From the NCBI RefSeq assembly GCF_058153355.1, contig NZ_CM177019.1: a stretch of DNA of 64,000 nucleotides. One strand, given 5' to 3'. Of this stretch, positions 1 to 64,000 are shown one piece after another. The translations under genes and the position numbers were made by a program. Positions within the stretch are counted from its first letter, which is position 1. Every line of letters begins with the position of its first letter. The notes beneath the pieces are model-generated. The model was given only the letters and a program-made list of their open reading frames with translations, ran no database searches and had not been told where the DNA came from.

Positions 1-672
1 AGCACTTTGTCGCCAACGGTGTCAATTGCCCCAGCCCAGAGTTGTTTTTCCAGAGGACGGGATTCGGCAAACTCATCGCGAGGGAGAATACGGCTGGCAC
101 CTAAACTTTTCAGATATTCATGGGTACTTTCGCGACCGGAAACGGCAACGACCTGATAACCCAACTTATGCAGCAGCGCCACGGCGGTACTGCCGACGCC
201 ACCACTGGCACCCGTTACGACAATCTCGCCGTCCTGCGGGCGAACACCGGCATCTTCCAGCGCCATCACACACAGCATGGCGGTAAAACCGGCAGTACCG
301 ATAATCATTGCTTTACGCGCGTCCAGCCCTTGCGGCATGGCAACCAGCCAGTCACCTTTCACTCGCGCCTGCTCCGCCAGCCCACCCCAGTGGTTTTCAC
401 CAACGCCCCAGCCAGTGAGTAACACGTCCTGACCGGCATGAAAACGCGGATCTTCGCTGGTGCGTACAGTTCCGGCAAAATCGATCCCAGGAATCATCGG
501 AAAATTACGGATGATTTTTCCCTTACCAGTAATCGCCAGCGCATCTTTGTAGTTCAGGCTCGACCAGTGAACATCGACCGTGACATCGCCCTCCGGAAGG
601 TGACTTTCGTCCAGAGTCTGTACCGATGCGAGAGTTTTGCCGTCCTGCTGTTCTAAAAGTAACGCCTGCATA
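1..672 (-). CDS. yhdH: Acrylyl-CoA reductase AcuI/YhdH (quinone oxidoreductase family), 3' end beyond window start
   Basis: Minus-strand frame starts ATG at 670-672 and translates MQALLLEQQDGKTLASVQTLDES...; recognised as YhdH N-terminus; frame runs off the window at position 1. Confidence 0.85.
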
Positions 673-822
673 AGTGGTCCTCATGTGCATGATGGATTGG
701 AAAATAATTTCTGAAGACTATACTCGCTAATGGAAAAGCAAAGCCGATGAAGCGCAATAAATTGCGAGATAAATCTGATTTGCTAGTATGCCCGCTTCCT
801 CACTATCGGAGTTAACACAAGG

Positions 823-2763
823 ATGAGATTAACGACGAAATTTTCGGCCTTTGTTACGCTGCTCACTGGGTTAACAATTTTTGTGACTTTGCTGGGCTGT
901 TCGCTAAGTTTCTACAATGCCATTCAGTATAAGTTTAGTCATCGCGTTCAGGCAGTGGCAACGGCGATTGATACCCACCTTGTGTCGAATGACTTCAGCG
1001 CATTAAGGCCACAAATTACCGAATTAATGATGTCAGCAGATATCGTTCGTGTAGACCTGCTGCACGGCGATAAACAGGTATACACACTGACCAGAAATGG
1101 TAGTTATCGTCCGGTTGGCACCAGCGATCTGTTTCGCGAACTGAGCGTTCCGTTGATAAAGCATCCGGGGATGTCGCTGCGTCTGGTTTATCAGGATCCG
1201 ATGGGCAACTATTTCCATTCGTTGATGACCACCGCGCCGCTCACGGGGGCGATTGGCTTTATCATTCTTATGCTCTTCCTGGCGGTACGCTGGTTACAAC
1301 GGCAACTTGCCGGGCAAGAATTGCTGGAAACCCGGGCTACTCGTATCTTAAACGGTGAGCGTGGCTCTAATGTGTTGGGAACCATCTATGAATGGCCGCC
1401 CAGAACCAGCAGTGCGCTGGATACGCTGCTTCGTGAAATTCAGAACGCACGCGAACAACACAGCCGTCTTGATACGCTGATCCGCTCTTATGCCGCCCAG
1501 GACATGAAAACCGGCCTCAATAACCGACTCTTCTTCGATAATCAGTTAGCAACGTTACTGGAAGATCAGGAAAAAGTAGGTACCCACGGGATCGTGATGA
1601 TGATTCGTCTACCGGATTTCAATATGTTGAGCGATACCTGGGGGCACAGCCAGGTTGAAGAACAGTTCTTCACTCTGACGAATCTGCTGTCGACATTTAT
1701 GATGCGCTACCCTGGCGCACTGCTGGCGCGTTACCACCGCAGTGATTTTGCTGCGCTGTTGCCGCACCGGACGTTAAAAGAGGCTGAGAGCATAGCCAGT
1801 CAGTTAATCAAAGCCGTCGATACCTTGCCGAACAATAAAATGCTCGATCGCGACGATATGATCCACATTGGTATCTGTGCCTGGCGTAGTGGTCAGGATA
1901 CCGAGCAGGTAATGGAACATGCAGAGTCTGCCACGCGTAATGCGGGATTGCAGGGCGGCAATAGCTGGGCTATTTACGATGACTCGTTGCCTGAAAAAGG
2001 ACGCGGTAATGTTCGCTGGCGTACGCTTATCGAGCAAATGCTGAGTCGCGGCGGCCCGCGCCTTTATCAAAAACCGGCGGTTACTCGCGAAGGTCAGGTT
2101 CATCATCGAGAACTCATGTGCCGCATCTTCGATGGTAATGAAGAGGTTAGCTCGGCGGAGTATATGCCGATGGTCTTGCAGTTTGGCTTATCGGAAGAGT
2201 ATGACCGCCTGCAAATCAGCCGTCTGATTCCACTATTGCGTTACTGGCCGGAGGAAAATCTGGCGATTCAGGTTACCGTTGAGTCGCTGATTCGCCCGCG
2301 TTTTCAGCGTTGGCTGCGCGATACGTTAATGCAATGTGAAAGATCGCAACGAAAACGCATAATTATTGAACTTGCAGAGGCCGATGTAGGTCAACATATC
2401 AGTCGTTTACAACCTGTTATTCGTTTAGTGAATGCTTTAGGGGTACGGGTAGCCGTCAACCAGGCTGGTTTGACGCTGGTAAGCACCAGTTGGATCAAAG
2501 AACTTAATGTTGAGTTACTCAAGCTCCATCCGGGGCTGGTCAGAAACATTGAGAAGCGAACGGAGAATCAGCTGCTGGTTCAAAGCCTGGTGGAAGCCTG
2601 CTCCGGGACCAGCACCCAGGTTTACGCCACCGGCGTGCGTTCGCGAAGCGAGTGGCAGACCCTGATTCAGCGCGGTGTTACAGGTGGGCAAGGGGATTTT
2701 TTCGCGTCCTCACAGCCACTTGATACTAACGTGAAAAAATATTCACAAAGATACTCGGTTTAA
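823..2763 (+). CDS. csrD: CsrD, regulator of CsrB/CsrC sRNA decay (degenerate GGDEF-EAL protein)
   Basis: 646-aa ORF MRLTTKFSAFVTLLTG...; length and position upstream of mreB match CsrD. Confidence 0.9.
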   Translation: MRLTTKFSAFVTLLTGLTIFVTLLGCSLSFYNAIQYKFSHRVQAVATAIDTHLVSNDFSALRPQITELMMSADIVRVDLLHGDKQVYTLTRNGSYRPVGTSDLFRELSVPLIKHPGMSLRLVYQDPMGNYFHSLMTTAPLTGAIGFIILMLFLAVRWLQRQLAGQELLETRATRILNGERGSNVLGTIYEWPPRTSSALDTLLREIQNAREQHSRLDTLIRSYAAQDMKTGLNNRLFFDNQLATLLEDQEKVGTHGIVMMIRLPDFNMLSDTWGHSQVEEQFFTLTNLLSTFMMRYPGALLARYHRSDFAALLPHRTLKEAESIASQLIKAVDTLPNNKMLDRDDMIHIGICAWRSGQDTEQVMEHAESATRNAGLQGGNSWAIYDDSLPEKGRGNVRWRTLIEQMLSRGGPRLYQKPAVTREGQVHHRELMCRIFDGNEEVSSAEYMPMVLQFGLSEEYDRLQISRLIPLLRYWPEENLAIQVTVESLIRPRFQRWLRDTLMQCERSQRKRIIIELAEADVGQHISRLQPVIRLVNALGVRVAVNQAGLTLVSTSWIKELNVELLKLHPGLVRNIEKRTENQLLVQSLVEACSGTSTQVYATGVRSRSEWQTLIQRGVTGGQGDFFASSQPLDTNVKKYSQRYSV

Positions 2764-2941
2764 CCTGCCGTTTAATCCGTTTTCACGTAGAATAACGCGC
2801 GCTGCGTCTCATGGGAGTGTGCTTGTCTGCTCGCCAGATTGTTGCAGCACATATGCAGATGAATGACCTTACGCGGTTGCAAACAGGCGAGGAATGCTGC
2901 TGATGCATTAAGCCTTTCTGGACTCAGGCAGAGATTTGTAA

Positions 2942-4111
<1,170 letters not shown>

Positions 4112-4176
4112 TCGGATACAGGCAGGGGAAGCGTCTGTTTACCCTGCTTGGTCTGATACGAGAATACGCATAACTT

Positions 4177-5768
<1,592 letters not shown>

Positions 5769-5776
5769 AGGTTTCT

Positions 5777-6370
5777 ATGACTTCTCTGTATTTAGCTTCC
5801 GGTTCTCCGCGTCGTCAGGAGTTACTTGCGCAACTTGGCGTGACCTTTGAACGTATTGTTACGGGCATTGAGGAGCAGCGTCAGCCGCAGGAGAGCGCGC
5901 AGCAATATGTTGTGCGTCTGGCGCGCGAGAAAGCACAGGCGGGTGTCACGCACACGGCGCAGGATCTCCCGGTGCTGGGTGCGGATACTATCGTTATCCT
6001 GAATGGAGAAGTGCTGGAGAAACCGCGCGACGCAGATCATGCGGCGCAGATGTTGCGCAAACTATCGGGTCAGACCCATCAGGTGATGACGGCAGTGGCG
6101 TTGGCCGACAGTCAGCACATTCTCGATTGCCTGGTGGTCACCGATGTGACGTTCAGAACGTTAACAGACGAAGACATCGCGGGCTATGTCGCCAGCGGAG
6201 AACCGTTAGATAAAGCAGGTGCATACGGTATTCAGGGGTTGGGTGGCTGTTTTGTCAGGAAGATAAATGGCAGCTATCACGCCGTAGTCGGCTTACCGCT
6301 GGTTGAAACGTATGAATTATTAAGTAATTTTAACGCACTGCGTGAGAAAAGGGATAAACATGACGGCTGA
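5777..6370 (+). CDS. yhdE: Maf-family nucleoside triphosphate pyrophosphatase YhdE
   Basis: 197-aa [24 protein letters not shown]... (Maf signature SGSPRR). Confidence 0.9.
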
Positions 6371-7829
6371 ATTGTTGGTAAACGTAACGCCTTCGGAAAC
6401 GCGAGTGGCGTATATTGATGGCGGTATTCTGCAGGAAATTCATATTGAACGTGAGGCGCGACGCGGAATAGTAGGCAATATCTACAAGGGTCGTGTAAGT
6501 CGTGTACTTCCGGGTATGCAGGCGGCTTTTGTAGATATTGGGCTGGATAAAGCCGCGTTTCTTCATGCATCCGACATCATGCCGCATACTGAGTGTGTGG
6601 CGGGTGAAGAGCAAAAGCAATTCACGGTGCGCGACATCTCGGAACTGGTCCGTCAGGGGCAAGATCTGATGGTGCAGGTGGTGAAAGATCCGCTTGGTAC
6701 TAAAGGTGCGCGCCTGACCACCGATATCACTCTGCCATCTCGCTATCTGGTTTTTATGCCAGGTGCTTCTCATGTTGGGGTTTCCCAACGTATCGAAAGC
6801 GAATCCGAACGTGAACGCCTGAAAAAAGTGGTCGCGGAGTATTGCGACGAGCAGGGCGGGTTTATCATCCGTACTGCAGCGGAAGGTGTTGGTGAGGCTG
6901 AACTGGCCTCCGATGCCGCTTATCTGAAACGTGTCTGGACCAAAGTCATGGAGCGTAAAAAGCGCCCGCAGACCCGTTATCAGCTATACGGCGAACTGGC
7001 GTTGGCGCAGCGTGTTCTGCGTGATTTCGCCGACGCCGAGCTGGACCGCATTCGCGTTGACTCGCGCCTGACTTACGAAGCATTGCTGGAGTTTACCTCG
7101 GAGTACATTCCCGAGATGACCAGCAAGCTGGAGCATTACACAGGCCGCCAACCGATTTTCGATCTCTTTGATGTTGAAAACGAAATCCAGCGGGCGCTGG
7201 AACGCAAAGTTGAACTAAAATCCGGTGGCTATCTGATTATCGACCAGACCGAAGCGATGACCACCGTGGACATCAATACCGGGGCGTTTGTCGGTCATCG
7301 CAATCTGGACGACACCATCTTCAATACCAATATTGAAGCGACGCAGGCTATTGCTCGCCAGTTACGGTTGCGTAACCTGGGCGGGATCATCATTATTGAT
7401 TTCATCGACATGAATAATGAAGATCACCGTCGCCGCGTGTTGCATTCGCTGGAGCAGGCGTTGAGCAAAGACCGGGTGAAAACCAGCGTTAATGGTTTTT
7501 CGGCGCTGGGGCTGGTGGAGATGACGCGTAAACGCACTCGCGAAAGCATTGAGCACGTACTATGTAACGAATGCCCAACCTGTCACGGTCGCGGAACGGT
7601 GAAAACCGTGGAAACGGTATGCTATGAAATCATGCGCGAGATTGTTCGTGTACACCATGCTTACGATTCCGACCGTTTCCTGGTCTATGCTTCTCCGGCA
7701 GTAGCCGAAGCCTTGAAAGGCGAAGAGTCACACTCGCTGGCGGAAGTGGAAATTTTCGTTGGCAAACAGGTTAAAGTACAAATTGAACCGCTCTATAACC
7801 AGGAGCAGTTTGACGTCGTAATGATGTAA
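6360..7829 (+). CDS. rng: Ribonuclease G
   Basis: ORF-track frame 6342-7829; canonical start [22 protein letters not shown] at 6360 gives 489 aa; S1 plus RNase E/G catalytic domain. Confidence 0.9.
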
Positions 7830-7896
7830 ACAGATGCTGGGCCGCCATCCGGCAAAGGGTTTTTGAGTCACATTTTTAGCAGACAAGGAGTGACGG

Positions 7897-10800
7897 GTGA
7901 GGCGATTGCCGGGGATTTTACTGCTTACTGGAGCCGCGCTCGTTGTGATCGCTGCCCTGCTGGTTAGCGGCCTGCGTATTGCTTTACCGCATCTTGACGC
8001 CTGGCGTCCGGAAATCCTCAACAAAATAGAATCCGCGACTGGCATGCCGGTAGAAGCCAGCCAGCTCTCAGCCAGCTGGCAGAATTTTGGCCCGACGCTT
8101 GAAGCGCGCGACATCCGTGCAGAGCTAAAAGATGGCGGCGAATTTTCGGTTAAACGCGTTACGCTGGCGCTGGATGTCTGGCAGAGCTTGTTACATATGC
8201 GCTGGCAGTTTCGTGACCTCACTTTCTGGCAGCTGCGCTTTCGCACCAACACTCCTATCACCAGCAGCGGTGGTAATGATAGCCTGGAAGCCAGTCACAT
8301 CAGCGATCTGTTTCTTCGTCAGTTCGACCATTTCGATCTCCGTGACAGCGAAGTCAGTTTCCTGACGCCATCCGGTCAGCGTGCTGAGCTGGCGATTCCA
8401 CAACTCACCTGGCTAAACGATCCACGTCGACACCGTGCGGAAGGCCAGGTAAGCCTCTCCAGCCTTACCGGTCAGCACGGCGTGATGCAGGTGCGCATGG
8501 ATTTGCGCGATGATGAGGGGTTGTTAAGCAATGGTCGAGTCTGGCTCCAGGCGGATGACATCGACCTGAAGCCGTGGCTCGGTAAATGGATGCAGGACAA
8601 TATTGCGCTGGAAACGGCACAGTTCTCCCTTGAAGGCTGGATGACGATCGACAAAGGCGATGTAACCGGCGGTGACGTCTGGCTGAAACAGGGCGGTGCC
8701 AGCTGGTTGGGCGAGAAGCAAACGCATACGCTGTCGGTGGATAATCTGACCGCGCATATTACGCGTGAAAACCCGGGCTGGCAGTTCTCTATTCCCGACA
8801 CACGGATCACGATGGACGGCAAACCCTGGCCGAGCGGAGCATTGACGCTGGCCTGGATACCGGAACAGAACGTTGGCGGCAAAGACAATAAACGCAGTGA
8901 CGAACTCCGGATTCGCGCCAGTAATCTGGAGCTGGCAGGCCTGGAGGGCGTACGCCCGCTGGCCGCGAAACTTTCACCTGCACTTGGTGATGTTTGGCGC
9001 TCCACACAACCGAGCGGCAAGATTAACACTCTGGCGCTGGATATCCCGCTTCAGGCGGCAGACAAGACCCGTTTTCAGGCATCGTGGAGCGATCTGGCCT
9101 GGAAGCAATGGAAATTATTACCGGGTGCGGAACACTTCTCCGGGACGCTTTCCGGCAGCGTAGAAAATGGTTTGCTTACCGCGTCGATGAAGCAGGCAAA
9201 GATGCCTTACGAAACGGTATTCCGTGCGCCACTGGAAATCGCAGACGGCCAGGCTACGATAAGCTGGCTGAACAATGACAAAGGTTTCCAGCTGGATGGG
9301 CGTAATATTGACGTTAAAGCCAAAGCCGTCCATGCGCGCGGCGGTTTTCGTTACCTGCAACCTGCTAACGATGAACCCTGGCTGGGTATTCTGGCTGGCA
9401 TCAGTACCGATGATGGTTCACAAGCCTGGCGCTATTTCCCGGAAAACTTGATGGGTAAAGACCTGGTTGATTACTTAAGTGGCGCGATTCAGGGCGGTGA
9501 AGCGGATAACGCGACGCTGGTTTATGGTGGTAATCCGCAACTCTTCCCCTATAAACACAATGAAGGTCAGTTTGAAGTGCTGGTGCCGCTGCGCAACGCG
9601 AAGTTTGCCTTCCAGCCGGACTGGCCTGCGTTAACGAACCTCGATATTGAACTGGACTTTATTAACGACGGTTTATGGATGAAAACCGATGGCGTTAATC
9701 TGGGCGGTGTGCGGGCCACTGATCTCACCGCAGTGATCCCTGACTACTCGAAAGAAAAACTGCTGATTGACGCTGACATTAAAGGTCCGGGTAAAGCCGT
9801 TGGCCCTTACTTTGATGAGACACCGTTGAAAGATTCTCTGGGTGCGACCCTGCAAGAACTCCAGCTCGACGGCGATGTGAATGCTCGCTTACATCTCGAT
9901 ATTCCGCTAAACGGCGAACTGGTTACCGCGAAAGGTGAAGTGACGCTGCGTAACAACAGTCTGTTTATCAAACCGCTTGATAGCACACTGAAAAATTTGA
10001 GCGGTAAATTCAGCTTTATCAATGGCGATCTGCAAAGCGAACCACTGACAGCAAGCTGGTTTAATCAGCCATTGAACGTGGATTTTTCCACCAAAGAAGG
10101 GACGAAAGCCTACCAGGTCGCGGTGAATCTCAACGGTAACTGGCAACCCGCGAAAACTGGCGTTCTGCCTGCAGCGGTGAACGAAGCATTGAGTGGCAGC
10201 GTGGCGTGGGATGGTAAAGTGGGCATTGAGCTGCCTTATCAAGCTGGCGCGACGTATAACGTAGAGCTAAACGGCGATTTGAAGAATGTGAGCAGTCACT
10301 TACCTTCACCGTTAGCCAAACCTGCGGGTGAACCACTGCCGGTAAACGTTAAGGTTGATGGCAATCTCAACAGTTTTGATTTAACCGGACAGGCTGGTGC
10401 GGATAACCATTTCAATAGCCGCTGGTTGCTTGGTCAAAAGCTGACGCTCGATCGTGCTATTTGGGCGGCAGACAGTAAAACGCTCCCGCCGTTGCCGGAA
10501 CAAAGTGGCGTTGAACTCAATATGCCGCCGATGAATGGTGCCGAGTGGCTGGCCCTGTTCCAGAAAGGTGCGGCGGAGAGTGTCGGTGGTGCAGCGAGTT
10601 TCCCACAACACATAACGTTACGTACGCCTATGTTGTCGCTGGGAAATCAGCAATGGAATAACCTGAGTATTGTTTCGCAACCGACGGCAAATGGCACCCA
10701 GGTTGAGGCGCAAGGGCGTGAAATCAACGCCACGCTGGCGATGCGTAATAACGCGCCGTGGCTGGCGAATATCAAATATCTTTATTACAACCCGAGCGAG

Positions 10801-11697
10801 GCGAAAACTCGTGGTGATTCAACGCCGTCATCACCTTTCCCGACAACGGAGCGCATTAACTTCCGTGGCTGGCCGGACGCACAAATACGATGCGCAGAGT
10901 GCTGGTTCTGGGGGCAAAAATTCGGTCGTATTGACAGTGATCTCACCATTTCTGGCGATACATTAACGCTGACCAATGGACTGATTGATACCGGTTTCTC
11001 GCGGCTCACTGCCGATGGTGAATGGGTTAATAATCCGGGGAATGAACGTACCTCGCTGAAAGGAAAACTGCGCGGGCAGAAAATTGATGCCGCCGCAGAA
11101 TTTTTTGGTGTCACGACGCCCATACGCCAGTCGTCATTTAATGTGGATTACGATTTACACTGGCGTAAAGCACCGTGGCAGCCAGATGAGGCGACGTTGA
11201 ATGGCATCATTCATACTCAACTGGGTAAAGGCGAAATTACCGAAATCAATACCGGACATGCCGGGCAATTGCTGCGCTTATTGAGCGTAGATGCCCTGAT
11301 GCGTAAGCTGCGTTTTGATTTCAGAGACACTTTTGGCGAAGGGTTCTATTTTGACTCCATTCGCAGCACCGCGTGGATTAAAGACGGCGTTATGCACACC
11401 GACGACACGCTGGTGGATGGCCTGGAGGCGGATATCGCCATGAAAGGGTCGGTAAATCTGGTACGTCGCGACCTGAATATGGAAGCGGTTGTCGCACCAG
11501 AGATTTCTGCGACGGTGGGCGTGGCTGCGGCTTTTGCGGTTAACCCCATTGTTGGAGCGGCAGTATTTGCAGCCAGTAAAGTGCTGGGGCCGCTGTGGAG
11601 CAAAGTCTCCATTTTGCGCTATCACATTTCGGGTCCGCTGGACGATCCGCAAATCAACGAAGTGTTGCGCCAACCGCGTAAAGAAAAAGCGCAATGA
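7897..11697 (+). CDS. yhdP: AsmA-family inner-membrane protein YhdP (envelope phospholipid transport)
   Basis: 1266-aa ORF with GTG start and N-terminal TM helix; length and position match YhdP. Confidence 0.9.
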   Translation: MRRLPGILLLTGAALVVIAALLVSGLRIALPHLDAWRPEILNKIESATGMPVEASQLSASWQNFGPTLEARDIRAELKDGGEFSVKRVTLALDVWQSLLHMRWQFRDLTFWQLRFRTNTPITSSGGNDSLEASHISDLFLRQFDHFDLRDSEVSFLTPSGQRAELAIPQLTWLNDPRRHRAEGQVSLSSLTGQHGVMQVRMDLRDDEGLLSNGRVWLQADDIDLKPWLGKWMQDNIALETAQFSLEGWMTIDKGDVTGGDVWLKQGGASWLGEKQTHTLSVDNLTAHITRENPGWQFSIPDTRITMDGKPWPSGALTLAWIPEQNVGGKDNKRSDELRIRASNLELAGLEGVRPLAAKLSPALGDVWRSTQPSGKINTLALDIPLQAADKTRFQASWSDLAWKQWKLLPGAEHFSGTLSGSVENGLLTASMKQAKMPYETVFRAPLEIADGQATISWLNNDKGFQLDGRNIDVKAKAVHARGGFRYLQPANDEPWLGILAGISTDDGSQAWRYFPENLMGKDLVDYLSGAIQGGEADNATLVYGGNPQLFPYKHNEGQFEVLVPLRNAKFAFQPDWPALTNLDIELDFINDGLWMKTDGVNLGGVRATDLTAVIPDYSKEKLLIDADIKGPGKAVGPYFDETPLKDSLGATLQELQLDGDVNARLHLDIPLNGELVTAKGEVTLRNNSLFIKPLDSTLKNLSGKFSFINGDLQSEPLTASWFNQPLNVDFSTKEGTKAYQVAVNLNGNWQPAKTGVLPAAVNEALSGSVAWDGKVGIELPYQAGATYNVELNGDLKNVSSHLPSPLAKPAGEPLPVNVKVDGNLNSFDLTGQAGADNHFNSRWLLGQKLTLDRAIWAADSKTLPPLPEQSGVELNMPPMNGAEWLALFQKGAAESVGGAASFPQHITLRTPMLSLGNQQWNNLSIVSQPTANGTQVEAQGREINATLAMRNNAPWLANIKYLYYNPSEAKTRGDSTPSSPFPTTERINFRGWPDAQIRCAECWFWGQKFGRIDSDLTISGDTLTLTNGLIDTGFSRLTADGEWVNNPGNERTSLKGKLRGQKIDAAAEFFGVTTPIRQSSFNVDYDLHWRKAPWQPDEATLNGIIHTQLGKGEITEINTGHAGQLLRLLSVDALMRKLRFDFRDTFGEGFYFDSIRSTAWIKDGVMHTDDTLVDGLEADIAMKGSVNLVRRDLNMEAVVAPEISATVGVAAAFAVNPIVGAAVFAASKVLGPLWSKVSILRYHISGPLDDPQINEVLRQPRKEKAQ

Positions 11698-11771
11698 TTT
11701 GACGAGGGCGCGTAATTGCCCCAATCTCATATGATAATCGTTGCCAAAGGCCAACGAGCCGGAACATAACC

Positions 11772-11807
11772 GTAGGCCGGATAGGGCGTTCACGCCGCAT
11801 CCGGCAG
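11772..11807. repeat. REP (repetitive extragenic palindromic) element
   Basis: gtaggccggatagggcgttcacgccgcatccggcag in the yhdP-tldD intergenic region; matches the canonical REP consensus. Confidence 0.6.
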
Positions 11808-11837
11808 CCGTAAAAAATCCTCTACTGCAGTAACTAA

Positions 11838-13298
<1,461 letters not shown>

Positions 13299-13425
13299 TA
13301 ATTTCAGTATTTTCAGAAGGATAATTAATCCTTCTCCGTGTACGAACGGTCCCCTTGCCCCTCTGTGGAGAAGGTTAGGGGAACCCGTTGGCACAGGTTT
13401 GTACAACGTAACAGTACAATATGAA

Positions 13426-14355
13426 TTACTTCTCTTTCCCGCGCCCGTGCATTTCCTGAAACAATTTACCGACCTCAACAAAATAATCCGTCAGTGAGTT
13501 GATCACGACCTGTACCTTCAGCGGCAGCTTATCTTTTTCGGTATACAACGCATAAACCGGGCGTGGATCTGACTGGTAACGTGGCAGCAGGATCTCGAGT
13601 TCCCCGCGATTGATCTCGTTGATCACCCACATCAGCGGCACGTAGGCGATCCCAGCGCCTGCAGTCAGCCAGCGCACCAGCGTCATCGGATCATTAGTCA
13701 CAAATCTCCCTTGCGGGATCAGGCGAGTCGAGATCCCTTCCGGTGCGATCAGTTCAAATTCATTGTCGGGCCGCACGCTGTATTCAAGCCATGAATGGCT
13801 ACTTAAATCGGCGGGTTTTTCCGGTATGCCGTATTGTGTGAGATAGCTTTTTGCGGCGCACACCACCATTGGCATCGCGCCCAGACGGCGGGAAAACAGG
13901 CTGGAATCTTGCAACGCGCCGACGCGGATCACCACATCCAGACCGTCGGCAATCAGGTCGGGGGCAGGAATTCCGGTAACCAGATTAACGCTCAAACCTG
14001 GGTATTCTTTCAGCATTTTGGCTGTTAGCCCGGCGAGAACATTTTGTGCCATAGTTGAAGAACAGCCAATGCGCAGCGTCCCGATGGGGGTGTTATTGAA
14101 GGCATACAGTTGCTCATGAACATCCTGCACTTCATGAAGCATCCGACGGCAGCCCTGGTAGTAAATTCTACCGGCTTCGGTCAGGCCAATGCTGCGTGTG
14201 CTACGGTTTAACAGCTTTACCTGCAACTCATCTTCCAGTTTTGACACCGTCTGACTGATGGACGAAACGCTCATCTGTAGCTGTCTGGCGGCGGCGGTAA
14301 AAGAGCCAAATTCAACTACTTTGGCAAACACCGACATGCGTTTTAGTCGTTCCAT
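13426..14355 (-). CDS. aaeR: LysR-family transcriptional activator AaeR
   Basis: 309-aa ORF with N-terminal HTH (MERLKRMSVFAKVVEFGSFTAAARQLQMSVSSISQTV); divergent from aaeXAB. Confidence 0.9.
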   Translation of the reverse strand: MERLKRMSVFAKVVEFGSFTAAARQLQMSVSSISQTVSKLEDELQVKLLNRSTRSIGLTEAGRIYYQGCRRMLHEVQDVHEQLYAFNNTPIGTLRIGCSSTMAQNVLAGLTAKMLKEYPGLSVNLVTGIPAPDLIADGLDVVIRVGALQDSSLFSRRLGAMPMVVCAAKSYLTQYGIPEKPADLSSHSWLEYSVRPDNEFELIAPEGISTRLIPQGRFVTNDPMTLVRWLTAGAGIAYVPLMWVINEINRGELEILLPRYQSDPRPVYALYTEKDKLPLKVQVVINSLTDYFVEVGKLFQEMHGRGKEK

Positions 14356-14536
14356 TATTCACTCTGACTTAAAAGTGATTTAGATCACATAATATAGATA
14401 ACAGCATAACAGTTACGTTAATATATTAAATATCAATCTACAGCAATGTGCTCTCGCCCGGCTTTCCATGCCCTTCTCTGCGGCGACAGATGCTGAAAAT
14501 AATAACGCCTGCTCTCTCTATACAACCAAGGTCAAC

Positions 14537-14740
14537 ATGAGTCTGTTTCCCGTTATCGTGGTGTTTGGGCTGTCCTTCCCACCGATATTTTTCGAATTGC
14601 TTTTATCACTGGCGATTTTCTGGCTGGTGCGCCGGGTACTTGTGCCAACAGGTATCTACGACTTTGTCTGGCATCCGGCGTTGTTCAACACCGCGCTCTA
14701 TTGCTGCTTGTTTTATTTGATATCGCGACTGTTCGTTTGA
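14537..14740 (+). CDS. aaeX: Small membrane protein AaeX
   Basis: Canonical start [22 protein letters not shown] inside ORF-track frame 14468-14740; 67 aa. Confidence 0.8.
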
Positions 14741-14747
14741 GGTTGAA

Positions 14748-15680
14748 GTGAAAACACTAATAAGAAAATTCTCCCGTACGGCCATCACGGTCGTATTAGT
14801 CATTCTGGCCTTCATCGCAATTTTTAATGCCTGGGTCTATTACACCGAATCCCCGTGGACGCGTGACGCGCGCTTTAGCGCTGACGTCGTTGCGATCGCG
14901 CCGGACGTTTCTGGACTCATTACCCAGGTGAATGTTCATGATAACCAGCTGGTGAAAAAAGGACAGGTACTGTTCACCATCGACCAGCCGCGTTATCAAA
15001 AGGCGCTTGAGGAAGCGCAAGCCGATGTTGCTTATTATCAGGTACTGGCACAGGAGAAACGCCAGGAGGCCGGACGTCGTAACCGTCTCGGTGTGCAGGC
15101 GATGTCTCGCGAAGAGATCGATCAGGCCAACAACGTACTACAAACGGTTCTGCATCAGTTAGCGAAAGCGCAGGCGACCCGCGATCTGGCAAAACTGGAT
15201 CTTGAACGCACGGTGATCCGCGCGCCAGCAGATGGCTGGGTGACCAACCTCAACGTCTATACCGGTGAGTTTATTACCCGTGGATCAACGGCGGTTGCGC
15301 TGGTGAAACAGAACTCCTTCTATGTACTGGCCTATATGGAAGAAACTAAGCTGGAAGGGGTGCGCCCTGGGTATCGTGCAGAGATCACGCCGCTTGGCAG
15401 TAACAAAGTGCTGAAAGGGACTGTTGATAGTGTTGCCGCTGGGGTCACCAACGCCAGCAGCACGCGTGACGACAAAGGGATGGCGACCATCGACTCTAAC
15501 CTTGAATGGGTGCGTTTGGCGCAACGTGTTCCGGTTCGTATTCGTCTCGACAACCAGCAAGAGAACATCTGGCCTGCGGGCACCACTGCTACAGTGGTGG
15601 TCACTGGCAAACAAGATCGCGACGAAAGCCAGGATTCGTTCTTCCGTAAAATGGCCCATCGCCTGCGTGAGTTTGGTTAA
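14748..15680 (+). CDS. aaeA: p-Hydroxybenzoic acid efflux pump subunit AaeA (membrane fusion protein)
   Basis: 310-aa ORF with GTG start; HlyD-like membrane fusion protein. Confidence 0.9.
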
Positions 15681-15685
15681 TCACG

Positions 15686-17653
15686 ATGGGTATTTTCTCC
15701 ATTGCTAACCAACATATTCGCTTTGCGGTAAAACTGGCGACCGCCATTGTACTGGCGCTGTTTGTTGGCTTTCACTTCCAGCTGGAAACGCCACGCTGGG
15801 CGGTACTGACAGCGGCGATTGTTGCCGCCGGTCCGGCCTTTGCTGCGGGAGGTGAACCGTATTCTGGCGCTATTCGCTATCGTGGCTTTTTGCGCATCAT
15901 CGGCACATTTATTGGCTGTATTGCCGGACTGGTGATCATCATTGCGATGATCCGCGCACCATTATTGATGATTCTGGTGTGCTGTATCTGGGCCGGTTTT
16001 TGTACCTGGATATCCTCGCTGGTACGAATAGAAAACTCGTATGCGTGGGGGCTGGCCGGTTATACCGCGCTGATCATTGTGATCACCATTCAGCCGGAAC
16101 CATTGCTTACGCCGCAGTTTGCCGTCGAACGTTGTAGCGAGATCGTTATCGGTATTGTGTGTGCAATTATGGCGGATTTGCTCTTTTCTCCGCGATCGAT
16201 CAAACAAGAAGTGGATCGAGAGCTGGAAAGTTTGCTGGTCGCGCAATATCAATTAATGCAACTCTGTATCAAGCATGGCGATGGTGAAGTTGTCGATAAA
16301 GCCTGGGGCGATCTGGTGCGACGCACCACGGCGTTACAAGGTATGCGCAGCAACCTGAATATGGAATCTTCCCGCTGGGCGCGGGCCAATCGACGTTTAA
16401 AAGCGATCAACACGCTATCGCTGACGCTGATTACCCAATCCTGCGAAACTTATCTTATTCAGAATACGCGCCCGGAATTGATCACTGATACTTTCCGCGA
16501 ATTTTTTGACACGCCGGTAGAAACCGCGCAGGACGTCCACAAGCAGCTCAAACGCCTGCGGAGAGTTATCGCCTGGACCGGGGAACGGGAAACGCCTGTC
16601 ACCATTTATAGCTGGGTCGCGGCGGCAACGCGTTATCAGCTTCTCAAGCGCGGCGTTATCAGTAACACAAAAATCAACGCTACTGAAGAAGAGATCCTGC
16701 AAGGCGAACCGGAAGTCAAAGTAGAGTCAGCCGAACGTCATCATGCGATGGTTAACTTCTGGCGAACCACACTTTCCTGCATTCTGGGGACGCTTTTCTG
16801 GCTGTGGACGGGCTGGACTTCCGGCAGTGGTGCAATGGTGATGATTGCGGTAGTGACGTCACTGGCAATGCGTTTGCCGAATCCACGCATGGTGGCGATC
16901 GACTTTATTTATGGGACGCTGGCGGCGCTGCCGTTAGGGCTACTCTACTTTTTGGTGATTATCCCTAATACCCAACAAAGCATGTTATTGCTGTGTATTA
17001 GCCTGGCAGTGCTGGGATTCTTCCTTGGCATTGAAGTACAGAAACGGCGATTGGGCTCGATGGGGGCGCTGGCCAGCACCATAAACATTATCGTGCTGGA
17101 TAACCCGATGACTTTCCATTTCAGTCAGTTTCTCGACAGCGCATTAGGGCAAATCGTCGGCTGTGTGCTCGCGTTCACCGTTATTTTGCTGGTGCGGGAT
17201 AAATCGCGCGACAGGACTGGACGTGTACTGCTTAATCAGTTTGTTTCTGCCGCTGTTTCCGCGATGACTACCAATGTGGCACGTCGTAAAGAGAATCACC
17301 TCCCGGCACTTTATCAGCAGCTGTTTTTGCTGATGAATAAGTTCCCAGGGGATTTGCCGAAATTTCGCCTGGCACTGACGATGATTATCGCGCACCAGCG
17401 CTTGCGTGATGCGCCGATCCCGGTCAACGAGGATTTATCGGCGTTTCACCGGCAAATGCGCCGCACAGCAGACCATGTGATATCTGCCCGTAGCGATGAT
17501 AAACGTCGTCGGTACTTTGGCCAGTTGCTGGAAGAACTGGAAATCTACCAGGAAAAGCTACGCATCTGGCAAGCACCACCGCAGGTGACGGAACCAGTAC
17601 ATCGGCTTACGGGTATGCTCCATAAGTATCAACATGCGTTGACCGATAGTTAA
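15686..17653 (+). CDS. aaeB: p-Hydroxybenzoic acid efflux pump subunit AaeB
   Basis: 655-aa polytopic membrane ORF immediately after aaeA. Confidence 0.9.
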
Positions 17654-17659
17654 GTCAAA

Positions 17660-17688
17660 ACCGACGCCAAAAGCGTCGGTTTTTTCAT
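17660..17688 (+). terminator. Putative intrinsic terminator after aaeB
   Basis: aaaaccgacgccaaaagcgtcggtttttt: GC stem followed by T-run, just after the aaeB stop. Confidence 0.6.
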
Positions 17689-17744
17689 GGCTATACTTAG
17701 CAATGAACGGCAGAACTCGCCGCGAAACGTGACGGTGGCAACAG

Positions 17745-18017
17745 ATGAATATTTATACCTTTGATTTTGATGAGATTGAGAGTCAGGAGGATTTTTATCG
17801 CGACTTTAGCCAAACCTTTGGTCTGGCAAAAGATAAAGTACGCGATCTCGACTCTCTATGGGATGTGTTAATGAACGATGTCCTGCCGCTACCACTTGAG
17901 ATTGAATTTGTTCATCTGGGAGAGAAAACGCGTCGCCGTTTTGGCGCATTAATATTGCTGTTTGATGAGGCAGAGGAAGAGCTGGAAGGGCATTTGCGTT
18001 TTAATGTTCGTCATTAG
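17745..18017 (+). CDS. yhcO: Barstar-like protein YhcO
   Basis: 90-aa [30 protein letters not shown]... Confidence 0.8.
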
Positions 18018-18019
18018 CG

Positions 18020-18046
18020 CAAAAAAAAGCCCCCGAACCGGGGGCA
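18020..18046. terminator. Putative bidirectional terminator between convergent yhcO and yhcN
   Basis: aaaaaaaagcccccgaaccgggggcaatat: perfect GC hairpin with an A-run on one side only. Confidence 0.5.
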
Positions 18047-18072
18047 ATATCGTCGGACAAGACGATGAGGGT

Positions 18073-18336
18073 TTATTTGTACAGTTCAGCCGTAGCGTGC
18101 CAGGTGTCACCGCTACGAGCTTCAGTAATCTGGTAGGCCGTTGCGCCTTTCTCTTCCGCTTTTTTGTTCAGCATTTCACGCATATCCATTGGCGAAGACG
18201 CCACACCACTTACGGATACGGTCCCGATTGCTTCACGATTTTGTGCTTGTGCAGCATCAATGGAGTCGGCAGCGAATGCACCGAAAGAGAGAACAGAAAG
18301 TACGCTTAATGCAGCAACAGTGGTTTTGATTTTCAT
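18073..18336 (-). CDS. yhcN: Stress-induced periplasmic protein YhcN (YdgH/BhsA/McbA family)
   Basis: Canonical start MKIKTTVAALSVLSVLSFGAFA (signal peptide) inside ORF-track frame 18073-18387; 87 aa. Confidence 0.8.
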   Translation of the reverse strand: MKIKTTVAALSVLSVLSFGAFAADSIDAAQAQNREAIGTVSVSGVASSPMDMREMLNKKAEEKGATAYQITEARSGDTWHATAELYK

Positions 18337-18700
18337 GATTTTTACCTCGACATAATCTTTTAGCTGGGCCTTTGTTTCGTGACCCATATCACAAAATCAA
18401 GTATACACTAATTATTGAACTAATTAATACCACGCTAACTGTTTCAGTTGATACTAAGTGTTAAAAGTGTGAGTTTTAATAACAAAAAAGAATTAAAAAC
18501 ACGGTTATTTATTATTAATTCTATTATTTTCAATTAGATAATGAATTTTGCATAATGTGCTTTTTTTAACTCATGTATTCATTATGTGAATGATGTGTCG
18601 CGCTAAAACGCACTATCCGTTAAATTAATCGTAGGAGAAAGCAGGGGGATGAGAGGGAAAAGCAACATTTTCCCCGCCGCCAGAAGCGACGGGGCAGAGA

Positions 18701-19174
<474 letters not shown>

Positions 19175-19196
19175 TCACCCGATATGGTGGTTGATA

Positions 19197-19235
19197 CAAC
19201 ATTATTGTGCATACAGATGAATTTTTATGCAAACA
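19197..19235. promoter_or_regulatory. Probable ARG-box operator pair in the argR promoter region (autoregulation)
   Basis: atgaatttttatgca approximates the TGAAT-N4-ATTCA ARG box, with a weaker adjacent half-match; lies just upstream of argR. Confidence 0.4.
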
Positions 19236-19530
19236 GTCAGCCCTGAAGAAGGCTGAAATAATGTTATGAAAGAGCGGGATTTTATCAAATTTCGTTATTG
19301 AGAAACATGCCTGCGTCACGGCATGCAAATTCTGCTTAAAAGTAAATTAATTGTTATCAAATTGATGTTGTTTTGGCTGAACGGTAGGGTATATTGTCAC
19401 CACCTGTTGGAATGTTGCGCTAATGCATAAGCGACTGTTAATTACGTAAGTTAGGTTCCTGATTACGGCAATTAAATGCATAAACGCTAAACTTGCGTGA
19501 CTACACATTCTTGAGATGTGGTCATTGTAA

Positions 19531-20544
<1,014 letters not shown>

Positions 20545-20569
20545 TTGATTAGCGGATAATAAAAAACCG

Positions 20570-20581
20570 GAGCACAGACTC
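20570..20581. repeat. Target-site duplication (left) of the IS4 insertion
   Basis: gagcacagactc directly abuts the IS4 left end; identical 12-mer at 22008-22019. Confidence 0.7.
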
Positions 20582-22007
20582 TAATGCCAGTCAGTTAAGC
20601 AACTGACTGGCTCTTTTTCGGGGCTGTGGGGTATTTCCAGGGCCTCTCCTTTACCACTCTCGGGAAGGCCCTTTCCCTTCTTGTCGGTAATTTCACAAGT
20701 TGTCCCATACTTGCAAGATCGCGCATCAGCTCCGGTATACGTCCCGGTGAAGCGCCCTGCAATGTCATCAGCATTCTCATCACCATTCCGCATGATTCTG
20801 AGAAACTCAGTTGATTCGGCCAGTAACCTTTCAGATGTTCCGCCATTTTAATCATCTGATATCTCACCAGATTATAAGCCAGTAAGACACCCCACAGCTC
20901 TTGCTCCACAAGCTCCGGCTTTTTACTTCTCAGCGTCAGCCTGCTCAGTTGCATCGTCTGTTTTATCTCCCTGTATCCCAGTTCGATTTCCCAGCGATGA
21001 CTGTACAGATCCGCCATTTCTCCTCCGGGGAAGCGCATGGCGTCCGTCATCGACGTCAGCAGATGGCAGACTTTTCCTTTGCGCGTCACGGTCAGCAGGC
21101 GGGCTGTCACTTCATTTCCCAGTCCCGGCCACTTTTTTCGTGCCTGCGGGCTGGTTTTCAGCTTCACCAGATGATCGCCTTTACCCAGTTTTCTGATCTC
21201 TTCATATTGCGCTCCCTTTCTGAGAGGTATCATCCAGTGGCGGTGTTCTCCCGCCAGGCTCCAGGCATTTAACAGTCCCAGTGAGTAATAACCTTTATCC
21301 ATTAACGTCAGAGTGTTATCGCCGGTTTGTTCTATAAGTTGCTCAGCAAGCTCATTTTCGCTGTTCTTCATCGTGCCGAAGGCTGCAGCCGTCAGCAGAT
21401 GGCTGGTCAGTTCCATCTGGCAGACCATTTTGACCTGCGGGTAGAGCGCCGGGTTCCCGGCATGTGTCTGGCGGGGGAAGGCTGCATCGTTCTCTGGTGT
21501 ATCCGGTGTGCGCCAGAACACACCATCGATGGCCAGCAGGGTCAGGCCGCACCAGTGCGGATGCGGCGTGGCGTTATGCCAGAGCTGCGCTGTTTTCGTG
21601 AACACGCGGCGGACAGCCTCACTTCCCAGGCGCTGGCGGGCCTGAATAACGGCACTGGGGGCAACGAAGGGGCGATTGCCCGGCAGCATGATGTCCAGGC
21701 GATTCACAATCTGGTGAAGAGGTTCTTTACGCTCAAGCGCCATGCCAACAATACACCAGACCATCATTTCGAGGGGAAGACGGCGCTTGCGTAGCGTTAC
21801 AGTACCTGATTCGGCAAGGCAACGAGAGATGAGTTCGGGGTCGAGGTAATCCCCCAGAGAAGTCAGTGGGTTACGCAGAGAATCGTAACGGGATACCAGA
21901 TCAAGAGCCTGTCCAATGTGCATAAAAAAATCCGGAAACAAGTGAGCGTTTCCGGATTCTTACACAGCCACTGGATCGGTCAACTGATCCTTAACTGATC
22001 GGCATTA
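20582..22007 (-). mobile_element. IS4 insertion sequence, complete (1426 bp)
   Basis: Imperfect terminal inverted repeats taatgccagtcagttaagc (left) and ccttaactgatcggcatta (right); single transposase ORF; flanked by a 12-bp direct repeat; length matches IS4. Confidence 0.9.
20595..21923 (-). CDS. insG: IS4 transposase (InsG-like, DDE family)
   Basis: Canonical start [32 protein letters not shown] inside ORF-track frame 20595-21941; 442 aa. Confidence 0.9.
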
Positions 22008-22019
22008 GAGCACAGACTC
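22008..22019. repeat. Target-site duplication (right) of the IS4 insertion
   Basis: gagcacagactc directly abuts the IS4 right end; identical to 20570-20581. Confidence 0.7.
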
Positions 22020-22044
22020 CGGTTTTTTGTTTTGAGCGCACGAC

Positions 22045-23112
22045 TTAATTGGTTGCCGGATATTCCTGAATGGTGACCTGCAGCGTTAACTGCTTATCAT
22101 CACGCATCACGACAACCGGGATCACCGAGCCAGGGCGAATTTCCGCCACCTGATCCATCGTCTCCAGAGCAGAGATGGCCGGTTTGTTATCCACCGAAAT
22201 AATCAAATCATTGACCTGTATACCCGCATTCGCCGCCGGGCCGTCAGGTGACACTTCATTAACCACGATCCCTTGCAGTTGATCTATACCACCGCCCTGC
22301 GCGTGCAGTGGTGCGATCTCACGTCCGCCGATACCAATGTAGCCGCGGATCACGCGACCATCGCGGATCAGCTTATCCATAATTTTGGTTGCTAACTGGA
22401 AAGGAATCGCAAAGCCGATGCCTTCCGGCGTTTCGCCATCGTTACTCTTATCAAACGACAGCGTGTTAATGCCCATCAGTTCGCCCAGCGAGTTCACCAG
22501 TGCGCCGCCAGAGTTACCGTGGTTAATGGAAGCATCGGTTTGCAGGAAGTTTTGCCGCCCGGTCGGGTTCAGACCAATTCGACCCGTGGCACTAATAATC
22601 CCCTGGGTAATGGTCTGCCCGAGGTTGTACGGGTTACCGATCGCCAGTACCACGTCACCAATGTGCGGTACGCGACGTGCATTGATTGGAATGGTAGGTA
22701 AACCGCCAGTGGCATTAATTTTAAGTACCGCCAGATCGGTTAGAGAGTCAGATCCCACCAGCAATGCTTCAAATACACGTCCATCTTGTAAGGCGACGAT
22801 GATCTGATCGGCGTCGTTGATGACGTGTTTATTGGTGATGATATAACCGCGTTGATCCATGATTACACCGGATCCCAGGGTGCGGATCTCAAGCTGGTTG
22901 TGAGAGTTGGTGTTCAAACCACGGTTGTAAACGTTAACCACCGCTGGCGCGGCGCGGCGAACCGCCAGATTATAGCTGGCAGGCGTCTCATCGGTACTGT
23001 CAAATTGCGGAGTGGAAAGCGGGTTAAGGCTGCGCAGTGAAGGCATGGCAACCAGCAGAATAGCGCCGACAATTAATCCAATCGCAACGGAACGTAAGAG
23101 CTTCACAAACAT
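22045..23112 (-). CDS. degS: Serine endoprotease DegS (sigma-E pathway site-1 protease)
   Basis: 355-aa ORF MFVKLLRSVAIGLIVGAILLVAMP... with trypsin-like and PDZ domains. Confidence 0.95.
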   Translation of the reverse strand: MFVKLLRSVAIGLIVGAILLVAMPSLRSLNPLSTPQFDSTDETPASYNLAVRRAAPAVVNVYNRGLNTNSHNQLEIRTLGSGVIMDQRGYIITNKHVINDADQIIVALQDGRVFEALLVGSDSLTDLAVLKINATGGLPTIPINARRVPHIGDVVLAIGNPYNLGQTITQGIISATGRIGLNPTGRQNFLQTDASINHGNSGGALVNSLGELMGINTLSFDKSNDGETPEGIGFAIPFQLATKIMDKLIRDGRVIRGYIGIGGREIAPLHAQGGGIDQLQGIVVNEVSPDGPAANAGIQVNDLIISVDNKPAISALETMDQVAEIRPGSVIPVVVMRDDKQLTLQVTIQEYPATN

Positions 23113-23201
23113 GATGGAGGCGTCATTAAAAAAGGGAACGGCAGCAGCATACCACGAGTTAACCGGACATCACACGTCAGCCTGATGCCCGGTTTACGAC
23201 A

Positions 23202-24569
23202 TTAACGCATCAGCAAATAGATGCTTTCATTGCCGCGTACAATTTGCAGGGCGATGATGGCCGGTTTTGCCGCCAGCACTTTACGCATTTCAGCAATCGA
23301 GTTCACCCGATCGCGGTTGACGCCAATGATCACATCGTCTTTTTGCAAGCCTGCCTGAGCAGCTGGGCTTCCTTTGACAACCTCATCGATCTTAATACCT
23401 TTGCCGCCATCTTTTAGCTGACCATCGCTCAACGTTGCACCTTCCAGCGCTGGCGTGATCATTTCAGCGCTGGCCGACGAAGAGGTGCTGGTATCGAGCG
23501 TCACTTCTACTTCCAGTGGTTTGCCGTTACGCAGCAGGCCAAGCTTCACTTTCGTGCCCGGCTCGGTGGTTGCGATACGAGAGCGCAACTCAGCAAAGCT
23601 ATTCAGCGGTTTGCCGTTGAGGCTGGTAATAATATCGCCCGCTTTGATGCCCGCTTTTGCCGAGCCAGAACCTGGCAACACTTCGCTGACAAACGCGCCA
23701 CGCTGCACGTCAAGGTTGAAGGCTTTGGCGATATCGGCACTCATCTCGGTGCCTTTGATGCCTAACAGACCGCGTTTGATTTCACCAAAGTCGATAAGCT
23801 GCTGCGCCAGTGTTCGCGCCATATTACTGGGGATGGCAAATCCAATCCCGACGCTCCCACCGCCAGGCGCAAGGATTGCAGTGTTGATGCCAATTAACTC
23901 ACCGTTAAGGTTTAACAGTGCACCGCCGGAGTTACCGCGGTTAATGGAAGCATCTGTCTGGATAAAGTTTTCAAGACCTTCAAGATTCAACCCGCTGCGG
24001 CCTAATGCGGAAACAATGCCAGAGGTGGCGGTTTGCCCAAGGCCAAATGGGTTACCGACTGCCACGGCAAAATCACCGACGCGCAGTTTGTCTGAGTCGG
24101 CAATGGCGATTTGCGTTAATTTACTCGGGTTTTGAATTTGCAAAAGGGCGATATCGCTTTGGTCATCGCTACCAATCAGTTTTGCATCAAACTCGCGCCC
24201 ATCATTGAGTTGAATACTGATTTTCTGTGCCTGTTTAATTACATGGTTGTTGGTCAGAACATAGCCTTTACTGGCGTTGATGATGACACCGGAGCCTAAA
24301 CCTTCGAAAGGTTGTGCAGGTTGATCCGGTAAATCATCACCAAAAAACTTTTTGAATTCTTCCGGGATTTTCTGTCCCTGACTGGCCGTTCCTTCCACTC
24401 GTACGCTCACCACTGCCGGAAGCACTTTTTCCAGCATTGGGGCCAGACTGGGGAGAGGGGCCTGATCGGCAACCTGGCCTGGAATCGACGCAACGGCCTG
24501 AAATGACGCCGAGAGAGTTAACCCGACACTTAACGCTAATGCACTCAACAGCTGGGTTTGTTTTTTCAT
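23202..24569 (-). CDS. degQ: Periplasmic serine endoprotease DegQ
   Basis: Canonical start MKKQTQLLSALALSVGLTLSASFQAVA inside ORF-track frame 23202-24611; 455 aa. Confidence 0.9.
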   Translation of the reverse strand: MKKQTQLLSALALSVGLTLSASFQAVASIPGQVADQAPLPSLAPMLEKVLPAVVSVRVEGTASQGQKIPEEFKKFFGDDLPDQPAQPFEGLGSGVIINASKGYVLTNNHVIKQAQKISIQLNDGREFDAKLIGSDDQSDIALLQIQNPSKLTQIAIADSDKLRVGDFAVAVGNPFGLGQTATSGIVSALGRSGLNLEGLENFIQTDASINRGNSGGALLNLNGELIGINTAILAPGGGSVGIGFAIPSNMARTLAQQLIDFGEIKRGLLGIKGTEMSADIAKAFNLDVQRGAFVSEVLPGSGSAKAGIKAGDIITSLNGKPLNSFAELRSRIATTEPGTKVKLGLLRNGKPLEVEVTLDTSTSSSASAEMITPALEGATLSDGQLKDGGKGIKIDEVVKGSPAAQAGLQKDDVIIGVNRDRVNSIAEMRKVLAAKPAIIALQIVRGNESIYLLMR

Positions 24570-24722
24570 TATTCCTGCTCTCGTACCTGAATGATAAGAA
24601 AAGAGATTCAAAACAGTTTGATGTTATTGAATTTTCAGACGGCTAACAATGAGACACCAGATTAAATGATAGTCGGGGAGGGAAAGAAGAGGAGGGCGCA
24701 ATGGCTGCGCCCGAAAAATAAA

Positions 24723-25121
24723 TTAGTCGCGCTTCGCGCCAGTACGCAGCAGGCCTGACGCGCCTTCAGAATAGTCGCGTGGCATTTGCACCGGTGCCTG
24801 ATCGTTGCTGGCTTCGGACTCTGCCAGACGATTACGGAACGGGTTTGCTTCAGCAGACAGTTCCGGCAGCAGGCTGCTGGAGCTTTTCGCCATGTGTTGA
24901 TACAGCTGGCGATAGTCGTGCGCCATGGTATCCAGTAATTCCGCGCTGCGGGCAAAGTGGCTAACCAGCTCTTCGCGATACTCGTCCAGTTCAGCTTTAT
25001 TCTTTTCCAGTTCGTACTGCAACGCCTGTTGCTGGCGTAGTTTACGATTACCAAAACGCATGGCCACAGCACCAATAATGATGCCGACGACTAACCCAAT
25101 TAGCGCATATTCCCAGGTCAT
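24723..25121 (-). CDS. yhcB: Inner-membrane protein YhcB/ZapG (DUF1043)
   Basis: Canonical start MTWEYALIGLVVGIIIGAVAMRFGN inside ORF-track frame 24723-25127; 132 aa. Confidence 0.85.
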   Translation of the reverse strand: MTWEYALIGLVVGIIIGAVAMRFGNRKLRQQQALQYELEKNKAELDEYREELVSHFARSAELLDTMAHDYRQLYQHMAKSSSSLLPELSAEANPFRNRLAESEASNDQAPVQMPRDYSEGASGLLRTGAKRD

Positions 25122-25314
25122 GAACATCTCCCGTTGTCTTTTGTTTCCGTAGGGTGTTGGCTTCAGGCTCCATGCCTGCGGCTGATTATGCCACTATAAC
25201 CGTTAATTCCACAGAAGTGGAATCCCGACTGCATATCGCGTAGTGTAGAACGGCCTTTTTTTCGTCAACCGTGAACAACGGCGCACCGATTATTCAAGGA
25301 ATAACAATAAGATC

Positions 25315-26442
25315 ATGCAAAGCGTTACCCCAACATCGCAATACCTGAAGGCGCTCAATGAAGGCAGCCATCAACCCGACGACGTTCAAAAAGAGGCCGT
25401 CAGCCGCCTGGAAATTATTTATCAGGAACTCATCAATAGCACGCCTCCAGCCCCCAGGACGAGTGGGCTAATGGCGCGGGTCGGTAAGCTGTGGGGTAAA
25501 CGCGAAGACACACAGCATACGCCAGTGCGTGGCTTATATATGTGGGGCGGGGTAGGACGCGGGAAAACCTGGCTGATGGACCTTTTCTATCAAAGCCTGC
25601 CGGGAGAGCGGAAACAGCGTCTGCACTTTCACCGTTTTATGCTGCGGGTACATGAAGAGCTAACTGCTTTGCAGGGGCAGACCGATCCGCTGGAAATTAT
25701 TGCCGATCGCTTTAAAGCAGAAACTGACGTGCTCTGTTTTGACGAATTTTTTGTTTCTGATATTACCGATGCCATGCTACTTGGCGGCCTGATGAAAGCC
25801 CTGTTCGCCCGCGGTATTACCCTGGTAGCGACGTCAAATATTCCGCCGGACGAACTTTATCGAAATGGCCTGCAACGTGCGCGTTTTTTGCCTGCAATCG
25901 ATGCCATTAAACAGAATTGTGATGTAATGAACGTGGACGCCGGTGTTGATTATCGACTGCGTACGCTCACTCAGGCGCACCTGTGGCTTTCGCCACTCAA
26001 CGATGAAACCCGGACGCAAATGGACAAACTATGGTTGGCGCTGGCGGGGGCGAAACGAGAAAATTCACCGACGTTAGAAATCAACCATCGGCCATTGGCG
26101 ACAATGGGCGTCGAGAACCAGACGCTGGCGGTCTCTTTTACTACGCTGTGCGTCGACGCCCGCAGTCAGCATGACTATATTGCGCTCTCACGCCTCTTTC
26201 ACACGGTCATGTTGTTTGATGTACCAGTTATGACGCGGTTGATGGAGAGCGAAGCGCGGCGCTTTATTGCGCTGGTGGATGAGTTTTACGAGCGCCATGT
26301 CAAATTAGTGGTGAGTGCAGAAGTGCCGCTGTATGAAATTTATCAGGGCGATCGGCTGAAGTTTGAGTTCCAGCGTTGCCTGTCACGTCTGCAAGAGATG
26401 CAAAGCGAAGAGTATCTGAAGCGCGAGCATTTAGCGGGTTAA
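25315..26442 (+). CDS. zapE: Cell-division ATPase ZapE (YhcM, AFG1-like)
   Basis: 375-aa ORF with Walker A motif GGVGRGKT. Confidence 0.9.
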   Translation: MQSVTPTSQYLKALNEGSHQPDDVQKEAVSRLEIIYQELINSTPPAPRTSGLMARVGKLWGKREDTQHTPVRGLYMWGGVGRGKTWLMDLFYQSLPGERKQRLHFHRFMLRVHEELTALQGQTDPLEIIADRFKAETDVLCFDEFFVSDITDAMLLGGLMKALFARGITLVATSNIPPDELYRNGLQRARFLPAIDAIKQNCDVMNVDAGVDYRLRTLTQAHLWLSPLNDETRTQMDKLWLALAGAKRENSPTLEINHRPLATMGVENQTLAVSFTTLCVDARSQHDYIALSRLFHTVMLFDVPVMTRLMESEARRFIALVDEFYERHVKLVVSAEVPLYEIYQGDRLKFEFQRCLSRLQEMQSEEYLKREHLAG

Positions 26443-26573
26443 AACCTGCCACAAATCACAAAAAGGGGTCGATCTTTGACCCCGACTTCTCTATAATCCT
26501 GCGACCCCACGTTACAAGAAAGTTTTTTTCCCAAAACTTTTTGTGTGCTGGCATAGGCTATTCGAAGGGGTAG

Positions 26574-27089
<516 letters not shown>

Positions 27090-27101
27090 TCGGGATTATA
27101 G

Positions 27102-27497
<396 letters not shown>

Positions 27498-27529
27498 TTG
27501 GTTTCTGCTCCGGCAGAAAACAATTTGCG

Positions 27530-27557
27530 AAAAAAACCCGCTTCGGCGGGTTTTTTT
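27530..27557 (+). terminator. Intrinsic terminator after rplM-rpsI
   Basis: aaaaaaacccgcttcggcgggttttttt: GC stem with GNRA-type loop and T-run. Confidence 0.7.
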
Positions 27558-27890
27558 ATGGCTAAAATCTGAATCAGCGTAAAAAAAGGAATGTTGATTT
27601 TTGCTGTCGCCTGACAGACAGAAAACAAAAACCACATCGCCGATAAGGGACTAAGTCAACCATTTCAGACTAAAGCGCATCTCTTTTTCCCCATTTCCGG
27701 CATCGACTCACCACAAAGGTCACAAAATCTGGTAAACTATCATCCAATTTTCTGCCCAAATGTCGGGTATTGCTCATTTTTTGTTTGATTTTCGAACAAA
27801 GAGAGTCGTTCCTTACTGGGTAACACAACTTCTGACTGGCCACCTGGTGGCTGGTAGCAGTAAAAATTCTGACTATACCTGGAGGTTTTC

Positions 27891-28529
27891 ATGGCTGTCG
27901 CTGCCAACAAACGTTCGGTAATGACGCTGTTTTCCGGTCCTACTGACATCTATAGCCATCAGGTCCGCATTGTGCTGGCTGAGAAAGGTGTAAGTTTCGA
28001 GATCGAACACGTGGAAAAGGACAATCCGCCTCAGGATCTGATTGACCTCAACCCGAATCAGAGCGTTCCGACCCTGGTGGATCGTGAGCTGACCCTGTGG
28101 GAATCTCGCATCATTATGGAATATCTGGATGAGCGTTTCCCGCATCCGCCACTGATGCCTGTTTACCCGGTAGCTCGCGGTGAAAGCCGTCTGTACATGC
28201 ATCGCATCGAAAAAGACTGGTACACGCTGATGAACACCATCATCAACGGTTCAGCTTCTGAAGCAGATGCCGCACGTAAGCAACTGCGCGAAGAACTGCT
28301 GGCGATTGCGCCGGTCTTCGGTCAGAAGCCGTACTTCCTGAGCGATGAGTTCAGCCTGGTCGATTGCTACCTTGCTCCGCTGCTGTGGCGTCTGCCGCAA
28401 CTGGGTATCGAGTTCAGCGGTCCGGGTGCGAAAGAGCTGAAAGGCTATATGACCCGCGTCTTTGAACGTGACTCTTTCCTTGCTTCTTTAACTGAAGCAG
28501 AACGTGAAATGCGTCTGGGCCGGAGTTAA
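27891..28529 (+). CDS. sspA: Stringent starvation protein A
   Basis: 212-aa GST-fold ORF MAVAANKRSVMTLFSGPTDIYSHQVRIVLAEKG... Confidence 0.95.
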   Translation: MAVAANKRSVMTLFSGPTDIYSHQVRIVLAEKGVSFEIEHVEKDNPPQDLIDLNPNQSVPTLVDRELTLWESRIIMEYLDERFPHPPLMPVYPVARGESRLYMHRIEKDWYTLMNTIINGSASEADAARKQLREELLAIAPVFGQKPYFLSDEFSLVDCYLAPLLWRLPQLGIEFSGPGAKELKGYMTRVFERDSFLASLTEAEREMRLGRS

Positions 28530-28534
28530 TCTGT

Positions 28535-29032
28535 ATGGATTTGTCACAGCTAACACCACGTCGTCCCTATCTGCTGCGTGCATTCTATGAGTGGTTGCTG
28601 GATAACCAGCTCACGCCGCACCTGGTGGTGGATGTGACGCTCCCTGGCGTGCAGGTTCCTATGGAATATGCGCGTGACGGGCAAATCGTACTCAACATTG
28701 CGCCGCGTGCTGTCGGCAATCTGGAACTGGCGAATGATGAGGTGCGCTTTAACGCGCGCTTTGGTGGCATTCCGCGTCAGGTTTCTGTGCCGCTGGCTGC
28801 CGTGCTGGCTATCTACGCCCGTGAAAATGGCGCAGGCACGATGTTTGAACCTGAAGCTGCCTACGATGAAGATGCCAGCATCATGAATGATGAAGAGGCA
28901 TCGGCAGACAACGAAACCGTTATGTCGGTTATTGATGGCGACAAGCCAGATCACGATGATGACACTCATCCTGACGATGAACCACCGCAGCCACCACGCG
29001 GTGGTCGACCGGCATTACGCGTTGTGAAGTAA
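28535..29032 (+). CDS. sspB: ClpXP adaptor SspB
   Basis: 165-aa ORF MDLSQLTPRRPYLLRAFYEWLLDNQLTPHLVV... ending ...RGGRPALRVVK. Confidence 0.95.
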   Translation: MDLSQLTPRRPYLLRAFYEWLLDNQLTPHLVVDVTLPGVQVPMEYARDGQIVLNIAPRAVGNLELANDEVRFNARFGGIPRQVSVPLAAVLAIYARENGAGTMFEPEAAYDEDASIMNDEEASADNETVMSVIDGDKPDHDDDTHPDDEPPQPPRGGRPALRVVK

Positions 29033-29034
29033 AA

Positions 29035-29062
29035 GGAAAACAGGCCCTGGCGGCCTGTTTTG
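29035..29062. terminator. Putative bidirectional terminator between convergent sspB and dcuD
   Basis: aaaacaggccctggcggcctgtttt: perfect hairpin flanked by A-run and T-run. Confidence 0.55.
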
Positions 29063-29075
29063 TCTTCTTTATCGC

Positions 29076-30443
29076 TTAATAAAATAGCGTGATTGTGGCA
29101 ATCATATTCACCACGAAACCGACTGCCATGGGGATCGCTGTCCGCTTCACCACTGCAAAAGGCGAAACACCTGCAATTCCTGATGTAACGACCACCACCG
29201 CAGTAATCGGCGAAACAGCGCGCGCTAGCGTCGTGGCAAAATGCATCGGCATAATCATTACAACCGCTGGTACATGTAGTCCGGCTGCGATATTCGGAAT
29301 AAGACTGGCAAATGACATAAATGGCGCATTGCCTGAGCCCATCACAATGGCACAAATGGCAATGACCAGCGCCATAATAATCATCACGCCAATACCGCCC
29401 AGACCAGAATGCTCCGCACCCCTGATAACCGCATCGACAGTGCCAATCGTCGTTAAGCCTTTCGCAAATATTTCACCCGCGACCACCAGCGTTACCACGT
29501 TGGCAAACTGCGTACCCATGCCGTCAAAAAACGCCTGCACATCGTCCATTGTTTCGCGCAAGTTATGCTTGCGGAAGAACTCAACAAACATCGTCACCGT
29601 CAAACTCAGTAACATCACCACCACCAGATGCAGTTCTGACTGCATCAGCCCGACGTGGGCGAGGAACAGCGAGCCGAGCATCAGGATTAACGGCATCACC
29701 GGTAAAATGGCGTAATAGAGCGGCGGGACATTATCGAGAGCTTTTTGCTCTGCCTGTTCGTGATTGATATTTTTATCTTTTTTGTCGAAAGCGCGTTGCA
29801 CGAAAAAGTGAGAGATCGCTACCGAGATAATGACGCAAGAGGCGACCGGAAGCTGGTAGTGGAAGAAGTAAGTGGCAATTTTCATTCCTGCCACCTGGGC
29901 CGCAAAAATAGAGTTCGTTTCCAGAATCCCCCACTCAATGGACATCGTGGTTGCGATAACTGCCACCGCAGAGAGTCGACTTACTCCCAGACTCACTAGT
30001 GTTGGAAATAAGGTGACCATCAGCAACATACCCAGACCGGAGGCGCTGGTAATAAACTGCGCCATGATTTGGCCGATAACGTAAGTTGCCGACAGAATAA
30101 GATACGGCGAGCGAATGAGTTTTAACGGGCGGCTTAACAAGCTCACCATCGCCCGACTGGCTCCTATGCGCTCCATGTAGCGGGCATACCCGCCCACCGC
30201 CATAATCGACAACCCTAACCCGGCAATGCGGTTGGACAGCATGCGCAGGATTTCATTATAAATATCGACGATCAAGTAGCCGCTGCTTTTGGCGGGATCG
30301 AGCACACCACCGAACCCTAACCAGACACCGCACATCATCAGGAAGATACCTGCGGCAGCCAGCACCACCTGAGGTTTGTAGTTTTTCAGGATCAAATAGC
30401 CCATCGTAATTAATACGATGACAGATATAATTATGCCGAACAT
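29076..30443 (-). CDS. dcuD: Anaerobic C4-dicarboxylate transporter DcuD (DcuC family)
   Basis: Canonical start [25 protein letters not shown] inside ORF-track frame 29076-30461; 455 aa. Confidence 0.9.
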
Positions 30444-30823
30444 TGTTGAACTCCGTGTCAAAAGAAAACGGTCAATCCCATAAACGGCAGATTGAAAACA
30501 GTGATGTTATATTTTTTGCAAGGCTATTTATGGTGTTGGTGTCGTATTTTTTAATTCTGGATGAGGCAATTTTTCATTATAAAATATGCATTTATGATTA
30601 TTTTGTAAGAACATGTTCGTAATATTCATAATGCTTGTGAATAGTCTTATGAATAATTCATTCAGGATGTTTTTATCTGCGTTACACTAATTTTTCGCAA
30701 TAGTTAATTATTCAGTTAATTATAGTAATGATGAGGCACAAAGAGAAAATCCCGCCATTTCCCCCTACTTTCAATCCTGTGATAGGATGTCACTGATGAT
30801 GTTAATCACACTGACCTTACAGA

Positions 30824-31615
30824 ATGGGCCTTATGAACGCATTTGATTCGCAAACCGAAGATTCTTCACCTGCAATTGGTCGCAACTTGCGCAGCCGCCC
30901 GCTGGCGCGTAAAAAACTCTCCGAAATGGTGGAAGAAGAGCTGGAACAGATGATCCGCCGTCGTGAATTTGGCGAAGGTGAACAATTACCGTCTGAACGC
31001 GAACTGATGGCGTTCTTTAACGTCGGGCGTCCTTCGGTGCGTGAAGCGCTGGCAGCGTTAAAACGCAAAGGTCTGGTGCAAATAAACAACGGCGAACGCG
31101 CCCGCGTCTCACGTCCTTCTGCGGACACCATCATCGGCGAGCTTTCCGGCATGGCGAAAGATTTCCTTTCTCATCCTGGCGGGATTGCCCATTTCGAACA
31201 ATTACGTCTGTTCTTTGAATCCAGCCTGGTGCGCTATGCGGCTGAACACGCCACCGATGAGCAAATCGATTTGCTGGCAAAAGCACTGGAAATCAACAGT
31301 CAGTCGCTTGATAACAACGCGGCATTCATTCGTTCAGACGTTGATTTCCACCGCGTGCTGGCGGAGATCCCCGGTAACCCAATCTTCATGGCGATCCACG
31401 TTGCCCTGCTCGACTGGCTGATCGCCGCACGTCCAACCGTGGCTGATCAGGCTCTGCACGAGCATAACAACGTTAGCTATCAACAGCATATTGCGATCGT
31501 TGATGCGATCCGCCGCCACGATCCCGATGAAGCCGATCGCGCGTTGCAATCGCATCTCAACAGCGTCTCTGCTACCTGGCACGCCTTCGGTCAGACCACC
31601 AACAAAAAGAAATAA
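30824..31615 (+). CDS. nanR: GntR/FadR-family repressor of sialic acid catabolism NanR
   Basis: 263-aa [47 protein letters not shown]... Confidence 0.9.
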
Positions 31616-31678
31616 TGCCACTTTAGTGAAGCAGATCGCATTATAAGCTTTCTGTATGGGGTGTTGCTTAATTGATCT

Positions 31679-31701
31679 GGTATAACAGGTATAAAGGTAT
31701 A
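31679..31701. promoter_or_regulatory. NanR operator: three direct GGTATA repeats in the nanA promoter
   Basis: ggtataacaggtataaaggtata about 35 bp upstream of the nanA start; matches the published Nan-box GGTATA repeat. Confidence 0.7.
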
Positions 31702-31736
31702 TCGTTTATCAGACAAGCATCACTTCAGAGGTATTT

Positions 31737-32630
31737 ATGGCAACGAATTTACGTGGCGTAATGGCCGCACTCCTGACTCCTTTTGATCAACAACAAGCAC
31801 TGGATAAAGCGAGTCTGCGTCGCCTGGTTCAGTTCAATATTCAGCAGGGCATCGACGGTTTATACGTGGGTGGTTCTACCGGCGAAGCCTTTGTACAAAG
31901 CCTTTCCGAGCGTGAACAGGTACTGGAAATCGTCGCCGAAGAGGCGAAAGGCAAGATTAAACTCATCGCTCATGTAGGTTGCGTCAGCACTGCTGAAAGC
32001 CAACAGCTTGCATCTTCAGCCAAACGTTATGGCTTCGATGCCGTCTCCGCCGTCACGCCGTTCTACTACCCTTTCAGCTTTGAAGAACACTGCGATCACT
32101 ATCGGGCAATTATTGATTCGGCGGATGGGTTGCCGATGGTGGTGTACAACATTCCGGCGTTAAGCGGCGTTAAACTGACCCTGGATCAGATTAACACTCT
32201 GGTTACGTTGCCTGGTGTCGGCGCGCTGAAACAGACCTCTGGCGATCTCTATCAGATGGAGCAGATCCGTCGTGAACATCCGGATCTGGTGCTCTATAAC
32301 GGTTACGACGAAATCTTTGCTTCTGGTTTGTTGGCGGGCGCTGATGGTGGTATCGGTAGTACTTACAACATTATGGGCTGGCGTTATCAGGGTATCGTGA
32401 AGGCGCTGAAAGAAGGCGATATCCAGACCGCGCAGAAGCTGCAAACCGAATGTAATAAAGTCATTGATTTACTGATCAAAACGGGCGTATTCCGCGGCCT
32501 GAAAACGGTCCTGCACTATATGGATGTCGTTTCTGTGCCGCTGTGCCGCAAACCGTTTGGTCCGGTCGATGAAAAATATCTGCCAGAACTGAAGGCGCTA
32601 GCCCAGCAGTTGATGCAAGAGCGCGGGTGA
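31737..32630 (+). CDS. nanA: N-acetylneuraminate lyase
   Basis: 297-aa [53 protein letters not shown]... Confidence 0.95.
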
Positions 32631-32738
32631 GTTGTTTCCCCTCGCTCGCCCCTACCGGGTGAGGGGAAATAAACGCATCTGTACCCTACAATTTTTATAC
32701 CAAAGCGTGTGGGCATCGCCCACCGCGGGAGACTCACA

Positions 32739-34229
32739 ATGAGTACTACAACCCAGAATATCCCGTGGTATCGCCATCTCAACCGCGCACAATGGCGCGC
32801 ATTTTCCGCTGCCTGGTTGGGATATCTGCTTGACGGTTTTGATTTCGTTTTAATCGCCCTGGTACTCACCGAAGTACAAGGTGAATTCGGGCTGACGACG
32901 GTACAGGCGGCAAGTCTGATCTCCGCAGCCTTTATCTCTCGCTGGTTCGGCGGCCTGATGCTTGGCGCTATGGGCGACCGCTACGGGCGTCGTCTGGCAA
33001 TGGTTACCAGTATCGTTCTCTTCTCGGCCGGGACGCTGGCCTGCGGCTTTGCGCCAGGCTACATCACCATGTTTATTGCTCGTCTGGTCATCGGCATGGG
33101 GATGGCGGGAGAATACGGCTCCAGCGCCACCTATGTCATTGAACGCTGGCCAAAACATCTGCGTAACAAAGCCAGTGGCTTTCTGATTTCCGGCTTCTCG
33201 GTGGGTGCCGTCGTTGCCGCTCAGGTCTACAGCCTGGTGGTTCCGGTCTGGGGCTGGCGAGCGCTGTTCTTTATCGGCATTTTGCCAATCATCTTTGCTC
33301 TCTGGCTGCGTAAAAACATTCCGGAAGCGGAAGACTGGAAAGAGAAACACGCAGGTAAAGCACCAGTACGCACGATGGTAGACATTCTTTACCGTGGTGA
33401 ACATCGCATTGCCAATATCGTAATGACGCTGGCGGCGGCTACTGCGCTGTGGTTCTGCTTCGCTGGTAACCTGCAAAATGCCGCAATCGTCGCTGTTCTC
33501 GGGCTGTTATGTGCCGCAATCTTTATCAGCTTTATGGTTCAGAGTACGGGCAAACGCTGGCCAACGGGCGTAATGCTGATGGTGGTTGTGTTATTTGCTT
33601 TCCTCTACTCATGGCCGATTCAGGCACTGCTGCCAACGTATCTGAAAACCGATCTTGCTTATGACCCGCATACTGTTGCCAATGTGCTGTTCTTTAGTGG
33701 CTTTGGTGCGGCGGTGGGGTGCTGCGTCGGTGGCTTCCTCGGTGACTGGCTGGGAACCCGCAAAGCGTACGTTTGCAGTCTGCTGGCCTCACAGCTGCTG
33801 ATTATTCCGGTATTTGCGATTGGTGGCGCAAACGTCTGGGTGCTCGGTCTGTTACTGTTCTTCCAGCAAATGCTTGGACAAGGGATCGCCGGGATCTTAC
33901 CGAAACTGATTGGCGGTTATTTCGATACCGACCAGCGTGCAGCGGGCCTGGGCTTTACCTACAACGTTGGCGCATTGGGCGGCGCACTGGCCCCAATCAT
34001 CGGCGCGTTGATCGCTCAACGCCTGGATCTGGGTACTGCGCTGGCATCGCTTTCGTTTAGCCTGACGTTCGTGGTGATCCTGCTGATTGGGCTGGATATG
34101 CCTTCTCGCGTTCAGCGTTGGTTGCGCCCGGAAGCGTTGCGTACTCATGACGCTATCGACGGCAAACCATTTAGCGGTGCCGTGCCGTTTGGCAGCGCTA
34201 AAAACGATTTAGTCAAAACCAAAAGTTAA
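32739..34229 (+). CDS. nanT: Sialic acid:H+ symporter NanT (MFS)
   Basis: Canonical start [22 protein letters not shown] inside ORF-track frame 32709-34229; 496 aa. Confidence 0.9.
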
Positions 34230-34275
34230 TCCTGTTGCCCGGTCTTCTACCGGGCCTTTCGCTAAGGGAAGATGT

Positions 34276-34961
34276 ATGTCGTTACTTGCACAACTGGATC
34301 AAAAAATCGCTGCTAACGGTGGCCTGATTGTCTCCTGCCAGCCGGTTCCGGACAGCCCACTCGATAAACCTGAAATCGTCGCCGCCATGGCATTAGCGGC
34401 AGAGCAGGCGGGAGCGGTTGCCATTCGTATTGAAGGTGTGACAAATCTGCAAGCCACGCGTGCGGTGGTGAGTGTGCCGATTATCGGGATTGTGAAACGC
34501 GATCTAGAGGATTCTCCGGTACGCATCACGGCATATATTGAAGATGTCGATGCGCTGGCGCAGGCAGGCGCGGATATCATCGCGATTGACGGCACCGACC
34601 GACCGCGTCCGGTGCCTGTTGAAACGCTACTGGCACGTATCCACCATCACGGTTTACTGGCGATGACCGACTGCTCAACGCCGGAAGACGGCCTGGCATG
34701 CCAAAAGCTGGGAGCCGAAATTATTGGCACTACGCTTTCTGGCTATACCACACCTGAAACGCCAGAAGAGCCGGATCTGGCGCTGGTGAAAACGTTGAGC
34801 GACGCCGGATGTCGGGTGATTGCCGAAGGGCGTTACAACTCGCCTGCTCAGGCGGCGGATGCGATGCGCCACGGTGCATGGGCGGTAACGGTCGGTTCTG
34901 CTATCACGCGTCTTGAACACATTTGTCAGTGGTACAACACAGCGATGAAAAAGGCGGTGCT

Positions 34962-34965
<4 letters not shown>
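34276..34965 (+). CDS. nanE: N-acetylmannosamine-6-phosphate 2-epimerase
   Basis: 229-aa [32 protein letters not shown]... Confidence 0.9.
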
Positions 34966-36298
<1,333 letters not shown>

Positions 36299-36318
36299 AA
36301 CTTAGTTCGTTTTAAAGA

Positions 36319-36346
36319 TTCTGCAGACACTGTCTGCAGAATTCGA
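36319..36346. repeat. Palindrome of the CAGAC-N3-GTCTG family (copy A), just 3' of yhcH
   Basis: ttctgcagacactgtctgcagaattc; related to the three palindromes inside yhcG. Confidence 0.6.
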
Positions 36347-36367
36347 AACCGCTGAAATTAACGGCGT

Positions 36368-37234
36368 CTATAGCCTTCCTCTAGCACCGCCTGTGTTCGA
36401 ACGAGTTCGGCGGTGGAAAAACAGCAGATCGACACGAAACCAGTTGTCATCAATGCGTAACCTTCGCTGCCGACCAACAAAGGCAAAATCATCCCCAAGT
36501 TCCAGCATTAAATCCATCAGGTGATTGATCAGCGCCTCCTCAAAATCGGATTCTGAGTATTCATCTTTCAATTCCAGAAATTCGAGCACAAAGGGATCGC
36601 GTATCGCCTGTTGCGGAAGAATATGCGTCTCGGCAGGAGCGTGTTGTTGCAGCATGGCTGATTTGTCATGTGACAGTAGTGTTCGCTCATAAAATTGGGT
36701 CGCAATTTGCCGCTCTAGCTGGCGGACAGACCAACCACAGCGGAGCGCCTCTTTTTCATAAAAGCTGCGGGCGTCAGCGTTTTTAACGGAAAGTAGACGG
36801 ACGTAGGTGGACCAAGGCAGGGGGAACGATTTGGCAGACAGCGTCTGCCAAATCTTTGCCGATGGGAATTCTGCAGACGGTGTCTGCGGAATTCCCAATG
36901 GTGTTAATTCGCCAGACACTGTCTGGCGAATTTCAACATGTTGAAAAAAGAGGTAAAAAAGCCTCATTTGGCGTAAGTTTTTTGCAGAGAACCCACGCTT
37001 ATACCTTAGACTTAAATCCTTTGATAGTCGCTTGATTAGCTGCGCACCATACGCAGCTCTGGCCTCGCCACCTTGTTCAAATTCGACAATTCGTCGGCCA
37101 ATTTCCCAGTACGTCGCGGTCATCAGCGCGTTAACGCTACGTACCGTTTCCGTTCGGGCGCTATCGACCAGATGAATAATGCCGTCGTGGATTTGCTGGT
37201 AGCCTGCTGTGGTTCCTTCTGAGAGCGATTCCAT
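36368..37234 (-). pseudogene. yhcG: yhcG-like DUF1016 / PD-(D/E)XK nuclease-family gene, apparently truncated near the 3' end
   Basis: 288-aa ORF MESLSEGTTAGYQQIHDGIIHLVDSARTE... runs to ...RIDDNWFRVDLLFFHRR then gives 12 unrelated residues and a stop; the following ExK nuclease motif is absent; K-12 YhcG recalled as about 375 aa. Confidence 0.5.
36830..36932. repeat. Three tandem perfect palindromes (CAGAC-N3-GTCTG cores) inside the yhcG coding sequence
   Basis: tttggcagacagcgtctgccaaa (36830-36852), gaattctgcagacggtgtctgcggaattc (36866-36894), aattcgccagacactgtctggcgaatt (36906-36932); each encodes I-x-Q-T-x-S-x-E/K on the minus strand. Confidence 0.7.
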
Positions 37235-37417
37235 TATCTTTCCCTTTATATGGCGCAGTGTTGAATAATGGAATCAGCTATACGCCGGGCATCTGCCGGT
37301 AACAATCCAGATGTGCGTATTACATTGGTTTTCTTCAGATTATGCGAGGCGCTTTCCAGAACGAAAGGAGAATTTCAGCGCCGACTCTTTTCTGAGGAGG
37401 CGGCGCTGGGACAGAGC

Positions 37418-38848
<1,431 letters not shown>

Positions 38849-41800
38849 TTACTGCGCCTGCACGCGCAACTCTGCTGCGCTACGACTACGGTGACCCAGC
38901 AGTGCTTTTACATCACTGGACTTCGGTTTAACCAGCGCGAATTTCGTGGCGAAGGTTGACCAGTTCGCCAGAATCTCTTCACCGCGCTGGGAACCGGTAT
39001 GCTGCACATGCTCGGTGATAAGACCACGCAGATGCTCTTCATGGATCGCCAAATCGTCAACGCTTAAGACCTCGACCAGTTCCGGGTTAACGCGTTTGCG
39101 GAAATCGCCGCTTTCATCGAGAACGTAAGCGAAGCCGCCGGTCATGCCCGCGCCGAAGTTAACGCCGGTTTTACCCAGAATACAGACAATACCGCCCGTC
39201 ATATATTCACAGCCGTTGTCGCCAATGCCTTCTACCACGGTGATAGCACCGGAGTTCCGCACGCCGAAACGTTCACCCGCGCGGCCTGCGGCATACAGAC
39301 GACCACCGGTCGCGCCATACAGGCAGGTGTTGCCGATAATGCTTGCTTCATGGCTGCGGAAGGCGGAACCAACCGGAGGACGAATGGCGATTAAGCCGCC
39401 CGCCATGCCTTTACCGACATAGTCGTTGGCATCACCGGTCAGGTACAGTTCCACGCCGCCCGCGTTCCACACACCGAAGCTCTGGCCTGCGGTGCCGTTG
39501 AAGTACGCTTTGATCGGATCGGCTGCCAGACCCTGATCGCCGTGCGTCTGAGCGATATAGCCTGAAAGCGACGCGCCGACAGAACGGTCGGTGTTGCGAA
39601 TATCGAACCAGAAGGTTTTGCTCTGACGCTCATCGACAAACGGTTTTGCCTGTTGCAGCAACTGCGCGTTCAGCAGGCCATTATCAAACGGCGGGTTGTT
39701 TTCGGTACAGTAGAGCGCCTTACCTGGATGCGGCTCGGCAGTCTCCAGCAGCTTCGACAGCGCCAGTTTCTGCTGTTTGGCGGTGAAACCGTCCAGCTCT
39801 TTGAGCAGGTCGGTACGGCCAATCAGATCCACCAGGCGCGTTACGCCCAGTTGCGCCATCAGCTCGCGGGTTTCACGGGCGATAAACTCAAAGTAATTGG
39901 TCACTTTGAACGGCAGGCCGTGATAGTGATTCTTACGCAGCTTGTCATCCTGAGTTGCTACACCGGTGGCGCAGTTGTTCAGATGGCAGATTCGCAGGTA
40001 TTTACAGCCGAGCGCCACCATCGGGCCAGTGCCGAAGCCGAAGCTTTCTGCGCCGAGAATCGCCGCTTTGATGATATCGACACCTGTTTTCAGGCCGCCA
40101 TCGACCTGCAAACGGATCTTATGACGCAAGCCGTTGGCAACCAGCGCCTGTTGTGTTTCAACAAGCCCCAGTTCCCACGGGCAGCCTGCGTATTTCACCG
40201 ATGAAAGCGGACTTGCGCCGGTGCCGCCGTCATAGCCTGCGATGGTGATCAAGTCCGCATAAGCTTTCGCCACGCCAGTCGCGATGGTGCCAACGCCCGG
40301 TTCAGAAACCAGCTTCACGGAGATCATCGCTTTCGGGTTAACCTGCTTGAGGTCGAAAATGAGCTGCGCTAAGTCCTCGATAGAGTAGATATCATGGTGC
40401 GGCGGCGGAGAGATCAGCGTCACTCCGGGCACCGAATAGCGCAGTTTGGCGATGTAAGGAGTGACTTTATCGCCCGGCAACTGACCGCCTTCGCCCGGTT
40501 TCGCGCCCTGGGCGACTTTAATCTGAATGACGTCAGCATTGACCAGGTACGCCGGAGTAACGCCGAAGCGACCAGAAGCCACCTGCTTGATGCGCGACAC
40601 TTTGTTAGTGCCGTAGCGCGCCGGATCTTCACCACCTTCACCGGAGTTCGAGTTACCGCCGATGCTATTCATCGCTTCCGCCAGCGCCTCGTGGGCTTCC
40701 GGGCTTAACGCGCCGATAGACATCGCAGCGGTATCGAAGCGTTTAAACAGTTCGCTTGCCGGTTCAACATCGGCAATGTTGACTGCGTTTTCACCCGGCG
40801 TAATTGCCAGCAGATCGCGCAGCGTGGTTGCCGGACGCTCATTAACCAGCTTCGCGTATTCCTGATAGTCGCTGTACTCGCCGCTTTGTACCGCCTGTTG
40901 CAGTGTGCGCACGACGTCCGGGTTGTAGGCGTGGTATTCGCCACCGTGCACGTATTTCAGCAAGCCGCCCTGGCTGATGGGCTTACGCGCCAGCCAGGCA
41001 CGTTTCGACAGATTCAGCAGATCCTGCTGGAAGTCTTCAAAGCTTGCCCCACCAATGCGGCTAACCGCGCCCTGGAAGCACAGGCCCACTACATCATCGT
41101 GCAGACCGACCGCTTCAAACAGTTTCGAGCCGCGGTAAGACGCGATGGTGGAGATGCCCATTTTGGACATGATTTTGTACAAGCCTTTGTTGATGCCGTT
41201 ACGGTAGTTGAGCATCACGGTACGATAATCTTTGGCAATCGCGTGGGTGTCTACCAGGCGGCCCAGCGTTTCATAGGCCAGGTACGGATAAATAGCCGTC
41301 GCGCCGAAGCCCAGCAACACGGCGAAGTGGTGCGGGTCGCGGGCGCTGGCGGTTTCGACGATGATATTGGCATCGCAACGCAGGCTTTGATCGACCAGAC
41401 GAGTCTGGATCGCGCCAACCGCCATCAGAGCCGGAACCGGCAGGCGATCTTTAGCGATATTCCGGTCAGAAAGCACCAGCAGCACGGTGCCGCTACGCAC
41501 CATCTGCTCTGCTTTGTCGCACAGCTCTTTGACCGTCGCTTCGAGCGTGGTTTTAGTGACGTCAAAGGTGATATCCAGCGTATTTGCGCGGTAGTGCTCC
41601 TCTTTCATCGTCGTGAGCTGTTTGAAATCGGAGTAGAGCAGAATCGGCGATTTAAAGCTTAAACGGTGCGCCTGGCCTTCTGCTTCACAGAAGACGTTCA
41701 TTTCACGCCCGATGCTGGTGGCGAGCGACATAACATGCGCTTCACGTAGCGGGTCGATTGGCGGGTTAGTGACCTGCGCAAACTGCTGGCGGAAGTAGTC

Positions 41801-43402
41801 GTAAATAATGCGCGGCTGGCTGGAGAGCACGGCGAATGGGGTATCATCGCCCATCGAACCGACGGCTTCCTGACCGTTTTCACCCAGTACGCGAATTACG
41901 GAGTCCAGCTCTTCCGCGCTGTAGTTAAACTGTTTCTGGTAGCTGGCAAGTGTGTCGTCGTCCAGTTCGCGGCTACCCACTTCTTCATCGGGCAGATCTT
42001 CAAACGGTACCAGACGGCGGACGTTTTTCTCCATCCACTCTTTATATGGATGGCGGCTTTTCAGATCGTCATCGGTTTCTGCCGAGTGCAGAATACGCCC
42101 ACTGCGGGTGTCGATAACCATTAGTTCGCCTGGCCCCACGCGGCCTTTTTCGACTACTTCGTCAGGCTGATAATCCCAGATACCGACTTCAGAGGCGCAG
42201 GTGATGAGCTTATCTTTGGTGATGACGTAGCGCGCCGGACGCAGACCGTTACGGTCGAGGTTACAGGCAGCAAAACGACCATCGGACATTACGATGCCCG
42301 CCGGGCCATCCCACGGCTCCATATGCATGGAGTTAAAGTCGAAGAACGCGCGCAGCTCCGGGTCCATATCCGGGTTGTTCTGCCAGGCGGGTGGCACTAA
42401 CAGACGCATGGCGCGGATGATATCCATCCCGCCCGCCAGCAGCAGTTCCAGCATGTTATCCATGGAACTGGAGTCAGAGCCGGTTTCGTTGACGAACGGC
42501 GCGGCGTCGTGCAGGTCAGGGATCAGCGGTGTCTGGAATTTATAGGTACGCGCTCGCGCCCATTGGCGGTTACCGGTGATGGTGTTGATTTCACCGTTAT
42601 GCGCCAGGTAGCGGAACGGCTGCGCCAGCGGCCAGCGCGGTACGGTATTAGTGGAGAAGCGCTGGTGGAACAGGCAGATGGCCGATTCCAGACGCAGGTC
42701 CGCGAGGTCCAGGTAGAAGCGCGGCAGATCCGCCGGCATACACAGACCTTTATAGATGTTCACCAGATTCGACAGGCTACAGACGTAGAAGTCTTTGTCA
42801 GCTTCGAGACGCTTTTCAATACGGCGGCGGGCGATAAACAGACGGCGCTCCATATCGCGCGGACGCCAACCTGCCGGGGCGTTCACAAAAATTTGCTCAA
42901 TGCGTGGCAGAGAGGAGAGGGCGATTTCACCCAGCACGCCTTCGTTAGTGGGGACATCACGCCAGCCGACAATCGACAACGTTTCGCGTTGCAGCTCTTC
43001 TTCAACGATGCGGCGTGCGGTCGCGGCGAGTTCAGGATCTTTATTCAGGAAAAGCATCCCGACGGCGTAGTTTTTCGCTAAACGCCAGCCTCGCTCCTGC
43101 GCAACAATGCGAAAAAAGCGATCCGGTTTTTGTAACAGCAAGCCGCAACCGTCACCGGTTTTACCATCGGCGAGAATCGCGCCACGGTGCTGCATGCGGG
43201 CCAGTGCGTGTATTGCAGTACGCACTACCTTGTGGCTAGGTTCGCCTTCTATGTGGGCGATCAGGCCGAAACCACAGTTATCCCTCTCAAGGGATTTATC
43301 GTACAACATATCGTGAACCTCCCCCAGGCTCTGCGGGAACCCCACTTCCGAACCGCTGCGCACGGGCACAGAAAGAGCGTGGCGACGGGGTTTGCGTTTC
43401 AT
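38849..43402 (-). CDS. gltB: Glutamate synthase (NADPH) large subunit
   Basis: ORF-track frame 38849-43417; start taken at [17 protein letters not shown] (1517 aa); propeptide precedes the [11 protein letters not shown] amidotransferase N-terminus. Confidence 0.93.
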
Positions 43403-43984
43403 ACGCGCGCCTCGCATTCGCCCCCTTGTTGTCCTTTTCGCATCGATTAATACGGTGAAGAGGGGATCTCAATTACTGCATAAATATGATGAGCAGGCTG
43501 CTCATCCAGAAAGCTTCCAGCGGATTTCCAACTTATCGGGAAAGCTGATACAGGTCAAATGGCAAGCTTATTGGTACAGAAATGTGCTTTAGCGCAAAAT
43601 TCTTTATTAATTTATTGAAATTAAAAAGGATTTGTTAATTAAGTTGAAAAGAGGCGTCGTTAGGGAAACAGTCAATTCCTGACTGTCATAAAGGCGTGTT
43701 AACCCTTATCCTGCCTTGAACTGACGAGAAAGGCAGTATTTTATACTGCATTAATTGGTAATGACGTTTCATGCTACTGTTTTTTGCCTAAAATCCATAA
43801 GGAGATAAAAAAATCTGACACAAGATAAGCAAAAGTGATTTATGTGATTATGCATGAAATTTCGGTAATTTTGATTGATTATGCAATTGATAAAAGCAGG
43901 CTGGGACGATTGATCCAGGTCATCGCCGAATTGAGCTAAAAATGGCAGGCTTTGGCCTCTTTTCAAGGCGCGGTCTATCAGATT

Positions 43985-44914
43985 ATGCAGTTACAGAAAT
44001 TAGTCAATATGTTTGGTGGTGATCTCACCCGTCGTTATGGGCAAAAGGTGCATAAGCTGACGCTGCACGGCGGTTTTAGCTGCCCTAACCGTGACGGTAC
44101 CATCGGGCGTGGTGGCTGCACATTCTGTAATGTTGCCTCGTTTGCCGATGAAGCGCAGCAGCATCATTCCATTGCCGAGCAACTGGCGCACCAGGCGAAT
44201 TTAGTTAACCGCGCTAAACGCTATCTGGCCTACTTTCAGGCGTATACCAGCACCTTTGCGGAAGTTCAGGTGCTGCGTTCTATGTATCAGCAGGCGGTGA
44301 GCCAGGCCAATATTGTCGGTTTGTGTGTTGGTACCCGCCCGGACTGCGTGCCGGATGCGGTGCTGGATCTGCTTTGCGAATATAAGGACCAGGGCTACGA
44401 AGTGTGGCTGGAGCTGGGGCTACAAACCGCCCACGACAAAACGCTGCATCGCATCAATCGCGGTCATGATTTTGCCTGCTATCAGCGCACGACGCAGCTG
44501 GCGCGTGAGCGCGGGCTGAAGGTGTGTTCTCACTTAATTGTCGGCCTGCCTGGCGAAGGGCAGGCTGAATGTTTGCAAACGCTGGAGCGAGTGGTTGAAA
44601 CCGGCGTGGACGGCATAAAGCTGCATCCGCTACATATAGTAAAAGGCAGCATTATGGCGAAAGCCTGGGAAGCGGGGCGTTTGAACGGTATTGAACTGGA
44701 CGATTACACGCTCACTGCCGGAGAAATGATTCGCCATACGCCACCGGAAGTGATCTACCACCGCATTTCCGCCAGCGCCCGTCGCCCGACGCTGCTTGCT
44801 CCGCTGTGGTGCGAAAATCGATGGACGGGAATGGTCGAGCTGGATCGCTATCTGAATGAACATGGCGTACAGGGATCGGCGCTGGGACGTCCGTGGCTAC
44901 CTCCAACGGCGTAG
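43985..44914 (+). CDS. yhcC: Radical SAM protein YhcC
   Basis: Canonical start MQLQKLVNMFGGDLTRRYGQKVHKLTLHGGFSCPNRDGT inside ORF-track frame 43952-44914; CxxxCxxC-type cluster motif. Confidence 0.85.
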   Translation: MQLQKLVNMFGGDLTRRYGQKVHKLTLHGGFSCPNRDGTIGRGGCTFCNVASFADEAQQHHSIAEQLAHQANLVNRAKRYLAYFQAYTSTFAEVQVLRSMYQQAVSQANIVGLCVGTRPDCVPDAVLDLLCEYKDQGYEVWLELGLQTAHDKTLHRINRGHDFACYQRTTQLARERGLKVCSHLIVGLPGEGQAECLQTLERVVETGVDGIKLHPLHIVKGSIMAKAWEAGRLNGIELDDYTLTAGEMIRHTPPEVIYHRISASARRPTLLAPLWCENRWTGMVELDRYLNEHGVQGSALGRPWLPPTA

Positions 44915-45009
44915 GCCATTGAGGGGAATTCCGCATTTCTCACACAATTTATAACGTAACTGTCAGAATTGGGTATTATTGGGGCAGGTTGTCGTGAAGG
45001 AATTCCCTA

Positions 45010-47346
45010 ATGAAGCAAATTCGTCTGCTGGCGCAGTATTATGTTGACCTGATGATGAAGTTAGGTCTGGTGCGCTTCTCAATGTTGCTGGCGCTGGCCC
45101 TCGTCGTTCTTGCCATTGTGGTACAAATGGCAGTGACCATGGTGCTGCATGGTCAGGTCGAAAGCATTGATGTTATTCGTTCTATCTTCTTTGGTTTGCT
45201 GATTACGCCGTGGGCGGTCTACTTTCTATCGGTGGTCGTTGAGCAATTGGAGGAGTCACGACAACGTCTGTCACGGCTGGTGCAAAAACTGGAGGAGATG
45301 CGCGAGCGCGATTTGAGCCTCAACGTTCAGTTAAAAGATAATATTGCCCAGCTAAATCAGGAAATTGCCGTTCGTGAAAAAGCGGAAGCAGAACTGCAGG
45401 AAACCTTCGGCCAACTGAAAATTGAAATTAAAGAGCGCGAAGAGACACAAATTCAGCTCGAGCAGCAATCCTCATTCTTACGTTCCTTCCTTGATGCTTC
45501 ACCCGACCTGGTTTTTTATCGTAACGAAGATAAAGAGTTTTCCGGCTGTAACCGCGCGATGGAGCTGCTGACCGGAAAAAGCGAAAAACAACTGGTTCAT
45601 TTAAAACCTGCTGATGTTTACTCGCCGGAAGCTGCCGCGAAAGTTATTGAAACCGATGAAAAAGTATTTCGTCATAATGTGTCTCTGACCTATGAACAGT
45701 GGTTGGATTATCCCGACGGACGCAAAGCCTGCTTTGAAATCCGTAAAGTGCCGTACTATGACCGCGTGGGTAAACGTCACGGTTTAATGGGTTTTGGTCG
45801 CGACATTACCGAGCGTAAGCGGTATCAGGATGCGCTTGAACGCGCCAGCCGCGACAAAACGACGTTTATCTCCACCATCAGTCACGAATTGCGTACACCG
45901 CTGAACGGTATCGTCGGCCTGAGCCGCATTTTGCTGGATACTGAACTTACCGCTGAGCAGGAAAAATATCTCAAAACAATCCATGTTTCGGCCGTCACGC
46001 TGGGGAATATCTTCAACGATATTATTGACATGGATAAGATGGAGCGGCGCAAGGTCCAGCTTGATAATCAGCCAGTTGATTTCACCAGCTTCCTTGCCGA
46101 TCTGGAAAATCTCTCCGCATTGCAGGCGCAACAGAAAGGGTTGCGCTTTAATCTGGAACCGACGCTGCCATTACCGCATCAGGTCATTACTGATGGGACG
46201 CGTTTACGGCAGATCCTGTGGAACCTCATCAGTAACGCCGTCAAATTTACCCAGCAGGGCCAGGTTACCGTGCGCGTGCGCTACGATGAAGGCGATATGC
46301 TGCATTTTGAAGTGGAAGACTCTGGTATCGGCATTCCGCAGGATGAGCTGGATAAAATCTTCGCCATGTATTACCAGGTGAAAGACAGTCATGGCGGTAA
46401 ACCTGCCACTGGCACCGGTATTGGTCTGGCCGTTTCTCGTCGTCTGGCGAAAAATATGGGCGGCGATATTACGGTTACCAGCGAACAGGGCAAAGGTTCA
46501 ACCTTTACGTTGACGATCCACGCACCGTCGGTAGCAGAAGAGGTTGATGATGCGTTTGATGAAGACGATATGCCTTTACCGGCGCTGAATGTGCTGCTGG
46601 TGGAAGACATTGAACTGAACGTGATTGTCGCACGCTCTGTGCTGGAAAAATTAGGTAACAGCGTTGATGTCGCCATGACCGGCAAGGCGGCGCTGGAGAT
46701 GTTTAAACCGGGCGAATACGACCTGGTGTTGCTGGATATTCAGTTGCCAGATATGACCGGGCTGGATATCTCTCGTGAACTGACGAAGCGTTATCCGCGC
46801 GAGGATTTACCGCCGCTGGTGGCCTTAACCGCTAACGTGCTGAAAGACAAACAAGAGTACCTCAATGCTGGAATGGATGATGTGCTGAGTAAGCCGCTTT
46901 CTGTTCCGGCGCTAACCGCGATGATCAAGAAATTCTGGGATACCCAGGATGATGAGGAGAGTACGGTGACGACAGAAGAGAACAGTAAATCAGAAGCATT
47001 GCTCGATATTCCCATGCTGGAACAGTATCTCGAACTTGTAGGACCGAAGCTGATCACCGATGGGTTAGCGGTGTTTGAGAAGATGATGCCGGGATATGTC
47101 AGCGTGCTGGAGTCGAATCTGACGGCGCAGGATAAAAAAGGCATTGTTGAGGAAGGACATAAAATTAAAGGTGCGGCGGGGTCAGTGGGGTTACGCCATC
47201 TGCAACAGCTGGGTCAGCAAATTCAGTCTCCTGACCTTCCAGCCTGGGAAGATAACGTCGGTGAATGGATTGAAGAGATGAAAGAAGAGTGGCGTCACGA
47301 CGTAGAAGTACTGAAAGCGTGGGTGGCAAAAGCTACTAAAAAATGA
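45010..47346 (+). CDS. arcB: Aerobic respiration control sensor kinase ArcB (tripartite hybrid kinase)
   Basis: 778-aa ORF with two TM helices, PAS, HisKA (SHELRTPLNGI), receiver and HPt domains. Confidence 0.95.
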   Translation: MKQIRLLAQYYVDLMMKLGLVRFSMLLALALVVLAIVVQMAVTMVLHGQVESIDVIRSIFFGLLITPWAVYFLSVVVEQLEESRQRLSRLVQKLEEMRERDLSLNVQLKDNIAQLNQEIAVREKAEAELQETFGQLKIEIKEREETQIQLEQQSSFLRSFLDASPDLVFYRNEDKEFSGCNRAMELLTGKSEKQLVHLKPADVYSPEAAAKVIETDEKVFRHNVSLTYEQWLDYPDGRKACFEIRKVPYYDRVGKRHGLMGFGRDITERKRYQDALERASRDKTTFISTISHELRTPLNGIVGLSRILLDTELTAEQEKYLKTIHVSAVTLGNIFNDIIDMDKMERRKVQLDNQPVDFTSFLADLENLSALQAQQKGLRFNLEPTLPLPHQVITDGTRLRQILWNLISNAVKFTQQGQVTVRVRYDEGDMLHFEVEDSGIGIPQDELDKIFAMYYQVKDSHGGKPATGTGIGLAVSRRLAKNMGGDITVTSEQGKGSTFTLTIHAPSVAEEVDDAFDEDDMPLPALNVLLVEDIELNVIVARSVLEKLGNSVDVAMTGKAALEMFKPGEYDLVLLDIQLPDMTGLDISRELTKRYPREDLPPLVALTANVLKDKQEYLNAGMDDVLSKPLSVPALTAMIKKFWDTQDDEESTVTTEENSKSEALLDIPMLEQYLELVGPKLITDGLAVFEKMMPGYVSVLESNLTAQDKKGIVEEGHKIKGAAGSVGLRHLQQLGQQIQSPDLPAWEDNVGEWIEEMKEEWRHDVEVLKAWVAKATKK

Positions 47347-47458
47347 CCCCGGCTAGACCGGGGTGCGCGAATACTGCGCCAACACCAGGGAAATCTTGGC
47401 TGCGCCGTAAATTATTATGATGAGTTACAAGGGCACAGCACTGTTTTTCAGGCCGCAC
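47338..47458 (-). ncRNA. arcZ: ArcZ small RNA (RyhA/SraH), Hfq-dependent
   Basis: Minus strand reads gtgcggcctgaaaaacagtgctgtgcccttgtaactcatcataataatttacggcgcagccaagatttccctggtgttggcgcagtattcgcgcaccccggtctagccggggtcatttttt, matching the ArcZ sequence as recalled; terminator hairpin and U-run overlap the last arcB codons. Confidence 0.85.
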
Positions 47459-47575
47459 GCAGTTAAGATAGCAAAACTTAAATGATTTGTTACATGAATC
47501 AGTTAAATGTGTGATGCGTAGCATTTTTATTAAAAAAATTAATGTGTTTCAGTCAATTGCGAAAGGATGATCACA

Positions 47576-48229
47576 ATGAAGAAAATTGGCGTAATTCTGA
47601 GCGGATGCGGCGTCTATGACGGTTCTGAAATTCATGAAGCGGTGTTGACGTTGTTAGCTATTTCACGCAGCGGTGCGCAGGCGGTCTGCTTTGCACCGGA
47701 TAAGCAGCAGGTTGATGTTATCAACCATTTAACTGGCGAAGCGATGACGGAAACGCGCAATGTGCTGATTGAAGCGGCACGAATAACGCGCGGTGAAATC
47801 CGTCCTCTGGCTCAGGCCGATGCCGCTGAACTGGATGCGTTGATTGTGCCGGGGGGGTTTGGCGCGGCGAAGAATTTAAGCAATTTTGCCAGTCTTGGTA
47901 GCGAATGCACCGTTGACCGTGAATTAAAGGCGCTGGCACAAGCGATGCATCAGGCCGGAAAACCGCTTGGTTTTATGTGTATTGCCCCGGCGATGCTGCC
48001 GAAAATTTTCGATTTCCCGCTGCGTTTGACCATCGGTACTGATATCGATACCGCAGAAGTGCTGGAAGAGATGGGCGCGGAGCATGTGCCGTGTCCTGTC
48101 GATGATATCGTGGTTGATGAAGACAATAAGATTGTCACCACCCCGGCATATATGCTTGCGCAGAACATTGCAGAAGCGGCGAGCGGCATTGATAAGCTGG
48201 TTTCCCGCGTGCTGGTTCTGACTGAATGA
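47576..48229 (+). CDS. elbB: DJ-1/PfpI-family protein ElbB (YhbL)
   Basis: Canonical start [26 protein letters not shown] inside ORF-track frame 47567-48229; 217 aa. Confidence 0.85.
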
Positions 48230-48954
48230 GTAAAAGCCGCTTAACGGTGTTTAGTTTCGTTCGCCGTTTTCTTCTACGGTTAATGGTTGTCCTCGCCATT
48301 TTCTGGGGCGGGGGCATCGCGTTGTTTAGCGTTGCGCCTGTTCCTTTCTCAGCGGTAATGGCCGAGCGACAAGTCAGCGCCTGGCTGCATGGCAATTTTC
48401 GTTACGTGGCACATTCTGACTGGGTCAGTATGGATCAAATCTCGCCGTGGATGGGACTGGCGGTGATTGCCGCAGAAGATCAGAAGTTTCCTGAGCACTG
48501 GGGCTTTGATGTCGCTTCCATTGAGCAAGCCCTGGCGCACAACGAGCGCAATGAAAACCGTATTCGCGGCGCATCAACGATTTCTCAGCAAACAGCCAAA
48601 AATCTCTTTTTATGGGATGGACGTAGCTGGGTACGAAAAGGGTTGGAAGCCGGATTAACGCTGGGGATAGAAACAGTCTGGAGCAAAAAGCGTATCCTGA
48701 CGGTTTACCTGAATATCGCCGAATTTGGCGACGGTGTGTTTGGCGTCGAAGCTGCGGCACAACGTTATTTCCACAAACCCGCGAGCAAACTTACCCGGTC
48801 GGAAGCTGCGTTACTGGCTGCCGTATTACCTAATCCACTGCGTTTCAAAGTCTCCGCGCCATCGGGCTATGTGCGTAGCCGTCAGGCGTGGATTTTACGG
48901 CAGATGTATCAGTTAGGCGGTGAGTCGTTTATGCAACAACACCAGCTGAATTAA
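48226..48954 (+). CDS. mtgA: Monofunctional peptidoglycan glycosyltransferase MtgA
   Basis: 242-aa ORF with transglycosylase motifs ([21 protein letters not shown]); start overlaps elbB stop. Confidence 0.9.
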
Positions 48955-49583
48955 GCTTCGCGCGAAGTGAGGGCCAGCGTTTTGCTCTCACGTGGTTGCA
49001 GATCTTTCTGTAGGGCAATAGCCAGTGCCGGCTGGGCGATAAACCGTTTCCATAACCGCTCTTGCTTTCGCTGACAACACCACTTTGACCAGGTCGCCAG
49101 TGGAATCAACGTGCTTTCACCAATGTTGTCGCAGACGACGGGGATAACCTCTGACTCACTGATGCGGTGACAGAGGATATTCTGCGGCTTCAACGACATC
49201 GTCACGATATGGTTATCCTGCAAATAACGTTTCAGCTGTTTCAGTAACTGGCGCAGCTGTGCAACGTCTTCTTCGTAACGGCATTGTTCTGCAAATTCGG
49301 TCAGCGTAACGGAGGGCTTACCGTCGAAATCGGCAATCACATCGTAGACATAACCCGTTCCGCAATCCGTCTCCACGGTACCGTGATAGCGCGGTATTCC
49401 ACTCCAGTCTTTTAACCGGCGACCAAGATGCGCGTAATACTTTAACTCACGGCGGATCTCTTTATCACCACCATCACCACGGTGGTAGACAATCTTGATA
49501 CAGCGTTGGGCATCTTCCGGATGCGCATAACATTTCCGATGTCTTCCGGTGCCCAAGGGATTTTGTTCAGATAAGCGAATCAT
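48951..49583 (-). CDS. yrbL: PhoP-regulated protein YrbL
   Basis: Canonical start [33 protein letters not shown] inside ORF-track frame 48951-49640; 210 aa; the longer frame would swallow the PhoP box. Confidence 0.8.
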
Positions 49584-49632
49584 ACCATCTCTTGGAAATA
49601 TTTTCTGACGATCTCCAGTATGGTCGAATAAC

Positions 49633-49650
49633 TTAAACAAAACCTAAACA
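49633..49650 (-). promoter_or_regulatory. PhoP box (direct repeat TGTTTA-N5-TGTTTA) in the yrbL promoter
   Basis: Minus strand reads tgtttaggttttgtttaa about 50 bp upstream of the yrbL start; matches the PhoP-box consensus. Confidence 0.55.
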
Positions 49651-49795
49651 ATGCCTCTTAAGGTTTTCTTAAGGTTCTTCTGAAAGTGAAAAGCGCACAA
49701 AATGTACAATTTCCGTCATTAATAACGATTTCAGTACGCGCTTTTTTTATTGTCGGGGGGAGCTTGAAGGGATTTGTATGTCAAAGTGATGAAAA

Positions 49796-50068
49796 TTAAT
49801 CTTCATCAAAACCAGAGTTAAAGAGGGCGATAACGGCGGCCAGTGCTTCCTCTTCCTGTGGACCGGTCGCTTCGACTTCAATCTGCCGTCCTTTGGCAGA
49901 ATCCAGCATCAGCAGCGCAATAACGCTGTTGGCTTCAGCTTCAGTGCCTTCATCGTTACGTAACAGCACTTCAGCGTCAAAACCCTGCATTAATTCAAAC
50001 AGCTTCATTGCAGGCCGGGCATGCATGCCCAGCTTGTTTGTGATTTCAACAGTTTGCTTGACGGTCAT
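49796..50068 (-). CDS. ptsO: Phosphocarrier protein NPr (PTS-Ntr)
   Basis: 90-aa HPr-like [33 protein letters not shown]... Confidence 0.9.
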
Positions 50069-50919
50069 GGTTTACGTTTTTCCAGCGTACGATGGCGTGA
50101 CTGGACGTTTTTACCGCGTGAACGGAAGTAGTCTGCCAACTGCTCTGCAATATACACCGAACGGTGCTTCCCGCCAGTACAACCAATGGCGACCGTCAGG
50201 TAGCTACGGTTGTTGGTTTCCAGCATAGGTAACCATAGCTCAAGATAGCTTCGCGTCTGGTAAATAAAATTGTGTACTTCTGTGTGGCGGTCGAGGAACG
50301 CGGCGACAGGCTTATCAAGACCTGTCATCGGACGCAGTTTTGGATCCCAGTGCGGGTTCGGCAAGAAGCGCACGTCAAAGACGTAATCTGCATCGATAGG
50401 GATACCGTGTTTGAAGCCGAAAGACTCAAAGACCATGGTCAGTTCGCGTTCACGTTTACCCAGTAAACGGGTACGCAACATTTCTGCCAGCTCGTGAACG
50501 GACATTTCTGAGGTATCGACAATCAGATCCGCTCGCGAACGCAGTGGTTCCAGTAGATCGCTTTCTTTGTCGATAGCACTTTCCAGCGACAGGTTTTTGC
50601 TGGAAAGGGGATGCAGGCGGCGCGTGTCACTGTAACGACGAATTAAGGTATTACGGTCGGCATCCAGGAACAGGAGTTGCGGTGAGAAAGCGTCAGGTAG
50701 GTTACTCATCGCCTGTTCGAATATTTCTGGTGACTCCGGCATATTACGAACATCAATGCTGACGGCGGCAGAAATCTCGCGATCGGCCAGAGTTCGAGCC
50801 AGATCGGGTAACAACACTACGGGGAGGTTATCCACGCAGTAAAAACCCATATCTTCCAGCGCACGAAGGGCGACAGATTTACCTGAACCTGAACGTCCGC
50901 TGACGATCATCAGTACCAT
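50065..50919 (-). CDS. rapZ: RNase adaptor protein RapZ (YhbJ)
   Basis: 284-aa ORF with P-loop [26 protein letters not shown]. Confidence 0.9.
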
Positions 50920-50964
50920 GTACTGTTTCTCCTCACAACGTCTAAAAGAGACATTACCGAATAA

Positions 50965-51456
50965 CTACGCTTCATCCGGAGTACCTTCGGTATCCGTAAT
51001 GATTTGATACAGCTCTTCATCGCTCTGGGCTGCGCGTAAACGGCGGCAGATGGTTTTATCCGCCAGACGTTTCGCCACCAGCGACAGAGTATGCAGGTGC
51101 GTTTTGGTTTGGTCAGCCGGAACCAGCAACGCAAACAGTAAATCTACCGGTTGGTTGTCAATGGCATCGAAAGCTATGGGCGTTTCGAGCTGAACGAAAA
51201 CGCCAACGGCGCGCAGAGTATCTTCTTCCAGTTTGCCATGCGGAATGGCTATACCATTGCCGATACCGGTACTGCCCATTTTTTCCCGCGTCAGGATAGC
51301 TTCAAAAACCACCTGAGGCGGCAGGCTAAGTTGTTTCGCCGCCAGCTCGCTGATGATTTCCAGGGCGCGTTTTTTGCTCTGACAGTGGACGCGGCTTCGC
51401 GTACATTCCCTGTTAAGAACAGTGCTAAGCTGTAGAGTTGTATCATTATTTGTCAT
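50965..51456 (-). CDS. ptsN: Nitrogen-regulatory PTS protein EIIA-Ntr
   Basis: Canonical start MTNNDTTLQLSTVLNRECTRSRVH inside ORF-track frame 50965-51480; 163 aa. Confidence 0.9.
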   Translation of the reverse strand: MTNNDTTLQLSTVLNRECTRSRVHCQSKKRALEIISELAAKQLSLPPQVVFEAILTREKMGSTGIGNGIAIPHGKLEEDTLRAVGVFVQLETPIAFDAIDNQPVDLLFALLVPADQTKTHLHTLSLVAKRLADKTICRRLRAAQSDEELYQIITDTEGTPDEA

Positions 51457-51573
51457 AATTTCACCTAAGAACCTGCTCACTCAAACGGTGGAACAGGTTC
51501 GGAGCATTAACTGTACAAATGGCCCGTTGTGCCGCACAACAGGCCGCCATGCACATGCTAATTGCCCGGACAA

Positions 51574-51861
51574 TTAGTGTTGTTTCAGTTTATCTTTATG
51601 TTTGGTCAACTGGCGTGCCAGCTTATCAATTAAGCCATCAATGGCAGCGTACATGTCCTGACCTTCCGCGCTGGCATGAATTTCACCACCGTTTACATGC
51701 AGTGTTGCATCTGAGGTATGGGTGACTTTCTCCACTTTCAGAACAACATAGACCTGGTTGATTCGGTCAAAATATTGCTCAAGTTTGGCAAATTTAGCAG
51801 TAACAAATTCGCGCAGTGCCTCGGTGATCTCGACGTTATTTCCGGTAATGTTGAGCTGCAT
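51574..51861 (-). CDS. hpf: Ribosome hibernation promoting factor
   Basis: Canonical start MQLNITGNNVEITEALREFVTAKF inside ORF-track frame 51574-51945; 95 aa. Confidence 0.9.
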   Translation of the reverse strand: MQLNITGNNVEITEALREFVTAKFAKLEQYFDRINQVYVVLKVEKVTHTSDATLHVNGGEIHASAEGQDMYAAIDGLIDKLARQLTKHKDKLKQH

Positions 51862-51883
51862 AGTGTCTTCCTTATCGGTTGGG

Positions 51884-53317
51884 TCAAACGAGCTGTTTAC
51901 GCTGGTTTGACGGCGGAATGGATAAAGACTCTCGGTACTTCGCAACAGTGCGGCGTGCCACCATGATACCTTGTTCCGACAGCAAAGAGGTTAACTTGCT
52001 GTCGCTCAACGGTTTCGCTGGGTTTTCCGCCGCGATTAATTTCTTCACCAGCGCACGAATTGCCGTTGAGGAAGCTTCGCCGCCGCCCTCGGTATTGACG
52101 TGACTGGAAAAGAAATACTTCAGTTCAAAAATGCCTCGTGGACTATGCAGGTATTTTTGCGTGGTCACGCGAGATATCGTCGATTCATGCATTTCGACAG
52201 CCTGGGCGATATCGGCCAGTACCATCGGTTTCATATATTCTTCGCCTTGCTCAAAGAAGGCTTGCTGCTGTTCAACGATACAGCGACTCACGCGTAGTAG
52301 CGTATCGTTACGGCTTTCCAGACTCTTGATCAACCATTTGGCATCCTGCAGATTGCTGCGGATAAACTGGCTGTCACCGTCGTTGCGCGCGTTATTGCAC
52401 ATCGAGGCGTAGTGCTGGTTGATTTGCAGACGCGGAATGCTGTCGCTATTGAGTTCTACCGTCCAGTGACCGTTATGCTTACGTACCAGTACATCTGGAA
52501 TGACATACTCCGGTTCGCCAGTCTGGATCGACTGTCCGGGGCGTGGATCGAGCGACTGGATCAGATTGACGGCTTCTTTCAGCACATCTTCTTTCAGTCG
52601 CGTGACGCGCATTAAGGTACGGAAGTCGTGATTGGCTAACAGATCGAGATGATCGCTAATGATCAGTCTCGCCTCTTCCAGCCACGGCGTAGTTTTATCG
52701 AATTGGGAGAGTTGGATCAGCAGGCAGTCACGCAGATCTTTCGCCGCTACGCCGACCGGATCAAACCGTTGGATCCGCTTCAGGACGGCTTCAACTTCAT
52801 CGATGTCGATTTCTTCATCGCCCATACTTTCGAGAATATCTTCCAGCGGAACAGTCAGATAACCGGTGTCATCAACGGCATCGACGATAGAGGTAGCAAT
52901 AGCGCGGTCAGTGTCGGAAAACGGTGTCAGCTCGACTTGCCACATCAGGTAATCTTGCAAGGTCTGCGTTGTTTCGCCCTGATAGACCGGCAGCTCGTCG
53001 TCAATGTAGTCACCGCTGGTGCCGGAGGGTGTACCAGCGGTGTAAATGGTGTCCCAACTGGCATCGAGCGGCAGCTCTTCCGGCATCTCTTTTTGTTCGA
53101 GTGCGTCGGCGGTGTCCAGTGTTTCACTGTCTTGCGTTTCGCGGGTGTCGATTTCTTCATGAGTGTCGATTTGCTCAAGCAGCGGATTACTCTCCAGCGC
53201 CTGCTGTAGCTCCTGCTGAAGTTCCAGCGTCGACAACTGCAACAGACGAATAGCCTGTTGGAGCTGTGGCGTCATCGCCAGTTGTTGGCTAAGCCTGAGT
53301 TGCAAACCTTGCTTCAT
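51884..53317 (-). CDS. rpoN: RNA polymerase sigma-54 factor
   Basis: 477-aa [42 protein letters not shown]... with C-terminal RpoN box [10 protein letters not shown]. Confidence 0.95.
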
Positions 53318-53364
53318 GTTCAGAATCGTACTCTCCTGATAAAACGTCGCAAACTTCTACCCTA

Positions 53365-54090
53365 TCAGAGTCTGAAGTCTTCCCCAAGGTATACACGCTT
53401 AACATGTTCGTCTTGTAAGATTTCTGTAGGCGTGCCGTGGGCGATCAAATGCCCCTGACTGACGATATAAGCGCGTTCACAAACCGCCAGCGTTTCACGC
53501 ACGTTATGGTCGGTGATCAGCACGCCCAGGCCGCTGTCGCGCAAGTGCTCAATGATGCGTTTGATGTCGATAACCGAGATCGGGTCAACCCCGGCAAACG
53601 GTTCATCAAGCAGAATAAATTTCGGATTCGCAGCCAGTGCACGGGCAATTTCTACACGGCGACGTTCACCCCCGGAGAGTGACTGCCCCATGCTGTCACG
53701 CAGGTGTTCGATGTGAAACTCTTCCATCAGCTCGTTCGCGCGGTCTTCACGTTGTTCAGCAGACAAGTCGTCACGAATTTGCAGTACCGCCATCAGGTTA
53801 TCGTAAACGCTGAGGCGACGAAAAATGGAGGCTTCCTGCGGCAGATAGCCGATACCGCGGCGCGCGCGCGCATGCAGAGGCAGCAGACTGATATCGTCAT
53901 CATCAATAATGATATTGCCCGCATCGCGCGGCACAATGCCAACAACCATGTAGAAAGTGGTGGTCTTACCGGCACCGTTTGGCCCCAGCAGACCGACAAT
54001 TTCCCCGGAGTTGACGGTCAGGCTGACGTCTTCTACCACGCGGCGGCCTTTATAGGCTTTTGCAAGGTTCTTTGCAGTTAATGTTGCCAT
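53365..54090 (-). CDS. lptB: LPS export ABC transporter ATPase LptB
   Basis: 241-aa ORF with Walker [10 protein letters not shown] and ABC signature LSGGERRR. Confidence 0.95.
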
Positions 54091-54096
54091 AACGAA

Positions 54097-54654
54097 TTAA
54101 TTACCCTTCTTCTGTGCCGGGGTCTGGCCTTTGTTGTTTTTGTCCTGCAGCTGCGACGGCACCAGAACGGTGGTTACGCGCTTGCCTTTGTCGCTGAACG
54201 CCTGCATTTTCTGCTCTTTCACCAGGTAAGTGATCTTATCACCCTTAATGTTGCTATCGACCTGCTGCAGATAAGCATTACCCGTCAGAACGACAAAATC
54301 TTTTGCCAGTTCGTAGTGCATCTGGGAAGCGTGACCTTCAACGGGTTTACCGTTGTCCTGCATCTGGTAGAACGTTGCCGGTTTACCGTAGCCGTCAATC
54401 ACTTCTTTACCTTGTTCGCCGCCCGGACGGGTAACGACCACTTTGTCGGCATTAATTTTGATGGTGCCCTGGGTGACGATGACATTACCGGTAAAGGTAA
54501 CCACGTTGCCTTGCATATCAAGAGATTGCTGGTCCGATTCAATGTGGATCGGCTGATCAGTGTCTCCGGTTACGGCAAATGCCGGAATGCTGGCGGCCAG
54601 AAGTGAGCTGGCAAGCACAAGATTAAGGCTGAGTTTGTTTGTTTTGAATTTCAT
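54097..54654 (-). CDS. lptA: Periplasmic LPS transport protein LptA
   Basis: Canonical start MKFKTNKLSLNLVLASSLLAASIPAFA inside ORF-track frame 54097-54675; 185 aa. Confidence 0.9.
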   Translation of the reverse strand: MKFKTNKLSLNLVLASSLLAASIPAFAVTGDTDQPIHIESDQQSLDMQGNVVTFTGNVIVTQGTIKINADKVVVTRPGGEQGKEVIDGYGKPATFYQMQDNGKPVEGHASQMHYELAKDFVVLTGNAYLQQVDSNIKGDKITYLVKEQKMQAFSDKGKRVTTVLVPSQLQDKNNKGQTPAQKKGN

Positions 54655-55198
54655 AGGATGTTCTAACCTTTTCAATCAGCTCGGCGTTCTTGCTGCGTAA
54701 GTTGCCGCGCATTTTCAGACCGCTGGAGTTAAATGTTGTTCCGTATAACGTGACAAGGTCTTCAGAGGTAACATCCTGCGTCACCAGATTGATCTGCGCG
54801 TTATCCGTCGTGATTCTGCGAAGTTGAGAGTCCGGCACGAGTGCGTTGACTTCAACGTGTCCATATAAATAGAGCATCCGGTCATTGGTCAGCTTGGCTT
54901 TATCTGCTTTTACGGACCATGTCGGGATTTTATCCTTATCAAACGTGGTAAGTACCGGCTGCGTAAACCACGAAACGGCCTGATCGGAATAATATTCAAC
55001 GTGTTGAGCAATCAATCGATAGCTTAGTGCCCCTTCTGGGTTATAGACGAGCGTGTCCGTATGCTCGCTTTTATAGGTGGGATCATTGTTGTTGACGACC
55101 ACCTGGGCGGTATCGTCTTTTTCGGCCATATTAATGCCGATCATCACCAGAACCGCCAGTGATAGCACAATGATAACCCAACGTCTGGCTTTACTCAT
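54623..55198 (-). CDS. lptC: LPS transport protein LptC
   Basis: 191-aa ORF MSKARRWVIIVLSLAVLVMIGINMAEKDD...; 3' end overlaps the lptA start by about 32 bp. Confidence 0.9.
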   Translation of the reverse strand: MSKARRWVIIVLSLAVLVMIGINMAEKDDTAQVVVNNNDPTYKSEHTDTLVYNPEGALSYRLIAQHVEYYSDQAVSWFTQPVLTTFDKDKIPTWSVKADKAKLTNDRMLYLYGHVEVNALVPDSQLRRITTDNAQINLVTQDVTSEDLVTLYGTTFNSSGLKMRGNLRSKNAELIEKVRTSYEIQNKQTQP

Positions 55199-55761
55199 AT
55201 CGATTGCCCTTTGGCTTCATCCAGTTTGCCCTGCGCCAGGAGTAATAAGTCGCAAACTTCTCGCACTGCGCCACGACCGCCAGCAATGCGCGTCACGTAA
55301 TCGGCGCGCGGGAGCAACAGTGGATGCGCATCGGCCACGGCGATGCTTAAACCCACTTTTTCCATTACCGGCCAGTCAATGAGATCATCGCCGACATAAG
55401 CCACATTTTCCGGGGCAATTGCCAGTTTTTCCAGCAGATCGCTAAAGGCGATCAGTTTGTTTGACTGCCCCTGATACAAGTGAGTGATCCCCAATGTGGC
55501 ACAACGATCTTCTACCAGTTTAGCCTTTCGCCCGGTAATGATAGCGACTTCAATATCAGAGGTGAGCGCACAACGAATGCCATAACCGTCACGAACATTG
55601 AACGCTTTCAGCTCTTCGCCATTATTGCCCATATAAATCAGGCCATCTGACAGTACGCCATCGACATCGAGGATCAGCAGACGAATGTTCTCTGCTTTTG
55701 CCATAACGTCGGCGCTGACAGGGCCGTAACAGGTCGCAAGCGACGCACCTGCTTTGCTCAT
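55195..55761 (-). CDS. kdsC: 3-deoxy-D-manno-octulosonate 8-phosphate phosphatase KdsC
   Basis: 188-aa HAD-family ORF with DVDGVLSDG motif. Confidence 0.9.
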   Translation of the reverse strand: MSKAGASLATCYGPVSADVMAKAENIRLLILDVDGVLSDGLIYMGNNGEELKAFNVRDGYGIRCALTSDIEVAIITGRKAKLVEDRCATLGITHLYQGQSNKLIAFSDLLEKLAIAPENVAYVGDDLIDWPVMEKVGLSIAVADAHPLLLPRADYVTRIAGGRGAVREVCDLLLLAQGKLDEAKGQSI

Positions 55762-55781
55762 TGTTGTTTATCCTTGAATCT

Positions 55782-56768
55782 TTACACTACGCCTGCACGC
55801 AGTAAATCATGCATATGTAACACACCGAGTAAATGGTCGCCATCGGCAACCATCACGGAGGTGATATGGCGGGACTGCATTAAGTTCAGTGCCTCAACGG
55901 CCAGAATGCCAGGGCGTACACGTATTCCCCCCGGCGTCATCACATCGGCAATACTTAACTGACGAACATCCACACCCATATCGAAGACACGGCGTAAATC
56001 ACCGTCGGTAAAGATGCCTTCAATCATCATATTGTCATCGCAAATGACCGTCATACCAAGATTTTTGCGGGTAACTTCCAGCAACGCGTCGCGCAGGCTG
56101 GCCGTTTTCTTAACATGCGGGATCTCATCGCCCGTATGCATAATATCGTTTACGCGCAGCAGAAGTTTACGACCCAGTGCGCCGCCGGGGTGTGAGAGCG
56201 CAAAATCTTCAGCAGTAAAGCCGCGTGCTTTTAACAGCGCGACAGCGAGCGCATCGCCCATAACCAGCGTGGCGGTCGTGCTGCTGGTCGGTGCCAGCCC
56301 TAACGGACAGGCTTCTTTCGCTACTTTAACACACAGATGCACATCTGCGGCGCGCGCCATGCTGCTCTCCGGGCGACCGGTGATGCAGATTAACGGCACG
56401 TGAAGACGCTTAAGCACTGGAATTAAGGCCGTGATTTCGCTGGATTCACCGGAGTTAGAGATAGCAATCACCACGTCCTGCGGGGTGACCATACCCAAAT
56501 CACCATGAGCAGCTTCACCTGGATGGACGAAAAATGAAGGTGTACCAGTGCTGGCAAACGTTGCCGCCATTTTGCGCCCAATATGCCCCGATTTCCCCAT
56601 CCCCATGACGACAACTTTCCCTTTACACCAGAACATCTTTTCACAGGCAAGCGTGAAATTCTGATTGATGTATTGATCAAGCTCCGCCAGGCATTCACGT
56701 TCAATCGCCAGGACTTCTTTACCTGCTTGCTGAAAGTCAAAACCCGGTTGTAACTCTACGTGCGACAT
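55782..56768 (-). CDS. kdsD: D-arabinose 5-phosphate isomerase KdsD
   Basis: Canonical start MSHVELQPGFDFQQAGKEVLAIEREC inside ORF-track frame 55782-56789; 328 aa; SIS plus CBS domains. Confidence 0.9.
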   Translation of the reverse strand: MSHVELQPGFDFQQAGKEVLAIERECLAELDQYINQNFTLACEKMFWCKGKVVVMGMGKSGHIGRKMAATFASTGTPSFFVHPGEAAHGDLGMVTPQDVVIAISNSGESSEITALIPVLKRLHVPLICITGRPESSMARAADVHLCVKVAKEACPLGLAPTSSTTATLVMGDALAVALLKARGFTAEDFALSHPGGALGRKLLLRVNDIMHTGDEIPHVKKTASLRDALLEVTRKNLGMTVICDDNMMIEGIFTDGDLRRVFDMGVDVRQLSIADVMTPGGIRVRPGILAVEALNLMQSRHITSVMVADGDHLLGVLHMHDLLRAGVV

Positions 56769-56781
56769 AATACGTTTCCAG

Positions 56782-57759
56782 TTATTCAACGAGTATTGGC
56801 GATAACCAGTACAACATCGCCAGCCATACGATAAATCCGCCAGTTAATAATACCCCTACACCACGGCCTGGTTGCGGGGAGCGCCGCCAGCACAGCAACG
56901 CAAAAATAATGCTCACCAGCAACATCACGCTGTAGTCACGACTGTACGCCAGTGGATCAATCTCTCCAGGCGTTATCAGCGCGGGTAAACCCAACACGAT
57001 GACAATATTAAAAATGTTTGCGCCAATGATATTCCCGACAGCAATGTCGTTTTCACCTTTGCGAACCCCCGCGATTGCGGTTGCCAGTTCTGGCAGACTG
57101 GTTCCGATAGCGATTGCCGTCAGACCCATCGTCAACTCGCTGATGGCAAAGTAATTCGCCAGCACCGTGGCGTTATCAACCACCATCCGCGTGGCCACTG
57201 GCATGATGATCAGCGCAATGCCGAGCCATAAAAACGCGACGGGCAATCCGCCTTCACGCGGCAGCTCTGCAAGCTGCTCTCTGGTCAGGCTGTCAGTCCC
57301 CTGACATTCAGCCAGACGTGCAAGTTTAACAATGAACAGCAGCCATAGCACAGCCAGAAAGAGGAGAAAGATACCATCGCTGCGACTAAGTTGTCCGTCA
57401 TAGAGTACGGAACCGGCCACTACACTGACCAACAACATTAAGGGTAATTCGCGGCGCAGAACATCGGAATGGACGGTAAAAGGACGTACCAGCGCAGCCA
57501 GACCGAGGATCAGCAAAATATTGATAATGTTTGATCCGAGGGCTACACCAACGGCTAAATCGCGTTGTTCGTGCAGTGATGCGGCAAGCGAAACGATGAT
57601 TTCTGGTAACGATGTGCCAATACTGACCACCGTCATGCCGATGATCAGTGGCGGTATGCCAAAGGATCGGCAAAGAATGGACGCGGCAAATACCAGGCGG
57701 TCGGCACTGTAAACGACCAAAAGTAAACCAACAATTAACAGTGCCGTAGCTAAAAGCAT
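56782..57759 (-). CDS. yrbG: Na+/Ca2+ exchanger-family inner-membrane protein YrbG
   Basis: 325-aa polytopic membrane ORF with duplicated GTSLPE motifs. Confidence 0.85.
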   Translation of the reverse strand: MLLATALLIVGLLLVVYSADRLVFAASILCRSFGIPPLIIGMTVVSIGTSLPEIIVSLAASLHEQRDLAVGVALGSNIINILLILGLAALVRPFTVHSDVLRRELPLMLLVSVVAGSVLYDGQLSRSDGIFLLFLAVLWLLFIVKLARLAECQGTDSLTREQLAELPREGGLPVAFLWLGIALIIMPVATRMVVDNATVLANYFAISELTMGLTAIAIGTSLPELATAIAGVRKGENDIAVGNIIGANIFNIVIVLGLPALITPGEIDPLAYSRDYSVMLLVSIIFALLCWRRSPQPGRGVGVLLTGGFIVWLAMLYWLSPILVE

Positions 57760-57968
57760 CTAACGTCCTTTCTTCAGGTATACTCGCCGGTCCGCTGAAG
57801 ATTTTCAGAAAGCCGTAACGGATTCTTAATTTTGACTTTATGCGGCTAAAAAGTAAAACAAATGCCAGCTTTCGCTAACCACGGCGGGTAATATTCTGTA
57901 AATATGTTGGGTTCAAGGTTAAATTGAGCGCCATGCTTAGAAAATCAACGCAAGACGAAGGGTGAATT

Positions 57969-59568
<1,600 letters not shown>

Positions 59569-59572
59569 GTTC

Positions 59573-60124
59573 ATGCAAACGAAAAAAAATGAAATTTGGG
59601 TGGGTATCTTTTTATTAGCAGCACTGCTGGCGGCGCTGTTTGTTTGCCTGAAGGCGGCGAACGTGACGTCCATACGTACTGAACCGACCTATACGCTTTA
59701 TGCGACGTTCGATAACATTGGCGGCCTGAAAGCGCGCTCTCCGGTCAGCATTGGTGGCGTTGTTGTGGGCCGGGTGGCGGATATTACGCTGGACCCGAAA
59801 ACCTATCTGCCACGCGTAACGCTGGAAATTGAACAACGTTATAACCACATTCCTGATACCAGTTCGCTGAGCATCCGTACTTCCGGCCTGCTGGGGGAAC
59901 AATATCTGGCATTAAACGTCGGTTTTGAAGACCCGGAACTGGGGACTGCTATCCTGAAGGATGGCGATACAATCCAGGACACTAAGTCTGCGATGGTGCT
60001 GGAAGATCTCATTGGTCAGTTCCTTTACGGTAGTAAAGGCGATGACAATAAGAATAGTGGCGATGCGCCAGCTGCTGCGCCAGGTAATAATGAAACCACT
60101 GAACCTGTGGGTACAACGAAATAA
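59573..60124 (+). CDS. mlaD: MCE-domain phospholipid-binding protein MlaD
   Basis: Canonical start MQTKKNEIWVGIFLLAALLAALFV inside ORF-track frame 59558-60124; 183 aa. Confidence 0.9.
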   Translation: MQTKKNEIWVGIFLLAALLAALFVCLKAANVTSIRTEPTYTLYATFDNIGGLKARSPVSIGGVVVGRVADITLDPKTYLPRVTLEIEQRYNHIPDTSSLSIRTSGLLGEQYLALNVGFEDPELGTAILKDGDTIQDTKSAMVLEDLIGQFLYGSKGDDNKNSGDAPAAAPGNNETTEPVGTTK

Positions 60125-60777
<653 letters not shown>

Positions 60778-60778
<1 letters not shown>

Positions 60779-61071
60779 TGAGCGAGTCACTGAGCTGGAT
60801 GCAGACGGGTGACACGCTGGCGTTATCCGGAGAGCTGGATCAGGACGTTCTGCTACCGCTTTGGGAAATGCGTGAGGAGGCGGTGAAGGGGATTACCTGC
60901 ATCGATCTTAGCCGTGTATCCCGCGTTGATACAGGTGGACTGGCGCTGCTGCTCCATCTTATCGATCTGGCGAAAAAGCAGGGCAACAATGTGACGCTTC
61001 AGGGGGTAAACGACAAAGTGTATACCCTGGCGAAATTGTATAATTTGCCTGCTGATGTTCTGCCTCGTTAA
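60778..61071 (+). CDS. mlaB: STAS-domain protein MlaB
   Basis: Canonical start MSESLSWMQTGDTLALSGELD inside ORF-track frame 60682-61071; 97 aa; ATG overlaps the mlaC stop. Confidence 0.85.
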
Positions 61072-61230
61072 ATTTTTTCAGGCCGGATAAGGCGTTAACC
61101 GCCTGTCCGGCAAACCTGCCTGCAAGTTGAGCCTTGTCTGATTTATCAGCGAGGCTTTTTGCTTATTTATGCCAGCGCAACTTTGCTCTAAGATGTTTCG
61201 CTGGTTTATTAACTGATGATTGAAGATCCC

Positions 61231-61485
61231 ATGGAAAATAATGAAATTCAGAGCGTGTTGATGAACGCTCTCTCCCTCCAGGAAGTCCACGTTTCCGGCG
61301 ATGGCAGCCACTTTCAGGTTATTGCCGTGGGTGAGTTGTTTGACGGCATGAGTCGGGTTAAAAAACAGCAGACGGTCTATGGTCCGCTGATGGAATATAT
61401 TGCGGATAACCGCATACATGCTGTGTCGATTAAAGCGTATACCCCTGCGGAGTGGGCGCGCGATCGCAAACTGAACGGCTTTTGA
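61231..61485 (+). CDS. ibaG: BolA-family acid-stress protein IbaG (YrbA)
   Basis: ORF-track frame 61216-61485 (89 aa); start taken at [28 protein letters not shown] (84 aa); the upstream in-frame ATG at 61216 is an alternative. Confidence 0.8.
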
Positions 61486-61539
61486 GCTATGGGCGATTCG
61501 CCGGTAGCGGATATGAATTGTTAACTGAGAACAAACTAA

Positions 61540-62799
<1,260 letters not shown>

Positions 62800-62814
62800 T
62801 CGTCCGAGAGCTGG

Positions 62815-62846
62815 CAGCCCCGTTCGCGGGGCTACCGCCAGACCAC
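62815..62846. terminator. Putative bidirectional terminator between convergent murA and sfsB
   Basis: agccccgttcgcggggct hairpin followed by cattttttcgg. Confidence 0.5.
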
Positions 62847-63125
62847 TCATTTTTTCGGTTTAGTGTAGCTACGCATCAACTGCGTTCTGTCGATAAACTC
62901 ATGGGTCTGCGGATCATGGTAGCGTGATGGCCAGATAACCCAGGGGTCAGTTCCCAGGGCTTTCGCAATAATCATCTCTCCTTTCGGCCATGGGCGCGAT
63001 AATGCGTTCGCCAGCGTTGAGGAACTCAAACCATTTCTACGAGATTCCGCCGCCATTGACGTTCCTTTCTTGCGTAAACCCGCAATGATGTCAGCGGGAT
63101 GCCAGTCAATGAAATTACTTTCCAT
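62847..63125 (-). CDS. sfsB: Ner-like DNA-binding regulator SfsB (Nlp)
   Basis: 92-aa ORF MESNFIDWHPADIIAGLRKKGTSMAAESRRNGLSSSTLANALSRPWPKGE... Confidence 0.85.
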   Translation of the reverse strand: MESNFIDWHPADIIAGLRKKGTSMAAESRRNGLSSSTLANALSRPWPKGEMIIAKALGTDPWVIWPSRYHDPQTHEFIDRTQLMRSYTKPKK

Positions 63126-63319
63126 CTTTCCTCACTCCTTAAGTTAGTCGCTTTCATTCAGAACACTTCTTCTGTCGAGCATCACTATACTCCTGATGGC
63201 CTATTGCTCTAAAAAGTTCCTGTAAAGAGTGTGAATATTCAGAATATATAAAGATACATACACTGGTTTTTCAGGCGTTATTACGCTGAATAAGTGTTTT
63301 TATGGAACTTATTGGAATC

Positions 63320-63340
63320 ATCCCGCGCACTGCGCGGGAT
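63320..63340 (-). terminator. Possible terminator or structured element just 3' of ispB
   Basis: Perfect palindrome atcccgcgcactgcgcgggat about 14 bp past the ispB stop; no clear U-run, so function is uncertain. Confidence 0.3.
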
Positions 63341-63353
63341 GAGGGGGAGGGGA

Positions 63354-64000
63354 TTAACGATCGCGTTGAACAGCGATGTGCGCGAGGCCGATGAGTGCTT
63401 CTCGCCACGGGGTGTCCGGGAGCACCTGTAACGCTGCGATGGCTTTGTCTGCTTCTTCCTCGGCACGCTGACGCGTCCATTCAAGAGAGCCACAAGCGTT
63501 CATTGCTTCCAGAACCGGTTCCAGAAGATGACGACCGTTACCCTGTTCGATGGCGGTACGAATCATCTGTGCCTGTTCTGGTGTGCCATGATGCATTGCA
63601 TGCAGCAGCGGCAGCGTCGGTTTACCTTCGTTCAGATCGTCGCCGACGTTTTTACCTAACTGTTCGCCATCGGCATTGTAATCGAGTAAATCGTCAATCA
63701 ACTGGAAAGCGGTGCCGAGATAACGCCCATAATCCTGCAGGCCTTTCTCCTCCTCCGGCGTACAGCCAGCCAGAATCCCGGAACACTGCGCGGCAGCCTC
63801 AAACAGACGCGCGGTTTTGCTATAGATAACGCGCATGTAGTTTTCTTCGGTGATGTCCGGATCGTTAACGTTCATCAGTTGCAGAACTTCACCTTCTGCG
63901 ATGACGTTTACGGCTTCTGACATGACTTCCAGCACTTTGAGCGAACCGAGGCTGGTCATCATCTGGAACGCGCGGGTATAAATAAAATCGCCTACCAGCA
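63354..64000 (-). CDS. ispB: Octaprenyl diphosphate synthase IspB, C-terminal part (5' end beyond window)
   Basis: Minus-strand frame open to the window edge, ending ...LIGLAHIAVQRDR; contains the polyprenyl synthase motif FQLIDDLLDY. Confidence 0.9.
   Translation of the reverse strand, partial: LVGDFIYTRAFQMMTSLGSLKVLEVMSEAVNVIAEGEVLQLMNVNDPDITEENYMRVIYSKTARLFEAAAQCSGILAGCTPEEEKGLQDYGRYLGTAFQLIDDLLDYNADGEQLGKNVGDDLNEGKPTLPLLHAMHHGTPEQAQMIRTAIEQGNGRHLLEPVLEAMNACGSLEWTRQRAEEEADKAIAALQVLPDTPWREALIGLAHIAVQRDR

Follow-up and report, generated by a model that had tools for sequence, protein, structure and literature searches.

A PhoP box upstream of Escherichia coli yrbL and the choice between a 210- and a 229-residue product

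We analysed a 64,000-nt stretch of DNA (contig NZ_CM177019.1 of assembly GCF_058153355.1; hereafter the window), and consider it very probable that its yrbL gene has a PhoP-dependent E. coli promoter of the architecture I, or class II, type and that the TTG at 49640, which opens a longer reading frame, is not a start codon. This is the npr-yrbL-mtgA region of E. coli; a 951-bp query around the site matched 5,425 of 5,426 complete E. coli genomes, with the match falling on these three genes. RefSeq names the product 'PhoP regulatory network protein YrbL'. The features of the region are collected in Table 1.

Table 1. Features at and upstream of the yrbL start, in window coordinates
Feature	Position	Strand	Remarks
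yrbL coding sequence	48951..49583	(-)	210 aa + stop; PF10707 YrbL-PhoP_reg, protein-kinase-like
Shine-Dalgarno AAGAG	49589..49593	(-)	AGGAG in K-12 and all other Escherichia examined; A at 49592 private to the window
Inferred transcription start	49612..49616	(-)	About 49614 (leader about 31 nt); position transferred from Salmonella S1 mapping
-10 hexamer CATACT	49617..49622	(-)	11 nt downstream of PhoP box; same hexamer and distance assigned in Salmonella yrbL (PMC3335776)
PhoP box, direct repeat TGTTTA-ggttt-TGTTTA	49634..49650	(-)	12/12 to (T/G)GTTTA-N5-(T/G)GTTTA; same orientation as yrbL; overlaps -35 position
TTG opening mechanical 229-aa ORF	49638..49640	(-)	Inside PhoP box; not a real start
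PmrA/BasR-type box CTTAAGGTT-tt-CTTAAGGTT	49657..49676	(+)	Inverted relative to yrbL; 6 bp upstream of PhoP box
Conserved block TTGTACATTTtGTGCgCTTT	49690..49709	(-)	20 bp; about 40 bp upstream of PhoP box, about -126 from ATG

On the minus strand, positions 49650-49634 read TGTTTAggtttTGTTTA, with the two TGTTTA hexamers at 49650-49645 and 49639-49634. Continued to the gene, the order is ccttaagaaaaccttaagaggcat, TGTTTA, ggttt, TGTTTA, agttattcgac, CATACT, ggagatcgtcagaaaatatttccAAGAGatggt and then ATG att cgc. The ATG of the product beginning MIRLSEQ occupies 49583-49581 and is separated from the PhoP box by exactly 50 nt (49633-49584). The repeat that the earlier note had placed about 50 bp upstream of this start is thus present to the letter. 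TGTTTAN5TGTTTA had one exact match on both strands of the 64-kb window, the PhoP box itself, and none in 100 dinucleotide-preserving shuffles, which confirms the repeat at these coordinates as real and far beyond chance. Allowing up to one mismatch to KGTTTAN5KGTTTA gave three matches in the window against 0.75 expected; the two additional ones (13542-13558 and 57724-57740) are on the minus strand within long open reading frames, and their number is close to chance. No second PhoP box was found in the npr-yrbL spacer at up to one mismatch. We compared orthologous loci from five further Escherichia genomes, E. albertii and four Citrobacter, with loci added via homologous proteins from Salmonella, an 82%-identical Escherichia, Siccibacter, Pluralibacter, Superficieibacter, Erwinia sp. 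and Cedecea and an extra copy in Enterobacter hormaechei. The position of the PhoP box was kept in 15 of 16 genomes, representing 8 genera.

The surrounding sequence has the layout of an activator-dependent promoter. CATACT is unchanged in 12 Escherichia and Citrobacter genomes, and its 11-nt distance from the PhoP box (49633-49623) is invariant among them. The sequence of this spacer and parts of the leader vary freely, while the hexamers and CATACT stay in position in the same 12 genomes and in Salmonella, Siccibacter, Superficieibacter and the Enterobacter copy; a fixed distance between box and -10 across freely varying sequence is the pattern of a promoter and not of coding DNA. The hexamer at the -35 position is TAGGTT, which is given for Salmonella with four mismatches, and a promoter scan of 49400-49900 found no sigma-70 consensus promoter, as expected if transcription depends on an activator. 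The sequence features of an architecture I, or class II, promoter are all found here: a direct repeat, a single direct box 11-12 nt from the -10 and no recognisable -35.

The distance from the -10 hexamer to the ATG is 33 nt here and 34 nt in Salmonella. By transfer of the mapped Salmonella position, we infer that yrbL transcription in this strain starts at about 49614 with a leader of about 31 nt. The Salmonella +1 lies just 2 nt past the assigned -10, which is unusually close, so the start or the -10 assignment may be off by some bases. Any plausible transcription start still falls more than 20 nt downstream of the TTG at 49640, and the mapped Salmonella start corresponds to a position about 25 nt downstream of it. 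The TTG is upstream of the 5' end of the transcript and is not a start codon.

The leader has some further properties. Most of the stretch GTCAGAAAATATTTCCAGGAG (49584-49611, minus strand) is conserved between Escherichia and Citrobacter, and part of it in Salmonella and Enterobacter, which exceeds what a ribosome-binding site by itself would require. Across the start codon, GGTATGATTC followed by G (49576-49586, minus strand) fits the G-10 Y-1 G+1 consensus of the elemental pause. The 'yrbL consensus pause element' serves as a standard model for studies of RNA polymerase (PMC11260103), and promoter-proximal pausing close to the start of yrbL has been shown (PMC12709180). A figure of the 5'TNET-seq paper displays a yrbL start.

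The 229-aa frame exists only because the 57 nt leading from the box to the ATG happen to be free of stop codons; by our own arithmetic, the chance that 19 successive codons contain no stop is about 40%, (61/64)^19. The TTG of this frame (49640-49638) combines the final base of the spacer with the TG that opens the second hexamer; two codons before it, a TAG in the same frame (49646-49644) stands in the first hexamer. The PhoP box therefore straddles the putative start. The earlier note had argued that the frame from 49640 would put the promoter element inside coding sequence, which is correct for the second hexamer, as well as for the -10 hexamer and the transcription start, and incorrect for the box as a whole. 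A TTG in the second hexamer just past an in-frame TAG marks the 19-codon extension as an artefact of open reading frame listing. Between the TTG at 49640 and the ATG at 49583, the frame has no further ATG, GTG or TTG.

The would-be extension, which includes MFKLFDHTGDRQKIFPRDG, does not behave as protein in comparisons. It differs radically between Escherichia lineages (LFDHTGDRQKIFPRDG versus LSPHTGGSQKKPPGDG), with all substitutions non-synonymous, whereas YrbL residues 1-12 are nearly invariant in the same comparison. Escherichia sp. MOD1-EC7003 lacks the TTG. In E. albertii and C. amalonaticus the frame meets a stop 15 codons before the ATG and offers no other start. The 210-aa form scored 232.6 bits against PF10707 (cut-off 31.5), with profile positions 1-184 of 185 aligned to residues 2-185; the N-terminal extension lies outside the model and adds nothing to the score. 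Among 24 aligned homologues, none has a conserved 19-aa extension. The enterobacterial sequences in this alignment all begin MI.LS at the same column, and the distant ones are at most four residues longer, save for two isolated cases with longer, unrelated N-termini.

A 229-aa form could also be made from the TTG at 49640 if transcripts arrived from further upstream, in which case the PhoP box would double as coding sequence. Candidate sources are read-through from the rpoN-hpf-ptsN-rapZ-npr operon or an unmapped upstream promoter; no strong intrinsic terminator between npr and yrbL was found in the window, and ribosomes could in principle meet the TTG on transcripts that read through from npr. 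From 49640 onward the frame is open, and an AAGAGG stands 12 nt before the TTG (anti-Shine-Dalgarno duplex of -5.8 kcal/mol), but this spacing exceeds the usual optimum. Given also the radical change of the extension between lineages, the loss of the TTG or interruption of the frame in relatives, homologues that lack such an N-terminus and the single PhoP-dependent start seen for Salmonella yrbL, we regard production of the longer form as very unlikely.

The 210-aa product favoured by the earlier note thus agrees with RefSeq, the PF10707 boundary, the N-termini of homologues, the comparative sequence and the Salmonella start. The note had further held that the PhoP box settles the choice of start. 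The start it arrived at is right; no settling was needed, however, since the databases already use it, with RefSeq giving yrbL as 633 nt and 210 aa in both K-12 MG1655 (b3207) and the closest genome.

The Shine-Dalgarno sequence of this strain is unusual. The predicted duplex with the 16S tail goes from -7.4 kcal/mol for AGGAG to -4.5 kcal/mol for AAGAG. An exact match to 49572-49625 occurs in 0 of 5,398 complete E. coli genomes, the best having one mismatch; a private mutation and a sequencing error are the two explanations for the A at 49592. A gene caller relying purely on ribosome-binding sites could be misled by the weak AAGAG when compared with the AAGAGG upstream of the TTG (-5.8 kcal/mol). 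The weak Shine-Dalgarno leaves the 210-aa conclusion unchanged, since the TTG is off the PhoP-dependent transcript and the extension is unconserved.

That yrbL is activated by PhoP through this box, as the earlier note had suggested, is backed by published experiments on the same or an orthologous site. The Shigella flexneri yrbL site, the 19-mer tTGTTTAggtttTGTTTAa, is identical to the window sequence and was shifted by PhoP-P in EMSA, and deletion of phoPQ reduced yrbL mRNA to 0.02, a drop of about 50-fold (PMC5775216). Salmonella yrbL heads the list of architecture I promoters, which their authors regard as class II promoters, with a box that overlaps the -35. Its single direct PhoP box, TCGTTTAGGTTTTGTTTAA, is followed after 11 nt by the -10 hexamer CATACT (PMC3335776). 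PhoP gave a DNase I footprint at this promoter, and S1 mapping revealed a single start, dependent on PhoP and on low Mg2+, with a leader of 32 nt (PMC3335776). Among PhoP targets, yrbL is the earliest to be transcribed (PMC4196223).

In the mechanism that we propose, low Mg2+ or antimicrobial-peptide stress would cause PhoQ to phosphorylate PhoP, and a PhoP-P dimer would bind the direct repeat TGTTTA-N5-TGTTTA (49650-49634). The repeat would stand in for a -35 element, 11 nt upstream of the weak -10 CATACT (49622-49617), and RNA polymerase would be recruited. The transcript would begin at about 49614, with a leader of about 31 nt carrying the Shine-Dalgarno, and translation from the ATG at 49583 would yield the 210-aa kinase-like YrbL. 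PmrA acting at the adjacent PmrA/BasR box (49657-49676) would repress the promoter, and PmrA itself would be activated via the PhoP-induced protein PmrD.

The notion that the TGTTTA repeat is an A/T-rich coincidence without a regulatory function has practically nothing left to stand on: intergenic DNA does give short hexamer repeats by chance, and the window's two further matches, each with one mismatch, are about as many as chance would give, but the exact repeat arose in none of the 100 shuffles, its position and phase are kept across 8 genera, and EMSA, footprint and expression data published for an identical or orthologous site have already refuted this reading.

The sequence, its uniqueness in the window, the spacing, the conservation, the family boundary and the annotation come from the present analysis, and PhoP binding, PhoP dependence, the Salmonella start and PmrA repression come from the papers cited. 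The PhoP box, the class II geometry, the counter-regulation by PmrA and the 210-aa start are all already published or in RefSeq. A reader with only the letters recovered a textbook PhoP site and rightly used it against a spurious long open reading frame, which is of value mainly for quality control.

Immediately upstream is a PmrA/BasR-type box that had gone without remark in the earlier note. The PmrA consensus is a direct repeat, YTTAAK-N5-YTTAAK. Positions 49657-49676 read CTTAAGGTTttCTTAAGGTT in full, a perfect 9-bp direct repeat with an 11-bp period, and this is the one match to the PmrA-type pattern in the window, against 0.09 expected. The box is kept across genera. Known E. coli PmrA/BasR sites begin CTTAAGGTT (PMC10729948, PMC8004244), and the yrbL promoters of both E. 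coli and Salmonella bear PhoP and PmrA sites (PMC2681069, PMC3335776). Repression of yrbL by PmrA has been published (PMC3335776, PMC4196223, PMC2681069), and the box accounts for it. Consistent with this repression, in the transcriptome of E. coli B adapting to iron, yrbL is down whenever basR, eptA and arn are up (PMC13405929).

Further upstream, no element in the entire npr-yrbL spacer is conserved as well as the block TTGTACATTTtGTGCgCTTT. Its position relative to the ATG, fixed at -125 to -128, is shared by 14 of 16 genomes of 8 genera, including the non-syntenic Enterobacter copy, and the block occurs once per E. coli genome. We found no annotation or published mention of the block; Rfam gave no match to it beyond a sub-threshold chance hit to a snoRNA, and a terminator scan returned nothing there. 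We considered whether the block is the 3' arm of an npr terminator. It pairs with the upstream GCGC...GTAC in this strain, but this 5' partner is unconserved in K-12 and other genera, and in several genomes a distinct terminator is found at a more upstream site, so this candidate was rejected. Comparison by eye with consensus sequences for RstA, OmpR, CpxR, PhoB, ArcA, the MarA box, sigma-54 and sigma-E produced partial matches and none that was convincing; the TACATTTTG of the block, for instance, is common to an OmpR site. We tentatively suggest, as a possibility that we hold to be on the unlikely side, that the block may be the site of a third, undescribed regulator of yrbL and, separately, that the change at 49592 could lower YrbL translation in this strain. 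Only two items merit a specialist's glance: this unexplained block and the weaker ribosome-binding site that is private to the strain.

YrbL relatives also turned up elsewhere. A 420-bp contig labelled Tannerella forsythia ATCC 43037 (NZ_JUET01000135.1) codes for a product with 96% identity to YrbL residues 1-129, and is most likely E. coli contamination of the Tannerella assembly. Homologues with about 50% identity are found in contigs from gut metagenomes (L022 601-1775; L023 601-1221) in another context, adjoining dnaE and LPS-core genes (a Kdo kinase family gene and Wzy_C) and in one case as two YrbL-family genes that converge. Such a gene context hints at a link between the YrbL kinase-like family and LPS.

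The closest known system is yrbL of E. coli K-12 (b3207), a member of the Mg2+ stimulon and PhoP regulon, which has the same PmrA box, PhoP box and -10, the same gene order (ptsN-rapZ-npr-yrbL-mtgA) and the same annotated 210-aa product. In the roughly 110 nt that precede the ATG, the window and K-12 differ at four bases (49711, 49629, 49592 and 49584). Between the PmrA box and CATACT the sole difference is at 49629, in the spacer between the PhoP box and the -10 (T here, A in K-12); those at 49592 (A here, G in K-12) and 49584 (T here, C in K-12) fall in the Shine-Dalgarno and just before the ATG. The coding sequences are 95.3% identical in nucleotides and 97.6% in amino acids. We also considered whether this yrbL is an unusually divergent allele and rejected the idea: its 95.3% compares with about 97% for the neighbours, a mildly elevated divergence that is mostly synonymous (25 synonymous versus 5 non-synonymous codons).

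The Salmonella enterica yrbL promoter likewise has a single direct box 11 nt from CATACT, a similar leader and a PmrA box directly upstream. Its first hexamer is CGTTTA where the window has TGTTTA, and its leader exceeds the one predicted here by 1 nt. Binding and the transcription start are experimental results for Salmonella and predictions for this strain. The site in Shigella flexneri 2a 301 is the same 19-mer, with no difference at the level of the box (PMC5775216). The canonical class II promoters mgtA and phoP also have a single direct PhoP box in place of the -35, roughly a helical turn upstream of the -10, at a spacing of 12 nt compared with 11 nt in yrbL. They are under PhoP alone, whereas yrbL receives an added input from PmrA (PMC2681069).

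Follow-up and report, generated by a model that had tools for sequence, protein, structure and literature searches.

The lptA gene of the analyzed window, the whole stretch of 64,000 nucleotides, is most likely translated by ribosomes that initiate independently at a region of its own lying within lptC. The length of the lptC/lptA overlap would then reflect a variable LptC tail. The start/stop overlaps of 4 and 1 bp found elsewhere in the window are ordinary. Coupling to lptC translation probably makes at most a minor contribution beside independent initiation. The initial annotation had taken the overlapping frames at 54623-54654 as a sign of translational coupling. This claim was not sustained: reporters with a spacing of -25 nt are uncoupled, internal promoters express lptA, no RNA structure masking its start was found, and the lptC stop wanders while the lptA start is frozen. 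It is for these same reasons that independent initiation is favored.

Coordinates of the coding sequences were carried over onto the window from three RefSeq E. coli annotations. The 56 CDSs that transferred in full run from mreB to sfsB, and each of them is an intact ORF with a proper start and stop codon. The window is part of an E. coli chromosome: an 8-kb piece around lptC/lptA finds a match in 5,425 of the 5,426 complete E. coli genomes, with identities that are mostly 95-99% (best 99.8%). The lineage is a less common one, with at least 99% identity to the tested window pieces in only 18 of the 5,425 genomes. The lptC and lptA genes are 100% identical to those of one RefSeq E. coli strain.

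Other parts of the window show local peculiarities. Between mdh and degS sits an inserted IS4 element (20581-22008; transposase CDS at 20595-21941, minus strand), and the whole mdh-IS4-degS arrangement occurs in only 9 of 5,426 complete E. coli genomes, IAI39 included. The yhcG gene (36408-37417) aligns only in part, at 88.6% identity with 15 gaps and short of its full length, and the VWA/DUF5682/ATPase/DUF5691/SWIM cluster of about 8 kb that strain MFDS1022581 carries between yhcG and gltD is missing. Over nanT-nanE-nanK-nanQ the identity to the closest annotated strains is uneven (32739-36298; nanE 94.6%, nanQ 96.1%), and rng/yhdP (6360-11697) stands at about 96.7%, with most neighbors at 99-100%. 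These uneven identities of the nan and rng/yhdP regions suggest a recombination mosaic.

The junction between lptC and lptA consists of the following elements:

54097-54654, minus strand: lptA CDS, 185 aa, with its ATG at 54652-54654; 100% identical to the RefSeq gene
54623-55198, minus strand: lptC CDS, 191 aa, with its TAA stop at 54623-54625 (transferred annotation)
54623-54654, minus strand: out-of-frame overlap of 32 bp, shared by the 3' end of lptC and the 5' end of lptA

The overlap, first reported as about 32 bp, is thus exactly of that length in the transferred annotation. It encodes LptC residues 182-191 (YEIQNKQTQP*) in one frame and LptA residues 1-11 (MKFKTNKLSLN) in the other. 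Both products are recognized by their NCBIfam equivalog models over the full length, LptA by NF008143 (/ TIGR03002) from residue 1 (368.4 bits, cut-off 234) and LptC by NF008142 (/ TIGR04409; 364.1 bits, cut-off 230). Residue 182, where the TIGR04409 LptC profile ends, is the site of the lptA ATG; the lptA start is therefore anchored at the C-terminal limit of the conserved LptC domain. The conserved domain profile of LptA begins at residue 28. In neither protein does the overlap reach the conserved domain: in LptC it covers residues 183-191, in LptA the n-region of the signal peptide. The gene order kdsD-kdsC-lptC-lptA-lptB of the window is also found in distant loci (L086-L089 and L093), and yrbG-lptB has been described as a six-cistron operon (PMC4986956).

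Conservation of the junction was assessed in 80 Enterobacteriaceae species, represented by the best 80 loci from an LptA-alignment scan of genome contigs, and in about 11 loci from distant gammaproteobacteria, several of them metagenomic, which were recovered through cluster representatives and exact-protein contig look-ups and whose starts are gene-caller predictions. In all 80 of these best Enterobacteriaceae loci the lptA start is an ATG in a TATGAA context, placed within the LptC codons Tyr182-Glu183 (TAT-GAA), and the same placement holds for most of the distant loci. A TATGAA-embedded lptA ATG also occurs in L087, L088, L089 and L093, and the same context is found at an alternative start of L095 and in a second frame of L085.

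The position of the lptC stop varies. The overlap measures 32 nt in 76 of the 80 Enterobacteriaceae species, even at about 70% LptC identity, and 17 nt in two others, owing to an earlier lptC stop. In Entomohabitans teleogrylli (L060) and Tenebrionibacter intestinalis (L072) the TAA of lptC has become TCA or TAC, LptC is extended and the overlap reaches 170 and 101 nt, respectively; this stop loss indicates that selection on the LptC tail and on the stop position is not tight. Among distant loci, gene-called overlaps are 8 nt in Ca. Providencia siddallii, 26 nt in a Pantoea sp. and 20 nt in Grimontia, with five further loci at 14, 14, 20, 20 and 44 nt and two showing gene-called gaps (+14 and +21 nt) instead of an overlap. 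Every lptC/lptA overlap length equals 2 modulo 3.

Some of the loci surveyed are peculiar in their own right. On the AT-rich metagenomic contig of L085 (2380-2520) lptC as called stops prematurely behind a poly-A run, leaving the gap of +21. A second frame, ...NIELIQKVKTSYETQN (reading ...KVKTSYETQN), restores a TATGAA-anchored overlap of 20 nt, pointing to a frameshift in the poly-A run that is either genuine or an artefact of assembly. In the reduced endosymbiont Serratia symbiotica (L092, LN890288.1) lptC is followed by lptB and then, about 190 nt later, by lptA, so both adjacency and overlap of lptC and lptA are dissolved there. Contig CACSKA010000008.1 (L074), labelled Chryseobacterium sp. 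18061, carries an Enterobacteriaceae-type lptC-lptA pair (81% LptA identity) with a 17-nt overlap, the same as in 'Citrobacter sp. 18056' (L066); the assembly is probably mislabelled or contaminated.

Inside the overlap only positions +8, +11 and +14 vary, all of them third codon positions of lptC and second codon positions of lptA, so that the amino-acid changes fall on the n-region of LptA and leave the LptC tail intact. Entropy at lptA third positions is 0.08 bits within the overlap versus 1.21 bits downstream (p = 5e-7), and normal variability resumes immediately past the lptC stop. Selection for stop-start proximity would yield the reverse of this combination of a frozen start context and a wandering stop.

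As judged from the alignments, the annotated lptA ATG is right. Residues M1, K2, N6, K7, L8 and S9 of LptA are invariant and the hydrophobic core of the signal peptide is variable. A further start lies upstream in the same frame:

54673-54675, minus strand: TTG, the longest-ORF start of lptA, adding 7 codons; not the real start

It is extremely unlikely that the 32-bp overlap is an annotation artefact, with lptA starting either at this TTG (54675) or at a GTG at codon 13 (54616-54618). The longest lptA ORF does begin at the TTG, but an in-frame stop separates it from the ATG in 6 of the 80 species. The GTG is located 4 nt past the lptC stop; codon 13, however, is variable and often not a start codon, and a start there is disfavored because the positively charged n-region of the signal peptide would be lost. 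Both alternatives also conflict with the ATG present in all 80 best loci, the invariant N-terminal residues and the alignment of the NF008143 profile from LptA residue 1. Searches of the TRAINSPOTTER (PMC13245402) and INRI-seq (PMC9825163) supplements by gene name and b-number returned neither lptA nor lptC among the entries listed, which counts on the side of an artefact; the entries listed were the annotated npr start and an unrelated internal mreD site. Solved LptA structures (PDB constructs) begin at residue 27 or 28, and N-terminal proteomics of mature LptA is blind to the start because the first 27 residues are a cleaved signal peptide.

It had also been proposed that the overlaps explain why naive ORF calling picks wrong starts. 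The longest-ORF start differs from the annotated one in 22 of the 56 window genes, and lptA is among them, its naive start lengthening the overlap to 53 nt. Genes downstream of an overlap are nevertheless mis-started about as often as the others (4/9 versus 18/47; Fisher p = 0.73), and the explanation fails.

Immediately upstream of the lptA ATG, inside lptC and outside the overlap, lies a stretch in which not even the synonymous sites vary among about 80 Enterobacteriaceae species (best loci):

54660-54681, minus strand: invariant 22-nt block GAGCTGATTGAAAAGGTTAGAAC, at -27 to -6 from the lptA ATG

Seven consecutive third-codon positions of lptC in the block have a mean entropy of 0.08 bits, versus 1.22 bits upstream (p = 2e-5), the lowest of 781 seven-codon windows across kdsC-lptC-lptA-lptB in 78 species. 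The block is more constrained than the truly dual-coding lptC/lptA overlap, whereas the 3' end of kdsC before the lptC start shows only mild constraint (0.58 bits). A rare AGA codon is contained in the block, as is an SD-like AAGG 12 nt from the ATG, too far for a canonical SD; the best lptA SD duplex reaches only -3.4 kcal/mol and is placed 11 nt from the start. The block probably represents the lptA translation-initiation region. A longer lptA from the TTG at -21 was rejected as the cause of the conservation, since 6 of 80 species have in-frame stops and the changes seen at -5 and -2 are non-conservative. A known RNA family, a sigma-70 promoter and a stable structure are likewise unsupported as its cause. 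More tentatively, and against the odds in our estimate, the block may be a dedicated cis-regulatory element within lptC (an sRNA or protein site, or a non-SD ribosome standby site or enhancer) that would tune LptA to LPS-transport status. An Rfam search at the lptA start gave no match beyond a chance snoRNA (E = 0.86), and a literature search found no paper tying lptA to RIL-seq or Hfq targets. The dosage of LptA is critical for the LPS bridge, and LptA is a current antibiotic target. An invariant synonymous block is in this respect a small, testable lead on how LptA dosage is set.

Transcription of lptA is served by more than one promoter. In E. coli yrbGp is the main, strong promoter of the operon, and the minor, ancillary promoters lptAp1, which is sigma-E-dependent, and lptAp2 lie within lptC and alone drive lptAB when lptC transcription is interrupted; their output alone was considered possibly insufficient under critical conditions (PMC4986956). 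Such insufficiency could stem either from weaker transcription or from the loss of a coupling contribution. A plasmid carrying lptA only has served as replacement for an lptCA plasmid in plasmid shuffling (PMC4986956). In the window, one motif is a candidate for the published lptAp1:

54715-54742, minus strand: sigma-E-like motif GGAACAA-N16-TCTGA inside lptC, 61-88 nt upstream of the lptA ATG

The sigma-E-type pattern GGAACNN-N15-17-TCTGA has 3 matches in the window versus 0.26 expected from shuffles. The other exact matches fall in coding regions, at 6641-6669 (plus strand, rng) and 50523-50551 (minus strand, rapZ). A sigma-70 promoter scan of 54500-55300 returned 0 matches, which leaves lptAp2 without an assigned position.

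In the proposed mechanism of independent initiation, the lptA start codon would be fixed by the LptC codons Tyr182-Glu183, and the overlap would be as long as the short, variable LptC tail beyond Tyr-Glu happens to be. Ribosomes would initiate lptA de novo at an A-rich, unstructured region embedded in lptC, which would offer only the weak, distant SD-like AAGG. This region would serve the long yrbG-operon mRNA as well as the shorter lptAB mRNAs issuing from the lptC-internal promoters.

Several other modes of lptA translation were weighed against independent initiation. In termination-reinitiation, ribosomes ending lptC at its TAA would back up about 29 nt and restart at the lptA ATG, so that LptA would be tied to LptC. 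We consider this unlikely. LptC and LptA partner directly in the Lpt bridge, and genes for subunits of a complex show an enrichment of overlaps (PMC10666635). Against this, the lptC stop lies 29 nt downstream of the lptA ATG, outside the proximity of a few nt associated with coupling. In a review (PMC12548453), coupling is described as best at -4 to +3 and as falling faster with overlap than with spacing, and a systematic reporter study cited there found none at -25 nt. Since coupling drops with overlap length, lptC/lptA is the junction where reinitiation is least expected. The weak, distant lptA SD would fit a start aided by ribosomes delivered from lptC; however, both lptA-only plasmids and transcripts without the start of lptC give lptA expression (PMC4986956). 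The overlap is retained across many lineages, but with the lptC stop 8 to 170 nt downstream and the start context invariant. A literature search found no paper measuring lptA translation with versus without lptC translation.

Coupling could also operate through RNA unfolding, with ribosomes on lptC opening a structure that would otherwise hide the lptA start. Although ribosomes translating lptC necessarily cross the lptA initiation region, and a weak pairing of AAGGU (-16..-12) with GCCUU (+26..+30) is predicted, this route appears quite improbable. The start region is A-rich, and the minimum free energy of the 121-nt region around it equals that of shuffles (z = -0.06; 93 of 200 shuffles fold as well). 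The consensus fold of 22 species reaches only -5.8 kcal/mol with 0 compensatory pairs. Neither the 121-nt fold nor the 22-species consensus revealed a stable RNA structure hiding the lptA SD or start. The chance is similarly slim that ribosomes on the 3' end of lptC act in the opposite sense, occluding 30S loading at lptA, so that LptA would come mainly from lptAp transcripts or vary inversely with lptC translation. Geometry alone would allow it, the lptA initiation region being wholly within translated lptC, and the dedicated internal promoters respond to LPS-transport defects (PMC4986956). Yet yrbGp is the main promoter and lptAp minor in that same work, which suggests that most LptA is made from the long mRNA. 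Independent initiation at the embedded region thus remains the preferred reading for lptA.

The remaining overlaps of the window, as given by the transferred annotation for the co-directional pairs, are these:

5280, plus strand: mreC/mreD, TAGTG overlap of 1 bp, with GTG as the mreD start
6360-6370, plus strand: yhdE/rng, co-directional overlap of 11 bp
34962-34965, plus strand: nanE/nanK, ATGA overlap of 4 bp
35834-35837, plus strand: nanK/nanQ (= yhcH), ATGA overlap of 4 bp
48226-48229, plus strand: elbB/mtgA, ATGA overlap of 4 bp
48951-48954, both strands: mtgA (plus) and yrbL (minus), convergent 3'-end overlap of 4 bp
50065-50068, minus strand: rapZ/npr, ATGA overlap of 4 bp
55195-55198, minus strand: kdsC/lptC, ATGA overlap of 4 bp
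60778, plus strand: mlaC/mlaB, TAATG overlap of 1 bp

All seven short start/stop overlaps listed in the initial annotation are present, five of 4 bp and two of 1 bp; the 11-bp yhdE/rng overlap and the convergent mtgA/yrbL overlap, which is irrelevant to coupling, were absent from its list. The seven junctions belong to the start/stop-codon overlap class (ATGA, TAATG or TAGTG; same strand, adjacent genes), and in each of them the upstream stop is within a few nt of the downstream start; lptC/lptA (32 nt) and yhdE/rng (11 nt) fall outside this class. The ATGA overlap of kdsC/lptC is kept in 77 of 79 Enterobacteriaceae loci drawn from the best-matching ones. The call for start-site data to confirm the downstream starts finds an answer for npr, whose ATG inside the rapZ/npr ATGA is backed by an N-terminal peptide and by INRI-seq (TRAINSPOTTER supplement, PMC13245402).

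Nine of the 44 co-directional neighbor pairs in the window overlap. A spacing of exactly -4 occurs in five of the 44 (binomial p = 7e-8 under a uniform spacing null; p = 2e-5 when the null is restricted to the range -32..+30). Spacings of -4 and -1 are the commonest in prokaryotes, and -4 overlaps arise easily because an ATG followed by A yields a TGA stop. Pairs with spacings of -8..+6 make up 11 of the 44 (25%), compared with 707 of 2987 (24%) genome-wide in E. coli (PMC10666635). The share of such spacings in the window is therefore typical of E. coli and not above the norm. The overlaps lie in conserved operons, where the initial annotation rightly expected them. The window overlaps are ordinary, already known E. 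coli operon junctions.

These observations have some practical bearing. Any engineering or deletion of lptC must spare the sequence around the lptA ATG, from about 30 nt before it to 32 nt after it. The initiation region of lptA is located there, with the internal promoters further upstream. Gene callers should not be tuned against overlaps at lptC/lptA. Also, a fixed start with a wandering stop illustrates that overlap alone is no evidence of translational coupling, especially where overlaps are long. The significance is otherwise small: the overlaps are a textbook feature of operons, and the one of 32 nt between lptC and lptA has already been published.

Termination-reinitiation coupling at spacings of -4 and -1 has been shown for E. 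coli hyfH-hyfI, ydbH-ynbE and menD-menH. The coupled -4/-1 pairs studied by Huber et al. 2019/2023 and reviewed by Brown & Wade 2025 have the same spacings as the seven window junctions, which by analogy probably allow some coupling of this kind. However, the coupling in those studies belongs to other E. coli pairs, none of them from the window, and the window pairs kdsC/lptC, elbB/mtgA and rapZ/npr do not encode subunits of one complex.

The lptC/lptA junction is one of the longer (more than about 25 nt) out-of-frame co-directional bacterial overlaps, a minority given that over 80% of prokaryotic overlaps are under 30 bp, and both proteins are constrained across it. Within this class it is an old overlap, anchored on conserved Tyr-Glu codons, and no recent stop-loss accident. 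Its direct counterpart is the yrbG-kdsD-kdsC-lptC-lptA-lptB locus of E. coli K-12, described by the Polissi and Deho groups, which according to PMC4986956 has the same genes, the same order and the same 32-nt overlap (in print for MG1655), together with the ancillary sigma-E-dependent lptAp1 and lptAp2 inside lptC. From this K-12 locus the window differs in nothing material.

Follow-up and report, generated by a model that had tools for sequence, protein, structure and literature searches.

In lambda tR1 (rutA-boxB-rutB) a hairpin lies between the two halves of a rut site. Another arrangement was described by Dar and Sorek, who found Rho-dependent transcripts to end precisely just 3' of stable stem-loops which carry no U-run (PMC6061677). 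In E. coli these Rho-dependent ends show a bias of C over G downstream, and the stem-loop protects the RNA against PNPase and RNase II (PMC6061677). The hairpin treated here lies behind ispB in a stretch of 64,000 nucleotides of contig NZ_CM177019.1, called the window in the following, and shares two features with this class, namely a stem-loop lacking a U-rich tail and a downstream bias of C over G. It is taken as an ordinary, hitherto unannotated case of a known type of transcript-end signal. With somewhat more confidence than doubt it is read as a hairpin which defines the 3' end of the ispB mRNA and blocks exonucleases, the transcript being released by Rho or the RNA being processed downstream.

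The hairpin and its setting between ispB and sfsB

The 21-mer atcccgcgcactgcgcgggat had been reported in the initial annotation as a perfect palindrome at positions 63320-63340 of the window. It was found there, and a repeat finder extended it by 2 bp on each side to the inverted repeat TCATCCCGCGCA-C-TGCGCGGGATGA, a repeat of 12+1+12 bp in DNA with 12-nt arms which are 100% complementary and separated by 1 nt. In the RNA of the minus strand it takes the form UCAUCCCGCGC-AGU-GCGCGGGAUGA, with an 11-bp stem, a 3-nt loop and a predicted stem energy of -20.3 kcal/mol, which is equal on either strand. As the 21-mer is expected 0.01 times by chance in the window, as the 91-nt context of the hairpin on the minus strand folds with a z of -5.7, and as the whole window contains five perfect inverted repeats with arms of at least 12 and loops of at most 8 compared to 0.05 in dinucleotide shuffles, the palindrome is beyond chance.

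The identities of murA, sfsB and ispB were taken from the K-12 annotation of the homologous stretch, and the features of the locus are collected in Table 1. The initial annotation had also placed the palindrome just past the ispB stop and upstream of the sfsB promoter region, which is correct: the hairpin begins 11 nt after the stop, and about 105 nt separate it from the -35 element of sfsB further downstream. The two hexamers found by the promoter scan are those of the constitutive sfsB promoter listed in PMC3946193.

Table 1. Features in and around the ispB-sfsB spacer, in window coordinates
Feature	Position	Strand	Basis or remark
ispB stop codon TAA	63354-63356	-	followed by the hairpin after 11 nt
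C-rich, G-free spacer UCCCCUCCCCC between stop and hairpin	63343-63353	-	sequence
GC-rich hairpin in the ispB 3' UTR	63318-63342	-	repeat search, folding, covariation and wobble bias
Two tandem 10-mers, ATTCCAATAA and GTTCCATAAA, abutting the hairpin	63299-63318	-	consensus GTTCNNRTAA
G-poor tract with C>G; candidate rut-like or single-stranded processing region	63238-63317	-	composition; role putative
Inverted 10-mer copy TTACAGGAAC abutting the sfsB -35	63216-63225		alignment
Promoter-like TTTAGA-18-TATAGT upstream of sfsB	63213-63184	-	promoter scan
sfsB	62847-63125	-	homology to K-12 annotation

For the study of conservation 80 ispB loci across Enterobacterales were sampled. The order and orientation of ispB and sfsB were kept in nearly all of them, and those of murA as well where the flank reaches; in several genera extra DNA is found between ispB and sfsB. 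Alignment of whole spacers yielded the block order hairpin, GTTCNNRTAA, hypervariable stretch, ATTCTGAAT, a conserved TTACNNGAAC next to the -35, -10 and Shine-Dalgarno. The ATTCTGAAT block fits the BglJ-RcsB motif, and the BglJ-RcsB site that has been mapped has its centre 65-68 nt before the sfsB start (PMC3950696). Both the sfsB promoter and the BglJ-RcsB site are conserved and lie downstream of the hairpin, which accordingly separates two transcription units: sfsB, with these elements of its own, is a separate, regulated unit, and the hairpin stands at the boundary between the ispB and the sfsB units.

The consensus GTTCNNRTAA next to the hairpin occurs in tandem copies spaced by 10 nt, often two of them, with an inverted copy next to the sfsB -35. 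Nearly all Enterobacteriaceae show this layout, the motif being matched 38 times in forward and 50 times in reverse orientation compared to about 7 in shuffles. In three Buttiauxella-like loci the two 10-mer copies are exact reverse complements of each other.

The 228-bp ispB-sfsB spacer of the window is 100% identical to that of E. coli EC42405 and 93.9% identical to that of K-12. Within E. coli the spacer (63126-63353) is unusually polymorphic, especially at about 63255-63290; a hypervariable stretch parts the hairpin from the promoter blocks, both of which are conserved. An allele at least 99% identical to that of the window was found in only 49 of 5,425 E. coli genomes, whereas the identity is 90-95% in most genomes. 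The sfsB leader of some alleles contains ACAGAA twice owing to a 6-bp duplication. In one E. coli genome (NZ_CM194533.1) the conserved 10-mer is interrupted, a few bases away from the hairpin, by an IS1 insertion (about 583-603 of locus L005, corresponding to about 63307 of the window), which parts ispB from the sfsB promoter region.

Two further structures were predicted by folding. An AT-rich hairpin, AAUAAGU-N11-ACUUAUU, is located just 3' of the GC-rich one (63289-63313, minus strand), and one of its pairs is changed to G.U in K-12. In the MFE fold of a hypothetical ispB-sfsB read-through RNA the C-rich spacer UCCCCUCC pairs with the Shine-Dalgarno region GGAGUGAGG of sfsB; this modelled pairing of 63343-63353 with about 63129-63145 on the minus strand would mask sfsB translation on read-through transcripts, and it is uninformative, since C-rich tracts in general will pair with Shine-Dalgarno sequences.

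The window contains other inverted repeats as well. Four palindromes with a CAGAC-NNN-GTCTG core are found at 36318, 36828, 36867 and 36906 (region 36318-36932), in and beside the PDDEXK nuclease gene yhcG, where the window is 250 bp shorter than its closest genome EC42405 (positions 360-609 of locus L091) and where a 288-aa open reading frame (36368-37234, minus strand) is left, compared to an annotated coding sequence of 1,128 bp. The perfect inverted repeats at 17657-17683, 27530-27557 and 29037-29061 look like bidirectional intrinsic terminators since they are flanked by A-runs and T-runs. Further perfect inverted repeats occur at 20586, 21929 and 43488.

Conservation of the stem and the strand on which it probably acts

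In Enterobacteriaceae the hairpin starts 1-25 nt after the ispB stop, and the first 70 nt after the stop fold with a z below -2 in 36 of 38 loci, the median energy being -19.6 kcal/mol. The sequence of the stem varies by genus with its pairing kept (UCAUCCCGCGC, GUCUCCCUGCG and UUUAGCGCGCC; GGGGCC in Pantoea). What is conserved across Enterobacteriaceae is a stable hairpin after the ispB stop, in its pairing rather than in its sequence.

Covariation was tested in Enterobacteriaceae on two MAFFT alignments which were blind to structure, one of 30 species and one of 35 whole spacers. In the first, 84% of the cells were paired and 33 cells were compensatory compared to 13.9 in shuffles, and in the second 80% were paired and 32 were compensatory compared to 14.7, with 0 of 500 shuffles reaching the observed value in either case; as the species are related, these counts, like those of wobble pairs given below, do not represent independent events. 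Changes on both sides were seen in seven of the eleven stem pairs. When the register was slid as a control, pairing dropped to 32-57% in the 30-species alignment and to 22-60% over both alignments. The whole-spacer alignment provided an internal control too, a candidate long-range RNA helix between the hairpin-side 10-mer and its inverted copy, which showed no covariation and a pairing of 67% compared to 65.7% in shuffles and was rejected.

The deviations from perfect pairing are not distributed evenly between the strands. In a mismatch search which treats G.U and A.C symmetrically, the internal transition mismatches of Enterobacteriaceae, read on the ispB-sense strand, comprised 11 G.U and 2 A.C (p = 0.02), and over all loci 20 G.U and 6 A.C were counted on this strand (p = 0.009). 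Every stem polymorphism among the sampled E. coli alleles yields a U.G pair on the ispB strand, these being a change from A to G in the 3' arm (NDM1, JS316), a change from C to U in the 5' arm (SMN013SH2), and a change of the outermost pair (K-12). Bases which change while pairing is kept, together with strand-biased wobble pairs, are the signature of an RNA helix and not of an operator. To judge from these sequence comparisons, the constraint points to the RNA of the ispB transcript as its target rather than to a DNA operator.

A scan of the hairpin region with Rfam 15 returned sub-threshold chance matches only, and the RefSeq annotation is empty at this site. A weak match to STnc560 among them was regarded as spurious because STnc560 sits between ydeI and ydeE in Salmonella.

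Proposed formation of the ispB 3' end and competing explanations

The tail which follows the stem on the minus strand is UUCCAAUAAG, with 3 U in 8 nt in the window as well as in K-12. A U-run after the hairpin is absent on both strands and a terminator scan found 0 sites, so the initial annotation was right in noting that the ispB strand has none. From the features which characterize an intrinsic terminator, a GC-rich stem-loop shortly after the gene is present and a U-tract of at least 5 U in 8 is missing. The initial annotation had also considered a pause site; inspection by eye of the positions 10-12 nt downstream of the hairpin revealed no match to the pause consensus G-10/Y-1/G+1.

A rule calling for a hairpin plus at least 5 T in 8 was applied to the region after ispB in all families. 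It was passed by 3 of 3 loci in Hafniaceae, 2 of 3 in Morganellaceae, the single locus (1/1) in Budviciaceae, 14 of 18 in Erwiniaceae, 5 of 13 in Yersiniaceae and 0 of 5 in Pectobacteriaceae. In Enterobacteriaceae 6 of 38 loci passed and 32 failed, four of the passing ones being Citrobacter with a homologous hairpin. Since other families often carry a hairpin with a U-run at the same position, the site is probably a transcript-end site. The earlier suggestion that the palindrome is something other than a terminator stands as far as the missing U-run is concerned, but not in denying it a role in the end of the transcript, as it sits where other families often have a hairpin plus a U-run. Most likely the hairpin still serves the formation or the protection of the 3' end, release being probably due to Rho or to processing.

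The main rival to this explanation is a self-sufficient, non-canonical and presumably weak intrinsic terminator which would need no Rho. Here the great stability of the stem, possibly with help from NusA or NusG, would make up for the degenerate U-tract UGAUUCC, and polymerase would be released a few nucleotides beyond the stem. This is a possible but unlikely alternative. It is in line with the frequent occurrence of hairpin plus U-run at this position in other families, with the strength of the stem, which equals that of good terminators, and with the Citrobacter loci, where UUCUUAUAA or AUUUUAUAA comes after the homologous hairpin and satisfies the 5-of-8 T rule. The U-poor tail in both the window and K-12, the empty consensus scan and the failure of 32 of the 38 Enterobacteriaceae loci under the U-run rule argue against it, and the combination of such a tail with flanks in which C exceeds G fits the Rho-dependent class (PMC6061677).

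The composition of these flanks was determined in 36 species. The spacer between stop and hairpin contains 51% C and 8% G when pooled, and the 80 nt downstream of the hairpin contain 25% C and 11% G, with C exceeding G in 35 of the 36. In the corresponding 80-nt tract of the window 15 C and 9 G are found; its G content falls within the lowest 1% of windows, and its excess of C over G is modest, reaching only the top 8.5% of windows, which counts against an end formed with the help of Rho.

Treatment with bicyclomycin (BCM) has revealed that Rho terminates transcription on the ispB/sfsB strand in a region reported at NC_000913.3 position 3335370 with a Rho score of 7.8, the read counts being 119/12 in untreated and 161/127 in BCM-treated cells (PMC7815308, Supplementary file 2). 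The hairpin is located 654 nt upstream of this position, a distance which falls within the reporting window of +/-800 nt, the resolution of the method. As only the best position per +/-800 nt is reported in PMC7815308, the signal is not assignable to ispB rather than to sfsB transcripts; it lies after sfsB and may reflect this gene's own transcripts, which is a second point against the reading of the hairpin as the end of the ispB mRNA. Rho does act on the ispB/sfsB strand in the neighbourhood of the hairpin. The curated Term-seq lists of PMC7815308 contain no 3' end after ispB, which is weak evidence because these lists are limited to the dominant ends, some 900-1,200 in each condition. Searching the literature broadly for ispB together with terminator, Rho or ProQ yielded nothing relevant, and entries for an ispB 3' end or for Rho at ispB were absent from the text-readable supplements of PMC6061677, PMC9023263, PMC12207403, PMC11092163, PMC6144790, PMC6407284 and PMC5145812.

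The convergent gene murA likewise ends with a U-less hairpin, GGCAGCCCCG-TTCG-CGGGGCTACC (62813-62836, plus strand). By Term-seq the 3' end of the murA mRNA was located at K-12 positions 3335194-3335196 (PMC7815308), which is 12-14 nt past this hairpin. Together with a Rho region some 380 nt further on, it may by analogy be taken as a local precedent for a U-less hairpin at the end of a message.

According to the explanation by Rho release or processing, transcription of the palindrome would provide the ispB mRNA with its final structured element, which would act as RNA on the minus strand, where the 11-bp GC hairpin, 11 nt past the stop, would define and stabilize the ispB 3' end. From the missing U-tract in Escherichia we infer that the hairpin alone releases RNA polymerase inefficiently. 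Rho, acting on the G-poor untranslated RNA with C exceeding G which flanks the hairpin, would release the polymerase further downstream, or else the read-through RNA would be cut within the AU-rich stretch. The 3'-to-5' exonucleases PNPase and RNase II would then trim the RNA back until blocked by the hairpin.

The tandem 10-mers could be part of the 3'-end signal, or else a DNA-level site for the control of sfsB. The motif right after the hairpin may be such a DNA-level site rather than a part of the RNA signal, which is a further point against the main explanation; at the level of a guess, some regulator of sfsB, SfsB itself perhaps, would bind the 10-mer copies as a pair of DNA sites. A speculative and rather doubtful extension makes the 10-mers part of the RNA signal, so that in Enterobacteriaceae the ispB terminator of other families would have been replaced by a conserved composite of C-rich spacer, hairpin and G-poor tail with tandem GTTCNNRTAA, functioning as a hairpin-clamped, bipartite Rho-loading site. 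If this were true, it would depend on Rho or on the state of translation whether transcription of the essential ispB reads through into sfsB, the gene of a Ner-like regulator, and the inverted 10-mer at the sfsB -35 would tie the composite to the control of the sfsB promoter.

The remaining alternatives abandon the ispB transcript. The hairpin might act on the plus strand, ending or protecting antisense RNA which runs from murA across sfsB into the spacer. The palindrome folds equally well on that strand, and a BCM-sensitive Rho region was found on the murA strand at 3334816 (PMC7815308), corresponding to about 63218 of the window on the plus strand, inside the ispB-sfsB spacer, some 380 nt beyond the murA 3' end and about 100 nt before the hairpin in that direction; both points also count against the assignment of the hairpin to the ispB mRNA. 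A role on the plus strand is nevertheless improbable, as the wobble pairs and the E. coli polymorphisms speak for the ispB-sense strand, the distance of the hairpin from the ispB stop stays within 1-25 nt in all genera, a G-rich run follows it on the plus strand, and the curated Term-seq lists of PMC7815308 show no 3' end there.

A binding site for a protein, which had been offered in the initial annotation, found no support. Such a palindromic DNA site, at which a dimeric regulator, perhaps one of sfsB, would bind, would agree with the location of a perfect palindrome upstream of a regulated promoter and with the abutting conserved 10-mer, which recurs inverted at the sfsB -35. It is very improbable in view of the comparison between genera, which conserves complementarity and not base identities: seven of the eleven pairs change on both sides, and symmetric base identities, as expected of a palindromic operator, were not conserved across species. 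The strand bias of G.U over A.C would be meaningless for duplex DNA, and the mapped BglJ-RcsB site is far from the hairpin.

A REP-like element had been suggested as well. A 41-nt query was matched in 5,421 of 5,426 complete E. coli genomes at 1-4 places per genome, with a median of 2, the second place per genome being the same site on the other strand (local BLAST, 25 nt, 41.9 bits); in the window no further copy was found even with 3 mismatches allowed, and the K-12 annotation has no repeat feature at the hairpin. Although the palindrome is intergenic and GC-rich, its single copy in E. coli and a chance expectation of about 0.01-0.05 allow a REP or BIME-like or other dispersed repeat, or a chance palindrome, to be dismissed.

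Comparison with known transcript-end signals

For the annotation of this region the hairpin supplies a missing item, as it is likely to mark the point at which the ispB transcription unit ends and to set that unit apart from sfsB; for biology at large it changes little. A mildly novel angle is that the U-tract of other families is missing in Enterobacteriaceae and that a conserved motif follows the hairpin instead. The locus also offers a clean comparative case in which covariation preserves a hairpin where the U-tract of other families is missing. Such cases should help in the training of predictors for 3' ends of the Rho-dependent or processed kind, which are still hard to recognize from sequence.

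With REP elements the ispB palindrome shares the nature of an intergenic, GC-rich palindrome presumably able to stabilize upstream mRNA; it differs from them in being single-copy, in being unlike the REP consensus and in lacking an annotation as REP in K-12. Canonical intrinsic terminators resemble the hairpin in position, stem length, loop size and stability, but the U-tract is missing in Escherichia and most Enterobacteriaceae, and there is no upstream A-tract. The likeness to lambda tR1, as far as the nucleotide composition suggests it, would consist in C-rich, G-poor and presumably single-stranded segments flanking a hairpin in untranslated RNA, although the upstream C-rich segment at ispB measures only 11 nt. 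In contrast to lambda tR1, we know of no antitermination protein binding to the ispB hairpin.

The Rho-dependent ends of PMC6061677 have in common with the ispB locus the stable GC stem-loop near the stop, the missing U-run and the downstream bias of C over G, and a BCM-sensitive region is found nearby on the same strand as ispB. Compared to this class, to which it is putatively assigned from sequence, the ispB hairpin stands out by its unusually high conservation and by the conserved 10-mer behind it.
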